Made by a program: the position numbers and the translations under genes. Positions 1-64,000 of a DNA stretch of 64,000 nt are shown here, piece after piece (the stretch's first letter is position 1; the number at the start of each line of letters is the position of its first letter). Under the pieces are notes generated by a model that did no database searches, was not told the origin of the DNA, and saw nothing but the letters and a program-made list of their open reading frames with translations. The DNA is taken from NCBI GenBank assembly GCA_030867685.1, contig JAQOWU010000001.1, positions 434,001 through 498,000 of the forward strand, given 5' to 3'. The DNA comes from Wickerhamiella versatilis (lineage: Eukaryota).

Positions 1-1095
1 AACGAATTTGATATTGGACGGACTGTAGATATGCTTATGAGCACTTCCGCGCCACAGCAAGAAGAATCTGAGGATCAGTTTACACCCGCAGCTCCTCAAG
101 AAGAGGTTATCACGAAGGAAAGGATTGCTTCACGTATTATGTGTAAATACTTCCTACAGTCTGGTATTTGCATGCGAGGCAACGATTGTATGTACAGCCA
201 TGATATTTCGCAGCGCATATGTCGCTTCTGGTTACAAGGTCGTTGCCTAGCAGACGATAAGTGTGTTTTCTTACATGAAATCCCTGGAGAAATAGTTTCA
301 AAACTGAGTATCTCTGGACCTAAAGAGCCTGCAAAACCTCCGAAAATCGACAATCTGCCGGCTCTTGGAACTAAAAGAAGTCAATTAACAGGCCGTGGAG
401 ATGCCAGTAGACCTGCATCAGCAGTCGAAGTGGAAAGTGGTCCTACCTTGCCTGCCACGAGACCTGGAGCGAAGTTTGATTTTGCAAGCACACTGAAAAA
501 GAAAAAAGAGGCTGGAAAGTTGCCTGATATAAGTGTAAACCGAGGGCGCGTTCCGATTGCAGTACCACGTCGCGTACCATGGAAAAATCCTGATTTTGGG
601 ATTAACCAAGAGTATGTTGACTTAAGGCAATCGGCGAAACGGCTGGGTGAACTTAGAAATAAGTATCTCCAGCTTGCAACGAATGCTTGGAGTGCGAATG
701 ACCCAGCAGCAGCAAAAGCATTTTCAAAGCGTGGTCAAAATTTCCATCAACGCATGATAGATGCATATTTTGAAGGAGCTAGCCTTCTTTGGGAGCAACG
801 ACTCAAGCCAACCAGTGAGTTATACGTGGATTTGCATGGGTTAGAGCTAGGAAAGGCCATAGACCAGCTCGAATCGCGGCTGAATGAAATCGAGTCACAA
901 GATAAGGCAGAGCCTCGTGTGGCTTATATTTTATGCAGCCGAGGTCACTTCAAAGTAAAGCATCACTCCGATCAGTTAACACAGCATGTGCGCGTGTTTC
1001 TTGATGAACACGGATACTTACATAGAGACTTTGGTGAAGATCCAACCTTTGGCAGGATAATTGGGGTTGATCCTTGGTCTAGCATACGTAAATAA
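1..1095 (+). CDS. CCCH zinc-finger + Smr-domain protein, 5' partial
   Basis: Two CCCH fingers (CKYFLQSGICMRGNDCMYSH, CRFWLQGRCLADDKCVFLH), helical DUF1771-like segment, Smr start VDLHGL. The frame is open from base 1 (NEFDIGRTVDML), so the true start probably lies upstream of the window. Confidence 0.85.
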   Translation, partial: NEFDIGRTVDMLMSTSAPQQEESEDQFTPAAPQEEVITKERIASRIMCKYFLQSGICMRGNDCMYSHDISQRICRFWLQGRCLADDKCVFLHEIPGEIVSKLSISGPKEPAKPPKIDNLPALGTKRSQLTGRGDASRPASAVEVESGPTLPATRPGAKFDFASTLKKKKEAGKLPDISVNRGRVPIAVPRRVPWKNPDFGINQEYVDLRQSAKRLGELRNKYLQLATNAWSANDPAAAKAFSKRGQNFHQRMIDAYFEGASLLWEQRLKPTSELYVDLHGLELGKAIDQLESRLNEIESQDKAEPRVAYILCSRGHFKVKHHSDQLTQHVRVFLDEHGYLHRDFGEDPTFGRIIGVDPWSSIRK

Positions 1096-1366
1096 TAAAA
1101 GATTTAAGTACACTCGTGACTTTGTCCTTAGATTTATTGATAGACGCTTTAAGATTTTAGGTCTCAATTTATGCATCCTCATTTAACATCATAAAGCCTA
1201 CATCACCATCCCTGATTCACTGATTGCACCCAAACTTGTTATGAGAATTATATGAGTAGTGAAACCAAAAATTTATAGAACTAAGCTAAATTATGTGCTA
1301 AAAAATGTTTCAATATGCTTAGACACACCCGCCAAAGATTGAGCTGTTTTGTCATGCTATAAGTAG

Positions 1367-1876
1367 TTAGAGAGTGTTGCTACGCCACTTCTCAATGCCT
1401 TTCTGGAGAACCTTCCAATTAACACCATTAGATACGTGAACGAAGGTAACCCCGAGCCTCTCGACGTCTCGATTTCTTGACTCATCGTCAAAGAATAGCA
1501 TTTGATCAAAGTTAACTCCCGTATGCAATTGAAGCTCTTTGAAATGTTGAAGCTTCGTAGATGTACCCCATGCTGTGAATGCAAACATCGTGGATGCTGG
1601 TTTACCGTCGATCCAAATCATCGAAAGTAATGACTGCGCTACTCGAGGCGCATGCGTTCTGCTTGCTAGGCATATTTGTAAATCATCTCGTGACGCCAAG
1701 GTCTGCAAGATTTCCGGGACGTCTCGGTAGAAACGGAAGTTATCACCATAAGAATCAATCGCTGATGTGTGATCGACGGTTGGCTTTAGTGGTAATGTGA
1801 CATGCGTGTCGCACCAGAAGGGCCAAAGTGTATAGTCAAGGTCAAAAACTATAACTTTGGGCAGTGGACCTTCCAT
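1367..1876 (-). CDS. MDP1: Magnesium-dependent phosphatase 1 (HAD family, YER134C-like)
   Basis: VFDLDYTLWPFWCDTH, LASRT and FFDDESRN motifs. Confidence 0.92.
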   Translation of the reverse strand: MEGPLPKVIVFDLDYTLWPFWCDTHVTLPLKPTVDHTSAIDSYGDNFRFYRDVPEILQTLASRDDLQICLASRTHAPRVAQSLLSMIWIDGKPASTMFAFTAWGTSTKLQHFKELQLHTGVNFDQMLFFDDESRNRDVERLGVTFVHVSNGVNWKVLQKGIEKWRSNTL

Positions 1877-2396
1877 TAAATATTATAACAACTTAGTTTT
1901 TTTTGACTGAAGGTGCGAGAAAAGGAGTAATTATTGTTTACGTAACGTATCGGGAAATAACAACATATGCAAAGTCAAATGCCCTGCATAGAGGTGTGAG
2001 ACAGCGGGGATCGCAGTTTTCAAGTAATAAGTTAGGAGTTCTCTCTCACATCTAGATTATTATTTTAGTATGAGTTCCCCGGGACAAAAGAAATTGAGTC
2101 GAATGAACACCAGAAGCAGCCACTATCCTTCGGATATTATTTGACCTAATTCCAGGGAGGCTCTCATCTAGACATAGGTTCCATAAGACGGACTACTTAT
2201 AGTGTGTGTGACTTATTTGACAATATGTACCTATCTAAGTATGCATAATATTCAAAGGGGTAATGTCATATGCCGGTATCTGTATAATATCCGATTGACA
2301 GATTACAAATCACGGGAAATGTTCCGACTGTAGGGTTTCGAAAATACGATAGGAGAACTAAAAAAACAAAAACTAAAGCCTAATAATTTATATATG

Positions 2397-4295
2397 TTAC
2401 GATGACCGTTTTTCCAATACCAAATCGGTCCAGCACTGCTGTTTGCCAGTGCAGTTCGCCAAATTTTGTTGCAGGTACCAAACCCAGCGGATCCGCTCTT
2501 CCACCGTATCGGCGTAAAATGAGATAGCCTCTCCATCAATAAATGTGATTTGAAAAGAGCGGTCTTCATAAATACACCATAGATCATCACTTAGGGCCTC
2601 CTTAACACTCAAGGCTTCCCGCAAGTCAATGAGGAGTCTCCGTCTATGCGAGGCCTCATGGTGTGCGATGAGTTCGTTTCCATTTAGAGTGAAGTAACGC
2701 CTGCGCCACATGTTACAGTCACCTCCATTTTGAGTCAAATAGCCTTGAAGTTTAAGGCCTTTCTTCTGCATAGCCTGGTTTAGCTGGTCTTGAGCCTGCT
2801 TAAGCGATGTGGGCAATTCTTCATTTGCAAACAGCTTTGGCACGTACATCATAGTAATTTGCAGACCAGCACAGTGTTTTGGGCAATCCGGCGATTCCCA
2901 TTCATTGTAGCACGGAATTGTGTAGGACTTTACTGCACCATATATCTCTCGTTCGTAGTGGGACTCGAACAAATATCCTCGCCCGAACTCTCCGTCATTT
3001 CCGGTAATCTTGCGCCACATTCCAGACTTTCTTCTGTACTCCGACATGGCAATTTCATGTCCTTTCATGTCTCGAACGAACTGTTCTTGCGCAAGAGCCA
3101 GAGCTTGTTCTTGCTTGTGCTGTAGGCTCTTTTTCGGTGAATGACCTTTAAAGAAAGACTTGACGCTCTTTTTGGGGCTCTTCTCTTCTACCGGGCTGGG
3201 CTTTGGTTCTGTGGGAGGAACAAAGCGTGGTTTCGGAGGGGGCTGGAGCGCATCCATTTGAACTGCAATGGTCAAAACTAGCTCCAAGTCCTCAGCAACC
3301 ATTAGCTCAAACTCCTGGTTGACTTTAACTGTTATTTCTCCGTTGAAGTTCGGTGAGGTTATGGGAATAGCCGTAGTCGTGACGCACTGGAGCCCATTGT
3401 CCAGAGTTAAGGTGAAACGGGGATTCCGTCTCAAGTCAAGTGGAAGTCCACGCAAACCCATCAGCTTGTCTATTTGCAGAAATAGTCTTCCACGATCGTC
3501 CTTTGATACAGGGTCGATTTCTGCTATGTTAGGTTCCACCTCCAGCTGTGGCCTGGCAGCCTGCTTAATTACCTGAGGCTTATCCTGAGGCTCCTCTGAA
3601 TCAGAGGACTGTACGAGAGGCTCTGGCTGTGGCTGTGGCTCGAAGTGTGGTTCTTTCGATGGCTCCGGCTGGCTTGTGGGTAGTGGTGCAAGTAATTCTC
3701 TCCACAAATGGCCTGATTCCGATTTGCGTGCGGGCTGCGATTCTGGTTCGTTTTTCGCAGATTTCGAGGTCTCTGATGGGGAATCCGTCTTTTTAACGTC
3801 GAATTCCGATGATTCACTGAGGGGTGTGGGAATAGGTGACGAGTACGCCATCATCTCCAGAACGTTATCAGGGAGGTCTACCGCAGGATCAGGAGAATGC
3901 GATTCTTCACTAAGTGGAAGATTCTCCCGCGTACGCTTCTTGCGCAAACTCCGAAGGCGCTGGATGAGTGCATTATTCGTACTTGGACGAGTTTCCAGCT
4001 TTTTCGAGGCCTTTCGGGCTGCTATCGTATTGTGGCGACTCAGCGTCACTTTACCGAGCTCAGCTGCAAGGTCCCCACCAAAGTCAAATTCGTAGTCAAT
4101 TCCAGAATTAGTCGGAGGAGTGGGCTGCGGCATCTCTGCAATTTGAAGGTCGTCCAACTCTTCCCCGTAGCCGTCATTAGTCTCCTCCTGATGCTTCAAG
4201 TCAAATACGAAATCTGTACCATCATCTTGTGTTATCATTAATGGATTCCGGCGTAGAGCGAGGTCACTGTCTGTGCTCGCCATGCGCGAATGCAT
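2397..4295 (-). CDS. BUD4: Bud4/Int1 anillin-like septin organiser (anillin-homology + C-terminal PH domain), shortened
   Basis: DRGRLFLQI...FTLTLDNG...QEFEL, then PH domain GYLTQNGGDCNMWRRRYF...FYADT. Confidence 0.85.
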   Translation of the reverse strand: MHSRMASTDSDLALRRNPLMITQDDGTDFVFDLKHQEETNDGYGEELDDLQIAEMPQPTPPTNSGIDYEFDFGGDLAAELGKVTLSRHNTIAARKASKKLETRPSTNNALIQRLRSLRKKRTRENLPLSEESHSPDPAVDLPDNVLEMMAYSSPIPTPLSESSEFDVKKTDSPSETSKSAKNEPESQPARKSESGHLWRELLAPLPTSQPEPSKEPHFEPQPQPEPLVQSSDSEEPQDKPQVIKQAARPQLEVEPNIAEIDPVSKDDRGRLFLQIDKLMGLRGLPLDLRRNPRFTLTLDNGLQCVTTTAIPITSPNFNGEITVKVNQEFELMVAEDLELVLTIAVQMDALQPPPKPRFVPPTEPKPSPVEEKSPKKSVKSFFKGHSPKKSLQHKQEQALALAQEQFVRDMKGHEIAMSEYRRKSGMWRKITGNDGEFGRGYLFESHYEREIYGAVKSYTIPCYNEWESPDCPKHCAGLQITMMYVPKLFANEELPTSLKQAQDQLNQAMQKKGLKLQGYLTQNGGDCNMWRRRYFTLNGNELIAHHEASHRRRLLIDLREALSVKEALSDDLWCIYEDRSFQITFIDGEAISFYADTVEERIRWVWYLQQNLANCTGKQQCWTDLVLEKRSS

Positions 4296-4338
4296 ATGCT
4301 GGGAGATATGCTAGTCAAAAAATAGATGACTTTTGCTG

Positions 4339-4365
4339 TTGTTTAGATTTTTCCCAAAAGGGTAT
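4339..4365. promoter_or_regulatory. Putative Mcm1 + forkhead (CLB2-cluster type) composite site in the BUD4/INN1 bidirectional promoter
   Basis: Minus strand reads ATA-CC-CTTTTG-GG-AAAAAT-CTAAACAA: a CC-N6-GG box followed after 6 nt by a forkhead-like TAAACAA. Confidence 0.6.
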
Positions 4366-4437
4366 CCAACCCTAACCTTCACAACTTCAGCCATTTGATG
4401 CGTCAACTAGCGCTAAAGTCACGTCAGCGAGAAGACA

Positions 4438-5019
4438 ATGGACCGCTCGACTACGAGTGTTGCCAGCAGTCATTCGTTCGATAGCTTGGAGGAAGAAGTC
4501 CTGGGGACTCTAATAGTCGTTGTTATGAAAGCTAAGAACCTCCACAACAAGCGAGCCATATCCAAACAAAATCCATTTGTGTCAGTCAGGATCGGATCAG
4601 TGGCCAAGAGGACTCCAGTGCTTGTGCGAGGAGGTCAAACCCCGGTGTGGGATCACGAGAGTAGGTTCAAGATTCGTTCTGACGACGATCACTCTGCCCT
4701 GAAGCTTTGTGTGTTTGACCAAGTGGGCAGCAATGTGGACATAATTGGGGAGTCAGTAGTCCCATTGGCAGCCGCATTGAACAGTCCACCTCGAAAAGGG
4801 TTCGATTCTTGGCACCAGATCAGGCTTAAAGGCCGCTATGTGGGTGAAGTATATCTTGAGATGACTTTTTATCCTAAAAAGCGCTCATTCAATTCTTCAC
4901 GATCATCGCGTGTACCTGTGGGCCGCCCACTTCCCATGCCACCAGTCGACCAGCAAGACCTTGCTCGTGAGATCAATGATGGCTATGGTGCATCCATACT
5001 TGAGCGACTCCGACCCTAA
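4438..5019 (+). CDS. INN1: Ingression protein Inn1/Fic1 (C2 domain + PxxP tail)
   Basis: GTLIVVVMKAKNL...KQNPF...RGGQTPVWD...GEVYLEMTFY, then RPLPMPP. Adjacent to RPC31 as in S. cerevisiae. Confidence 0.85.
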   Translation: MDRSTTSVASSHSFDSLEEEVLGTLIVVVMKAKNLHNKRAISKQNPFVSVRIGSVAKRTPVLVRGGQTPVWDHESRFKIRSDDDHSALKLCVFDQVGSNVDIIGESVVPLAAALNSPPRKGFDSWHQIRLKGRYVGEVYLEMTFYPKKRSFNSSRSSRVPVGRPLPMPPVDQQDLAREINDGYGASILERLRP

Positions 5020-5093
5020 TTTTTTCTAGCATGGAGGACTCACTGCTAATTTTCTGTCAAATGTGATTGCTAAGTGCTTTCTATTTTTTTTAA

Positions 5094-5606
5094 TCAATAT
5101 GCAGCTTCCTCTACAACATCGTCATCGCCCATATCGTCATCTCCGTCGTCGAAATACTTTTCTGCATTATAATCGTCATCCTCCAACTCCTCGAACTCAT
5201 CCCCCTCGTCCACAGACTCTGCCCCGCTGGCTTCCTCTTCTTCATTGGTCTCCGCGGCCCGTTCAGCCCTTTCTGTGACTGAGGCAAGCCTGTCTGAGGC
5301 CGGCTGTTCCTGCTTGACAAAATTTCCACTTTCCGGTTCGACCCCTAGTGCCTTTCTGAGCTCGGGTGGGAAATGTTCGGGAACGAAACTGAAATTTTGT
5401 GCGGTATTCCCTATTTTTTGGGTGGATAGGTATCGATCTGTATAGCGTGAAATCGTGTCCGAGGCGACACGGCGGGTCTCATAGACTACATAGCCTTTTT
5501 GCTTGAGGTTATTACCCGTGAAAAAAGGCCCTCGACGAAAATCCATGCCCATTTCTTGGAGCTTCTCTGCGGCTCTGTGATCAAACGCTTCACCACATAT
5601 GTCCAT
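5094..5606 (-). CDS. RPC31: RNA polymerase III subunit C31
   Basis: GPFFTG, RYTDRY, FPPELR and acidic tail DDDYNAEKYFDDGDD. The N-terminus is short and the start is uncertain. Confidence 0.85.
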   Translation of the reverse strand: MDICGEAFDHRAAEKLQEMGMDFRRGPFFTGNNLKQKGYVVYETRRVASDTISRYTDRYLSTQKIGNTAQNFSFVPEHFPPELRKALGVEPESGNFVKQEQPASDRLASVTERAERAAETNEEEEASGAESVDEGDEFEELEDDDYNAEKYFDDGDDDMGDDDVVEEAAY

Positions 5607-5716
5607 CACTATTTTGTTGAGTCAGCAAAACACTCACAAGCGTTTGCCGGGCATATTTTTTTTTAATTGCAAGATTAGTATTGCAGACACATGCTCTAAA
5701 TCTTAGAATATGTACA

Positions 5717-6073
5717 CTAGGAAAGCAAATCACTCACATCTTCGTCACTAGGCATCTCTATCTCCGGTTCCTTCTTATTAGATGCGCCCTTTCGCTTCCT
5801 TAGCTTGCTTGAGGCAGCAGAATCTTCCTTGGTTCCAGTAGTCGATGATTCGCCACTAATACCGAGCTTTTCCTGGACTCTCGCCTGCTGATATCTGCGC
5901 GCACTTTCCTCCTGGGCGATCTTCTTCTCCTTGAGGCGTCGGCGCTCACCGAGAGTGGTCATCAAGTTTTGGATAAGTGGTCTAAGGACCAAGTAAGATG
6001 CAATTACTACTACAAGCCTCAGGTAATGCTCTGGACCCCATTCACCGAGTTTTTCTGGAAATCCTAGAATCAT
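5717..6073 (-). CDS. PGA2: Protein trafficking factor Pga2
   Basis: HYLRLVVVIASYLVLRP transmembrane motif, charged tail ending SDEDVSDLL, synteny with RPC31. Confidence 0.8.
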   Translation of the reverse strand: MILGFPEKLGEWGPEHYLRLVVVIASYLVLRPLIQNLMTTLGERRRLKEKKIAQEESARRYQQARVQEKLGISGESSTTGTKEDSAASSKLRKRKGASNKKEPEIEMPSDEDVSDLLS

Positions 6074-6258
6074 CTTGATGACAAATCATTCTGATTGGTG
6101 TTTCGTTCGCGAATTGAGAGGCCTGTATAAAGCAGGTACGCGGGAAAAAAAAATTGGAGACATCAACTTTTAGGAATCAAGATTCTAGCTGTATTGAGTT
6201 TCCGGGATTTTGAAGTACTAAGGAGGCCTTCCTTAGTTACGCATCCTGTTTTGATTCC

Positions 6259-7350
6259 ATGAATGCCGCTGTTGAGACGTTGGTTCGTGAAGCAGGTGTG
6301 ACAGAGACTGAGGCTCGTGAATTACTCGGAATTAGGGAAGATGTACCTTCCCAAAATCCCTTAGAGCAGCTCGTTCGCGAGGCCGGTGTATCTGAGAGAG
6401 AGGCCAAGGAGCTTCTCGGCATTCAAGAACCTCAATCCAAAAGTGATGATCCAAACATAGAGTTTTTACGTCAGAGCTTTCCCGACATTTCTGAGGCATC
6501 GCTCCGTGTACAGTTACAAGAAGCGAGGGGTGATGTGGAGAAGGCTACTGATCTCCTACTTAACCGCTCTGTCGTTCAAGATGTCGGTCCTCAGAACTTC
6601 GATAAGCGTCAGAGGAAAAAGGCACAGCAACTTAGAAGATCCAGAAGACGTGAAGTCAAGTTTGATCAGAAGCGCCAGGCTGATATCGAATTAATTGAAC
6701 AACTAACTAATTTGAATGCCAGTAAAAGCGCTGAGCTATATGATAGGGAAGGTCCCGAAGTCTTGTTTGAAGTTTTGATCCCTCAGAAATTTGTACCCCC
6801 TGGACAAATTCACCAACCGCAGCAGCCACAAGATACCTCGCGGTACCGATCACTCAGCCTTCTAGAAGACATAGTGGGAGTAAATCCTTCATTACGGACA
6901 ATATTGAATGCAATTGAACATCATGAGGTGCTGCTAGAGCGTGCGCAGGAGAGGGCGATGCGGTACTCCCACACACAAAGGGCCATCTCAGCTGATGCCT
7001 GGTCCTCGGTAAGGCAGGAACGGCGATTAATTCGGGAACTGCAAAGACTAAAAACTGTTCAGGGAGATTTTGCATGTTTGAGGAGATCCAACTTGCCTAA
7101 CATCGTAGATCTTCACGGCTATACATTGGATGTTGCACTGGATGTGGCTCAAAGAGTTGTGGATAATTTGCGTAAGCTTCCTCGAAATGACAGCATCGAA
7201 CTGGTAACAGGAGCCGGAAGGCACTCTCTTAATGGTGTTCCCGTTCTGAAAAATGGATTAAGGAAGTTACTTGAGGCTTCTAGGTTGAGATACCATGAGC
7301 TTGAGGGATCGTTTATTGTATATGGAGGTTTGCCCAGCACTTCAGCTTAA
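6259..7350 (+). CDS. CUE2: CUE- and Smr-domain protein, Cue2-like endonuclease
   Basis: CUE-like FLRQSFPDIS...GDVEKATDLLL; Smr VDLHGY...LVTGAGRHS. Confidence 0.7.
   Translation: MNAAVETLVREAGVTETEARELLGIREDVPSQNPLEQLVREAGVSEREAKELLGIQEPQSKSDDPNIEFLRQSFPDISEASLRVQLQEARGDVEKATDLLLNRSVVQDVGPQNFDKRQRKKAQQLRRSRRREVKFDQKRQADIELIEQLTNLNASKSAELYDREGPEVLFEVLIPQKFVPPGQIHQPQQPQDTSRYRSLSLLEDIVGVNPSLRTILNAIEHHEVLLERAQERAMRYSHTQRAISADAWSSVRQERRLIRELQRLKTVQGDFACLRRSNLPNIVDLHGYTLDVALDVAQRVVDNLRKLPRNDSIELVTGAGRHSLNGVPVLKNGLRKLLEASRLRYHELEGSFIVYGGLPSTSA
6271..6423 (+). repeat. Intragenic tandem duplication with 90-nt period (LVREAGVxExEAxELLGI x2)
   Basis: Copies start at 6271 and 6361; amino acids are conserved while synonymous sites differ. 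Confidence 0.85.
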
Positions 7351-7478
7351 TCTTAATGTGATAAATGTTTTTATTATTTCGCTAGCGTAAGGAAATTAAT
7401 GAAGGACCTAATGATCCAGATCGCACATCATCGCTGAATGCAGAGAGAGTGTGGGTCGGCTTTGTCATCAATTTGAGC

Positions 7479-8738
7479 ATGCCGCCGCGAACTCGATCTC
7501 GAAGAAAGGCGGAAGAAGCGGATCCAGATTTCGAGGACTCTGAAGCAGAGGTACAGAAACGTCGAAAGGTGGTTGATTCCGACTCAGAGTCTGAAGATAG
7601 TGATGATTACTTGCCTGCCGATAAGACCAGGAGATCGGTTGTGAAATCACTTGAACAAATATTTCACAAGCTAGTTTCAAAGGCTACAGAGAATGGTACA
7701 TTACAGCCTGGCACGAATGTTGAAGACTACTCGAGGTCTCTGGCCTGTGAAATTGAGAACTCGTTTTATGATGCACATGCGCAGAAGCGAGGTGATGTGG
7801 GCCAGCGATATCGTGATAGGTTCCGTTCTCTGAATTTTAACTTACGCAATGATAAGAATGAGAGCCTTCAGAGGCAGATAATAACCCGTGAATTGAGTCC
7901 CAGCGAATGCGCACACTTGACAACAGAACAAATGCTTAATCCTGAGCTCCGTAAACTGGCAGATGAAGTGAGGAAGGAGAGTATCAGGGAGTCAGTTCTT
8001 AAGCAGGACACTGCACCTCGTGTGCGAAAAACCCACAAGGGTGAGGAGGTTGTGGAGCTCGAAGACGATACAGTGAATGACAATGATGAGCCTTTGCCTG
8101 TCGCGACGCCAATCGTGCCTGCGAAGACAGATTTGGATCCTGTGATGTCCAGCAATGTACCAAGAAATCAAAACCAGGCAGATATAGCTAGAACAGGACA
8201 GACCAGTGAGTTCGCATCGTTCTCGCCACCAGCAAGCCCATCAATGAGCTCTGGAGAAGAAGGAGAGGAAGAGGAACAAGGAACCCAAGAAGAGAAACAG
8301 AACGTGGGGGATGAGAGGCCACCGAGTCGAGTCGTCTGGAAGGGAAATATCTCACTTGGTGATCGTATTTCATGTTTAGCCACCGCAATCCACCTTACCG
8401 GTCCTTCGGATTGGTCTACTGTTTTTGATCTTGAGAAGCCATTGGAGGTCGTTGGAAAAGTCAAAGAAGCAGAGGCGTACTCTTATCTAGAAAAATCCCC
8501 CCGCAAGACTGCGTGCCTTGCTATCGTTTCCGAGGACGGAAATGCCCTGAACGATTTAAGCAGGTATCTTCGGGAAAGATCCTGCGTAGGCGCTCTTGGT
8601 AACATAAAGTGGCCTACTCGAGATGCATATTTAATGAACGAGCCCCCTCAGCTCAACGATGAGGCGAAGTATACCCTTGACCATCTTAAGCAGGTCAACC
8701 CGAGTATTCTTATTGCGGTGTTCACGGTGACGAAATAG
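7479..8738 (+). CDS. BYE1: Bye1-like transcription factor (TFIIS central domain + SPOC), no PHD finger
   Basis: YRDRFRSLNFNLRNDKN...MLNPEL...RKTHKGEEVVE; SPOC start VWKGNI. First ATG is at 7479. Confidence 0.8.
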   Translation: MPPRTRSRRKAEEADPDFEDSEAEVQKRRKVVDSDSESEDSDDYLPADKTRRSVVKSLEQIFHKLVSKATENGTLQPGTNVEDYSRSLACEIENSFYDAHAQKRGDVGQRYRDRFRSLNFNLRNDKNESLQRQIITRELSPSECAHLTTEQMLNPELRKLADEVRKESIRESVLKQDTAPRVRKTHKGEEVVELEDDTVNDNDEPLPVATPIVPAKTDLDPVMSSNVPRNQNQADIARTGQTSEFASFSPPASPSMSSGEEGEEEEQGTQEEKQNVGDERPPSRVVWKGNISLGDRISCLATAIHLTGPSDWSTVFDLEKPLEVVGKVKEAEAYSYLEKSPRKTACLAIVSEDGNALNDLSRYLRERSCVGALGNIKWPTRDAYLMNEPPQLNDEAKYTLDHLKQVNPSILIAVFTVTK

Positions 8739-8938
8739 TAATGTAAATAAATTATCCTTTATTTTGGCAGAGACTAATAGTTCATGTCGAAGCTCAATAT
8801 AAGGATAATTTGGGGCTTAATAAAAATTATTGGACAGTACCCTAAGTAGATACTATTTTTAAATGTCTTTATCTTTACGGAGACTCTATGCTTAGATTAG
8901 AGCCGACCATTTGGCTGCCAGCAGCCCTATTTACATTA

Positions 8939-9943
8939 TCAGGAGACTGATCGAATAATGAGATCCCAAGTTCCAAACATTATAATTGAATTCGGAACAG
9001 TTCTCAGTAAGTGAGGCGTAAGACCGCCGTACATCGAAGCTAGTCCTTCTTCATGGATAACAAGACGGAAGCATTGTATGAGCCCCGTATATTTTGGACG
9101 ACCTCCTGATATTACCGGCGCTTGTCTCAATCGGGTACGAACAACCTCATGAGGGTAGGTGATCAGTGATGCCAACAATTTGGCCAATCCTGCGGCACCC
9201 GAGGTTGCACACCAGTTTGCGAATACATTTGGTACATGGCCACCTTCCCTATGCCTGTGTTCGTCTCGCTTTCTTATAAACTTCCGCATCTGCTCATATA
9301 GAGTCCATTGGATAGAGGATTCAGCGGTCCCAAGGTATGATGCACTGAGGCCTCGGTATAGTGCTGTAAAGCCCTCAGCCTTGAGAATTTTCCGAAAGCA
9401 ATCCATACTGTTACGATATTGCCGAGCACCAGCACGATCAAGCTGGAGTCTGGTTTTCACAAGCCAGATTGGATTCGTCACCGTCGAGGTAACGATTCCC
9501 GCAGAAACTCCTGCCATAAGATGGACGTACGCCGGTGCATCATCGTGTTTATGGTATCCAAAATATTCCGAAATGGCAGGCTTTGACAATCCATAGGTAA
9601 AAAAGTTCACGCTACGAGCTGGGATTACTCCAGCCAAATTTGGTCCTAGTCCTCGGAATAATGCTCGCCAACCTTCCACACGGTATATAGAGCTAATTAT
9701 TCCAAAAGTATCGGTAACATGGTACCAGCCAGAACGGAATAGACCGACACGTTGGTTTCGTATTGCGGAAAGAGCCTTGTGTTGATCTGACTGCAATCTG
9801 GTCTTTACTACATCAAAGGGGCATGTACAGGTAGCTCCTGCCATACCAGCAAAACCACCTGCGACAAAATGAACCCATGGTTTTACTTCCTTTGGCGGCG
9901 GTGGCCTTCCCTGAGATTTTTCATCCATGGCTGACGAAGCCAT
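8939..9943 (-). CDS. RIM2: Mitochondrial pyrimidine nucleotide carrier
   Basis: Three PxDxxKTRLQ-type carrier motifs; KPWVHFVAGG, YPHEVVRTRLRQ, GLTPHLLRTVPNS. Confidence 0.93.
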   Translation of the reverse strand: MASSAMDEKSQGRPPPPKEVKPWVHFVAGGFAGMAGATCTCPFDVVKTRLQSDQHKALSAIRNQRVGLFRSGWYHVTDTFGIISSIYRVEGWRALFRGLGPNLAGVIPARSVNFFTYGLSKPAISEYFGYHKHDDAPAYVHLMAGVSAGIVTSTVTNPIWLVKTRLQLDRAGARQYRNSMDCFRKILKAEGFTALYRGLSASYLGTAESSIQWTLYEQMRKFIRKRDEHRHREGGHVPNVFANWCATSGAAGLAKLLASLITYPHEVVRTRLRQAPVISGGRPKYTGLIQCFRLVIHEEGLASMYGGLTPHLLRTVPNSIIMFGTWDLIIRSVS

Positions 9944-10172
9944 CGTACAGTACAGAAAAGTTTAAAGTTGCCTAAGTCTGGTGATAGAAACTCATACACA
10001 CCGTAATATAAACGTTCAAGCTAAACTAAATCTTTACTCGGTTGCTCCCTAAGCTTGCCATCCGGCAAAAGCCTTATAACATACTCTCATAGAGAAGTAA
10101 TGTTCCAGTTTTTTTGTTCTACTTCTCAATCGAAATTTCTAATGGAAGATAATATAAAGCTACGTAAGTAGA

Positions 10173-10655
10173 TTAGATGTAGGTCTCGTAAGGCACCGGT
10201 GCAATGGTCTCTGGCTTGGCCGCAAGACTCAAAACGTGGCCAGGGCGTGGCTGAGCTGGCTGGCGCTTGAGCTGGACACGCTCACCCTTCTCACGGGCCT
10301 CGATCTTCTTGGCAGCAGTCTCCTGGACGCGCTTAATGAAGTCGAGCCGGCACTTGGAGTGACGAACGTGCTCGATGCGGACGCTAAGACGCTTCTCAAC
10401 GTAGCGGTTACGAACGATTTTGTATACAATCACACCCAAAGCAGACTTGGTGACGTTGAATACAACACCGGTCTTGCCGTGGTAGTACTTGTAAGGGAGA
10501 CCCTTCTGGATAGCACCGTTGCCAACGATGTCCACGACATCACCGACACGGTAGTTCGTCAGGTAGACCGTAGTGGGAAGAACACCGTGGTTCTTGAAGC
10601 CACGACTGAAGCAGTAACGGGTCTGAGCGCGCGCTCCGCGTGATACACCACCCAT
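10173..10655 (-). CDS. RPL21: 60S ribosomal protein eL21
   Basis: TRYCFSRGF...GDVVDI...KGLPYKYYHGKTG...RIEHVRHSKCR. ATG at 10655; the ORF-track extension upstream is spurious. Strong codon bias. Confidence 0.95.
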   Translation of the reverse strand: MGGVSRGARAQTRYCFSRGFKNHGVLPTTVYLTNYRVGDVVDIVGNGAIQKGLPYKYYHGKTGVVFNVTKSALGVIVYKIVRNRYVEKRLSVRIEHVRHSKCRLDFIKRVQETAAKKIEAREKGERVQLKRQPAQPRPGHVLSLAAKPETIAPVPYETYI

Positions 10656-10710
10656 ACTGAAGTTACGAACGCACGATTCAGGGTTGCAAGGTGAGTCGTT
10701 AGCCAGATAC

Positions 10711-10735
10711 AAGCCCTTATTACAAACAAGGGCTT
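10711..10735. promoter_or_regulatory. Inverted repeat AAGCCCTT-N9-AAGGGCTT, Tbf1-like ribosomal-protein promoter element
   Basis: Perfect 8-bp inverted repeat 56-80 nt upstream of the RPL21 ATG; related TTAGGG(CTT) sites lie upstream of RPS9 and RPS22. Confidence 0.45.
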
Positions 10736-11169
10736 TGTTACATAATACTGAGTGCACCGTATGAGTGGAATAGAAATCGCTCTAAAACAAGAAATTGTAG
10801 TATAGTATACCGACTATATTTTAACCGGTCAAAAAATTGCTCTTAGATATACACGATTACTCTGTAATAATTCTTTTTTACTTAGAATTGATAAGTGTTG
10901 GCCATGCGACGAATCTAAAGAGGGGCCAAAAGCTAATGCAATGGATAGAGCAATCGATATCTCTGTCTTATACAAATCATCATAGTGAAGTTTGTGCTCA
11001 AACAACTGAGTTCACTACCTGGGGAGTCTTGTTTGAGATATCGAACTGTCCCTTAGCATGATTATCTAATTAGGGTACAGGGCCCTGGTTTACTAGTGCA
11101 CTCTTTCCCATTCATTCACGTTAGTTGCCAGCCCAGCAGCGAGTCTCGGACTACTCGTAATAAGAAAAG

Positions 11170-11751
11170 ATGCCTAGTGTCCCTCGCAACCAGTCCAAGA
11201 CTTATTCCACGCCTAAGCGTCCCTTCGAGAGTGAGCGTCTTGATGCCGAGTTGAAGCTTTGCGGTGAGTTCGGTCTCCGCAACAAGCGTGAGATTTACCG
11301 CATTGGTCTCCAGCTCTCCAAGATTCGTCGTGCCGCTCGTGAGCTTCTTACCCGTGATGAGAAGGACCCAAAGCGCCTTTTCGAGGGTAACGCCTTGATT
11401 CGCCGTTTGGTACGCGCCGGTATTCTCACCGAGGACAGAATGAAGCTGGATTACGTCCTTTCTTTGTCTATCGAGGATTTCCTTGAGCGTCGTCTCCAGA
11501 CCCAGGTGTTCAAGCTTGGTCTTGCCCGCTCTATCCACCACGCTCGTATCCTTATCACCCAGCGTCACATCGCCGTTGGCAAGCAGATTGTTAACGTCCC
11601 TAGCTTCCTCGTGCGTCTTGATAGCCAGAAGCACATCGATTTCTCTCCCAAATCTCCATTTGGTGGTGGCCGTCCTGGCCGTGTTGCACGCCGTAACGCA
11701 AAGAAGACCGAGGAAGGTGGCGAAGAAGGCGGCGAGGAGGAAGAGGAGTAA
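11170..11751 (+). CDS. RPS9: 40S ribosomal protein uS4 (S9)
   Basis: [12 protein letters not shown]...GLRNKREI...[21 protein letters not shown]; intronless CDS. Confidence 0.98.
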
Positions 11752-11822
11752 ACTTGATTTGCTTTCTGTCCGCCTGTTTGTTAATATATAACATAAAATT
11801 CTGAAATGGATCTAGCACTTAT

Positions 11823-12023
11823 TTGATGAGATTGGTATAGCTTGTAGCCAGTGAGCAGGTGTGTATATGCGTGTTCGTATGGCTACCTACTAGGCTAGTC
11901 TTCGGATGGTATGGTCGATGTCTGTACCAATCTCGCGAGCAAGACGATACTCTAGCACACTAGAATAGTCTTATTATGCGTATGAAATACTACGGATGAG
12001 GCCATTGTTAAGCTGGAACATAA
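11823..12023 (+). ncRNA. Candidate structured ncRNA, probably a box H/ACA snoRNA
   Basis: Stem 11828-11837/11925-11934, inner stem GTAGCCA/TGGCTAC, cUUCGg loop, H box AGACGA at 11942, second hairpin TCTAGC/GCTGGA followed by ACA at 12018-12020. G-U pairs favour the + strand. Confidence 0.55.
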
Positions 12024-12196
12024 TTGCGAGGCAGATAGAAACTTGCAAAATCCGGAAGGTCGTAAGGGTTTAGTTATTGTTTATAATATGATGCAAAAGT
12101 TTTCACTACTCACAACGCTCTCATATATGTAAAGTCAATATTAAGGAAAACAAAATATAGTTGAGGTAAACAAGATTACAAAACTTCTCTAATCAT

Positions 12197-14872
12197 ATGT
12201 CAGTCGATGCGCTAGTGCGCGCACTTGATGGACTACAGCACGATGCTATGCATCGGAATGAGTATAATGAATGGCTGCAGCGCTGGCAGCGCAGTCCTGA
12301 TGCATGGCAAGTCTCATATGATGTGTTGGCGGACTCCGATGCTGATCGAGCTTTGAAAATATTCTGTGCCCAAACGTTACGACATAAGATAGCTTATGAT
12401 CTTCACCAGGCTCCCAGAGGCTCCCGATTGGCGTTAAAGGATCAGGTTCTCGATTTGATGGAACAAAACTTACAACTTGTTGCGGTTGTCGGTGTTCAGT
12501 TGTGTGTTGCACTCGCAGCCTTTGCAATGCAGGTTCCCGAATGGGAAAATCCCCTTGTAGAACTAGCCTCTCGCTTTGATGCTCCAGAGTTTGTTCCTCT
12601 CTTGTTTGAGTTTCTTCGCGTTCTTCCAGAGGAATTCAGCTCAAATCGGTTGACCCTCCTCCTAGACGCTGAACAACGGAGGGACAGGGCCGAGGATCTT
12701 GTGCAAAATAACGCACCTATGGTCTTGAGATTTCTTGCTGAGCGTGCAGAATATATGGCAAATACGAACAGAGCTTTATTTTTCGAAACACTTAATCCTT
12801 GGCTTCGTGAAGTCGAGGTAGCGTCTGTTGTACAAAGCCCGCTACTGGAATGGATATCTAATGCAATGAATGATGATGATGCTAGAGAGGCAGCCTCTGA
12901 TTGTCTGTGCACGCTTATACACGAAACTGATGATGTTCGAGAGCCTCTTGTTCAAAAATCGGTTGAACTCTTATTTCCTTGCATTATGGCCCTTCGGCCC
13001 CTGCTAACTCAGGCTGCAAATGAACCGGAGCTTTATCGTGATGTCACCCGTGTCGTTGCACAAGCAGCGGAAGACTGGCATGTTCTTTGCTGCACCAACT
13101 ACTCTGAATTTTCCCCACTGGTCGAATTATTGGCCGACTGCATAGAAGTTCCCGATGCAGACCTTGAAGTAATCGAGTACACCTTCACATTTTTTGACCG
13201 CATCAGGCTGGTTCTAGATGCTCCTGCTTATGAGGAAGTTCGCAAATCTTATTCTCCTCTATTTTTACGGCTTATAAGTGCATTTACAAGCTTTTTACAA
13301 TTCCCAACGCAATTCTCTAATTTAGAGGAGGAAGATAAGTTCCGAGACTTTCGCTATGATATCGGAGATATGCTGAAAGTATGCTCTTTTGTAGCTGGCC
13401 CAGATAATGCCTTAAAACACTGCCAATTGCAGTTGGAACGACTAATCTCGGCAAAAAGCAGTTGGGAGCCCATAGAGGCTATTTTATTCTGTGTCAGGGC
13501 GCTTGCGCGCACTGTACCAGAGGATTCATCGGCGCTCGCATCAATTCTCGCTCTCTTCCCTAGTCTTCCTGCGCAGGAGCGCATAATTCATGCAGCATTA
13601 CTTATTATGGGTCGCTATAGCCGCTGGGCTGCACATAAACCTGAAATTATAGTTTTTGAGCTTGAATATATGACGTCAAATGTCCACTCCCAGTGGTTCG
13701 AGTGTCGTAGAGCAGCGGCGCATTCACTTATGTTTTTCTGTAATGACTGTGCCGAAATATTGACGCCATATATTCCAAAATTTATCGAATTTTATAAAAC
13801 ACTGAGTGGTTCTGCGGAGCTTGAGTCATTGTGTAAAATATCTGACGGACTTGGGGCGATAGTTGCAGCATTGCCCGCTAACGAACAGCTTCCAGTCTTG
13901 CAGCAATTTGTTGATCCTGTAATAAGGCGTATTGAGGAGAGCCCAGTAGATTTAGATTCCGCTGCTAATGATTTGATGGGGATCGGCTCTTTCCTTGCCT
14001 TACAACGCGGTGATCCGCTCTCAGAGATCGTGCGGTCTCACAATACAACTATGACAGGCCTAATTACGACTTATGGTCCCACACATGCCCTTCTGACAGA
14101 AGCAGTGGTTCGATATTATACACAAGCTTGTCGTAATGCCCCCAAAGCTGTATATCAGGTTCTTGGTACACTTTTGCAGCCAATAGCAATACTCGCAGGT
14201 GAAAAACCGTGGCTCTTTTTCTGGGAATTTGGCGGAGCACTCGCTCAAGCATTCCCTGAGGATCCATTGATATGGGAGTTCGACCACCTGCTCGTCGGAC
14301 AGCTTTTACTTCACTTGGCTAAACAGGCGGATCCGGAGCTGATTGAAGTGGGCTTCCATTTCCTGTGCGATATGGTCACTAATTTCGCGCCTCAGTTTCT
14401 TCCCTCTCCAGACCTGCCTAAGGCAGTAGAAATGGCAGCAGCAGTTCTCGCGACCGCAGATGATTCGCAGGCACTGATAGCTGTGGGCCACTACTTTGAA
14501 GATCTTGCAACATATTGCCCTTATTCTGGGCAATCACCATACTCAGTATATCTTGAACAAGCCTTCACTGCGCAGGGACTGATAATTTTACAAGGTATAT
14601 TTGATGGGCTTTTAAGACGATTCGATGAAAATGTCTGGGGACGAATGGAGAGTATACTCAACCTAATCTTTCGCACTTGCCTTGCATCCACCATGGGGTG
14701 GGTTCAACAAGTTCTGGCTGCATTGCCTGAGGACTCAGTCAGCGACGAGGAGAGGTTTGAGTTCTCTCAGCATTTATTCAATGAACTGGCTTCTCAGCGA
14801 TTCAATAATGTTGGACGCGTGATTAATGACTTTGTTCAGGCATACAGTGAACGCAATTATGCACCACGATGA
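12197..14872 (+). CDS. MTR10: Importin-beta family karyopherin Mtr10 (transportin-SR)
   Basis: WLQRWQRSPDAW, FCAQTLRHKIAYDL, FLRVLPEE, EEEDKFRDFRYDIGDMLK; HEAT-repeat character. Confidence 0.9.
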   Translation: MSVDALVRALDGLQHDAMHRNEYNEWLQRWQRSPDAWQVSYDVLADSDADRALKIFCAQTLRHKIAYDLHQAPRGSRLALKDQVLDLMEQNLQLVAVVGVQLCVALAAFAMQVPEWENPLVELASRFDAPEFVPLLFEFLRVLPEEFSSNRLTLLLDAEQRRDRAEDLVQNNAPMVLRFLAERAEYMANTNRALFFETLNPWLREVEVASVVQSPLLEWISNAMNDDDAREAASDCLCTLIHETDDVREPLVQKSVELLFPCIMALRPLLTQAANEPELYRDVTRVVAQAAEDWHVLCCTNYSEFSPLVELLADCIEVPDADLEVIEYTFTFFDRIRLVLDAPAYEEVRKSYSPLFLRLISAFTSFLQFPTQFSNLEEEDKFRDFRYDIGDMLKVCSFVAGPDNALKHCQLQLERLISAKSSWEPIEAILFCVRALARTVPEDSSALASILALFPSLPAQERIIHAALLIMGRYSRWAAHKPEIIVFELEYMTSNVHSQWFECRRAAAHSLMFFCNDCAEILTPYIPKFIEFYKTLSGSAELESLCKISDGLGAIVAALPANEQLPVLQQFVDPVIRRIEESPVDLDSAANDLMGIGSFLALQRGDPLSEIVRSHNTTMTGLITTYGPTHALLTEAVVRYYTQACRNAPKAVYQVLGTLLQPIAILAGEKPWLFFWEFGGALAQAFPEDPLIWEFDHLLVGQLLLHLAKQADPELIEVGFHFLCDMVTNFAPQFLPSPDLPKAVEMAAAVLATADDSQALIAVGHYFEDLATYCPYSGQSPYSVYLEQAFTAQGLIILQGIFDGLLRRFDENVWGRMESILNLIFRTCLASTMGWVQQVLAALPEDSVSDEERFEFSQHLFNELASQRFNNVGRVINDFVQAYSERNYAPR

Positions 14873-14977
14873 CGATTTATAACCCTCCCGACTAGGTCAT
14901 TATAATATTCCTAGCTTAAGAGACTAAAATTAAGTTATGATAACGATTGTTAATTGCGTGCACTCATACCCTTATTT

Positions 14978-16039
14978 TTATTTCGCGAATGCCATATGTC
15001 GTGGACTGTCCCCAGTGAGTGCACATCGATCATAATGTCGCTTTAAAGAGTCTTGACGGCTGAAACGGTTCATGCAAAAGCAGCACTGAAAAGGCTTCTC
15101 AGGCAGATGTGTTGGGGCATGCCGATGAAATAAACTTGACCGAGGCATAACTTCCGGACACAGCGAGCATTTAAATGTACTGTCGCGTAACTTTATTGGT
15201 CGCAGATCCCTCTCTCTCAGCATATCGTGGTATCTTGCTATCTGTATGGCCATGCTGTCAACAAATTTTCGTTTAGTCTCATGTGAGGGGGGTTTGAGCT
15301 TCCGGGCAATATATTGCTGACGCTTCGACTCAGCCTCAGTGAGATCTTTGCGCTTGATATCCAAATCATGGTGTAGCGGTTGCGTTGGTTTCGTTTCAAA
15401 ATTGGGTCTAACACTATTATTGATGAGTGGTAACGGCACCAGTGACGCCTGGGGATAAGAAGGTTGTACAAAATGTCCATATCCCTGAGGTAGCATCTGT
15501 GGGATCTGCTGGGAATTAGATGGCTGCGGCATCAACGATACTGGTAATGCAGACAATGGCGGTACCTCAGAGCTTTTATCGTTATCTGGCGATTGGTTCT
15601 GCATCACAGCTACAGATTGCGATGCGCCCAAAGACATCTGGGCAACCATTGGACCCATCGTGGTCCCAACCATGACTGGATATGGTTGGTTTCTGAAATC
15701 CTGCGCCCCATTGCTTCCTGATTGCACTTGACTGCTGTTTTCCGGGGTAATTGCTCCCGCATTTTGCCCACTATTACCGCCTGACTGCATGCATGACTGC
15801 ATAGCTTGAGGCATTGAAGGCCACGCTACTAGAAAGACCATAGGTTGCATTGGAACGCCTTCTTGTTGTGGAGCTTGCGGGTGAAGTGCCATTTGAGGCT
15901 GCGACTTACAATTGGTAGGCAAACTCGTAGCTTTATTAGACAAACTAATCCCTTCTTGTTTATTTTCATTGGCCTGCATCTGATTTGGAGGCTCTGTTGT
16001 CTCACCTGGAGCCTCCGGAGCCACACACTCAGGGTTCAT
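14978..16039 (-). CDS. C2H2 zinc-finger transcription factor with Q/P/M-rich N-terminus
   Basis: FKCSLC...HAPTH-LPEKPF-QCCFC..FSRQDSLKRHYDRC (second finger is C2HC). Confidence 0.8.
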   Translation of the reverse strand: MNPECVAPEAPGETTEPPNQMQANENKQEGISLSNKATSLPTNCKSQPQMALHPQAPQQEGVPMQPMVFLVAWPSMPQAMQSCMQSGGNSGQNAGAITPENSSQVQSGSNGAQDFRNQPYPVMVGTTMGPMVAQMSLGASQSVAVMQNQSPDNDKSSEVPPLSALPVSLMPQPSNSQQIPQMLPQGYGHFVQPSYPQASLVPLPLINNSVRPNFETKPTQPLHHDLDIKRKDLTEAESKRQQYIARKLKPPSHETKRKFVDSMAIQIARYHDMLRERDLRPIKLRDSTFKCSLCPEVMPRSSLFHRHAPTHLPEKPFQCCFCMNRFSRQDSLKRHYDRCALTGDSPRHMAFAK

Positions 16040-16780
16040 TGGCAGAGCTTACGTATGTGGATCCTGGTGGGAGCGGGCCAACTAACCCACCGCTGACTCA
16101 TAGAGATCTCAATTAATCAATAATGAGCCTAGCCCTAGTCCCCATATCATTGCAAACCAAATTGGCCTCACTTTTTCAATATCCTCCTAATGTTCTTCTG
16201 TTAGTGGGTCCCTCATATTAATTTGTAGACTTCTCAGCAAAACAAGAATTATGCTATATTCATGCCTAATAGACATAGACATAATTTATCGAATTACTGA
16301 CAAAACTCGTCGCAATGAAGCAGTGTGCTATGTAATAATAGACTTATTGATATAGATTACAGTATCATAGTCCTTGAAGAGAGTCACTAGTGCTGTCTCA
16401 AATCGCTGTGAGTTTGATCTTTAACCCTACAACGATGGTGATTGATGCTATGGTAATTAAAGGACAGACAGTTATCAACCGCAACTCATATGTAAATTCT
16501 ATAACTGAAATATACTTTCCAGGCTATTGCAGGGCTTTTCAAGTATGGGTATATTAGAGTGCTATAACTATATTAAACCTTCAGAGCAATTGACCAGATG
16601 CCTCACAAGCTGTAGTAAAATGATTGAGGCTAGTATATGCCAGCAATTTATGAATACCCCACTATCCTCTATCTTAGAGTCTTATCTGCCGATTCGTATG
16701 CACTAAGCAAGGTTACAAATCAATATATCTCGACCTCGAGACGTCAGAAAAAGGCGGAGAAGAGTGCTAGCTCCATACAA

Positions 16781-18475
16781 ATGCATAGCCTAAAGCGTGC
16801 ACGCACTAGATCTGGCTGTTACACGTGTAGGAGAAGAAAAAAGCGCTGCGATGAATCGCATCCTATATGTGGTGCTTGTGAAAGACTTGGTATGGAATGT
16901 AACTTTCCCTCCCCCGGGAGGGAAAATATTAATTCACGTCACAGTGTGAGAAAAAGCACATCTGATCGTCCAAAAACAGAACACGCTAATATGAAGTTTC
17001 TGCCAAACACTTCATTGCAGCAGGCACCAGGTACCTTCACCCCGCCCGAGCTAAACAACAAAGCACTTCCTGGATTTGTACTGGGGCTTACTTGCGAGCT
17101 AAAAAACTCTATCATAAATCCATATGCCATGTCACAAGAGGCGTCGCCCTCGTCCGATCCTTTAGATCCTTTTGATTTGTTAGAAATCAATGCACAGGAC
17201 GAGAACACACATCAAACAGCATCTACACAGCAAGCCCGTGATGAGGAGATAGAGCATAATAGTTCAGGATTTCCGTCAAACGCACCGCTCGATAGAAAAC
17301 AATCCGATGACCTGACTGACTCCATTAGTTATGCACCGTCCACGAAAGAACTTACAGAAAGGTACCCGGACTTGTCTGAGAAAGGTGTTTTACTTTTTGA
17401 GTACTTTAGAGACAAGCAATCTTTGCTGATGTCTGTTTCACCCCTTAACTATTTTAGATCAGTTTATCTTGTCTTTGCACTGCGCTGTAAAGCGGTACTG
17501 TATGCTCTCTTGGCGTGGGCAGGCTTCCATGCAGGGCTTAATGATCAAGGAAATGAGTTTTTTGAAAAAGCCACTAGCCTAGTTCTCAATAAAGAGTCTA
17601 GCAAGCTTGCAAAAGAGGAGCTTTTGGCATCGATTCTGATATTGGCTGCGGCGAAGATTTTTTCCGGAGATATCAAGTACTGGCATGACTATATGAGATG
17701 GGCAGCCGCTGTCATCCAGTCGCATGGTGGGATTTTCTCTTTCATGGAGAGCGACAGTGTCAAATGGCTGTTAAAAAACTTTGCATACAAAGAAATATTG
17801 AGATCTTCCTCGTCTCAGCTTCCAGCATTATTTACACCAGCTGAGTTTGAGTTTATTTTTGCTCAATCTATGTCGACTAAGCTTCCGGATTCACTTTTCG
17901 CTTGCTGTGAGCCTCTTTTTGTTGTGATTTCGATCATTAATGATATGGCATTAAGAGTGGGGAATGTTGCATTGGATGATAGGGGTGCACTAGAATCCAT
18001 CTTCAAGCAAACTCAAGCGATTGAACAACGAATCAAGCTAGCTAAACCGGACGAAAGACTTCTACAGGCGCTTACTGCTGAGGAGAAGAACTTGCAATTA
18101 CATGTATTTCATGTATTTAAAATAGTGGCTTTGCTTCATATTTATCAGGCCGTTCTTCACAGTAATAGTGCTACTCTCAGAATGAGGTACATGAATTTAC
18201 GCCTAATTGAAGCTTTGCATGATTTATTGGGTACGAGTCTTGAAGGCCTTCTTGCTTTTCCTCTATTCATTGCTGGAATATGCTGTTCAGAGGAATCCCA
18301 GAGATCTAAAGTCATTGAAATGTTTAACTCGGTGCAAATTCGCCGGAATTTCACCCATCTAGAACAGGTGCAAATGGTGGTGAAGGAGGTTTGGAGATTA
18401 GACGAACATGGGAATAAATACGTGGATTGGAATGAGCTAATTGAAAGTCAAGGCTTAAATCTAAGCTTCTGCTAG
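16781..18475 (+). CDS. Zn(II)2Cys6 transcription factor with fungal-specific TF domain (Uga3/Lys14-like architecture)
   Basis: RTRSGCYTCRRRKKRCDESHPICGACERLGMEC; C-terminal FPLFIAG...EVW...VDW. The ORF track starts at 16637; 16781 is the more likely ATG. Confidence 0.88.
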   Translation: MHSLKRARTRSGCYTCRRRKKRCDESHPICGACERLGMECNFPSPGRENINSRHSVRKSTSDRPKTEHANMKFLPNTSLQQAPGTFTPPELNNKALPGFVLGLTCELKNSIINPYAMSQEASPSSDPLDPFDLLEINAQDENTHQTASTQQARDEEIEHNSSGFPSNAPLDRKQSDDLTDSISYAPSTKELTERYPDLSEKGVLLFEYFRDKQSLLMSVSPLNYFRSVYLVFALRCKAVLYALLAWAGFHAGLNDQGNEFFEKATSLVLNKESSKLAKEELLASILILAAAKIFSGDIKYWHDYMRWAAAVIQSHGGIFSFMESDSVKWLLKNFAYKEILRSSSSQLPALFTPAEFEFIFAQSMSTKLPDSLFACCEPLFVVISIINDMALRVGNVALDDRGALESIFKQTQAIEQRIKLAKPDERLLQALTAEEKNLQLHVFHVFKIVALLHIYQAVLHSNSATLRMRYMNLRLIEALHDLLGTSLEGLLAFPLFIAGICCSEESQRSKVIEMFNSVQIRRNFTHLEQVQMVVKEVWRLDEHGNKYVDWNELIESQGLNLSFC

Positions 18476-18572
18476 GTGCGTGATAGCTATTTGCGTTGCA
18501 GGCGCACGAGTGGAGTCCTTTAGCACGTGATCTGATAGTGTAATCAATGGACTCTATGTGAACTCGCGTATA

Positions 18573-19223
18573 ATGGATAACTCCAGCAGAGCAGGATCTA
18601 AAAAAGGATCAGGAGGAATCGCTACCCAGGGAGCAGAAGAGCTACAGCGCAAGAAGAGGATTAACCAGCTATTTCAGGAGACAGTTGACCTCAGCAAGGA
18701 CCCATATATTTACCGTCACTCCACAGGCAAATATGAGTGCCGACTGTGCTTGACGATGCATAGGGACGAGAGTTCGTACCTTGCACACACAGGAGCTCGA
18801 AAACATAGAGAGAATTTAGAACGACGCAGAGTTCTTGACGAGGCAGATCGCCAACGTGACATTACACCACAAGGAGGGGCTTCTTCGATTCCTAAAAAAG
18901 ACCGTGTGGCCTCATTAAAAGTGGAAAAGTTTAATGTTTCGAAAATTAAGGACCCAATCACGGGTGCAATAGGCTGTCTGGTTCAATTAACTTTGCCTGA
19001 GGCATCAAAACCACTTCATCGCTTCATGTCCGCCTATGAGCAGCATGTTGAGAAAAGAAACGGTAGATTCCAGTATCTGGTGATAGCTGCAGAACCTTAT
19101 GAAAATGTCGCTATCAAGATTCCATCACCACAGATTGACCGGGACAGTCTACTCGAGAATTGGGATTCTGACAACGGAATTTATACAATGCAATTCCTTT
19201 GGCCTCCAGTAACGGAGTTTTAG
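18573..19223 (+). CDS. PRP11: U2 snRNP SF3a subunit 2 (Sap62)
   Basis: RAGSKKGSGG, DLSKDPY, YECRLCLTMH..HTGARKH, HRFMSAYEQ, AAEPYENVAIKIP. Confidence 0.93.
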   Translation: MDNSSRAGSKKGSGGIATQGAEELQRKKRINQLFQETVDLSKDPYIYRHSTGKYECRLCLTMHRDESSYLAHTGARKHRENLERRRVLDEADRQRDITPQGGASSIPKKDRVASLKVEKFNVSKIKDPITGAIGCLVQLTLPEASKPLHRFMSAYEQHVEKRNGRFQYLVIAAEPYENVAIKIPSPQIDRDSLLENWDSDNGIYTMQFLWPPVTEF

Positions 19224-19390
19224 CACATTACACCCACACTAATTCTATTTAACCAAGATGCGATTATATCAAGATCAAGATCAATGTAGTAATTACTAAT
19301 ATGGACTTAGGGCTTATTATGTAACACACTCATCCCAAACCGAGTGTCCGAAATTGTCTGGCAGTTCACTGTAATAGCCCAGGAAAAAAA

Positions 19391-19937
19391 AGTAAGTGCC
19401 CAATTGGAGCTGGTCTCTCAGGAGTACTGAGACACACCGGACTCTCTGCTATGGATTCAGAATCCTGTCAGATTGGCCGGACACTCTGGACCCCTGAAGG
19501 GCCGGTTTCACCATTATAGATGGTGTGAACCTATACTAACCATAGTGACCCGTACATCTGTCCTAGCTGACGCCTTGAAGACTATTCATAACGCTGAGAA
19601 GGCCGGTAAGCGCCAGGTTCTTGTCCGTCCTGCCTCTAAGGTTATCATCCGCTTTTTGCAGGTGATCCAGAAGCACGGCTACATCAACGACTTCGAGTTC
19701 GTTGATGACCACCGCTCCGGAAAGATCGTTGTGTTCTTGAACGGCCGTCTTAACAAGGTTGGCGTTATCAGCCCTCGCTTCAACTTGAAGATTAACGATA
19801 TCGAGGAGTGGGTTACCAGCCTTCTTCCTTCTCGCCAGTTCGGTTACATCATTCTCACCACTTCCGCTGGCATTATGGACCACGAGGAGGCTCGCCGGAA
19901 GCACGTCGCTGGTAAGATCCTCGGGTTTGTGTACTAA
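19391..19937 (+). CDS. RPS22: 40S ribosomal protein uS8 (S22/S15a); join(19391,19546..19937)
   Basis: [10 protein letters not shown]...GKRQVLVRP...DDHRSGKI...MDHEEARRK. The ATG is formed only after splicing (A^TG). Confidence 0.93.
19392..19545 (+). other. Spliceosomal intron (154 nt) inside the RPS22 start codon
   Basis: 5' splice site GTAAGT at 19392, branch point TACTAAC at 19534-19540, 3' splice site TAG ending 19545; splicing yields ATG ACC CGT in frame. Confidence 0.9.
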
Positions 19938-20048
19938 GTAGAATTGTTAATAAAACGCATGAATTACTAGACTGGAAGCGAAGTAGCACTCGCCGTATAG
20001 ATTCGTCGGGAGTCTGACCAATAAATTTGGATCGGGACAGGATGAAGA

Positions 20049-20570
20049 ATGATAGGTTGGGTAGACGTTCACTATCATGATGACGGCACAGCCCGGGCAG
20101 CATGTGGCGTTGCATACAACTGGTCTGACGCCGAATTCGAGGCTGAATATGTAGTGGTTATTGATGCAGTAGAGCCCTATCAGCCAGGCCAGTTTTATCG
20201 CAGGGAGATGCCCTGTATTCTGGCCGTCTTAGAAAAAGTACAGGAGGCTATTCATATTCTCGTTATAGATGGCTTTGTTGTTCTTGGATCCACATACAGG
20301 CCGGGCTTGGGATGGCATTTAGCCCAAGCCACTCACAACATTGCTGTTATAGGTTTGGCGAAATCACCTTTCGCAGACACCCCTGAAGAATTACAGGTGT
20401 TCAGGGGAGGGAGTTCTAAGCCATTGTTTGTTAGTACTCATGGGATTTCTTTGGATATCGCCAAAAACGCCGTCGAATCGATGGCGGGCAGATTCCGGCT
20501 TCCCTCACTTGTTAAACGGGTGGATCAATTGTCGAAGGGAATTGTGCTCCCGAAGATGAGCCACCAATAA
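20049..20570 (+). CDS. nfi: Endonuclease V (deoxyinosine 3'-endonuclease), short bacterial type
   Basis: VDVHY, PYQPGQFYRREMP, IDG, GLG.HL, IGLAKS, RGGSSKPLFVS, RLP..VKRVD. Confidence 0.88.
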   Translation: MIGWVDVHYHDDGTARAACGVAYNWSDAEFEAEYVVVIDAVEPYQPGQFYRREMPCILAVLEKVQEAIHILVIDGFVVLGSTYRPGLGWHLAQATHNIAVIGLAKSPFADTPEELQVFRGGSSKPLFVSTHGISLDIAKNAVESMAGRFRLPSLVKRVDQLSKGIVLPKMSHQ

Positions 20571-20667
20571 AATTAGAATTCCTCGAAATAAGCCTTTCAT
20601 TTACTGACTTTATGAAGATATATTACAAGGGTTTATCGTTCGCGTCCTTATAATGCCTATTTTAAGA

Positions 20668-21180
20668 CTATATCACATTATTATACTTTTTAAATTTCGC
20701 GTATGCATCACTGTAATTTTCTTTCTGTGCACCTATGCCACCACAACGACGTACAAGTTCGCCCGTTGTAGTGTCACGAGTAATGTCTTCGACCCCAAGT
20801 TCAATCTGAAGCCACTGCCAAATCTCCCTGCTATTAGAATGTGATACCTCATCCCGTGCAGTGTACGCATCTACTCTAGGATCAGTAGCTGTTTTTGCAA
20901 ACTCGATATGATCTCGTGCATGCTGGCTAAGTGCTGCTATATCAGTGGTTGGTCTTTCGTCTGAAGAAGCCTTCAAACCAGCTACTGTGGCACAATAGCC
21001 TAATAGTGAATCACGGCGGCTCCACTCACTATAGAGCTCCCTGATAAACTTGTCACAAGTAACTTGACCCAAACGATTCCGAACATTATCATCATAACTA
21101 TGCCGGCTTACGCTTAAAAAACGTCTGATGGCGCTAGCGTCTGCGCACAGATCTGGGGTTTTCAGCGATTCGGGGTCCAT
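20668..21180 (-). CDS. MIX23: Mitochondrial intermembrane-space protein Mix23 (Cid2 family)
   Basis: LC....IRRFLSVSR..DD.V..RL, W..RD..L.YC, DPRVDAY, E.GVE.I...T......RC. Confidence 0.82.
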   Translation of the reverse strand: MDPESLKTPDLCADASAIRRFLSVSRHSYDDNVRNRLGQVTCDKFIRELYSEWSRRDSLLGYCATVAGLKASSDERPTTDIAALSQHARDHIEFAKTATDPRVDAYTARDEVSHSNSREIWQWLQIELGVEDITRDTTTGELVRRCGGIGAQKENYSDAYAKFKKYNNVI

Positions 21181-21355
21181 TTGTCAGACATTGTGATTCA
21201 CTTGGTTTTTGTAAAAATTAGCTATGGATTTAGCTATTCATGTCATCAGCAGTCGCTAACTCTAGATTACTATTGTTCATTTTTTTAGCGGCTCTAGAAA
21301 CATATCGAACTTCATTATTCGAACTTTTGCTGACCTAATAAAGACTTCATCCAGC

Positions 21356-22342
21356 ATGTCATTATCGCCACAGCAGCGGCTTGTATCCGACTTTGTAGGT
21401 TTTCTGCAAAAGAACTTGGAAGCTGGAGAGATTGCTGGAGATGAGCGGGAGTCCATAGAAGTAGCAATGGATTGTCTACGTGAAAGTTTCCGTGTGGCAG
21501 ATGTTCCATCGGAACGGGACCTTTTAAAGATTTATGAAGAGGCTCCTCCAGCAGAGACAGATGCTAAGTCGGATTCATCTGAGCCAACCACTGAAGTATC
21601 CGAGAAAGCAAAGGCCGAAGGTGATAAGCTCAAAGTCGAGGGTAATAAACTGATGGCACAGAAGAAGTACAGTGATGCTGTCAAATCATACACAGAGGCT
21701 ATTGAGAAGAATCCCTACAATGCACTTTACTATTCCAACCGAGCAGCAGCTCGTAGCCAGCTCGGTCAAGGAGATGAAGCCGTCGAGGATGCAAGGCAAG
21801 CGACCATTCTCGACCCGAGTTATAGCAAGGGCTGGTCACGACTAGGACTTGCGTTGTGGTCGACAGGAGACTTGCAGGGCAGTCTGGATGCGTATGCTCG
21901 TGGACTAGAAGCTGAAGGTCCGAATCCTAGCGAAGCTATGAAGCGTGATTTTGCAATGGTTAAACGGCGATACATGGAGGAGATAAAGAAGCGTGAAGAT
22001 GACGAATTATCAGACAGCGTACAAAATACCGAGGCCACTACTGAGGCGACTGGTACTAAGAGCCCCTGGGATGCTGGTTCAGAGCCAGAACCTAATGCAG
22101 CTGGAGGCGGCGGCGGGTTTCCAGGCTTAGGTGGTCTTGCCGACATGATGAAGAACCCTCAGCTGATGAAGATGGCCCAAAGTTTCATGTCGAATCCAGA
22201 GTCTATCAATCGACTGATGTCTTCTCCAGGTGCCCAGAAAGCCCGCGAGTCAATGGAGAAAGGCCAGATGCCTAGCATGGCAGATATAATGCAGGATCCT
22301 AACCTGATGGGTATGCTGCGAGGTTTCATGGGTGGACAATAG
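21356..22342 (+). CDS. SGT2: SGTA/Sgt2 TPR co-chaperone
   Basis: Dimerisation domain ESIEVAMDCL, three TPRs (LKVEGNKLM..YYSNRAAA..YSKGWSRLG), M/Q-rich STI1-like tail. Confidence 0.93.
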   Translation: MSLSPQQRLVSDFVGFLQKNLEAGEIAGDERESIEVAMDCLRESFRVADVPSERDLLKIYEEAPPAETDAKSDSSEPTTEVSEKAKAEGDKLKVEGNKLMAQKKYSDAVKSYTEAIEKNPYNALYYSNRAAARSQLGQGDEAVEDARQATILDPSYSKGWSRLGLALWSTGDLQGSLDAYARGLEAEGPNPSEAMKRDFAMVKRRYMEEIKKREDDELSDSVQNTEATTEATGTKSPWDAGSEPEPNAAGGGGGFPGLGGLADMMKNPQLMKMAQSFMSNPESINRLMSSPGAQKARESMEKGQMPSMADIMQDPNLMGMLRGFMGGQ

Positions 22343-22672
22343 AAAGATTTCCTAGGCATTGAGTAAGTATAATTAAGTACAATTCGGCAGCTAGCTAAGT
22401 AACTAATTAACCAACTAACCAACTTACCAACATCTCGTTGGGGTGTCGTATTGGTAAAACAACTGATATGATGAGACAAAGAGCAAAAAAGAGATCTATC
22501 AGCTGAAAGAAGTGCACCCGTCTTCTTTAATATAGACGTATAGGTAACTTTGGATAGGTCGTATTCTTTTTTCACACCTATGGAATTTTCTACGTTCCAA
22601 TCTTATAATAATATAGAGAATATAAGGAAACTTCAGAGCAACGCGAAAACTTTTAAGATCTTTGTTTTTAAA

Positions 22673-23995
<1,323 letters not shown>

Positions 23996-24063
23996 CTATT
24001 TGGTATTAATTCCTATCTTGATCTACATAGGTTTGTAGTTATATACGACTTAATTGTGCAAGA

Positions 24064-24110
24064 ACACGTGATAAATACTAATCGATTTAATGCATATATG
24101 TGTCACGTGA
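24064..24110. promoter_or_regulatory. Two Cbf1-type RTCACGTG sites upstream of MET17
   Basis: CACGTGAT at 24065-24072 and GTCACGTGA at 24102-24110. Confidence 0.7.
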
Positions 24111-24161
24111 ATGTCCACATTATGGGGAAAGGGAGAAGTTAATAAACAGCTTGGTTAGAGC

Positions 24162-26996
24162 TTAAACGATCATAGTTCTTTGGCTTCGAAGCTCGGAAAG
24201 TGATCTTTTGAGACGCTGTAGTGTATCCGTTTCTGTCCTTATACGACTCCATGAATAATTCCGTATAATGGATATTGTTTCTTCGGCCTGAAACGACGTG
24301 AAAGAAGATAATTCTGTGGCCAATGTAACGTGCGAATTTGCAATTTTACGTCCAATCCTCTTCACACGATGTAGTCCAGCTGCAACAGATTCTTCAGTTC
24401 GTGAGATGTCATGTTGTCTTTTTTCTTCGAAGACACCTAGCCATGGCCTTGCATCGGCAAGCTGATGTAACCGTTGACGGTATTGAGAAACTTCCCCTTC
24501 GGCTTCACCCAATTCGCGCACAAGCTGTAATGGCGTTTGTAGAGACACCAATAGAGACTCTGTAGAGGATTTGAGAGTCGATAGAAGCCATATAGATATT
24601 TCAGATTCAGGTGAAACTCCAAATTCCTTTAGTGCTATCTTTAGTAGTTTGGGAATGTTCGGATGTAACCCAGTGGCATCTAAAAACGACCATAGTTCAA
24701 TTTCAAGGTCCTGTGAACCCTTGAGTGCTCTGTGTACTCGTGCAAAGGTCCTCGTTAAATGGTTGAGACTCGTGACAACTGAGCTGACATTATCGCTGCT
24801 ATACGTGAAAAAAGTCACCAAAGAAGGTATGGAACCTCTTTCAATATGCGGCTCTGCAGTGTTTACAAAAGAGATGCCATCAGTCGGCTCGGCCAGAAAC
24901 TTCCTGTAAGATATAAACTCTCTTGAGCCATTCAAGGGAAAGCATCGCATGAACAAATCTAGTCTGAAAGAATAAGCGAGTCCTAATACGTAGTTCAATC
25001 CCCAAGGCAATTTGTCGGGTTGAACAAATCCACAGCCTAATACTGGAACGAACGTAGATGGTGACTCGCCTCGAACTAAGCGTCGTAAGTCATCGAAGTC
25101 ACTATATTTATGCAAAACCAAATTTGGACCCGCTAAAAATTCGTCGTTAACTCCAGGTAAAATTTGGGGAACTGCAAACTGGAGAGACGACTCATCCATG
25201 AGTCTTTGTCGACTCCATATAGTGCGACAGTAGTCTAAAGCCCGACGATGACTGTGATCCTCAAGCCATATATCAGTGTTCTTTTGTAGTAAGAGAGACA
25301 TGCATTCTAAGTTATCCTTTTCAAGTGCAATCATCAATGCAGTTTGCCCAACATTATTTCGCCAATTCACATCAATGTCGGGCAGCTTCAAAACTTCCCC
25401 AAGCATAGAAATATTATCACTCGAAATATGAATCAAGCTTGATCCATCCAAGGCAATATGATCATAAAAAGATCCACAATCATGAGAAAAAATCTTCTGG
25501 ACATCTAGTGATCGGCGGGCTGCACTCAGCACAGGTGTCTCTTCATTTCGGTCTTTAGCAGTCCAGTCGAAATAATTGCCTAAACGCTTCACTTCCTTAT
25601 CTGTAGTGGCATGTGCAGATGTCCGACCATCAAGACTTGGCTCACGCAAGTATTTCGAGAGAGTCTCTGGTGCGACAGTATCCATGAGCTTTTCAACTAT
25701 TATATCAATACATTCCCTGTTTCCTTTATCGAGGGCAGCAAGTAAAAGCGTTCTTCTGTTTGAATCTCGGTCACTAAGAACGTAGTTAGTATCAAGATGA
25801 TACTGTAGCAGGTATCTTAGCGCTAAAGGTTTATCAAGGGACTGGAACAATAAAGACTTACCCTGATAGCGTGCACGAAGTATACTTTGGTCGGTTGCAG
25901 CAGCAGCAGCTAAACTGGCCTCGTCAAACGGGTCTAGTGATTGCCGGGCATTACGGTTCCCCAGACACAGGCGGAGCAGGCGCTCATGCTCACTTCTAAG
26001 ATGCATAAGTACACTCTCAACAACAAGTAGTGCATATGCAAGTTTACCCGAAGATGATAGTACCCCGAAATGCGATACAAAAAAATGAGCAGGCTCGATC
26101 AACGGAGCTGCTTGACGTGCCCTTAGAAGAACCAGAACAAAGAGACCTAGCAGCGTATCTGCGGATACTGCTCCAAGTTCAGGGGATGCAAGAACTTCCA
26201 ATGTGCGTAAAAAGATTCCTCCTACTGCAGTTGGTGTTCTGGGACAGAGGGATAGTTTGTTAAGTTCCCCGGATGCGCGAGATATCGCTTGTTCATAAAG
26301 CCAATAATTATGAATCGGAGGTATATCTATTTGGCTCAGGTCTAGATCATAGAGCTGACTCTGAAGCTCCGATACTGGTGGAATTGCCCACTCGTATGAA
26401 ACTAGTTTCTCAAATACGTATGGGCCCATGTTTCTTTCAGCATTGCTGTAATCCTCCAGAATTAATGAGTGGTATTTACGAGCGAGATCATGGGCGTCTA
26501 CAGCTTGCTTCATGATATCTGGAAGAGGGTATTCGGGTTCGACCAGACTTTCTGTATTTTTACTAGTTGTTTGTACCGGCCGCGAGCGACCAAATATACC
26601 TGAGAAGCGTGAGGATGCGCCTTCCTGCAAGTGCAATAAATCATCCAGATGTGCAAGAAATATATGCATAGATCCTGTCAATAGTTCTGCATGTCGTATA
26701 TTAACTCGACGCGGGCTTGGAAAGCCTTTGGCAAGCTGGACGAAGTCATTATGTATTTCTACAAAATACCCAGACTGCATTGTAGCTCCAGTAAATTCGG
26801 CTACATGCGATAATAGATACGAATCCTGAAAGATCTTTTCAGAAGGAACCTGATTGAGTGCTCTCAAAGGGGGTAGGAAAATCACATAAATCCGATCAGC
26901 TAATACAATACGTTGTCTGGCAGCAGTCAAAGACTTGCTAGGAGAACAACTCTCTTCATTGAATAGCGCGTCGAGAATGGGATGCGCCCATCGCAT
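24162..26996 (-). CDS. VRL1: VPS9 + ankyrin-repeat + PX/BAR-like protein (UPF0507, Vrl1)
   Basis: VPS9 motif VSADTLLGLFVLVLLR...GKLAYAL; ankyrin repeats (GRTSAH, DVNWRNNVGQTAL); coiled-coil C-terminus. Confidence 0.75.
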   Translation of the reverse strand: MRWAHPILDALFNEESCSPSKSLTAARQRIVLADRIYVIFLPPLRALNQVPSEKIFQDSYLLSHVAEFTGATMQSGYFVEIHNDFVQLAKGFPSPRRVNIRHAELLTGSMHIFLAHLDDLLHLQEGASSRFSGIFGRSRPVQTTSKNTESLVEPEYPLPDIMKQAVDAHDLARKYHSLILEDYSNAERNMGPYVFEKLVSYEWAIPPVSELQSQLYDLDLSQIDIPPIHNYWLYEQAISRASGELNKLSLCPRTPTAVGGIFLRTLEVLASPELGAVSADTLLGLFVLVLLRARQAAPLIEPAHFFVSHFGVLSSSGKLAYALLVVESVLMHLRSEHERLLRLCLGNRNARQSLDPFDEASLAAAAATDQSILRARYQGKSLLFQSLDKPLALRYLLQYHLDTNYVLSDRDSNRRTLLLAALDKGNRECIDIIVEKLMDTVAPETLSKYLREPSLDGRTSAHATTDKEVKRLGNYFDWTAKDRNEETPVLSAARRSLDVQKIFSHDCGSFYDHIALDGSSLIHISSDNISMLGEVLKLPDIDVNWRNNVGQTALMIALEKDNLECMSLLLQKNTDIWLEDHSHRRALDYCRTIWSRQRLMDESSLQFAVPQILPGVNDEFLAGPNLVLHKYSDFDDLRRLVRGESPSTFVPVLGCGFVQPDKLPWGLNYVLGLAYSFRLDLFMRCFPLNGSREFISYRKFLAEPTDGISFVNTAEPHIERGSIPSLVTFFTYSSDNVSSVVTSLNHLTRTFARVHRALKGSQDLEIELWSFLDATGLHPNIPKLLKIALKEFGVSPESEISIWLLSTLKSSTESLLVSLQTPLQLVRELGEAEGEVSQYRQRLHQLADARPWLGVFEEKRQHDISRTEESVAAGLHRVKRIGRKIANSHVTLATELSSFTSFQAEETISIIRNYSWSRIRTETDTLQRLKRSLSELRSQRTMIV

Positions 26997-27226
26997 ACCT
27001 CACCGTCCTGCCTCGTAGTAAGCTTAACTCTCCCTCCACCCATTTCGAGATAAAAATAATACGTGATGGAGTGGCAATTGAGTGTTCCATTATAAGCCTC
27101 TTTTCAAACAGTATTCATTAAGTCAAAATTTAAACTACTCAGCTGATTATACGTTATTCATTTGGACCACTGCAACGTACTAGGTGGGACTGTTTGTAAG
27201 GTGTGACTACAAATATAAAGAAAAGT

Positions 27227-28003
27227 ATGGCACGGAGACGTGAGGAAAAGTGGCGGCCTCGAAGCGACTTTCCAGCAAAAATGGCAATGTGGGATTTCAA
27301 GCATTGTGACCCAAAACGATGCAGCGGCAAGAAACTTGAGCGATTGGGGCTTATTAGAAGTCTAAGAGTGGGCCAAAAATTTGGTGGAGTTGTGGTCTCG
27401 CCCAATGGAACAGATCCTGTATGTCCAAATGATAGAGAAATAGTTGAACACATTGGTGCAGCAGTAGTTGAATGCTCCTGGGCTAGGATTGATGAAATTC
27501 CGTTTGGCAAGATTGGCGGAAGACATTTGAGATTATTGCCATTTTTATACGCCGCAAATCCAGTGAATTATGGAAGGCCTTGGCGCCTTAATTGCGTGGA
27601 AGCATTGGCTGCTTGCTTCGCTATTGTTGGACATCGCGATTGGGCTCAAGAACTACTAGGGAAGTTCACATATGGCCACTCATTTTTGGAACTTAACGAG
27701 CCATTATTTGATATATATGAGCAATGCACAGACTTTGAAAGCATGAATGATGCCTCAGAAAAATTTTCCAAAGCCGTCGAAGCAGGTGAAGTAGTAGCGA
27801 ATTGGACAGGCCGCTCACTTCATGCAGCAGATGACGACAAGGACAATGATCCCTCGTCATCCTCAGAGGAGTCTGAAGATGAGCAAAATTCCGAGCCGGT
27901 TCTAGTAATTGGCTCGGGAGAAGTTGGCGAAATAGAAGCTGAATTTTCAAATTCAGAGTCGGAGCTAGATTCACTTCCGGCGAGTCCGCCTGCCTTATAT
28001 TAA
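27227..28003 (+). CDS. TSR3: 18S rRNA aminocarboxypropyltransferase
   Basis: MWDFKHCDPKRCSGKKL, ECSWA, RLLPFLYAANPVNYGRPWRLNCVEALAA. Confidence 0.96.
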   Translation: MARRREEKWRPRSDFPAKMAMWDFKHCDPKRCSGKKLERLGLIRSLRVGQKFGGVVVSPNGTDPVCPNDREIVEHIGAAVVECSWARIDEIPFGKIGGRHLRLLPFLYAANPVNYGRPWRLNCVEALAACFAIVGHRDWAQELLGKFTYGHSFLELNEPLFDIYEQCTDFESMNDASEKFSKAVEAGEVVANWTGRSLHAADDDKDNDPSSSSEESEDEQNSEPVLVIGSGEVGEIEAEFSNSESELDSLPASPPALY

Positions 28004-28093
28004 GTATTCAGTTGCTGTTTTTTAATGACACTTCAATTAATCTTTTCTAGCATTCACTAAATAATGCTACCTTGACTCACATATTTTGTCGCT

Positions 28094-29476
28094 TCAACCC
28101 TCGTTATCCTCTGTTGCGCGCTCTTCTTCCTCAGATGAAGAATCTTTTTCTAACTCCTTATCTTGACCAGTTACTTTTTTCGTATCTTGGGCTGGAGCCT
28201 CTGTGATTCCGAGCAGCCAATCAAGGAGATCAGGAGAACGATATGTGTCAAGAAACGTAAAAAATGCCCAAAACTCGTTCTCTGCGAGCTCTTGACTGTA
28301 TATGCGATCATAGATATACTTCTGCTTGAACTTTTCAATATCCTCCTCATAAGGGTCAAATTTTATAGCTTCACGACCAAGTCTCTCAAGTCTCTGGTTG
28401 TACGCGTCATACATGGGTCGTTCCAGGAGCAGTCCTAACGCTGGGGCCTTTGGAATACCTAAATCCACCGGACTTAAGAGGTCACCTACTTTACTTGCAG
28501 GTAGGTTACAGCGAACCACCAGCACGGCAAGAGCAATCATTTTACGAATTTGGTGAAGCATGAAACTTTGGCCATGTATTTTGATGGAGACCCACTCCGT
28601 GTTATTCACAAGAAATGGATCGCTCAAAGTTAGGGACTTCATTACTCGAATAGAGCTTTGTTCTTTGAATGATTTACCAATTGTGAAGTTATGAAAATTG
28701 TGTACGCCCTCAAATTGCTTCAGAGCCTCCCTTAGCTCTGTAATTCGTTCTGGCTGCACGCGGTAATTTCTACGTCCTTCAGATTCAATCTTCTTAGCAG
28801 TACGTTTTGCATTTGCATAGGGGGAGTCCAAATCATCGTCATTCTGCTCAGCTTGCATCTCAGCAAGAACTTCAGGACCAACACCAGCATCTATCAGTTT
28901 GGCATCCATTGCTTCCCAATATTTTTTCGACTCATTGTCTTCATTGTTAAGTTTTTTTCCTAAGTTGCTTTGAGGTCTTGGGCCAAGGAGGGTGTAAGTT
29001 GGTAATAGATACTCATATACTCGTGATCCACAGACCTTACGACATTCAAATGCCTTATTTGTACGAGAGAATCCCCAAACTCTGATTTGTTCTGGTAATT
29101 CTGCATTGATTTTGGCCACAATATCAGGGTCTTCAACAATGAGCTTGGCACTAATCACATTCCCCGCTGCGTGGACACCTTTATCTGTCCGTGCTGCCCG
29201 GATAAAACTGGATTTTCGAATATCATTTGCATTATCTGCGGAGACAGCACCAGCCTTCACAAAGGCATCGAAAAGGTCACCTTCAATTGTTTTGTGGGGT
29301 GGGTTTACTTGCATCCCGTGATAACCCGTTCCACAATAGCCAATCAATACGGCAACCTTTCTTTTAGGTTTTCGATCCGGGTTCGGGATATTCTGTACTC
29401 TTTTAGCAGGTGGTTCATTTTCACTCTCTTCTGCAGAATGTTTCCCCAAGGATCGCTTGTCTCTCACTGGTGCCAT
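28094..29476 (-). CDS. PUS1: tRNA pseudouridine synthase 1
   Basis: KRKVAVLIGYCGTGYHGMQ, RAARTDKGVHA, HNFHNFT, GQSFMLHQIRKM. Confidence 0.95.
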   Translation of the reverse strand: MAPVRDKRSLGKHSAEESENEPPAKRVQNIPNPDRKPKRKVAVLIGYCGTGYHGMQVNPPHKTIEGDLFDAFVKAGAVSADNANDIRKSSFIRAARTDKGVHAAGNVISAKLIVEDPDIVAKINAELPEQIRVWGFSRTNKAFECRKVCGSRVYEYLLPTYTLLGPRPQSNLGKKLNNEDNESKKYWEAMDAKLIDAGVGPEVLAEMQAEQNDDDLDSPYANAKRTAKKIESEGRRNYRVQPERITELREALKQFEGVHNFHNFTIGKSFKEQSSIRVMKSLTLSDPFLVNNTEWVSIKIHGQSFMLHQIRKMIALAVLVVRCNLPASKVGDLLSPVDLGIPKAPALGLLLERPMYDAYNQRLERLGREAIKFDPYEEDIEKFKQKYIYDRIYSQELAENEFWAFFTFLDTYRSPDLLDWLLGITEAPAQDTKKVTGQDKELEKDSSSEEEERATEDNEG

Positions 29477-29626
29477 TCTTCGTAAAAAGGTGCGTAGAAG
29501 ACAAAACTTAGTCATAAAAAGTCCATGTTGTATAGATTGACTTGAAATTGATAAATGCCTAATGTGCTACCAAAAAAATACTTCATATATTTCATGACTA
29601 CAAATAAAATAAAACGTTAAACTGAA

Positions 29627-32383
29627 TCAAAGCCCAAACTGTCTCCCAAGTATGCCACCTATCATGTCACTCTTGGCATCACTCTGGGTAGTTTTCATCG
29701 CAGCAACACCATCGTCCAACTTGTCATTCACGTAATTTTCCGCTGCCGTATAGTATTCATCCATCATACGTCCCCAAGTTTTCTGGTTTGCTGGTGGGTG
29801 ATTGGCTTTGGGAGACTTAGAGCCGGAGCTGAACCAGCTTTTTTTGCTTCGGCTCGGCGAAGAAGGTGCTGCTGCTGTTGAGGGAGGGTTCTCATAATTT
29901 CCTTTTTCGACAAGAGCCTCCTTGCGCTTTGACTTTCCACGCTTCGTCCCTCCAAATGTCTGGTCAACATCTTCAGGCCGAACATAGGTTCGACCTGCCA
30001 CCCAATGTGCAGTAGAGATACTCGGCCTCGCAGGCACCTTAATTCTCTGGTGATATATATCATCTTCCTTCATCTCTGCACCGGTTCCGAATGCTCGTAC
30101 GAAGCCTGCGCTCATTAAAGCAGCATCGTTGGGGATAAATATGTCCCCAGTATAAGTCACGCGTGAATTGGTTGCAGGAGTATAAGGCGACTTGAAAGAA
30201 GTTATGGATCCAAATCCAGGTAGAGAATAAAGGCCTATCTTGCCCTTCGCATTTATTGCTACTAGACAGCAGCTCTCTCCAGCTCGTAAAAACGAAAAAC
30301 CTACCCCTAAAGCGTTGTCCAAAGACTTAGATCCCACCTTTTTGGATGTGATCGTAGAAATGAGCTTAGCCTCTTTACTGGTAGCTGCCAAAATAGCCCC
30401 GTTTATTTTAATTCCCGAAGCAAGGCGCCCCAGGACATCTGCCGAGGCTGCAGCAGGCTTTCCAGCTCCTAGATCGATATGCTGGAGTGTCATAATTGGA
30501 TCAGACCCTATGCTCAAGTGACTGCCATATTTTTGAGCATAATAACCACCTTGTTGACGTGGAAGAATCTGGTATATGTACACGTTGCCGTTAACAGTTC
30601 CAACAGATAGCGTTATGCTGGAAAAAGAATCTGTGCCCAGAGCCACAATGCCGAATTCCATGCTACTAACCTTAGCCTTTGTACGGTCGTCAAAAATGAT
30701 AGCTGGCCCTCGGCGGTCAATGATAATGAGTCTCTGGTCTTCATAGGCGACCGCGACAAATCCGATACCACTATGCTTTAGACAGTATACAGGAACACGC
30801 GACTTAACAAGCCATTGAGGAAGAAATCCCTCTTTCATTCCTTTTGGTGCCCTATGAGCAATACTCTGTATTGGTCTTTCATCCATCGTGAACTGGCTAA
30901 ATCCATGGGTATTGCGTTTAAATGTGAAAAGATAGACATTACCCGACTGACTTGCAACAGCCATTTCGCCAACTTCACCCGCAAGTGACACCTGTCCAAC
31001 AGCTTCAACTTTATCAGGTAGAATAGAAGCAATAGAGGTCTCTATAAGGCGGTGATCCCCTGAATCAGCCTTCGTACCATCAAATAGTTTAATGGTCCCT
31101 TCACTATCACCCGTTGCCAGCACAGAAGCCAGCTGAAGTTTTCTGACGGGTTGGTGAGCAGAGATCCCTCCTTTAAGGACCGGTTTTGGTGCCGAGGCCA
31201 TCATACCTATCCACTGGTTGCGCATCATAGTTCCAATGTCAAGACAGGTTACCTGAGATGCTCGCCAAGCAAGTGCTGGAGGAAGAACTGCAGCATCAAG
31301 ATGTAGGACTTCGGGGTCGGGGACAGTCACTGTCACAAGACGGCCCGAGGAAAGAAGGACCACTATATGACTCGGGTTATGTGTTCCTCCGAAATGAGGC
31401 TGTCTCGCTAGCACCAATGCCTGAAGCGCCGTGGTATGCTGGGTCCCCAATTCTGCCTGAGCCGATTGTCCTGCACTGTAAAATTCACCCATACTTTCAT
31501 AGCTCGTAATAGCCACGGTTGGGGTGGCACCAAAGTTAATTACACGAATAGCACTTCCCATAACGATAACTAAGTAAGTCGTTTCGGGTTGACTTTCGGA
31601 GCACCATACTAGCTTTGGAGTCTCTAACTGAAGTCGCTTGTCATCAGGAGTCTCCAAAACAGGCCTGTGGGTCAGTTGCACACCTTTTGAACCATCCCAA
31701 AAGACAAGGGCACCATTCACATGTGATGAAACGACATGAGAACCAGTTGGGTGCCAGCAGGCTTGCTGGAATGAAAACTCGTATTCCATATAGAATACAA
31801 TTTCGTTAGCAGTCACAGAGAAGCATATGGCGACTTGTGTGAAACAAAGGAGAATAAGACTAGGGTCTCGTGGATGCATTTGTACTGAAAGCACTGGGCT
31901 TAGTCGTTGCTGTGGATTCACCAGCTTCTGTAGGTCATCAATGCGGTAGGGTGAAATCTTACCTCTATCGATATCAAAGACATTGGTGTGCCCAGTATCT
32001 AGGCCAAGGAAAAGCCAGTCCATGGCTACATCGGTCCATATAGATGTTACCTTTGTTGGAACATTGTAGGTAGCCCACACTTGTCTCGTATCCAGGGCCC
32101 AGACTGTTACAACATTGGCTTCATTAATCGTCACAACATAAACACTTTTAACAAAGCGAATTTGTGTTATTGGATGTGGTTTCGCAGGGACGAGATCTGC
32201 CTGTATGGCACCTGTACCCAAAATATGAAGAATGCCCAGATCTGTGCCGACTGCCATCAGACTTTGAACCGGGTCATATCCAAGAGCAGTCACTTTCCCT
32301 GGAAAACCAAATTGTGCAATAATGTCCGGTTGGAACTCGGCCTGTATTGCCGTTGAAAGGTGCTCGTCTTTCTTGCCGAACAT
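29627..32383 (-). CDS. SRO7: Lgl/tomosyn family WD40 protein Sro7/Sro77
   Basis: YDPVQSLMAVGT, DWLFLGL, HPRD, GIGFVAVAY...IIDRRGPAII. Confidence 0.88.
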   Translation of the reverse strand: MFGKKDEHLSTAIQAEFQPDIIAQFGFPGKVTALGYDPVQSLMAVGTDLGILHILGTGAIQADLVPAKPHPITQIRFVKSVYVVTINEANVVTVWALDTRQVWATYNVPTKVTSIWTDVAMDWLFLGLDTGHTNVFDIDRGKISPYRIDDLQKLVNPQQRLSPVLSVQMHPRDPSLILLCFTQVAICFSVTANEIVFYMEYEFSFQQACWHPTGSHVVSSHVNGALVFWDGSKGVQLTHRPVLETPDDKRLQLETPKLVWCSESQPETTYLVIVMGSAIRVINFGATPTVAITSYESMGEFYSAGQSAQAELGTQHTTALQALVLARQPHFGGTHNPSHIVVLLSSGRLVTVTVPDPEVLHLDAAVLPPALAWRASQVTCLDIGTMMRNQWIGMMASAPKPVLKGGISAHQPVRKLQLASVLATGDSEGTIKLFDGTKADSGDHRLIETSIASILPDKVEAVGQVSLAGEVGEMAVASQSGNVYLFTFKRNTHGFSQFTMDERPIQSIAHRAPKGMKEGFLPQWLVKSRVPVYCLKHSGIGFVAVAYEDQRLIIIDRRGPAIIFDDRTKAKVSSMEFGIVALGTDSFSSITLSVGTVNGNVYIYQILPRQQGGYYAQKYGSHLSIGSDPIMTLQHIDLGAGKPAAASADVLGRLASGIKINGAILAATSKEAKLISTITSKKVGSKSLDNALGVGFSFLRAGESCCLVAINAKGKIGLYSLPGFGSITSFKSPYTPATNSRVTYTGDIFIPNDAALMSAGFVRAFGTGAEMKEDDIYHQRIKVPARPSISTAHWVAGRTYVRPEDVDQTFGGTKRGKSKRKEALVEKGNYENPPSTAAAPSSPSRSKKSWFSSGSKSPKANHPPANQKTWGRMMDEYYTAAENYVNDKLDDGVAAMKTTQSDAKSDMIGGILGRQFGL

Positions 32384-32636
32384 TGGGAAGCTCAACGCTA
32401 CTCGCTTACGTCACGAGTAGACTGTAATTGCCAATGAGGGAATGTGGTCACTTATGATTTTTTTAGCTCCTAAACCGGCTTATACTTTTTTTTGGGAAAG
32501 TTTAACTTCTGTAGTGTTCAAGACCTTGTGCTTAACCCAGTCTTACTGTCGAAGCTGCCTAACAAGTACCAGTTAGAGAAGCTCACACTAGACTAAGTCT
32601 CATATTCTCATATACCATTATAAATGCATGCATGTA

Positions 32637-33701
32637 CTAAATATATTTTATGTTACAAGTTCTGTTGGAGGTCTTTTCCTGTTGAATTTTGGCCCGTACA
32701 TACCCACAGAGTCGACTAGATTGGTTGATGTCGAGAAGATTCATTTCTCCCTTGACACCCATATAGAGGCCCCTTTGTAGTTCAGCCTTCCATAAATTGT
32801 ATTCACTTCCATGAATCCAATCATGGCGCAAGGTGGCCATAGCTGTCCGCTTGTCAGACAACTTACTTCTCACCAATCCATCCTGATATTCTATTAAGCT
32901 CACACCTAACCATTTGAATCCTTTTAGTCTCTTTTGGTACTCCACAGCGCGAATTGGACCATGCTCGTAGCAACGCAGAATAAGAATACCGTGAACATCT
33001 GAGTCTACAAGTCCAAATAGAGGGACATCAGGAAATGTCTCGGCAAGTTTTGTGACCATATTCCTGGTTGCATGGTCAGGAAATCCCTTTCCAGTAATTA
33101 TAATACCTTCTGTCAATTCCGCCTGGAGATGCGAGAATACTGCCTCCTTCTCCACAACTAAAATATATTCTGGCCTCTTTCTTGCAGAGACATGAAGAAT
33201 TGACACTACAGGAATGAGTGATGGTCCATTTGAACGTTTGATCTCTACCGCATTGTCGTTTTCTAACGTGACCAAAAGATCTCCTGCAATCAGCCCATTT
33301 GGTGCTGCAACAACATTAAACGAATCCCGGGGAACACAGAAGTAGCGTGTTAACTGTTCTATGTGACGTACTACCAATTTTTGTGTCTTGAATAAAGCTA
33401 TATCCTGGTAGTAGATATCCCGTGAGGTGACCGTTTTCCCTGCCTCAAGATTTCCCAAAATGAGGCTGAAGATACGCAAGATAACTGTAAACTTAAAAGA
33501 CTCCCCATATGTAGATCCAGGGTAATGTAATATGCACTTACGGGGTCGTCGAATCTTGTGGAGATCTGGGTTCAGGGATACTGTGGCTCCACATGTCTTC
33601 CAGGGAGCAAGGATAAGAGTGGCACACTTCTTGTGGAGAAGATCCCACTTAACAATATCAATTACTTCCTTTATATGGTCTCGGATGCATTCGCCACACA
33701 T
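32637..33701 (-). CDS. SPO11: Meiotic double-strand-break transesterase Spo11
   Basis: RDIYY catalytic Tyr motif; TOPRIM motifs VVEKEAVF, ITGKGFPD, LVDSDVHG. Confidence 0.93.
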   Translation of the reverse strand: MCGECIRDHIKEVIDIVKWDLLHKKCATLILAPWKTCGATVSLNPDLHKIRRPRKCILHYPGSTYGESFKFTVILRIFSLILGNLEAGKTVTSRDIYYQDIALFKTQKLVVRHIEQLTRYFCVPRDSFNVVAAPNGLIAGDLLVTLENDNAVEIKRSNGPSLIPVVSILHVSARKRPEYILVVEKEAVFSHLQAELTEGIIITGKGFPDHATRNMVTKLAETFPDVPLFGLVDSDVHGILILRCYEHGPIRAVEYQKRLKGFKWLGVSLIEYQDGLVRSKLSDKRTAMATLRHDWIHGSEYNLWKAELQRGLYMGVKGEMNLLDINQSSRLCGYVRAKIQQEKTSNRTCNIKYI

Positions 33702-34225
33702 TTTTTGTGTTTACAAGGTCTTGCGACTTAATAGGACTCAAAAAAAACATTCACGAATAAGTGCGATCAAATGCTGAAATAATATTTCATACAGTTATTT
33801 CTTTATCAAAGCTGTAATTGAGCTCCAAGAAGCTCTGTCATTCTCTCAAACCCTCTGAGAACGCCGAACTGCTGCACCAATTGTATCCTTCCGCCGAGAG
33901 CTACTGATAATAGTCACTGTCGTTAATTAACTGTATAATCCCTGACCGAGACAAAATCTTTGTCTACTTGATTAACAGAAACCAAAAAGCGCACATCAAC
34001 AGTGTACATAGGTCCTGCTGGTCTTATTTAATAAACAAAGTTATTAGCCACATTAAACAATGCCTCTTGAGTAGTACCCTCGAAATAATTAAATCTACAA
34101 TATCTGATAGTTTTCCGGAGCTCTATAATTTCCCCAAATAAACTACCGGTTGGCATCTCTCATCCTATCTTCTATCCACACTCGAACGCCTGACCCTGAC
34201 TAAAAGCCTATTTACCTGGTGAAAT

Positions 34226-36952
34226 ATGGCTCTGAGGGCGGCTTGTATATCCCTGGCGAAAGCTGCTCTCTTGCCTCCATTTATGTTTGATCCCAACTCA
34301 CAACAACTCAGGGATTCGTTGGGTGAGGTCTCAAGGAATCTACCTGAAGACATTAGCCAAGAGCTAGGCGATTCCGTGTATCTACCACTGCAGTATTTGT
34401 TACAAAAAGATACTATTTCAGACTCTGTGAGTTTGCTGGTTTTGCGTATTTTGGCTCAGCTCTTCGAGTCGAAGTGGAATTGTGACCCAAATAAGAGCTC
34501 ACAGCTGGTATCTGTTGCAACCTACCTTGTTAGTCCAGGCCCACCTGGTGACCTCTCAGAGTTCGAGAAAAAACCTGAGGAGCTACATGAAGCATCCTTC
34601 AGAGCTATGCATGCTATTTTTGCAAAAGTATCACTTCCAGAGTCTCCTGCATTGGCACATGTGATAACACTTATTCTCACATCACTGGAACGGGATAAGG
34701 AGCTGCAAACTCATATTATGGGACTAAAAACCTTGATAGCACTGTTTTCCCGAGTTCTTGTCTCACCAGATCCCAAGGCTTTGGTGCTTCCAGGCACAAT
34801 TTCAAAACTTGTGAATTTCATAGGTCAAAAGTATGGCAAGCGACACCGTTTGGCCAAGGAGATGGCACTAAAGGTAATGCAATTAGACGTATGTGGCTGC
34901 ATGGCTGATACTCTGCCGAAATCAAAAGTTCGTAACGATAGCTGGCGTGCCGCCTCTGCGCACCAGCTAGCCAGGGCTCTTGCTATAGTACAACGGTTGC
35001 TACAGGAAACACAGTTTGCTACAACTATACAAGCTGTATTTAATTTCTCCAAAGGGCTAATAACGCAATGTCGCAAAACTTTGGATAAAGAATGCATACC
35101 CACCGTCTTGGATCTAATTCTTTTTTGTGGTGCACAGGAAATTGATCTTTCCGTTAAAAATGAGGCAAAAGCCCTCATTCATGTTCTACCCAGTGAAGTC
35201 CTAACAGAAGCAGCATATAATCTTCTCGATAGAGTTCCCTCTGCTTTAGCGAGCCAAGATGAATCACGGCCCCTTCGTATATTACAAGCCTTGGCAGAAT
35301 GTGCTCAATCACTGCCAACGTCCAGAGTCATGGAGGTTTTGGAAAATTCGGTGGAATTAAGTGTAGGAAATCTGCTTAAGCAGTCGCCATCTCCACAGTT
35401 GCTGCTTGGCGATGCAGTACCCAGAGACGCACTTTTAGAACATGTGGGTCTCAAGACTCCTCTTGCTGCTTCCACTCAGAAGGCTGTTTCGATGCTTGTC
35501 TCACGCTTGGAGCCTGTCGAGGCTTTGAAATGGCTTCTTGATAGAATTCCTAATCAAGGACCGGTGGCATCTTCTCGCCTACTATGGTTTGGGAGCTCAA
35601 TAGTAAGAGGAAACCCAACTGTACAAGACTACTTTGACCTACTTGTGACTTGTTATGATCTATTAGAAACACCAGCAGCACCCATGGCATGCCATGTTGT
35701 CGGCGATATTGCACTTTCATCCACATTCTCCACAGATTTCCTCGTAGATGGAATATTTCCACTTTTCCGACTACTAGGTTCTTCGTCTGAGCCGACGAGG
35801 GCGCAAGCAAGATTTGCTCTTTGTCAGTTTGCTTCAAATCAGAATCAAACTTTGACAGAACTAGTAAACGCAAACAAAGACTATATAGTAGATGGAATCT
35901 CTCGCCAGGTTAATTCACTTGATATCACGCCAGCAACTCCCATATCGCTTGCAGCATTGGTCGATCTGGGAGGATCAGCTATCATCCCTTACTTGGACGA
36001 CATTGTAGATTCGCTCTTCACACTACTGGATCTTTATCATGGCTATTCACAATTGGTACAGGGGGTCCTCCTAGTTTTCAAAATGATAGTTAAGGCTGCC
36101 GGTAAGACCATTCCACCATCCCTGGAGGCCCCCAGTAGAAGATTGCATTTCTCTTCGTATACGTCCTTGCTAGAGGAACTCGATCGAAAGCCTGAAATAG
36201 ACCCGTCTTTATTGGAAAACCCAATCGATCTTAGCGACTCCCCAGATTCGAATAATAAGGCTCATCGTGATGAGCCGCTCCAGGAACCAGAAGAAATGAT
36301 TGATTCGCCTGACGATACGAAAGAGATTTGGGAATCTCCTGTACCGTATGATGTCTACTGCATGCTCGAACGTATCGCAACATATTGCGATCTTCTTTTG
36401 ACCCACAGTCTTCCTGAAATTCGAGTCACGATACTCGAAATAGTGAAGCTTACAATTCCATCCCTAGCGTCTGCAAGAAAAAACTTCCTTCCGCTAGTGC
36501 ATAGACTTTGGCCTCAGGTAGTAAGTCGAATCCAAGATCCAGAAATATATGTTGTTGAATCTGCATTGGATACAATATCGATAATTAGTGAGTATTCTGG
36601 TGACTTCGTACAGACACGTGTGGACGCGCTGTGGAAGACTATGGTTGGAAATGCTTCAAAGTTATTTCGCAGGCAGTGGCCTCAGTTTTCTCCTGAAAGA
36701 AGGCTTTGCAAGGCTACAGCCAAGTGTCTAATAATATGGCTCCGGCTGCCACCGTCTCCGGATACTTTGGAGTCCATGGCAGTGACTCTACGATCAACAT
36801 TTCAGCGTGGAGATATGAAGGATCTTTACTTGGAGTTTGACAGACTCTACGGCGACTTAATATGGACAGTTATGCTTCAATCCCCAGTCAGATCGGAAAA
36901 AGAAAATCTCATGGACGTGAACCCCATGTACATTCATATAGATTCTAATTAG
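34226..36952 (+). CDS. TTI1: TEL2-interacting protein 1 (TTT complex)
   Basis: LPGTISKL, R...W...A.QL, NKDYIVD, LDDIVDSLF..LD.YHGY, FLPLVHRLWP, GDFVQTRV. Confidence 0.88.
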   Translation: MALRAACISLAKAALLPPFMFDPNSQQLRDSLGEVSRNLPEDISQELGDSVYLPLQYLLQKDTISDSVSLLVLRILAQLFESKWNCDPNKSSQLVSVATYLVSPGPPGDLSEFEKKPEELHEASFRAMHAIFAKVSLPESPALAHVITLILTSLERDKELQTHIMGLKTLIALFSRVLVSPDPKALVLPGTISKLVNFIGQKYGKRHRLAKEMALKVMQLDVCGCMADTLPKSKVRNDSWRAASAHQLARALAIVQRLLQETQFATTIQAVFNFSKGLITQCRKTLDKECIPTVLDLILFCGAQEIDLSVKNEAKALIHVLPSEVLTEAAYNLLDRVPSALASQDESRPLRILQALAECAQSLPTSRVMEVLENSVELSVGNLLKQSPSPQLLLGDAVPRDALLEHVGLKTPLAASTQKAVSMLVSRLEPVEALKWLLDRIPNQGPVASSRLLWFGSSIVRGNPTVQDYFDLLVTCYDLLETPAAPMACHVVGDIALSSTFSTDFLVDGIFPLFRLLGSSSEPTRAQARFALCQFASNQNQTLTELVNANKDYIVDGISRQVNSLDITPATPISLAALVDLGGSAIIPYLDDIVDSLFTLLDLYHGYSQLVQGVLLVFKMIVKAAGKTIPPSLEAPSRRLHFSSYTSLLEELDRKPEIDPSLLENPIDLSDSPDSNNKAHRDEPLQEPEEMIDSPDDTKEIWESPVPYDVYCMLERIATYCDLLLTHSLPEIRVTILEIVKLTIPSLASARKNFLPLVHRLWPQVVSRIQDPEIYVVESALDTISIISEYSGDFVQTRVDALWKTMVGNASKLFRRQWPQFSPERRLCKATAKCLIIWLRLPPSPDTLESMAVTLRSTFQRGDMKDLYLEFDRLYGDLIWTVMLQSPVRSEKENLMDVNPMYIHIDSN

Positions 36953-36978
36953 CATTTAATTGGTACGACTTAATTAAT

Positions 36979-38772
36979 TCAATGACCTTGGACCCATGTG
37001 CGCATACGACGATACCTACGATACTCAGGGATCCACATTTGTGATCTTACCCAATCGTAACAATCGTCCCACTTGCTTGGGATTACTACCTCGGTACCAG
37101 AAGTTATCGAAATACGATTTTCGATTTCTGCAAGACCTTCCTCTTTGGCAGCAAGAACCACCGATGTGGCTATCTTACAACTGATGTCATTAATGTCACT
37201 AATATCCGGAAGTAGAGGTCCATTAGGGTCCCGAAGTATTGGGCTCAGAGCTGCGAGTCGATCCACAGCTGCGGCAATCATTCCATTGGAAATCTTAGTA
37301 GACCTAGAAAGTACAGCTCCCAGTCCGATTCCAGGGAAAATGAATGCATTATTGTTCTCAGATATACGGCGTCCATTTACAGGCGGGAAAGGAGAGCCTG
37401 TGGCGACCATGACGCGGCCATCAGTCCAGTTGATCAAATCACTGGGTGTTGCTTCATGGAGCCTATTTGGGTTGGACAACGGGAAAATTACCGGGCGCTC
37501 GACATGCTTGCTCATCTCCTTCACAACTTGCTCCGTGAATGCACCCGGTTGGGTCGAACAGCCAATGAGAACATGAGGTTTCACATGTTTAACTACCTCA
37601 AAGAGTGATTTAGTATCAACCCCAGCGAAATCCTCGGCATTCTTCATGAACGTTTTCTGATGTTCCATTAGCTCGTCCTCTACTGCGTTGGTTAACAACC
37701 CTGGACGGTCCATGAGGAAAATATTATTGCGAGTTGTACTTTTGTCCACGCCACTTGTTTCAAGATTGTCGATAATTTGAGTAGCAATGCCCATGCCCGC
37801 TGAGCCTGCACCATAAATCAAGATTCGCGCTTCAGGAAGCAAACGATGTGTTGAGTGCAATGCACCCTTCAGAGCAGACATTGTTACTGCACCAGTACCC
37901 TGAATATCGTCATTCAAAACAGACATCTCGTCCTTGTATTTAGCAAGATGACGATATGCGCTATCACGACCGAAATCCTCGAAATGAAGTACAGCATCTG
38001 GATACCGCTTCTGGACGGTACTAACAAAATTGTCAACGAACTCATTATATTCTTCTCCTCTGATACGTTTATGACGGTTACCCATGTAAAGAGGATCATT
38101 AAGGAGGCTTTCATTATCGGTACCACAGTCAAGTACCACCGGAATAACGCGGTTAGGATGGACACCTCCACAAACAGTCATTAGTACAAGTTTCGAAACG
38201 CTTATGCCTATTCCACCAACTCCCTGATCCCCGATACCAAGAATACCCTCCGAATCGGTGACTACAATGTAGTCAATATCTTCGCTATCACCAAAATGTG
38301 CTAGACGATCATCTATATCATCAGGTTGATGAATATCCAAAAAGCAGCCTGTAGGGCGGCGAAAAAGTTGACTGTAATTAGCGATGGCATCACCTTGTGT
38401 AGGGGTGTAAATTATGCGCATCATCTCCTTCAAATGTGCTGTAATGAGTGCATAGAACAGAACTTCATTTTGTACTTTGAGAGATTCGCAGAACTGGTTT
38501 TTCTGCAGGTCAGTCTTAAGCGAGCTGAACTGATGATAAGCTCGGGCGACCTGGATCTCAAGAGGATTGTATCCACCTGGTAGCAATCCTGTCAACTTGA
38601 ATTTTTTTCTTTCATCCATAGTAAAAGCTGATCCTTTGTTCAAAGCGGGGTTATTGAGTAAAATGCGTCCTTCCTGGGGGACATCTAGAAAAGGTTCCCG
38701 CGTGAGTCGCGTCATGTTGTGCATGTTCATTTTGCCAAGCGATCTACGCGATATTACCTCTTTACGGAACAT
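36979..38772 (-). CDS. MAE1: NAD(P)-dependent malic enzyme
   Basis: NKGSAFT, IIYTPT, VTDSEGILGIGDQG, FEDF, NDDIQGTG, GAGSAGMG, FPLSNP. Confidence 0.96.
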   Translation of the reverse strand: MFRKEVISRRSLGKMNMHNMTRLTREPFLDVPQEGRILLNNPALNKGSAFTMDERKKFKLTGLLPGGYNPLEIQVARAYHQFSSLKTDLQKNQFCESLKVQNEVLFYALITAHLKEMMRIIYTPTQGDAIANYSQLFRRPTGCFLDIHQPDDIDDRLAHFGDSEDIDYIVVTDSEGILGIGDQGVGGIGISVSKLVLMTVCGGVHPNRVIPVVLDCGTDNESLLNDPLYMGNRHKRIRGEEYNEFVDNFVSTVQKRYPDAVLHFEDFGRDSAYRHLAKYKDEMSVLNDDIQGTGAVTMSALKGALHSTHRLLPEARILIYGAGSAGMGIATQIIDNLETSGVDKSTTRNNIFLMDRPGLLTNAVEDELMEHQKTFMKNAEDFAGVDTKSLFEVVKHVKPHVLIGCSTQPGAFTEQVVKEMSKHVERPVIFPLSNPNRLHEATPSDLINWTDGRVMVATGSPFPPVNGRRISENNNAFIFPGIGLGAVLSRSTKISNGMIAAAVDRLAALSPILRDPNGPLLPDISDINDISCKIATSVVLAAKEEGLAEIENRISITSGTEVVIPSKWDDCYDWVRSQMWIPEYRRYRRMRTWVQGH

Positions 38773-39350
38773 TTTGGCCACGCGATAGTTGGTATTTTAT
38801 ACCTGAAAAATTACTTAGATAAAAGCAGTATAATATAAGAGGGGGACAGAGGTTAGGTGTCCAAAACACTAGTCTCGATGATTGAATCATTTCAACCAAT
38901 TAGCTCTTCTACTAATTTTCTTAATGCTTTACATATTGATAAAATTCCTGCTTTATTTCATATAAAGAACATGTGTACTTTGTTGTAACATCTCGGAAAA
39001 AGTGGATTAGGGCGAGTATTCGTCTCCGAAAAAATCCGATAGCAGTGTTTTGGCTAACGCTATGTCCTAAATGCTTATTAACGAGAAGATAGATATCAGC
39101 GGACATTTATATTAATTTTTATTGCAGAAAAAAGGGAGAGGATCGCTGAATTTATTTTGATTCCTCTCCGACTTGAGTATACTTTTCTATGCCAGCTTGG
39201 TCTCTGCTAAGTATGGGTTTGATAATAATTGACTCCACGATACAAAGATAACGTAGTATATTTTCAATAGATTACAATGATTTTACTGTTGTGGCCGGAT
39301 AATGTCTAAGAGCATTGAGCTCTTGAATGTGCATTAAGTGGGTATGTGCT

Positions 39351-40430
39351 TTACGAGGAAGACTCTGCTTTAATCTCTTCTGCTTGACGTTGTTTCGTTG
39401 TGCTCTTCTTATTTCCTTTTGGCTTTTTGCGAGTGGATTCTACAGACTTGGGCTTCATCTCACTATCACTTGATTTGCGCTTGTTAATCTTTTTCTTGCC
39501 CGGATCTGTACTTTTATCAGGTTCAGTCTCCTCCAATTTAGGCAATATCTGCAATTCCGGAGCAAAACAGCTTGTTCTACCGCCAACAGTAACAAATTCC
39601 AGATTATAGCCTTCCGGAGTTTGTGCTAACTCGTTCTTGCGCCCTTTTCCCCAGCGGTGTAGCATTAACCAACCAGACGGGAACTCTTTCACATTTGCTT
39701 CGGTATCTAGGGCTATACGGCAAACCTCTCTGATATTATTGTATAGTATTTTAGCCTGATCTGGGGTTAGCGTTGGGCAATATTGAGCAGGATGAATACG
39801 AGACTGGAACAAAATTTCATCCGCCATCCAGTTACCAATTCCACTGAAAACCGATTGATCCAAAAGAAGGGCCTTTACTGCTACACGGCGCTTGCTCAAA
39901 ACAGATAGAAACTGCTCTAGTGGTGGGATAGGTCCTTGTGACCAGTCAATTCCTAGATTTTTCAAGGGTTCGAATTCGGTAATTCTCTCTGCTGGGGCTT
40001 CAATAAGCCGGATGCGGCTCAATCTCCGGGCATCTTTGAATGCTATTTCAGAATCCTCCGTTTTAAAAATGAATTTGGTGAACTTTGGAGGCCATAAGGG
40101 TTCTTCCTTTATGCCTGCTTTCAACTTCTTATCACCACCTCCTTCCATTGGAATGAAATGCGTTGACACGCCCTTTATATGCATCCAACCCGTCATGCCA
40201 AAGTGAAGAAGAATTGTTCTACTACGATTAACCTCGAACCAAAAGTATTTTCCATGTCTTCCTATCTCAGTTACCTTTGTGCCTTTCAGTGCTTGCTCCA
40301 GTCTCGTCGCGTCTAGGGGCTTGACAAGTATAATTTCGTCGGGATTGGCAGTGATGCTAGTGATTACTTTGCCAAGGAGGTATTTTCTAAGCAAAGCAAC
40401 TGCATGGCCGACTTCGCCAAGTTCTGGCAT
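39351..40430 (-). CDS. FPG1: Formamidopyrimidine-DNA glycosylase (fungal/plant Fpg type)
   Basis: N-terminal MPELGEV, RHGKYFW, HFGMTG, H2TH LLDQSVFSGIGNWMADE, VGGRTS with no zinc finger, Lys-rich tail. Confidence 0.9.
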   Translation of the reverse strand: MPELGEVGHAVALLRKYLLGKVITSITANPDEIILVKPLDATRLEQALKGTKVTEIGRHGKYFWFEVNRSRTILLHFGMTGWMHIKGVSTHFIPMEGGGDKKLKAGIKEEPLWPPKFTKFIFKTEDSEIAFKDARRLSRIRLIEAPAERITEFEPLKNLGIDWSQGPIPPLEQFLSVLSKRRVAVKALLLDQSVFSGIGNWMADEILFQSRIHPAQYCPTLTPDQAKILYNNIREVCRIALDTEANVKEFPSGWLMLHRWGKGRKNELAQTPEGYNLEFVTVGGRTSCFAPELQILPKLEETEPDKSTDPGKKKINKRKSSDSEMKPKSVESTRKKPKGNKKSTTKQRQAEEIKAESSS

Positions 40431-40601
40431 TTCAAGGCAAATCTCTGATTTGTAACGTATCACAAGCGATCTAACTTATATTGCTTGAGCGAAAATGACA
40501 ACTAGTGTAGGAATATTATAATTATGTCACCTTCTTTCCAGAAAAAATGTAATCTTGAATTTCATAGCTATATATATATTTATTTACTTGTGTCAGTTCA
40601 G

Positions 40602-41918
40602 TTACTTCTTATGCGGAACAAGTGGTTTTTCCGTGACAGTAAGCAGCCTGCTACCCCAATCACCAGCGGCAGCATCACCAGTTTCATCACGCACTTGTCT
40701 TAGGAATGGAAGTAAAGTAGTTCCTCCAGTTCCCACCTCCCCAGATGATCGGGCAAGTCCTACACTACCATCAGACTTGGAACTTTCTCTTGCGGGAATG
40801 GTAATATATCTTGTGACTATCTGAATATGACGAGTGCGGAAACCTCGAAGGCATGCAAGGCATGCGTCGTAAGCAGTCATCAATCTAGAACTTCCCGAGG
40901 ATAGAACATAATCACGGATGTTAGCAACCCTTTCGAGAGATTGTAGAAACTCGCGATGCTCTCTCGGCATATACTGACGCATTTCAATTAGAAAGTTGTT
41001 TGCAGCAGTGCTAGGTGGGGACTCATGGCCTTCCCTTTTGGAGAATAAGCTCGGCGGGGTCCTCTCTCCCAGCGGCCGATGATGAACACTTAAAAATATA
41101 TCCAAAACTTGAATCAAGGAAGATTGCGCATTTGAGCCTCCACAATACTTTCGAGGGGACGTCTCAGATCCATATATCACACCAGCACTTGGCAGCCCAG
41201 AAGCCTCCATGTTCTGCCATCCGGCAAGAAAAGGCCTTAATCTGTTGTAGAATGCATGAGGATCACATAACTCTGTCATCCTAGAGAGGAGAGCTGACAT
41301 AGAATCGATATCTTCTGCCAACAATTGCAAGAACTCCTCGAGCTTTTCGTCATTCCCTTCTCGTATGGCTTTCAATGCATCCAGTCCATGTGCAATACAA
41401 GGCCCACCCTTTTTCTCGAGCTCTACACTGATGAGATAGAACCAAGATTCATCAATTGACCCAGTGTAGGTGTGTTGGGTTGCTAAGTGTTCTAAATCCC
41501 ATTCTCTTGGAGATTCAGCGGACAGGGTTCTCCAATTCCAAAGACAGACACTCGCATAAGTACATACTGGAGGCAATCCCAATTTTGAGCTCGTCTCGAT
41601 CCACGGATCACAAATGTTTGATGGTAAATTCGAGACCGGAGTGGGACGGCACCAAACATATGCGTGTGCTAAGAAGCCTAGAATTGAGTATGCCCGCCGT
41701 ATTTCAGCCTTCCCAGATAGGCGTGATGCATCTAAATTAGGAAGCGCAGTTATACGCTTGCGGATTTGTTTTGTGAGTATTAATGCCGGCAGGTCATCGG
41801 CTACCTCCTCCCATGGTTCATAATAAGCCGGAAGACGCTTTGGCGGAGGTTCCTCCGGTAAAAATCCTGTTTCAAGGCTAACGTCATAGTTTGTGGGGTC
41901 AGGAATAGGCCACTTCAT
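40602..41918 (-). CDS. BNA2: Indoleamine 2,3-dioxygenase
   Basis: TGFLP, HAYVW, TGSIDESWFY, GGSNAQSSL, MRQYMP, GTGGT. Confidence 0.95.
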   Translation of the reverse strand: MKWPIPDPTNYDVSLETGFLPEEPPPKRLPAYYEPWEEVADDLPALILTKQIRKRITALPNLDASRLSGKAEIRRAYSILGFLAHAYVWCRPTPVSNLPSNICDPWIETSSKLGLPPVCTYASVCLWNWRTLSAESPREWDLEHLATQHTYTGSIDESWFYLISVELEKKGGPCIAHGLDALKAIREGNDEKLEEFLQLLAEDIDSMSALLSRMTELCDPHAFYNRLRPFLAGWQNMEASGLPSAGVIYGSETSPRKYCGGSNAQSSLIQVLDIFLSVHHRPLGERTPPSLFSKREGHESPPSTAANNFLIEMRQYMPREHREFLQSLERVANIRDYVLSSGSSRLMTAYDACLACLRGFRTRHIQIVTRYITIPARESSKSDGSVGLARSSGEVGTGGTTLLPFLRQVRDETGDAAAGDWGSRLLTVTEKPLVPHKK

Positions 41919-42239
41919 CCAAAATTGACCCCGCTCTCAGGGTTGCAACTTCTTTGAACAATGAATAATTACGTTATACGAGCATTACATAAAACTACAA
42001 GATTATTATTATGACTATTCTATGCTATGCTATGAATATCTCTAGAGTTCTCCTAATCCACCGCATGATTGAGCGGGGGCTCTCATTTATCATGGTTGTA
42101 ACTGAGTAGACTATTTATATAGGAATGAAGGTGATCTTTTCTATAGCAATTAGCAAGGAAATAACACAAAAAATGAGTACCGCTATAGTAGCGCATGGCG
42201 CTATTCCGGTGCTTAGTATTATCACTTTTATTATCAGGC

Positions 42240-43166
42240 CTACTTTCGAATTGGTCTAGCCTGAACAAGGTCTAAATAGCTACTCATAAGCCCAGAGTCG
42301 GATTCAATTCGCTTTATTCCTAATCGAATCTCTTCTTGGACAGCTAAAGATCTCTCGCGCCTCATATGCTCGTTTATAGTGTTTCTTGTCTTAAATTCAT
42401 CCTTTCTGACTGCTCGGAGTCCTTCAACGGTCGATCTTCTAAGCTCGAGAATAGAATGAGGAAAATGCTTTTTCTGCCTGTCAGACTTTGCGACTCCCCT
42501 AGGGTCAACTTTAGACGAAAACGAGTGGGTTGACCTCGCGATTCCGGTATTCTCAGTTAAAAATTTGTTACCTGGGTCCAACAGTTTATGGCTGGGCGTC
42601 GAGCGTCCATTCAATGTGTGAGCACGTACATTCATATAATAATATAATACTTGCTCCAGCATGGCAAGCTGACCCTTCATAGCATGATAGCTATCACACC
42701 ATTTCAATTCTTTACTCTCTGTAGTTGCATATTCAGATGAGAGACATGTTACGTGTTCAAGCAAATGTAGATAATAAAAACAGCTTTCTTTAAATTCGCA
42801 GACACAAGGCTGCGATTTTTTGAAGCATATATTGATGAGCACCCGGCTAGTGGCTAATAAGTTCAACAGTTTGGTGTTACAAGGTTTCAGATGATGTTTA
42901 TTTGGCCTTTTTACGGATTGATTCTGCATGTCAATTGGACTATTTTCAGCCTCATGTCTGTTTATTGTGCTAGGATCCTTCCCATAAACCATACTGGTAG
43001 TCTCACTGTCGGTAATACCCGACCCTGAACCTCCAGGACCAACCTCGTATAACAATTTTTTATGAGGACTTGATTCTGTGATATGTAGAGGCAATGCTGA
43101 GCCATTTCTCGAAAATTTACATATAGCTGCTTTCTCTCCAATATCTGATTTGCTTCCCGTGTTCAT
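42240..43166 (-). CDS. Hypothetical protein, no recognisable family
   Basis: 308-codon ORF from ATG 43166; the TTGCAACCCT motif sits 24 nt upstream, as in RPL21. Confidence 0.5.
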   Translation of the reverse strand: MNTGSKSDIGEKAAICKFSRNGSALPLHITESSPHKKLLYEVGPGGSGSGITDSETTSMVYGKDPSTINRHEAENSPIDMQNQSVKRPNKHHLKPCNTKLLNLLATSRVLINICFKKSQPCVCEFKESCFYYLHLLEHVTCLSSEYATTESKELKWCDSYHAMKGQLAMLEQVLYYYMNVRAHTLNGRSTPSHKLLDPGNKFLTENTGIARSTHSFSSKVDPRGVAKSDRQKKHFPHSILELRRSTVEGLRAVRKDEFKTRNTINEHMRRERSLAVQEEIRLGIKRIESDSGLMSSYLDLVQARPIRK

Positions 43167-43585
43167 ATCCAGCAAAATGGTCGAAGACCGAGGGTTGCAA
43201 ACCCTGTCCTTAAGTTCATCTTAGATATAACCCCTAGCCTCAAAAGCGCATTCCGTTCACCATAGAAACGCATAGCAACTACTGAAAATACGCCTAGATT
43301 GAAGTTGAGGGATGGAATTATAAGCTTATGATTTAATTTTATTTTGCATGAAGTACGATAAGCGCATATGCAGCAGATCATAACACTATGTCCGGGGAAT
43401 TCTCGGGGGGATTGACAGACATTGTGAAACAAAAGCTAGTTTAGGCTCAAAAGCGTATCAACTCATCGTACTCCACTGCTCGGCTAAATTTCTCATATTA
43501 GCATGACAGTCTCTCTTAGTCATATATAAAATGCATCTAAATCTGCAGGTTCCAAAAATAATACAGTGTTTCAAACTTTGCCAAT

Positions 43586-43615
43586 CCTATGGTATGCCCT
43601 ATGGTATGCCTATGC
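43586..43615. repeat. Short tandem repeat CCTATGGTATGC x2 plus a partial copy
   Basis: cctatggtatgc-cctatggtatgc-ctatgc read directly. Confidence 0.8.
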
Positions 43616-44392
43616 TACACAGGAAAAAATCGAGTTAAATACATGTATGGTAGAAAATCCTGAATAAAGCATTTCTATCAATCAGCTATAGTATAATAGA
43701 GTGCAGTTGAGGAGAAAATTTAAGGTAAATAAGAAATTTACTAATCAGACAAAAAACTCACTTTATGCTCTTCATACTATAGTGTAAGAGTATGCCTATT
43801 CGAAATAGCTGCTAGATTTTTTCCCCTATTTTTCACGGTTAACTAGAATTTGTTTATGAACGAGGTGTCCATCGTTTTTCGACTGGAACCCCTCGTTCGC
43901 AGGAGGGGTGTGCCCTGCATATCAAAAGCAATTTCAAAATAATGACTGAGCCACTTTTTTTTTACAAGATGTTGCTTTATAGATGATAAACCCACATCGC
44001 TAGTGATATCCTCTTGCATTATCTAAATTCAATTACAAGTCTAAGAGAGGGCTTCTCCCTGCTGAACTTGTAGCCATCTCTGAATGAGGGACATTATCCC
44101 TTATCAATTCACTTGGCCGCTCAGTAATTGTCTGCATGTCTTCGGCTTCCCCTCCCTACAATTTGTAATGGCCCAGTTGCTGTGATTTTTTCTCGGGAAT
44201 AGTTTTCGAAAGCAATAAATTAAAGCTTCAAGCGGGACGTGCATATTTTGTCGTGCTGGCAACACTGTAAGTGGGGTATCTTGCATTGCGCCACCAGGTT
44301 GAGGTGCTCAAAACCACGATCTAAAGATTAAATTTTGAGCGAAATTACTGCTAGTCTCGAACTGTTCTTCGAAAAGGTTTCGAGAACTACAT

Positions 44393-44402
44393 GTCACGTG
44401 AC
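44393..44402. promoter_or_regulatory. Palindromic Cbf1-type site GTCACGTGAC upstream of BSD2
   Basis: Perfect 10-bp palindrome about 60 nt before the ATG. Confidence 0.5.
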
Positions 44403-44459
44403 TACGTATACCAGGTCAGCACGAAGTCCCATGAGTAATCAGCTGGATAACTGAGTTCA

Positions 44460-45338
44460 ATGCCAGAGGGCCAAACCCAGGATCCGCTGCTTGACACATT
44501 TGGCTCGGATGATGATTCCGATACCGGTGGATGGGTGGATGATAGGACTGGTGTCTCAAGTGAGAGGGAGCAACCCTCCCAGCAGCAGGGCCGCTGGACA
44601 GGCCTACTTGCCCGATTGAGAGGAGATAACCGGGAAACCTCTGAGACTGGTCCACAATCTGCCGACGGTGTGTTTCATAACCTTGTAGCAGCAAAAGATG
44701 ATGACAATGAGCGTTCTACCACGCCACCACCGCCACCGCCACCTCCGGAAGATGATGATATTGCTAATGAAGAGGCGCCTCCTTCCTACGCGGAAGCCTC
44801 TGCGGATGCCACTCCCTCTTATTGGGAGACTACCATTTTAGCCAATGATTGGGGTGAGGATATTATTGTAGGAGAGCTACCTGTAGGAACTTTCCTACAT
44901 TTCGCTTGGAATATGCTTCTCAGTACTGCATTTGGCTACTTTGGCTTCTTCTTCACATATTTGTTCCATACCAGTCATGCAGCGCGCGGGGGTTCAATAT
45001 CTGGATTTGGTATAACATTAGTCCAGTCATCCTATGGTATGGTGTCTGAAGAGAGCGTGCCTCCCGGACCACCAGCGGACATGTTCTCGCCAGCCGATCC
45101 CAATAATTATCAAGATGGTTCGGCCATTGGCTATGTGATGCATCCAACTGGACAGGCACCCGTCCAAGCAGCCTCTCCATCGCAGCACAATAACTGGTTA
45201 GGCAATTGCGTCTTTGTGTTGGGTATATTTCTATTAATTAAAGGAACTTTCGACTTCCTTTGGGCAAGAAGCGTGGAAACCGCCATACTTACCCAGATGT
45301 CCTCTCCTCAGGAAGAGCAGGAAGAAGAGCCTGTCTAA
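44460..45338 (+). CDS. BSD2: Rsp5 adaptor / metal homeostasis protein Bsd2
   Basis: DGVFHNL, PPSYAEASADATPSYWETT, LPVG, HTSHAARGGS..GFG, three TM segments. Confidence 0.92.
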   Translation: MPEGQTQDPLLDTFGSDDDSDTGGWVDDRTGVSSEREQPSQQQGRWTGLLARLRGDNRETSETGPQSADGVFHNLVAAKDDDNERSTTPPPPPPPPEDDDIANEEAPPSYAEASADATPSYWETTILANDWGEDIIVGELPVGTFLHFAWNMLLSTAFGYFGFFFTYLFHTSHAARGGSISGFGITLVQSSYGMVSEESVPPGPPADMFSPADPNNYQDGSAIGYVMHPTGQAPVQAASPSQHNNWLGNCVFVLGIFLLIKGTFDFLWARSVETAILTQMSSPQEEQEEEPV

Positions 45339-45423
45339 TTATGGGAGGCTTCTTCATATGTGAGATTTTGGTCTGGTCTAACAAGCATTCACCATAAGTC
45401 ACACATGACTAACACTAAACCCC

Positions 45424-46149
45424 ATGTTAACCATGGAATCTCTGGAGATTTTTGATAATGAAATTCGTAGACTCCACCTCAAGCTCATAGCCACTTTTGA
45501 CGATCTGGCACTCCTCATTCACGAAGCACGAATGTTAGATATCGAAGCCGATAAGTTGTCACGCGCTACCGTCGTGGATGTGGTTCAGGCTCGCTGTTCG
45601 GGTCCTACCATGCCACAACAAACTGATTTATCTTTCTCACAGGATCCAATTGGGCCCTTGTATCAGTATTCATCCACACCTGTCGCTAGTAGTTTGTGCA
45701 GGAAGCGAAAGACTCCAGACGGAGAGACTAGTGCTGCTGAAATATCATATGAGCGTTCAATTAAAGAAGGCATTGACAAAGAAGAAATGGAACAAAATTG
45801 GGAAAAGATCTTTGTGGAGCCTGACTTTAAGCTGAGACAACCCGGAAATGTTTACGATTTATGGAATGAGTGGGTCGAGGGCACTCCTGCAAGACCTAGT
45901 GTTGTCTGGTTAGACAAGCGATTTGGACGCCGTGCTTGGGCTGGAGCTGCCGGTGATATGGATGAGGCTACTAGACGCCATTTACTTATACGAGAAATTA
46001 ATTTCTGGGTGGAGAAAAAATCACAGCCGCTTGAGAAAGTTTTGAATGCAACCCAAGAAGTGGCCAACGACATGGGTGGGCTGGAATTCTTACTTACTGC
46101 GATTAAGAGAAGAAAATGCAGGGCGGGAAGTTTCCTCGAACTGGCTTAA
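45424..46149 (+). CDS. GCR1_C-domain DNA-binding protein (Gcr1/Msn1/Hot1 family)
   Basis: FKLRQPGNVYDLWNEWVEG....PSV..LDKRFG..W.....RR..LI..I. Confidence 0.75.
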   Translation: MLTMESLEIFDNEIRRLHLKLIATFDDLALLIHEARMLDIEADKLSRATVVDVVQARCSGPTMPQQTDLSFSQDPIGPLYQYSSTPVASSLCRKRKTPDGETSAAEISYERSIKEGIDKEEMEQNWEKIFVEPDFKLRQPGNVYDLWNEWVEGTPARPSVVWLDKRFGRRAWAGAAGDMDEATRRHLLIREINFWVEKKSQPLEKVLNATQEVANDMGGLEFLLTAIKRRKCRAGSFLELA

Positions 46150-46354
46150 GTTATTTATAGCGGGCTGGTGGTTTTGAATGTGAGGCATCGTGCTTTTTCA
46201 CCAAAGCTTCTTTTCATGTCTCTTGTTCGGTTGATTCATTACTGTAATGATTAGGTCTTTTACATCTTCCCCATTATGCTCTTTTCATTTATGATATCAC
46301 AATAGCTATATTTAATAATATACAAATTAAATTCTGAATCCTACAAGATCCTCC

Positions 46355-47467
46355 CTAATCTACTCTAAATTCGTCCACGTCAACGTCCTCCAATTGAATG
46401 TCATTTTCGACTGGGTTGTAAGGTCTACGGGTTACGCCAGCCCAAATGCGGCGCCGTCTCTCAGACCCAAGAAGAAAATACAAAGTAGCTGCAAGTAAAA
46501 ACAAGAGTGCTATTCCACCCCAAAACCTATGGGAACGCGCATCGAGACGCATACCAACATCTTTCGGGGGACGCTTGAGACTATCGTCTTTTCCGAACAT
46601 CCAGGTTCGAGAATCAGTGCTGGGCTGAATTCCAACTGGATCCAGTCCATTGTCAAAGGCAGCATACAACACTGCTCTGCCGAGTGTCCATTTTGTTTTG
46701 CTAGCGGATATGGATGTGACATTAAGGGCTTCCTTTAGCTCGAAGCCAAATTTTGCAGCATAGCAATCCCCCTCACATTGCTCTGCCTCATCAACAAGAC
46801 CATGATACTTGTCGAAAAAAGTGGTGAACCTGTCAAGCGCGACAAAGTCTATGTCAGGGGGGACCGGCGGCAGGCCACTCGGAAGAGAGACCGAGCAATT
46901 AATCCATGACTCACAAACATTTTGAGAATAATCGCCATCGAATGAACTCGTTGCCAAGTCAGTAACGTTACCCAAAGCCACGCGGTATGGACCCGACTCA
47001 CCAGACTGTGATGGATATGCTATGCTTAAGGATGAGGTCGACAAATCAATTACCCCATGTTGCCCATCTGGATAGTTCGCAGCTATCCAACTTAGACCGG
47101 ACCTGTTGAGCTCATCAATGTAGTCAACATAATTCGAGCAATCCTCAATCAAAAAGTTTGAGTTATCTTTTAAGTATTTGCAAGCTGATCTCAGATGTTC
47201 ATCCCGTTGGCTATCATCCATATCGCGAAATGGTCCTACACCATAAAGATATAGCGGCGTTCGTGCTAATTCTTTTGCAGGAATGACTTCTGCGGCATAT
47301 TTCAATAGCTCATTTAGTATGGCCTCGGAATCGTTCGATATTTCCTTTGAAATAGTTTTCGTTCCCGATTCAACGATGGTAGTGAAGCTCGAATACTGGT
47401 ATATGTCCAAACTTATTTGAACAGGCTCAGCCTCGACTATCACTACATACCCAGGGTTGTTCAGCAT
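46355..47467 (-). CDS. YND1-like GDA1/CD39 apyrase-fold membrane protein with degenerate catalytic motifs
   Basis: Scaffold YVVIVEA, TPLYL, WIAANY, GVIDL...IAY, WTLGRAVLYA and a C-terminal TM; ACR1-4 altered. Confidence 0.75.
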   Translation of the reverse strand: MLNNPGYVVIVEAEPVQISLDIYQYSSFTTIVESGTKTISKEISNDSEAILNELLKYAAEVIPAKELARTPLYLYGVGPFRDMDDSQRDEHLRSACKYLKDNSNFLIEDCSNYVDYIDELNRSGLSWIAANYPDGQHGVIDLSTSSLSIAYPSQSGESGPYRVALGNVTDLATSSFDGDYSQNVCESWINCSVSLPSGLPPVPPDIDFVALDRFTTFFDKYHGLVDEAEQCEGDCYAAKFGFELKEALNVTSISASKTKWTLGRAVLYAAFDNGLDPVGIQPSTDSRTWMFGKDDSLKRPPKDVGMRLDARSHRFWGGIALLFLLAATLYFLLGSERRRRIWAGVTRRPYNPVENDIQLEDVDVDEFRVD

Positions 47468-47860
47468 ATTGAAATCATATGTGCATGTCAGCAAGCGCTG
47501 CCGCGCTTACTCGTAGCGTCAGTGGTGAGAGGTGTAAATGGTCTCGCACAATGATTTAAAGCAGTTGCTAGGACTTTTGGAAGATTCCTGGGGGAAATTC
47601 GTTTTGTTTCCCATTGTCCTTTAGAGCAGTATCACGGGGAACTATATACAGATCAGGATGTATGTTTTAGTGTCCCCAATCTTACAATCCGTTCCAAATA
47701 TATCCGTGACATGGAGTTCCTTGAAAAAATGTTACGTTTGATCAGGTGAATGTGGCATGCATTGGCCTGTTTGCAGTTTTTATTATATTCCAATTTTTGT
47801 ACCCTTAACCTGCGCCTCAAAGTCGCGCTCCTTGGAGTTTGAGTTATCCTCAAAAATAAT

Positions 47861-48388
47861 ATGCCTAATTGTAATTGTGGATACAGCACGGTTAAGAGTT
47901 TCAATTTCAAGCGACATCTCCAGCGCAATCCGACGCATAGCGAAGCATCTGTCTCGAGTCTGGGTGGCAGTGAATTAACCGCTACAGGACCTTCCAATTG
48001 CCACCTGGAATTGACTCCTTCCACCCCGTCAAACGATCTGTCTAAAGCACCAATCTCAGCTGAAGCGTGTCAGATGTCGTATCTAGGAAGTGGAATACCA
48101 CAGGTACTCACTCCACCGACAATCTACGACACAGGTAAAGAAGCTGCTGCCCATATCTCACGAATCAGATCACACCACCAGGCCCCCGTGACAGTACCTA
48201 ATGCAGATTGTCACTCCCTAGAGCCTCAAGGAGATGCCAATGTGGAAAGCACAAGGTTAAAAACTCTTGAAAGTCATATGTCACAGGCGCTTCAGCAAAT
48301 AGAGATATTGAAGTCACAGGTTCAGGCGCTTACTAGTTTCCGCTCAGACCTCTGCCATGTGGCCATGTACCACCAGAAAATTCATTGA
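47861..48388 (+). CDS. Hypothetical protein with an N-terminal C2H2-like motif and C-terminal coiled coil
   Basis: CNCGYSTVKSFNFKRHLQRNPTH; RLKTLESHMSQALQQIEILKSQVQAL. Confidence 0.6.
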   Translation: MPNCNCGYSTVKSFNFKRHLQRNPTHSEASVSSLGGSELTATGPSNCHLELTPSTPSNDLSKAPISAEACQMSYLGSGIPQVLTPPTIYDTGKEAAAHISRIRSHHQAPVTVPNADCHSLEPQGDANVESTRLKTLESHMSQALQQIEILKSQVQALTSFRSDLCHVAMYHQKIH

Positions 48389-48574
48389 GCCGTATTTATC
48401 CTATATTTGTTGGGCGAGTCTCTACCGACGGATCGCCTAACATATATATATCAATAATCTCGATCACGGCGAGGTGTTATCTACCCGGTTATGCTTCGAC
48501 AAACCATTTGGTAAGGTGTTAATGTGCAGATGACATCTATTAACTGTGCAACTAAAGCTACTTGTAAGTTCTTT

Positions 48575-48687
48575 AGCACTTTGGCCGAGTGGTTATGGCG
48601 GCTGACTCAAGTGTTCCACACTTCCGCTGTCACAGCGCGGGACTTCAGCTGGAGTAATCCGCAAGGGTTCGAATCCCTTAGGTGCTA
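48575..48687 (+). tRNA. tRNA-Leu(CAA) with 32-nt intron (48612-48643)
   Basis: Acceptor AGCACTT/AGGTGCT, D arm TGGCCGAGTGG, anticodon stem GCTGA/TCAGC with CAA at 48608-48610, long variable arm, T arm AAGGG-TTCGAAT-CCCTT. Confidence 0.93.
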
Positions 48688-48691
48688 ATAA

Positions 48692-48700
48692 TTTTTTTTT
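48692..48700 (+). terminator. Pol III oligo-T terminator of tRNA-Leu
   Basis: T9 run 4 nt after the discriminator base. Confidence 0.8.
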
Positions 48701-48886
48701 CTTGTGGTCTCCTATGAGAGCTGTGTATACCGCTATTTTGCATTTATTAACAAGATTAAGTCCAAAATTTTTGAAAATTTTATATACAGTTCAATTGATT
48801 AAGTGAGATTGCAAAGCCTCTTCATACATCTAAATACATCAATGTCATTTCATTAAACAAACCAGAATCACATACATACCACTATT

Positions 48887-49501
48887 TTATGCAGACACCG
48901 TGGACGACGGTGTGGAGGGTAAACTGGGAGATGATCCCCCTGATGATGGAGGAGAATCCCGCCATGATGGGAGTGGCTGTGGGTCTCGTGAAATTCTCAT
49001 AGATCCGTCAATTTGGAAAAACTTTGGATGTGCTAGTTGACATGCTGGTCCATCAGGACAGAATCCATAAATGTACAATGGGCAGGCTTGCTTCAGGACA
49101 TGTCGCTTTGTACATTTAGGACCCAGCCGGCAAAACCCTTTATCGTATGCTGGGCAAGTTGGTATGCGGTCGGCGGCCTTGGGGTGCGCAAATGGACATG
49201 CTGGAACATACGGGCATGTCCCGAGCCGTGCCAAATTGGGGCATTCGGGCAATTTTGACACTATAAGCTCATGAAGAAACTCGCATTGATCTCCCTTCTT
49301 ACACAGACCTTTAAGCCAGTGCCGGCACACGATCTTGTGACTGAATTCGGGAAGAGCATGCTTGTCTGGGCAGTACCTGCCCCGAGGACAGAAGCTCATG
49401 CTGTAGTATCGGCATATTGGCGCAGCAGGATCATGGTTCCAGCGATACTCGCGTTCTAAATATCCATCGAAGGCAAATTTACGCTTGGTCGTGTCGACCA
49501 T
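48887..49501 (-). CDS. YTH1: CPSF30 / Yth1 mRNA 3'-processing factor
   Basis: Five CCCH fingers including VCRHWLKGLCKKGDQCEFLHE. Confidence 0.93.
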   Translation of the reverse strand: MVDTTKRKFAFDGYLEREYRWNHDPAAPICRYYSMSFCPRGRYCPDKHALPEFSHKIVCRHWLKGLCKKGDQCEFLHELIVSKLPECPNLARLGTCPYVPACPFAHPKAADRIPTCPAYDKGFCRLGPKCTKRHVLKQACPLYIYGFCPDGPACQLAHPKFFQIDGSMRISRDPQPLPSWRDSPPSSGGSSPSLPSTPSSTVSA

Positions 49502-49823
49502 GTCGGTTGCATTAGTAATGAAGCTACTTTGTTAGATACGCGGGCAGGACGACGACTAGCTAGATTGGCTCCTGTAGAAAATTGGCCAAGTTTCTATAAT
49601 CAACTGTGGCTCCACTATTATATGCATAAGAGCAGTAGTTGCAAGAATGGAATCACCTAAATCTGTCTCCAACATCTGGCATCACATTATATAACCGAGC
49701 TCTTTTTAATATAGGCATTGAAGCTGCCTCAGTCATATTTTTTCTTGGAGTTATCAGGTTCCATCATCTGGGTGAAAGTATAGAAATATCCTTCCACCAA
49801 AGAGATTTCTTTTGTTGTTAAGG

Positions 49824-50159
49824 ATGAAGAAGCCAGCCGTTGATCGCATAAACTACTTGGCACAGTTAAGCCAGCTGTGCTTACAGGTTTCGCCAGATAA
49901 TCCATCTTTAGGCCGGTTGTATGGTTCTACGATGTCTAATGTTGCCCGTAAGAGCGTCACCAGACTGGATCGTGAAACGAAGAGGCGGTTCTGTAAAAAA
50001 TGTATGATGCCTATCGTACCAGCACGAACTGCGTCATTCCGTATTGTGGACAAATCACGCAAAAAAAATAGGCCAACCCTATGCATCAAGTGTACATGTG
50101 GCCATATACGGCATTATCAGTTATGGAATCAGAAAGAAACACCCGAAGTTGCATCATGA
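49824..50159 (+). CDS. RPR2: RNase P subunit Rpr2/Rpp21
   Basis: RINYLAQ, KRRFCKKC..P, CTCGHIRHY zinc ribbon. Confidence 0.85.
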   Translation: MKKPAVDRINYLAQLSQLCLQVSPDNPSLGRLYGSTMSNVARKSVTRLDRETKRRFCKKCMMPIVPARTASFRIVDKSRKKNRPTLCIKCTCGHIRHYQLWNQKETPEVAS

Positions 50160-50341
50160 TATATAACTGTATTTTTTATGCTTTACGTTTTACGACCACC
50201 CATTTATTCTCTTCTTTTTTTTCTAAATGATATCAGCCTACGCAAAGCATATGGATAGCATAAATATATATAGATCCAATAGTTGTGCAAACATGTGCCG
50301 AATACAGATAAGCTGAATGGTAAGGTAAGGGTTGCTCTGGA

Positions 50342-50989
50342 ATGCGTACCATCCTGGTGACAGGATTTGAGCCATTTGGGGGCCAGAATATCAATGCGTC
50401 ATGGCAGTCAGTACAAGGACTACCAGAAGAGATTGAGGGTGTGCGTATACTCAAATGCCAGCTTCCCTGTGTGTATTTTGAGAGTACGAGGGCTGTTGAG
50501 GCAAGCCTCAAGCCCGAAATAACTGACATTGTCCTTGTTGGTGAGGCAGGAGGGCGTTCTCGCATTACTCTGGAATTAGTTGGGGTTAACATTGATGATA
50601 CAAATGCACCAGATAACAAAGGTGTAATTAGGGAATTCCAACGGATCGTTCCTTCTGGACCAGACGGATACCTTGCGACGATTCCACTAAAACCTCTTCT
50701 GGAGTACCTCAAGGCAAAGAGTGTCCCTGCATCATTGTCCTGCAGTGCAGGTCTTTTTGTCTGTAATCATACTTTATATGGTGTTTCTCATCTGTTGTCC
50801 ACGCAAAAGAAACGGTCTCGAGTCGGGTTTGTCCATGTGCCTTATATCTCAGAGCAGGCCGCTATGTCTGGAACAAGTGGCCAAAGCTGTGCTGAGCTCA
50901 CTCGGGGTCTGAAGGAGATAGTTACTTTTTTGGCCAAAAACCCGCAGGCCGCCGATAGCAATGAATGGCCCGAGGAATTGATTCATTAA
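50342..50989 (+). CDS. pcp: Pyroglutamyl-peptidase I (peptidase C15), bacterial type
   Basis: ILVTGFEPFGG, GEAGGR, ITLE, PDNKG, SAGLFVCNH, GFVHVP; Glu-Cys-His triad intact. Confidence 0.92.
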   Translation: MRTILVTGFEPFGGQNINASWQSVQGLPEEIEGVRILKCQLPCVYFESTRAVEASLKPEITDIVLVGEAGGRSRITLELVGVNIDDTNAPDNKGVIREFQRIVPSGPDGYLATIPLKPLLEYLKAKSVPASLSCSAGLFVCNHTLYGVSHLLSTQKKRSRVGFVHVPYISEQAAMSGTSGQSCAELTRGLKEIVTFLAKNPQAADSNEWPEELIH

Positions 50990-51121
50990 TATTATATACA
51001 TACATAAATTTACCTCAATGTGCAATATCAAAAATTAACATTCTATAATGAACAGTAGTCATAGCTCTGATCACAATCAAATAAATATATTGAATTGGCA
51101 TGGCACACGCGCAAGCACAAT

Positions 51122-52003
51122 TCATTCGGGTTCTAAAGCAACTAATTTCTCGATCTGCTGTGTTGTACATAGCTCACTGGATTCAACAATACTCTGCAAT
51201 TCTTCCAGAGTTTCACCATGTTCTGCCTTGAATTCCTCCATGCGTCCCGCATATTGAGGCCACGCAAGTTGCACTATCATGTCGACGGCTGCAATCGCAG
51301 AAATTGTCACCACCGTATGGGGACCAAGGTGGTATGTTACTCGGGTATGTGTTGCTGCAGCTCCCGCTGCCCCACCATCCTTCTGCCGCACGATTTCCAG
51401 AAATCTCTTATTTGATAGAACGTTCAAATAATAATCTACACGAGATGCTGCCTGGCGATCTGCTTCATGCTCTTCCTCATTCAAAAATAGTCCAGTGTCG
51501 ATCATCATCTGTCTAAGTTCTTTTTCGGCAACCTCACCTCGCTTTAACACAATTATCGATATAGCAACTGCCAAAGCACAATATACGTCCTTATCCGACG
51601 ACGCTGAGTATTTTGCAGCAATTGAGCGCTGTGAGCTATCCAGAAGTGAAACAAGAACGTACTCATCACGGCCAGCCGGCGTTGTACGCGTCGGTCCCAA
51701 TTTGATGCGCGGTAACTCAAGTAGTTGCAATCCAAAATCTCGGTTAAGTACTAACCTTACCCGCTTTATTAGCTCGTGGAATTGAAAAACTCCTGTGCGA
51801 GTAGCAAGACCAACTGCTTCTCTAAGTGCTGCCCGTTTAATCACTTTACCTGATCCCATGGTGATGAGACACATTCTCAATAGCAGCTTGACCTTTTTTT
51901 CATCAATATTAGTTGGCTGCCAGTCCTGATCTGTATCTGCATCTGCATCTCCGTCCGAGAGTTCTTCATGTCTACGTTTAGGAGGACGCGACCGCGGAGG
52001 CAT
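51122..52003 (-). CDS. NSE3: SMC5/6 subunit Nse3 (MAGE family)
   Basis: IKRAAL, L...FGLQLLELP, YVLVSLL, ISII....GEV.E..L, YHLGP. Confidence 0.75.
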   Translation of the reverse strand: MPPRSRPPKRRHEELSDGDADADTDQDWQPTNIDEKKVKLLLRMCLITMGSGKVIKRAALREAVGLATRTGVFQFHELIKRVRLVLNRDFGLQLLELPRIKLGPTRTTPAGRDEYVLVSLLDSSQRSIAAKYSASSDKDVYCALAVAISIIVLKRGEVAEKELRQMMIDTGLFLNEEEHEADRQAASRVDYYLNVLSNKRFLEIVRQKDGGAAGAAATHTRVTYHLGPHTVVTISAIAAVDMIVQLAWPQYAGRMEEFKAEHGETLEELQSIVESSELCTTQQIEKLVALEPE

Positions 52004-52345
52004 ATAGGCAATGTTGGTTTTAGATAATCTTACAAGACTATGGATGTCGGCTGGTCGAACATGTAGGCTAGGTTGATACCGAAGAAATGCTGAAATTTTA
52101 GCTTCAGTTTGCAGTTCAATGAAAATTAAATGTTAGTGCCAGCATCACTAGCACTAGGTTGATGCCATATATAAACGGAGGAAGGGCAGAGCATATCTTG
52201 AACTTAGTGCTACAGATTTATCTCTTACTTTATTTGTATCATCTTTATTTTCGGAAAATGACCTTAATGTTAAGTGTATATAGGCGCTTTTGCCGTTATT
52301 GTAGTTTAACCACTCTGGTGCACCTTACCTAAACACTCGCCACTA

Positions 52346-53104
52346 ATGTCTGGCTACGACCGAGCTCTCTCAGTATTTAGCCCTGATGGCCACGTTTTCC
52401 AAGTGGAGTATGCCCTTGAGGCTGTGAAGCGTGGAACGTGTGCTGTGGGTGTGAAGGGGAAGAACTGTGTCGTCCTCGGTGCTGAAAGACGTAGTGCTCT
52501 GAAGCTGCATGACCCTCGCACCATGCCTTCAAAGCTTTGCCGTGTTGATGAACATGTTACATTTGTTTTTGCTGGTTTGAATGCTGATGCACGTATCCTA
52601 CTGGACCGGGCGCGTCTCGAGGCTCAAAATCGTCGTTTGAACCTTGAAGATGCGGTGACCATTGACTATATCACCAAACATGTGGCAGGCATCCAGCAGA
52701 AATACACCCAGAGTGGTGGTGTGAGGCCTTTTGGTATATCAACACTCATTGCTGGTTTTGATCCGGATGATACCACGCCGCGTCTTTATCATACGGAGCC
52801 CAGCGGTATCTTCTCAGCATGGAAAGCAAATGCGATTGGAAGGTCATCAAAGACGGTACGTGAGCTCTTGGAGAAAAATTACGAGGAAGATATGAGTGAG
52901 GAGGCCACAATCAAGCTTGCTATCAAATCACTTCTCGAGGTCGTCCAGACAGGTAATCGCAACATCGAGATTGCAATCATGCGACCTGGCGAGCAATTAA
53001 AGCTCCTACCTGATAGCAATATTGACGAAGTTGTCGCAAAACTGGAAGAAGAAAAGGCTGAAGAAGCTGCTAAGAAACCTCAGAGAAGAATGCAGCAGGC
53101 GTAG
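52346..53104 (+). CDS. PRE6: 20S proteasome subunit alpha4
   Basis: [48 protein letters not shown]. Confidence 0.97.
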
Positions 53105-53338
53105 GGCCATGCAGGTGAAGAGGCAGCTGGATCTGCCGTTTAAACGTAGACCCCATCACAGCAGAGAGGTATAGTAGAGGTATACCATTCTAAGTTGGTG
53201 CACAAGTTCTTAGTGATATCTCTTTACTGCTATTAACTCTTATTTTACTGGATGTAGCTAGGAGAACTCAGCTTCGTGACTGGGCTCGACCTATGTAGCC
53301 GTTAATTCTCTACTTAGTAATAAAGGTTCGCGTGAACA

Positions 53339-55240
53339 ATGAGTAGCCAGCAGCGAGCATCCCTGCTTTCGCTGGATGAGCTTAACCGGATTGTGCTTGA
53401 GTTCTTGCACAAGAAGGGATACTCGCGAACAGAAGCGATGCTTCGACTTGAGTCTGCCAGAAATATGACACCACAGTCCGGAAACCAGACTGGTGTAAAC
53501 GCTGGTACAATGCCATTGCCTCCCCCACCAGCAGGCCCAGAAACATATGCTCAAAGTTATCTACAGTTGAAGGAGTGGGTGGAAGCTTCGCTGGATCTTT
53601 ACCAGGTGGAATTAGGCCGTGTGCTGTACCCTGTATTTGTTCACATGTATCTCGAGCTTGTGCAAGAAAATGAGACCGAATATGCCGATGAGTTGATGAA
53701 AAAATTCGGTAACGACCATCGAGTTATGCATGGGGACGAGGTTGATACTCTTGCTAGCCTTCGACTCCCCGATCATATCCAAGAGAACGAGCTCGCGAAA
53801 CGGTTTAGAGAGACGAAGTACCAGGTCGTTATGTCTCCTACAGCTTTTGATTTACTCCTCCATTTCCTGCACTCCATTGAATCAGGAGGTGGTGCAACCC
53901 TTATTCGACTCGTTAATCAATATATCAACCTCCAAGTAACCCAAAACTCGATGGAGACCGGTGCTGAAGGGCTTATAGGTGATCTGGCGTTCAATCGTCA
54001 GCCCTTGCGTCTAGGAAAAATGCCACTTGATCCGGAGTTTCGTACGGAGGTGGATCAGATGATGCGACATCGTGAAGGCCTCCCCCAAACGGGTGCTGCA
54101 CCCGAAGGTAGCCTAGTCCATGACTTCGAAAAAATGGTAGAACCTGAGGAGGACTCGCCAGCGTTTGAGGCCCTTCCTCTTCCGAAGTATCGTCCTGTTG
54201 ATATTGATGTCGAAATTGCAAAAGTAGTGGACACACGCAGTCGCATTCCGCTTGGTGCTGCATTGCCATCTGTGTGCATGTATACTTTTCATAATACTTA
54301 TGATGAAATGAACTGCTTAGAGTTTTCAGATGATATGTCCCTATGTGCTGGAGGTTTCGGCGACAGTTATATACAATTATGGAGCTTACGTGGAGAAAAA
54401 CTACAGACAATCACGAAGGAAGACGAGGCAACTCAATCCCGCCGATTGATAGGACACAGTGGGGCTGTTTTCGGCCTAAGTTTCGCTCCAGACAATCGTA
54501 CTCTGCTATCTTCCTCTGAAGACTGTACGGTGAGGCTGTGGTCGCTTGACACTTATACGCCTCTCGTTGCGTACCATGGTCATACAGGGCCGGTATGGGA
54601 TGTGACTTATGGCCCTTTTGGACATTATTTTGCAACCGCATCCCATGACCAAACAGCCCGCTTGTGGAGTTGTGACCATATTTATCCATTGAGAATATTT
54701 GCCGGTCATTTGAGTGATGTAGAATGTGTGATTTTCCATCCAAATGGAATCTATCTATTCACTGGATCCTCAGATAAAACGATTAGAATGTGGGATGTTC
54801 AGCGTGGTCAGGCAGTTCGGGTATTCATCGGGCATCATGGAGCTGTAACCTGCCTCGCAGTTTCACCAGATGGCAGATGGCTTGCATCTGCTGGGGAGGA
54901 CTCGATGATTTTCGTTTGGGATATTGGATCTGGTCGACGTCTAAAGGCAATGCGTGGACATGGTAGGCTAGCGATATATTCTCTGGCGTTTAGTGCTGGA
55001 GGAGAAGTTCTTATTTCTTCTGGTGCTGATTGTTCAGTCAGAGTATGGGACATGAAAAAGAGTACCGCGGAGGAAATTGAAGGCCCTGAACCTTACGAGA
55101 CGTCAAAGCCGCGAGGTCGGAAAGAGGTTCAAGCAACCCCAGATCATATGGCGGTCTTTTTCACGAAGCGCACACCAGTATATAAAGTGGCAACGACTCC
55201 GCGGAACTTGGTAGTAGCTGGTGGCGCTTTTCTTGGGTGA
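53339..55240 (+). CDS. TAF5: TFIID/SAGA subunit Taf5
   Basis: LisH-like LNRIVLEFLHKKGY, NTD2 LYPVFVH, LPSVCMYTFHN, WD40 repeats, FFTKRTPV. Confidence 0.96.
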   Translation: MSSQQRASLLSLDELNRIVLEFLHKKGYSRTEAMLRLESARNMTPQSGNQTGVNAGTMPLPPPPAGPETYAQSYLQLKEWVEASLDLYQVELGRVLYPVFVHMYLELVQENETEYADELMKKFGNDHRVMHGDEVDTLASLRLPDHIQENELAKRFRETKYQVVMSPTAFDLLLHFLHSIESGGGATLIRLVNQYINLQVTQNSMETGAEGLIGDLAFNRQPLRLGKMPLDPEFRTEVDQMMRHREGLPQTGAAPEGSLVHDFEKMVEPEEDSPAFEALPLPKYRPVDIDVEIAKVVDTRSRIPLGAALPSVCMYTFHNTYDEMNCLEFSDDMSLCAGGFGDSYIQLWSLRGEKLQTITKEDEATQSRRLIGHSGAVFGLSFAPDNRTLLSSSEDCTVRLWSLDTYTPLVAYHGHTGPVWDVTYGPFGHYFATASHDQTARLWSCDHIYPLRIFAGHLSDVECVIFHPNGIYLFTGSSDKTIRMWDVQRGQAVRVFIGHHGAVTCLAVSPDGRWLASAGEDSMIFVWDIGSGRRLKAMRGHGRLAIYSLAFSAGGEVLISSGADCSVRVWDMKKSTAEEIEGPEPYETSKPRGRKEVQATPDHMAVFFTKRTPVYKVATTPRNLVVAGGAFLG

Positions 55241-55377
55241 CATAGCCTGTAAGATTTTTTTATATCTTCTCTCTGTAATTTATGGCTTCCAATGCCAAAT
55301 CCACCGGAAGCTTTGGGGTAATGAAAACTTTATTGGAATAAAACCATACAGTCTATATTGTAGTCTTATGCAATTTT

Positions 55378-57129
55378 TTAAAATGGTCGCATCCCGAGAC
55401 CTCTAGACCAGTCTTCTATCACATCACGAGTATTATTGTCTCCAACATTATCGAGTATCGGCCTCACGATTCTGCCTCTCATCGGAATGCCAATATTATG
55501 ATCAAAAAGGCGGCTCACAAGAACAATAGCTCGTTCTGGATCATGCTTCTGTTCACAATAGTACCTCACGAGCTGCTCAATTCCCTCGAGACCATGGCGT
55601 CCACTTGACGGTCTTGTGAATCGAAGTCTTGTCAAAGCATCCTCCATAATACGTTCAGCCAACTCAATTGCAGCTTTATGGCGAAGAATCACAAGTCGCT
55701 TCACAAATAATGAGAGAACTTCTGTTTGTACCTTGGCCTTCGAATCTTGTGCATAAGAAACATACCCGGTCCAAAATGCTTCAATAAGACTCAGATCATC
55801 ACTTTGATGTAAAACGGCGCGATATATTATATGCAGCCAAATTTCTGGGATTGCTACAATATCTGGCGCTGAAGGAAGACGTGGCAAATCACCGGCAATC
55901 CCTGCACTACGCGGCTGCTTTGAGGCCCATTCAGTGATCCCAAGTTTAATGAGAACAGGCTTGAATCTGGGGAAGATATCTTGTGCAACATCCAACAGTA
56001 CTCTAACACTGTAAAACTGTTCAACGAAACTAAGAAGCTCTCCTACAAATGCCACGTCCATTTTGTCCAAATGCAAAAGAATCTGCCGACATCTATCAGG
56101 TCGTGCATTACGCCTGAACTCTTGGAATAGACGGCGTAGAGTGTTATTACGCGCTTTGGGGCCCATCTGCTCGAAAAGATCGGTAATCACTTCATCTGCA
56201 GCATCAAAGGCAAGCATACGCTTGGCCACCATTGACAGAACGAAATCAAGATACTTTTGTGGGTCTTTCGCGGCAAGAGGGGCTAACCACCTGTTAAGAA
56301 TGTAGTCTGTAGTTTCATAATCCTCTCTTTCGATCAGTTTTGAGATCAAAAACCCATAAAAATTCACTGGAAATCTCTCACTTCTACTTGTTCGGATGAT
56401 CAAGTCCAGGCCAGCATCGGTGCTACTGTAAACGGCCCGGAGAAAAGGCGCAAAGCCTGGTAAATCTAGTCTTGCCCTGTGATCTAATAAAAGCTGAAAA
56501 ATCTGAGGTAGTTGCTGCTGCTCATGAGCCCCTAAATTCGAAATAACGTCTTTACTCAAAGACAAACAAAAGTTGTCAGGAAGAGCACTCAATATTTCTT
56601 TTAAACTTTCGAATGAGCAGGACTCGCATCGTAACCACGAGTTTACCACAAGATGAATAGTAGCAAACTCCCAGCTAGTTTTAGGATCCTTTGCAAGTTC
56701 CTGGAGAATCAATAATGACGCATCGTGATTTTGCAGTTTCAAAAGTCTATTTACCAAAGTTGGGACAATGTACATCTTGCATGGCCCCTTCGTTTGAGCT
56801 ATAGCTTTAAGCTTGTGCTCTTCGGGATTACGAGCAAGGTCTTCAAGAAGGTCTCTCAATGCAGCTGGCACTTGCACTTGCTTAAGAGGCGTAGTACTGT
56901 AATTAGTTGCAGAAATCATTTGCCAACGCTCACAAAACTCAGTGGATTTGGTAGAGCGAAGATGTCTTAATGTTGTACTTTGACTGTTGAGTGCTGAGAG
57001 TTGCGCTAACGCGGGTTCATAGAAGGGCTGTTTTCCAAGTCTCTTTAAAAAACTTGGTGATCTGTGGCTGACCGGAGTAAAATCGGCATGCGGAATAAAC
57101 CGTCGTGCCGTCAAAGGCGGCAGCTTCAT
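55378..57129 (-). CDS. Helical-repeat (PPR-like) protein, probably mitochondrial
   Basis: 583-aa ORF with an Arg-rich, acid-poor N-terminus and amphipathic helix repeats. Confidence 0.55.
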   Translation of the reverse strand: MKLPPLTARRFIPHADFTPVSHRSPSFLKRLGKQPFYEPALAQLSALNSQSTTLRHLRSTKSTEFCERWQMISATNYSTTPLKQVQVPAALRDLLEDLARNPEEHKLKAIAQTKGPCKMYIVPTLVNRLLKLQNHDASLLILQELAKDPKTSWEFATIHLVVNSWLRCESCSFESLKEILSALPDNFCLSLSKDVISNLGAHEQQQLPQIFQLLLDHRARLDLPGFAPFLRAVYSSTDAGLDLIIRTSRSERFPVNFYGFLISKLIEREDYETTDYILNRWLAPLAAKDPQKYLDFVLSMVAKRMLAFDAADEVITDLFEQMGPKARNNTLRRLFQEFRRNARPDRCRQILLHLDKMDVAFVGELLSFVEQFYSVRVLLDVAQDIFPRFKPVLIKLGITEWASKQPRSAGIAGDLPRLPSAPDIVAIPEIWLHIIYRAVLHQSDDLSLIEAFWTGYVSYAQDSKAKVQTEVLSLFVKRLVILRHKAAIELAERIMEDALTRLRFTRPSSGRHGLEGIEQLVRYYCEQKHDPERAIVLVSRLFDHNIGIPMRGRIVRPILDNVGDNNTRDVIEDWSRGLGMRPF

Positions 57130-57357
57130 ATCATACTGGAATCTATTGTGGACTGTATGCGATCACTCAGTCAGTAGAATCCTACTACTCACTGTCAGAA
57201 ACGGTTACATAATCCATATTAGAGTCTTTAAGCTACGACAAAAATAAAAAAACGGAGCACAAAAATGAGTTAACTTCATACCATGACCCAAATAAATATA
57301 GTTTGGATTCATAAATCTATCAGAAATACTGTAACTCTTGGTGAGTCAGCGAAATAA

Positions 57358-60300
57358 ATGGAGGAAGCCCTTCATGGCAACGAGGCGGCAGTCAAGACGC
57401 TTATTTCTAAAGCTAAGACTGATCCTGCCCTTAGATGGGATATATGGAGAAACATAGGTAGTTTTTCATCTGATAATGCGCCTCGTTTGTTCAAGGTGGT
57501 AGCAGAGCAGGAACTGAAAGATCAAGGAAACCTTACTAGGTACATCGAGCATACTGCCGCACTCTCTTATCACACAAAAGGAAAATGGCAATCCTTAGAA
57601 GCACTGAAAGCTGCAGATCCATCCACAAGTTTTGATCTTGAGCAGGCATTCTCTATTGCGAAGACAGATGCCTCACTCTATCCATGCATCAAACGCTTAC
57701 TGGCTAGTGTAACTTCTGAGGATTTTGCTGCATTTTATCAGAGAACTTCTGATATTCAGAGCCTTTCTATAGCTTTTCAGGCGGGTATTGATGTTTCTGA
57801 ATGTGTCTCTCTTGGAAGTCTAGTGTCTGAGGATGCAGCAACTCGCTTTGACGCCTTCACAAAGCTAACATATTCTCATAAAATGTCACGTCCTGTACCA
57901 ATACGTACATACACTCTGCTAAAAGCTGCAGCACCAGCTCTATTCTGTGAGCCAAGTCCCCGTGTTCGAAATCAGCTCTTCGGTGGTATGAGATACTTTT
58001 TGTTTCGTTTAATTGCCTCCACATATGCACTGGATCGAGACCATAAGGCTCATGAACTCGTCATTGCTGCGAAGGAATGGCTTCAGTGGTTTGCAGAGTG
58101 GTGCCGCGGTCTTTTAACCCCTGGAGCTCCGTACCGCTGCCAAGCAACGTGCTTGCAATATATAGATCTTCTACTTACTATCGGCCTTGACCCAGAAGTT
58201 AAAGGAGAACCATCTCCAACCAAGTTTCCATTCTCTATTCCTATACTTACAGAGAGCTTCACAATCCAGCTTTTGAATGCTGTACCCAGCGAATTCTATG
58301 ACGTACGAAGAGAAGCTGCGCGCTTGGTTTCTCTTAAGCCACGTTTTGTTGACGTGGACAACCTAATCAAACACTCGTTGGCATTGATGGGTGGTAAACG
58401 AGGACGTGAAGGAGATGGTGCAGCCAGAGTAGCACTACTGGCATGGCATACATCAGGGAAAGACTCTAATTTTCTAAATCAGCTCATTTCAAGTACTTGT
58501 GACCTTGCTACTAACCTCCAGTTCGAAGAAGGCCTTCATGGTTATTTCGAAGCCTTGGCTCTTTTGCAGAAGTCAGGTGCTCGTCTTCCAGCAGATAAGC
58601 TTTTAAAAGCGATTTACAGTGTTTGGACAGGTTGTGAGGATGTGCTGTGTAACGGTGCGCCAGAAGGGAATGCTCCACGAGCACAGCAGGCTTGGCAGGA
58701 TACGTTGAGTTTCTCCTGGCGTGCTGTGAAAGAGTCTGCGTCTCTCGCTGCAGAGCTTGTCCCTTTCCTTGATTATGATGTATGTAAGGAGCTTGGGACG
58801 AAGATCGTTCAGCAGATCACGCATATTCGGCACCGTGGTGCCTTTGCAAGCCTTACTCCAACACTTGAGGCTGTTTGTATCAAACTTGGTCCTGAGTTGA
58901 GCCTTCAATGGTTGAATACCGAACTTAAACGAGTCCGTGAAGAACGCATGCTTGTAACAAGAAGATCGGCAGGCTTGCCTCTCCTAGTTACCTCGATCCT
59001 TAGTACGGCGCCTCAGTATTTAAACGAAGTATTTGACGAGCTCTTCAAAATGGCGTCGGCACCGGTGACTGATCCTGGTGCACTAGAATTACCTCAAGTG
59101 CATGCCTTCAACTGTATTCGAGCCATTATTCTTGATGGGCGTTTGGATCATCCAGCAGAGCATGTTTCTCGTGCCTTGGAGCTTGCCTTTGGTACTTTCG
59201 AGAATCCTGCATGGGTACTGCGCAATTGTGCAGTAATGCTTTTTGCAACCACACATCAACGTCTTTTCGGCGTACGCCCTAAACAGCAATACCCTGCACC
59301 CGTTTTCTTTTCAAGATATCCAAGAGTCTTACAACTTCTGCTCGATCATTTTAAACGAGCGAATGGTGATACTGTAGAAAGTGTGTATCCGGGACTTGCA
59401 ATCTTGCTTCGGCTTGAGCCCGGAAATGAAAAAAATGCTGGCTTGCGTGAAATAGAGCAATTGACACTTCCATTATTGTCAAGTCGTATCTGGAAGGTTC
59501 GGGAACTAACAGCCCGCGTGATAGGCCGTATATCTTCCTCCCCAGATACTGTTGATCGATTGGTAGATGGACTCAGTTTGAGAAACCAAAATAGGTTGCA
59601 TGGACACGCACTTGCTCTCAAAGAATTAAATTGGAAGCCTGATCGAGATCTCACGCATCTTATAATAAATAATGCATGCTTCGAAACAAGAATATCGCTA
59701 ATACAGCTACAGCCTGGTAGAAAAGAGCCTCGTCCGTTGCAGAACGGATTGAACCCATGTCGAGCCGTTTTTGAAAGTTTCCAAGCGCATGATTCACTGG
59801 ATGAGACAATTTTTGATGATCCTGATGTAGACCGCTGGTTACCTGTGTATGAATCCGAATCATCCAAGATTCCAGATGAAAAATGGACTGGGATCCTTGA
59901 AAGAGCAAAAGGACCTGGACTTCAAGTGAAAGGCTTAGCTCACGTAGACAGTGAAGCCGCTTCAAAGTTTACAACAAATAATTATGCTCGTTCAGTCCAG
60001 GAATTCGCTATCCAGAGGGCCCCGAATATAGAGAAGGTTCAAGAATTGGCATCTTCTGAACAGCCGGTATCCAGTAGAATCTCAGCAGTGAAAGCTTTGA
60101 GAAAAGTTGATACTGATACCGAGAAGTGGATATTATTCAATTTATTGAGTGACGATGACGAAAATGTCCGAGCACAAGCTGCCGTAGTAGCATCCCGTGT
60201 TCTAGAATTTCCTGCAGTCGCTTCACCGAGGTACTGCGAGATCAAGCTTGTGACTAGAATTTCACCATCTTATATTGGAAAACAGTTGGCCAAGGCTCTA

Positions 60301-60567
60301 GTTCAGCGCAAACCGGATGTCGATGATACGACTGATTTGTTTGAGGTTGAGAAAGAAAACATGTACCGCGATCTCAGCTATTGGACCTTGCTCGGTTCAC
60401 ATGCAACTATTGAGTCTGAACCAGAGAATTTTGGAAGCATAAAGCAAAGTCTCTCGAAACTGGATTTTGAGGCACCATTTGGCCCTTCTGCTCAAGAGTC
60501 AATGATTGTACTTAAAGCCCAGATTGCAGCTATTGATCAGAGTATGAAAAACTATAAGAATTGTTAA
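57358..60567 (+). CDS. TRM732: Trm7 partner Trm732/THADA (DUF2428)
   Basis: SWRAVKESA, IRHRGAF, TRRSAGLP, PQVHAFN, W.LRNCAVMLF, IWKVRE. Confidence 0.92.
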   Translation: MEEALHGNEAAVKTLISKAKTDPALRWDIWRNIGSFSSDNAPRLFKVVAEQELKDQGNLTRYIEHTAALSYHTKGKWQSLEALKAADPSTSFDLEQAFSIAKTDASLYPCIKRLLASVTSEDFAAFYQRTSDIQSLSIAFQAGIDVSECVSLGSLVSEDAATRFDAFTKLTYSHKMSRPVPIRTYTLLKAAAPALFCEPSPRVRNQLFGGMRYFLFRLIASTYALDRDHKAHELVIAAKEWLQWFAEWCRGLLTPGAPYRCQATCLQYIDLLLTIGLDPEVKGEPSPTKFPFSIPILTESFTIQLLNAVPSEFYDVRREAARLVSLKPRFVDVDNLIKHSLALMGGKRGREGDGAARVALLAWHTSGKDSNFLNQLISSTCDLATNLQFEEGLHGYFEALALLQKSGARLPADKLLKAIYSVWTGCEDVLCNGAPEGNAPRAQQAWQDTLSFSWRAVKESASLAAELVPFLDYDVCKELGTKIVQQITHIRHRGAFASLTPTLEAVCIKLGPELSLQWLNTELKRVREERMLVTRRSAGLPLLVTSILSTAPQYLNEVFDELFKMASAPVTDPGALELPQVHAFNCIRAIILDGRLDHPAEHVSRALELAFGTFENPAWVLRNCAVMLFATTHQRLFGVRPKQQYPAPVFFSRYPRVLQLLLDHFKRANGDTVESVYPGLAILLRLEPGNEKNAGLREIEQLTLPLLSSRIWKVRELTARVIGRISSSPDTVDRLVDGLSLRNQNRLHGHALALKELNWKPDRDLTHLIINNACFETRISLIQLQPGRKEPRPLQNGLNPCRAVFESFQAHDSLDETIFDDPDVDRWLPVYESESSKIPDEKWTGILERAKGPGLQVKGLAHVDSEAASKFTTNNYARSVQEFAIQRAPNIEKVQELASSEQPVSSRISAVKALRKVDTDTEKWILFNLLSDDDENVRAQAAVVASRVLEFPAVASPRYCEIKLVTRISPSYIGKQLAKALVQRKPDVDDTTDLFEVEKENMYRDLSYWTLLGSHATIESEPENFGSIKQSLSKLDFEAPFGPSAQESMIVLKAQIAAIDQSMKNYKNC

Positions 60568-60663
60568 TCTTAATCCTCTAATGTATATACAGTTTGCAGA
60601 AATGTATCTTAAGCTGGTCATTGGCAACCGGAAGTCGCTTACGCATATTTATCATCAGGCCCA

Positions 60664-60936
60664 ATGGCCAGGACTATTGGACTTATTGCCGGCGCAGTGT
60701 CCGGAATGGCTGCTACATACGGAGTTGCAACCGAAATACATCGCTATACTCGAGATATTACGCGTGAGCTGCGACTTGCATCTGACATCGCAGCAGATCG
60801 GCCAAGGCTTGTGCGACCATACACAGATCCAATAAACTTGCAGACTCGAAGTGTAAAGGACACATTTGTGGACCTATGGGATGCAGAGATAGTCAAACTG
60901 GTGGACTGGGTTTTTGCACTATCAAAAAAAGACTAG
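60664..60936 (+). CDS. MIC12: MICOS subunit Mic12
   Basis: N-terminal TM with G/A, C-terminal DTFVDLWDAEI..LVDW; close to TSC10 as in S. cerevisiae. Confidence 0.7.
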   Translation: MARTIGLIAGAVSGMAATYGVATEIHRYTRDITRELRLASDIAADRPRLVRPYTDPINLQTRSVKDTFVDLWDAEIVKLVDWVFALSKKD

Positions 60937-61032
60937 ATCTCTATGATTTAGACTCGAAGTCTAAGCAAACTGACTTCAACTTTATGTCTTGTAAAACTGT
61001 TTTTAATATGAGCACTAGACTTCAAAATTACT

Positions 61033-61899
61033 TTATTTCTTAAAGCTAGCCTTGATGTCTCGATCTATGACCAAGCGCACGATCGAGCCAAAGAGCGCGA
61101 GAAAAACACCAACGATGCCTTGAAGGATACCTAGACCGAACCTTGGCGAAGCTCCCATCATCGCACTTCCTAAAACCCAGCTGATCATATCAGTATAGAT
61201 GGTATCTGACCCTTTATCCAGCCAATGTAACACGTCACGAGCAATTTTATCAGGACTTTCAGGAACGGATGCCCCCTCTATTTTTCTAGTGATCTCTGGT
61301 TTTGTTTGTTCCTCAATTTGGAAACCTTCAGTTGCCATTGAACCTGGCAATACATGTGAAATTCTTATATTATGCTGTAACATTTCCTGGCGAGTAATGT
61401 CTGCCAGAGCACGGATAGCTGCCTTTGCCGGTGCATAAGCTCCATAGCCTATCAATGGAAATACAGCCACCGTTGAAGAGCAGTAGATCAGCTGGCGACG
61501 TACATTTAATTTATCAGGCGCTGAGCATAGTACCTTAAGTGCAGCATGACTGAAGTACAAAGCTGTGTCGTAGACCGTTCGAAGATTTTCTTGGAGAGTT
61601 TCCGGAGGCATTTCTATAAAAAACCCAGGCCTTGCAGCACCCGCGCAGCACCATACTGCATCTGGGATACTTCCTATTTCTTGGAAAACACGAGTACAGT
61701 CATTGTAGTCGGCTACATCAGCCGAAACATAGCTAATCTTCTGGGACTTAGATGTTGCATATGTTTTGAGATCATTCACCGTATTTGATAATTTTGTGAT
61801 GGTTCTTGCAACAATGACAACGTCCCAGCCGCGCTTGACGTATTGGCGTGCTAGGGAGGCACCCAGGCCCTGAGAACCACCCGATATCACAACCAGCAT
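61033..61899 (-). CDS. TSC10: 3-ketodihydrosphingosine reductase
   Basis: SGGSQGLG, CCAG, YGAYAPAKAA, EGFQIEEQTKPEITRKIEG, C-terminal hydrophobic segment. Confidence 0.92.
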   Translation of the reverse strand: MLVVISGGSQGLGASLARQYVKRGWDVVIVARTITKLSNTVNDLKTYATSKSQKISYVSADVADYNDCTRVFQEIGSIPDAVWCCAGAARPGFFIEMPPETLQENLRTVYDTALYFSHAALKVLCSAPDKLNVRRQLIYCSSTVAVFPLIGYGAYAPAKAAIRALADITRQEMLQHNIRISHVLPGSMATEGFQIEEQTKPEITRKIEGASVPESPDKIARDVLHWLDKGSDTIYTDMISWVLGSAMMGASPRFGLGILQGIVGVFLALFGSIVRLVIDRDIKASFKK

Positions 61900-62198
61900 A
61901 CAGTCAGCGTAATATCAGCCAACGCCAGTTATAGTAGAAATAACAAGCCAGGGAGACGAAAATATTCGCTAAGTGTCGCGTTAATAAAATACTTTCTCAA
62001 GGACTATATATCACTTAGAAGCAACACATAGGAGGATTTGTACCACTCGAGTCGATGCCCGCTTCTAAGACTTTAAAGAAATACTGAATGGTATCTTTGT
62101 AGTAATAGCATTAAGCAAAGAGCTTCTTGTCTAATAGTATTTCCGGCATATTCCCCTCGCCTTCATACTGTTACGTGGAGACTGTCTTACCAAGCAAA

Positions 62199-64000
62199 AT
62201 GCAGCTGCTGCTGTGGCTTTTGTACTTGGTACAATGTTTCGCGCCTGTTCTATCCGTGAAGCATTGGATGTTTCGTAAATGTGAGCAGAATCCATTCTGT
62301 CAGAGAGCTCGAGATCTCGCATCTCACAGTGGAAGTGAATACACTGTTAGTGAGGTAAAGCCTGGAGACAATGAAATTACTGGGTTCCTTGGCACTCCTG
62401 GTGATAAGAGTTTACCATTTTCACTACAGGTGGTTTCTGATGGTGCACTACGCTTCCTTGTAGATGAGCCTGATCGCATTGTAGGCCCGGACTACCTTTC
62501 AAATGCACGTTTCGACCCTGATGTGTTCATGCTTGACATGTCGAATAAGAGACGAATTCCGGAAGCAAAAATTGATGTGAAAAAAGATAAAGCTTCTATT
62601 CATTTCGATGATGTTGAGGCAACCTTGTTCTTGTCACCCCTTAAGCTTGTTGTCGAGCGCGCTGGAGAACCGTTGGTGGTGCTCAATGAACATAAATTAC
62701 TTCATATGGAGACGCTCAGGCAGAAATCTGATTCAGATGAACCTACGATGTGGGAAGATAGCTTTGATGGTCATACCGATAAGAAAATTCGAGGACCTGA
62801 GTCTGTCACCGCTGATTTCACGTTTCCAGGAGCTCGTCATGTATACGGAATACCAGAGCACTCTGACTCTCTGTCTCTGAAAGATACAAGAAAAGAGCAC
62901 ACAGATCCATATAGGATGTTCAACGTTGATATTTTCGAGTATGAAACAGAAAGTGAGATGCCTATGTACGGTTCTATTCCATTCATGTTGGGTTTACGGC
63001 CCGATGCATGTGCCGGTATTCTATGGCTAAACTCAGCAGATACATATGTTGATATTACCAAGGAAAAGGATTCGACTTGGACCCACTGGATCTCTGAAAC
63101 AGGAAAACTGGATGCATTCATATTTGTTGGAAAAACCCCCACTGATGTCGTTTCGAAGTATTCTGAGGTTGTAGGAACTAATGCATTGCCTCAGTTATGG
63201 GCAATTGCTTATCATCAGTGCAGATGGAACTATAATTCGGAAACTGATGTTTTGAATGTCAACAAGCAGTTTGATGATCATCTAATCCCATACGATGTCA
63301 TATGGCTGGATATCGAATATACTGGCCAGCGTAAATACTTCACGTGGAACGAGCATACTTTCCCGAATCCAGAAAAAATGCTGTTTGAACTAGATGAGAC
63401 CAAACGCAAACTAGTTCCACTTATTGATCCACATATCAAGGTTGCGTCAGACTACGATATTTACAATGACGTTAAAAAAGTTGCAGTTCAAAATGCGGAG
63501 GCATCAAAGCCGTTTGAAGGCCATTGTTGGCCTGGCAATTCTATTTGGATTGACACGATGAACCCAGAATGTTATAAGTATTGGAATAAATTCCACGCAA
63601 TGGGTGCTTTCGGCGGAAATGCGCCAAACCTTGGTATATGGAACGATATGAGCGAACCATCTGTCTTCAGTGGGTCGGAAACAACTGCTTATAAGGATCT
63701 TGTCCATTATGGCGGCTGGCAGCATCGCGATGTACACAATCTGTTTGGTCAAACTTTCACTAATGCAACTTTTGAAGCCCTTTTGCAGAGATATGACCAC
63801 AAGCAAAGACCATTTATTCTCACAAGGAGCTTTTTCGCAGGAAGTCAGCGCCTCGCTGCTACGTGGACTGGAGATAACCAGGCTGAATGGGAGTATCTTA
63901 GAGCAGCGACACCCACTATTCTTACTTTGGGAGTTGCTGGTATGCCTTTCTCTGGAGCGGATGTCGGTGGGTTTTTCCGCGATCCTGAGCCTGAGCTTCT
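62199..64000 (+). CDS. ROT2: ER glucosidase II alpha subunit (GH31), 3' partial; absent from the ORF track
   Basis: Translated by hand: signal peptide MQLLLWLLYL..., VKHWMFRKCEQNPFCQR, YHQCRWNY, WLDIEY, in-frame WNDMSEPSVF at 63639, WTGDN, GADVGGF. Confidence 0.93.
   Translation, partial: MQLLLWLLYLVQCFAPVLSVKHWMFRKCEQNPFCQRARDLASHSGSEYTVSEVKPGDNEITGFLGTPGDKSLPFSLQVVSDGALRFLVDEPDRIVGPDYLSNARFDPDVFMLDMSNKRRIPEAKIDVKKDKASIHFDDVEATLFLSPLKLVVERAGEPLVVLNEHKLLHMETLRQKSDSDEPTMWEDSFDGHTDKKIRGPESVTADFTFPGARHVYGIPEHSDSLSLKDTRKEHTDPYRMFNVDIFEYETESEMPMYGSIPFMLGLRPDACAGILWLNSADTYVDITKEKDSTWTHWISETGKLDAFIFVGKTPTDVVSKYSEVVGTNALPQLWAIAYHQCRWNYNSETDVLNVNKQFDDHLIPYDVIWLDIEYTGQRKYFTWNEHTFPNPEKMLFELDETKRKLVPLIDPHIKVASDYDIYNDVKKVAVQNAEASKPFEGHCWPGNSIWIDTMNPECYKYWNKFHAMGAFGGNAPNLGIWNDMSEPSVFSGSETTAYKDLVHYGGWQHRDVHNLFGQTFTNATFEALLQRYDHKQRPFILTRSFFAGSQRLAATWTGDNQAEWEYLRAATPTILTLGVAGMPFSGADVGGFFRDPEPEL

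Follow-up and report, generated by a model that had tools for sequence, protein, structure and literature searches.

The window, i.e. the whole 64-kb stretch of DNA analysed here, is compact, with about 40 open reading frames (ORFs) of at least 120 amino acids and spacers often near 100 nt, and the ORFs that were scanned represent eukaryotic genes of an ordinary kind; a search for tRNA genes gave none. Within it, an intronless ORF encoding an endonuclease V (EndoV) of a short form lies between RPS22 and a convergent MIX23 homologue, the position given in the earlier note and borne out by the profile matches of both neighbours. The features of the locus are as follows.

16637-18475: Zn2Cys6 factor, in the upstream neighbourhood
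18573-19223: PRP11/SF3A2, upstream of RPS22
19385-19956, plus strand: RPS22 transcript, with reads beginning at 19385/19386
19392-19545, plus strand: RPS22 intron (GTAAGT ... TACTAAC ... AG)
19548-19934, plus strand: RPS22 frame (Ribosomal_S8, 78.4 bits), with its stop codon TAA at 19935-19937
19938-20048, plus strand: spacer of 111 nt from the RPS22 stop to the EndoV ATG
20042-20080, plus strand: upstream ORF (uORF) opened by an out-of-frame ATG, 12 codons (MKNDRLGRRSLS and a stop), overlapping the main ATG
20049-20570, plus strand: EndoV ORF, intronless, 173 aa, short-form endonuclease V (Pfam PF04493)
20571-20667: spacer of 97 nt from the EndoV stop to the MIX23 stop, between convergent genes
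20668-21180, minus strand: MIX23 homologue, 170 aa (81.5 bits), the downstream yeast flank
21356-22342: SGT2, downstream neighbour
22673-23992, minus strand: MET17, downstream neighbour

The RPS22 intron splits the start codon (A/TG), the A ending exon 1 at 19391 and the TG opening exon 2 at 19546. Splicing is seen in the RNA reads with the joint 19390>19546 and with the exon-1 tail GAAAAAAA ahead of 19546 in 232 and 209 RNA reads.

The EndoV frame is unbroken from ATG to TAA (ORF list under genetic code table 1) and its product, referred to as the window protein, matches the Pfam family PF04493 (Endonuclease_5) with 57.8 bits (E 1.6e-15) compared to a cut-off of 23.4, which is far beyond chance. 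This confirms that the ORF is real and encodes a member of the endonuclease V family, and the intronless 173-aa ORF described in the earlier note holds. All six motifs listed there are present in the protein, i.e. V5-D6-V7-H8-Y9, P43-Y44-Q45-P46-G47, R51-R52-E53, I73-D74-G75, G102-L103-A104-K105-S106 and R157-V158-D159. The NCBIfam equivalog profile for nfi, NF008629, scores the window protein with 55.3 bits, below its cut-off of 230, the match being limited to profile positions 30-146 of 218, and for the profile PF01949 (Endo_dU) no match of the window protein was found at E<=1. For this analysis we defined a short-form EndoV subfamily, which is not a curated family, by a length of 160-185 aa and by a signature composed of an N-terminal M-I-x-x-x-D-V-x-Y, Y-x-P-G-Q-F-Y-x-R-E, D-G-x-V-x-L, P-G-L-G, G-V-A-K and R-V-D-x-L. 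The window protein carries this signature and is 37-51% identical to the aligned members other than P0002, a 176-aa protein described below. PF04493 is matched by all 100 short-form relatives, and six of these 100 also match PF01949 weakly (best E 8.1e-6).

The EndoV gene is truly part of the yeast chromosome. Contamination or misassembly, the objection raised in the earlier note itself, is rejected because run X14 (labelled 'DNA?') provides an independent contig, 121,657 nt long, that crosses both junctions and spans 18500-22500 without a gap, showing 13 differences. Both junctions are also bridged by a 3,775-nt record (run X15) spanning 18501-21355 with 39 differences, and yeast genes run unbroken on either side of the EndoV gene in the window. 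The runs X12-X15 (studies P2, P7, P8 and P9), none of them flagged as a possible source of the window, contain a fraction of 0.63-0.94 of the sampled words, RNA reads from a strain differing by 1-5% tile the stretch and leave none of its 30 bins without depth, and a protein identical to the window EndoV is found on nine contigs in the protein cluster database, the longest being 587,932 nt. The composition of the ORF (GC 0.487, GC3 0.477) falls within the range of its neighbours, and its codon fit is the ninth lowest of the 40 window ORFs. Nothing but the bacterial affinity of the protein speaks for a bacterial contaminant or a chimeric assembly, and we regard this explanation as practically excluded.

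This bacterial affinity is pronounced. A search of 5.8 billion clusters returned 81 matches, i.e. the window protein, P0002 and 79 further proteins that are 41-51% identical and mostly 155-185 aa long, and the three cluster matches bearing organism names are all bacterial (Acidobacteriota, Flammeovirgaceae, Prosthecobacter). P0002, being 64% identical, is the only close relative among the 5.8 billion clusters. Scanned exhaustively with HMMER, 1.84 billion representatives gave 1537 matches at E<=1e-3, of which 883 also pass E<=1e-10; apart from the protein itself, the top match has 46-50% identity. In prokaryote contigs with one genome per species, at least 588 species encode a relative, among the 597 pattern matches listed. 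The best 80 of the prokaryote matches are all bacterial, with 38-51% identity, and span at least 11 phyla, namely Pseudomonadota, Planctomycetota, Deinococcota, Cyanobacteriota, Bacteroidota, Acidobacteriota, Myxococcota, Chloroflexota, Armatimonadota, Verrucomicrobiota and Thermodesulfobacteriota. The top tblastn matches are gammaproteobacteria (Aliikangiella, Pseudoalteromonas), and three Atlas clusters read 'Bacteria 100%', which serves as a lead only. With relatives in at least 588 bacterial species the short form is, as judged from these searches, a large subfamily widespread in bacteria. The short bacterial type recognised in the earlier note is upheld by these results, all named relatives being bacterial: short bacterial forms match at E-values of 1e-38 to 1e-43 and the enzyme of S. 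avermitilis at 4.6e-13, whereas mammalian ENDOV proteins match only at 3e-5 to 5e-4. Metagenome contigs scanned with three yeast-like sequences gave two loci and revealed no further yeast copy; the locus inspected, L082, lies on a bacterial contig of high GC and holds a truncated copy of 117 aa.

The genomes and neighbourhoods of the bacterial carriers were inspected as well. Of 15 bacterial genomes encoding the short form, 14 have it as their sole PF04493 match, which fits a protein standing in for Nfi; the remaining genome, G001, carries the short form together with a canonical EndoV copy (254 bits). Apart from close relatives in 5 neighbourhoods and an antisense-ORF artefact in 15, no recurrent neighbour family was found in the 3-kb flanks of 80 bacterial loci, and a PADLOC defence search of P0001, P0002 and P0225 returned 0 hits.

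An alignment of the 100 short forms shows 14 invariant columns, i.e. D6, Y9, Y44, G47, R52, E53, D74, L87, G88, G102, A104, K105, P152 and D159. For the EndoV of T. maritima, the accessible part of PMC4650699 names D43, E89 and D110 as metal ligands, K139 and H214 as further active-site residues, P79-Y80-I81-P82 as the wedge and G83 as a pocket residue. HMMER alignments to solved EndoVs place D6, E53 and D74 of the window protein at the three metal ligands, K105 within G-L-A-K at K139 and D159 within R-V-D at H214, an Asp being found at this last position also in the RRAD of 3goc, the RWAD of 4xpu and the RQAD of 6oze. The wedge P43-Y44-Q45-P46 corresponds to P79-Y80-I81-P82 and the pocket residue G47 to G83; the wedge Ile is replaced by Gln in the window protein, most short forms having Glu there, and Y44 is invariant. 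The same part of PMC4650699 describes the rigid lesion pocket of E. coli EndoV as built from four glycines, G76, G104, G106 and G114. Three of these four are kept (G47, G75 and G86), and the position of E. coli G106 is occupied by V77, a nearly invariant Val across the short family.

The short form differs from the canonical enzymes in its anatomy. The window protein starts at about canonical residue 35-44, thereby lacking the first 35-43 canonical residues, and after the G-x-A-K strand it shows a gap of 12 residues compared to 3goc, 18 compared to the E. coli enzyme and 31 compared to mammalian chains; the HPR motif is missing. A profile built from the 100 short forms nevertheless finds the EndoV structures 3goc (2e-20), 4nsp (1.7e-13), 4xpu (2.7e-12) and 2w35 (1.1e-6). 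The AlphaFold model of the window protein (pLDDT 96.0, pTM 0.90) shows six strands, T. maritima EndoV being described with eight in the accessible part of PMC4650699. Foldseek ranks in the PDB down to 33 are all EndoV, with TMq values of 0.70-0.78 at 20-29% identity, followed by 2qh9 as the first non-EndoV (E 4e-6) and then by Argonaute PIWI domains. The model thus predicts that the window protein adopts the RNase H-like alpha/beta fold of EndoV.

The host can be placed with the help of a second gene. BNA2 has its best named match in Wickerhamiella sorbophila (56%), and in a 34-row tree the BNA2 proteins of the window, of an apparent sister species, of W. sorbophila and of two other rows group together (SH-aLRT 97), with a long stem leading to this group and sequences of the Dipodascales type surrounding it. 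As this is one gene with one named reference, we word the placement of the host as probably in or next to the Wickerhamiella/Starmerella clade. MET17 has its best named matches in CUG-clade yeasts (77%, Candidozyma auris) and is uninformative in this respect. The CUG-Ser code that these matches had suggested was rejected, five of the eight CTG codons of MET17 falling at mostly-Leu columns of its alignment, by which CTG is read as Leu in the host.

P0002, a homologue of MET17 with 93% identity and a homologue of BNA2 with 78% identity share the length of their longest contig, 120,711 nt, and apparently belong to one syntenic contig from this sister species. If P0002 does belong to the sister species, the EndoV gene is older than the split between the two. 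P0002 retains all residues that are invariant in the short form. Between the window and the strain used for RNA sequencing, seven differences are listed within the ORF, six of them synonymous at third positions (20156, 20372, 20444, 20468, 20471 and 20516); the seventh, 20439 C>T, is the sole amino-acid change among those listed and results in H131Y, Tyr being the residue of the sister protein.

The EndoV region is transcribed at a depth like that of its neighbours. The RNA runs X22 and X23 derive from one sample and were used as raw reads, their first mates being equal on both strands, i.e. unstranded. Summed depths were as follows.

EndoV ORF, 5' to 3': 118, 77 and 44 in X22; 153, 110 and 54 in X23
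PRP11: 75-109 in X22; 79-125 in X23
MIX23: 56-60 in X22; 56-66 in X23
Spacer 21180-21313: 1 in X22; 3 in X23
RPS22: about 3,400 in X22; about 2,700 in X23

The depth drops steadily from RPS22 onwards (about 3,400, 200, 118, 77, 44 and 22), and as the library is unstranded, part or all of the signal over the ORF could be read-through from RPS22 or antisense 3' ends of MIX23. Read ends place the main 3' end of the RPS22 mRNA near 19956, inside the 111-nt spacer, and a promoter of the EndoV gene, if any, would have to sit within this spacer or inside RPS22. The out-of-frame ATG at 20042 pointed out in the earlier note exists and opens the uORF ending at 20080, which may, as supposed there, dampen translation.

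These observations bear on whether the ORF might be intact but idle, i.e. a decaying or untranslated relic whose RNA is only read-through from RPS22. The monotonic fall of the depth in an unstranded library, the upstream spacer of only 111 nt and the overlapping uORF would be compatible with such a relic, and yet an open frame is kept by the window, by the X14 and X15 contigs despite their 13 and 39 differences, and by the sister species with its 176-aa protein, although at the 78% BNA2 identity of the sister one would expect an unconstrained frame of 173 codons to have broken. The 14 residues invariant in the family are all retained and six of the seven listed differences are synonymous. We therefore consider an idle ORF highly improbable; the EndoV ORF is probably translated.

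Turning to the origin of the gene, the window protein and P0002 pair up in every tree with 99-100% support on a stem of 0.58-0.81, and the short family is split by a branch of 100% support from eight canonical gammaproteobacterial EndoVs. The rooted tree was built with these eight as outgroup and contained 60 bacterial short forms and the yeast pair. In the careful maximum-likelihood (ML) tree, the yeast pair falls within a clade of 58 rows (UFBoot 95, SH-aLRT 82), leaving four bacterial rows outside. The approximately unbiased (AU) test against the quick tree did not reject the 60 bacterial short forms as a clade without the yeast pair (p 0.82), the constrained tree beating the quick tree by 22.3 lnL, and the test against the careful tree did not reject the placement of the yeast pair outside the 60 bacterial short forms either (p 0.346, difference 8.4 lnL). 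Bacterial short forms are scrambled across phyla in the trees, with no donor phylum emerging; in a FastTree of 308 rows, P0225 (164 aa) joins the yeast pair with a local support of 92. Since the AU tests reject nothing and no donor emerges, the direction from bacteria to yeast is drawn from distribution and not from topology: hundreds of bacterial species stand against one yeast lineage, together with the published absence from other budding yeasts, which suggests that the gene moved from bacteria into the yeast.

Horizontal transfer of the EndoV gene, as put forward in the earlier note, is supported by these data insofar as all named relatives are bacterial and both junctions are spanned, whereas the ML tree names no donor and the AU test leaves the yeast pair free to stand outside (p 0.346). 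Vertical descent would imply either an old eukaryotic or fungal gene surviving in one lineage or a transfer from yeast to bacteria, and both AU results as well as the long stem of the yeast pair and the fully host-like composition of the EndoV gene are in line with it. It would have to account, however, for relatives in at least 588 bacterial species, the best 80 of them from at least 11 phyla, compared to one close relative only among 5.8 billion clusters, which is apparently from a sister yeast, and for the nesting of the yeast pair in the careful ML tree (95/82). Moreover, the accessible part of PMC12629084 states that the rest of the Saccharomycotina are without EndoV, and the solved eukaryotic EndoVs are of the long form (chains of 245-253 residues) and match weakly. 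Taken together, we judge vertical descent to be very unlikely.

The data are best accounted for by a model according to which the ORF is probably a functional yeast gene of bacterial origin encoding a minimal-core EndoV that, by homology, would nick hypoxanthine-containing DNA. The ancestor of the host and of the sister species would have taken up the gene from a bacterium, the gene being inserted between RPS22 and MIX23, its composition drifting to that of the host and selection keeping it. By homology to the solved enzymes, D6, E53 and D74 would bind Mg2+/Mn2+, K105 and D159 would hold the scissile phosphate and the PYQP wedge with Y44 would be driven into the helix, resulting in a nick of the DNA 3' of the flipped deaminated purine, i.e. 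hypoxanthine. The outcome would be a repair function otherwise missing in budding yeasts. Residue conservation predicts inosine cleavage by the window protein, and neither conserved neighbours nor a defence signal speak for a different pathway.

The change from Gly to Val in the pocket and the missing HPR motif and modules would permit the range of substrates to differ. A protein of bacterial origin with another job, acting on inosine in RNA, on a dU or xanthine lesion or on branched or mismatched structures, would be consistent with the nearly invariant V77 of the short family in place of the pocket glycine G106 (accessible part of PMC4650699), with the absence of HPR, of the N-terminal 35-43 residues and of the internal 12-31 residues, with PF01949 (Endo_dU) being touched by 6 of 100 short forms and with 1 of 15 bacteria keeping both EndoV forms; canonical EndoVs are themselves reported to differ in whether they favour DNA or RNA. 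Against this, no variation is seen in any ligand of metal or phosphate, in the wedge Tyr or in three of the four pocket glycines, the short form is the sole family member in 14 of 15 bacterial genomes, as expected for the standard job, and there are neither conserved neighbour genes nor PADLOC hits. On balance another job appears rather unlikely, and DNA nicking at hypoxanthine remains the function that we favour.

A more far-reaching idea, for which we see a small chance, is that the short form constitutes a distinct 'mini-EndoV' lineage with a six-stranded core and a Val pocket but neither the N-terminal module nor the HPR motif, which would have replaced canonical EndoV in most bacterial carriers and would have been domesticated by a yeast lineage with few repair genes, with a substrate range other than hypoxanthine in DNA. 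If true, mini-EndoV would represent the smallest natural EndoV scaffold, adapted to a eukaryote, for which inosine in RNA or other deaminated or structured substrates would be possible. Irrespective of this, the short form bears on the question of whether inosine can be recognised without the N-terminal module and hairpin of canonical EndoV. Titles and abstracts, by which the literature was judged, revealed no work on a short or EndoV-like bacterial form, and the short form thus appears uncharacterised.

The transfer of a bacterial EndoV into this yeast lineage is already known. In its accessible part, PMC12629084 (Mol Biol Evol 2025) reports phylogenies that support a bacterial endonuclease V in species of Wickerhamiella/Starmerella, which may stem from two acquisitions (AU p 0.069), with top matches in the CFB group for Wickerhamiella and in gammaproteobacteria for Starmerella, and with EndoV missing from the rest of the Saccharomycotina; among full texts, only this article and its preprint mention endonuclease V, Wickerhamiella and Starmerella together. 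The present gene resembles the xenologues described there in having a host probably in or next to the Wickerhamiella/Starmerella clade and bacterial relatives, and its top tblastn matches are gammaproteobacterial, like those of the Starmerella copies. The accessible part of that article mentions neither a short architecture nor where the gene is inserted, and says nothing of its transcription or of a uORF.

Compared to canonical bacterial EndoVs (E. coli Nfi 4xpu, T. maritima 2w35 and S. avermitilis 3goc), the window protein shows the same RNase H-like fold (TMq 0.74-0.77), and its metal ligands, Lys and wedge Tyr align with theirs, as do three of the pocket's four glycines, but the identity is 20-29%, the canonical chains comprise 208-237 residues compared to 173 aa, the wedge reads PYIP in the canonical enzymes and PYQP in the window protein, E. 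coli G106 is replaced by Val77, and 12-18 residues are missing after the AK strand. The eukaryotic ENDOVs (human 4nsp/6oze, mouse 6oz*/5aoy, Ciona 6ozh/6ozi) belong to the same family and share the fold (TMq 0.74-0.78), and their chains run to 244-253 residues, the N-terminus being longer by about 40 residues and about 31 more being inserted behind the AK strand, in agreement with the statement of the earlier note that eukaryotic EndoV is longer; the window protein is not of this long form. DUF99/Endo_dU (PF01949; JBC 2024, PMC11585767) is also a small EndoV-like nuclease family, which the short form approaches in the weak PF01949 matches of six members and in the Foldseek match to 2qh9, and from which it is set apart by all 100 short forms matching PF04493 and by the window protein having no PF01949 match at E<=1. 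In a lineage that lost many repair genes, a bacterial EndoV may plausibly have restored repair capacity through horizontal transfer, and to this picture the locus analysed here adds where exactly the gene is inserted, namely between RPS22 and MIX23 at distances of only 111 and 97 nt, and further a transcribed region, retention in a sister species and the recognition that the acquired gene is of a short form common in bacteria.

In the FastTree analysis of 308 rows, the sister of the yeast pair, i.e. the endonuclease V (EndoV) of the window and P0002, is the short-form protein P0225 (local support 92). P0225 comprises 164 aa, is 42% identical and has in common with the yeast pair the N-terminal features M-I-G-F-x-D-V and W-S, and it could be either another copy from a yeast or the closest relative among bacteria. 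Among bacteria, the Aliikangiella marina genome contains two short-form EndoV matches on contig C5 (2619-3044 and 61716-62141), which have equal scores of 48 bits and lie about 59 kb apart on this single contig, suggesting a duplication. A truncated short-form EndoV of 117 aa was observed on a high-GC bacterial metagenome contig (L082, 3088-3441); this copy is devoid of the N-terminal half, in which the wedge and the first Asp of the catalytic site are located.

For the upstream neighbour RPS22, RNA reads define the following region:

19385-19547: RPS22 5' region with split start codon (RNA reads)

The start codon is divided by an intron, the A being located at 19391 and the TG at 19546-19547. 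Since the RNA reads begin at 19385/19386, RPS22 exon 1 is A-rich and only about 6-7 nt long. The main 3' end of the mRNA maps to 19956, about 19 nt past the stop codon.

Two flanking genes bear on the host lineage:

22673-23992, minus strand: MET17
40602-41918, minus strand: BNA2

The nearest named yeast differs between the two, being Candidozyma auris for MET17 (77%) and Wickerhamiella sorbophila for BNA2 (56%), each among the matches listed; Wickerhamiella is absent from the 120 MET17 matches listed. This disagreement could reflect differences in rate or a separate history of MET17.

Two further genes of the window stand out:

50342-50989, plus strand: pyroglutamyl peptidase, 215 aa (Peptidase_C15, 173 bits)
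39351-40430, minus strand: Fpg/Nei-type DNA glycosylase, 359 aa (structure matches)

The pyroglutamyl peptidase matches its best solved relatives over nearly the full length with E-values of 2e-44 to 4e-41, and it may represent a further gene of bacterial type; the host lineage is known for such transfers. The glycosylase matches 3twl/3twk ('Formamidopyrimidine-DNA glycosylase 1') with an E-value of 4.7e-49, compared to 1e-13 at best for bacterial MutM/Fpg chains. Judged by these matches, it appears to be an Fpg of the eukaryote type and not a recent import from bacteria; 3twl is the Arabidopsis enzyme.
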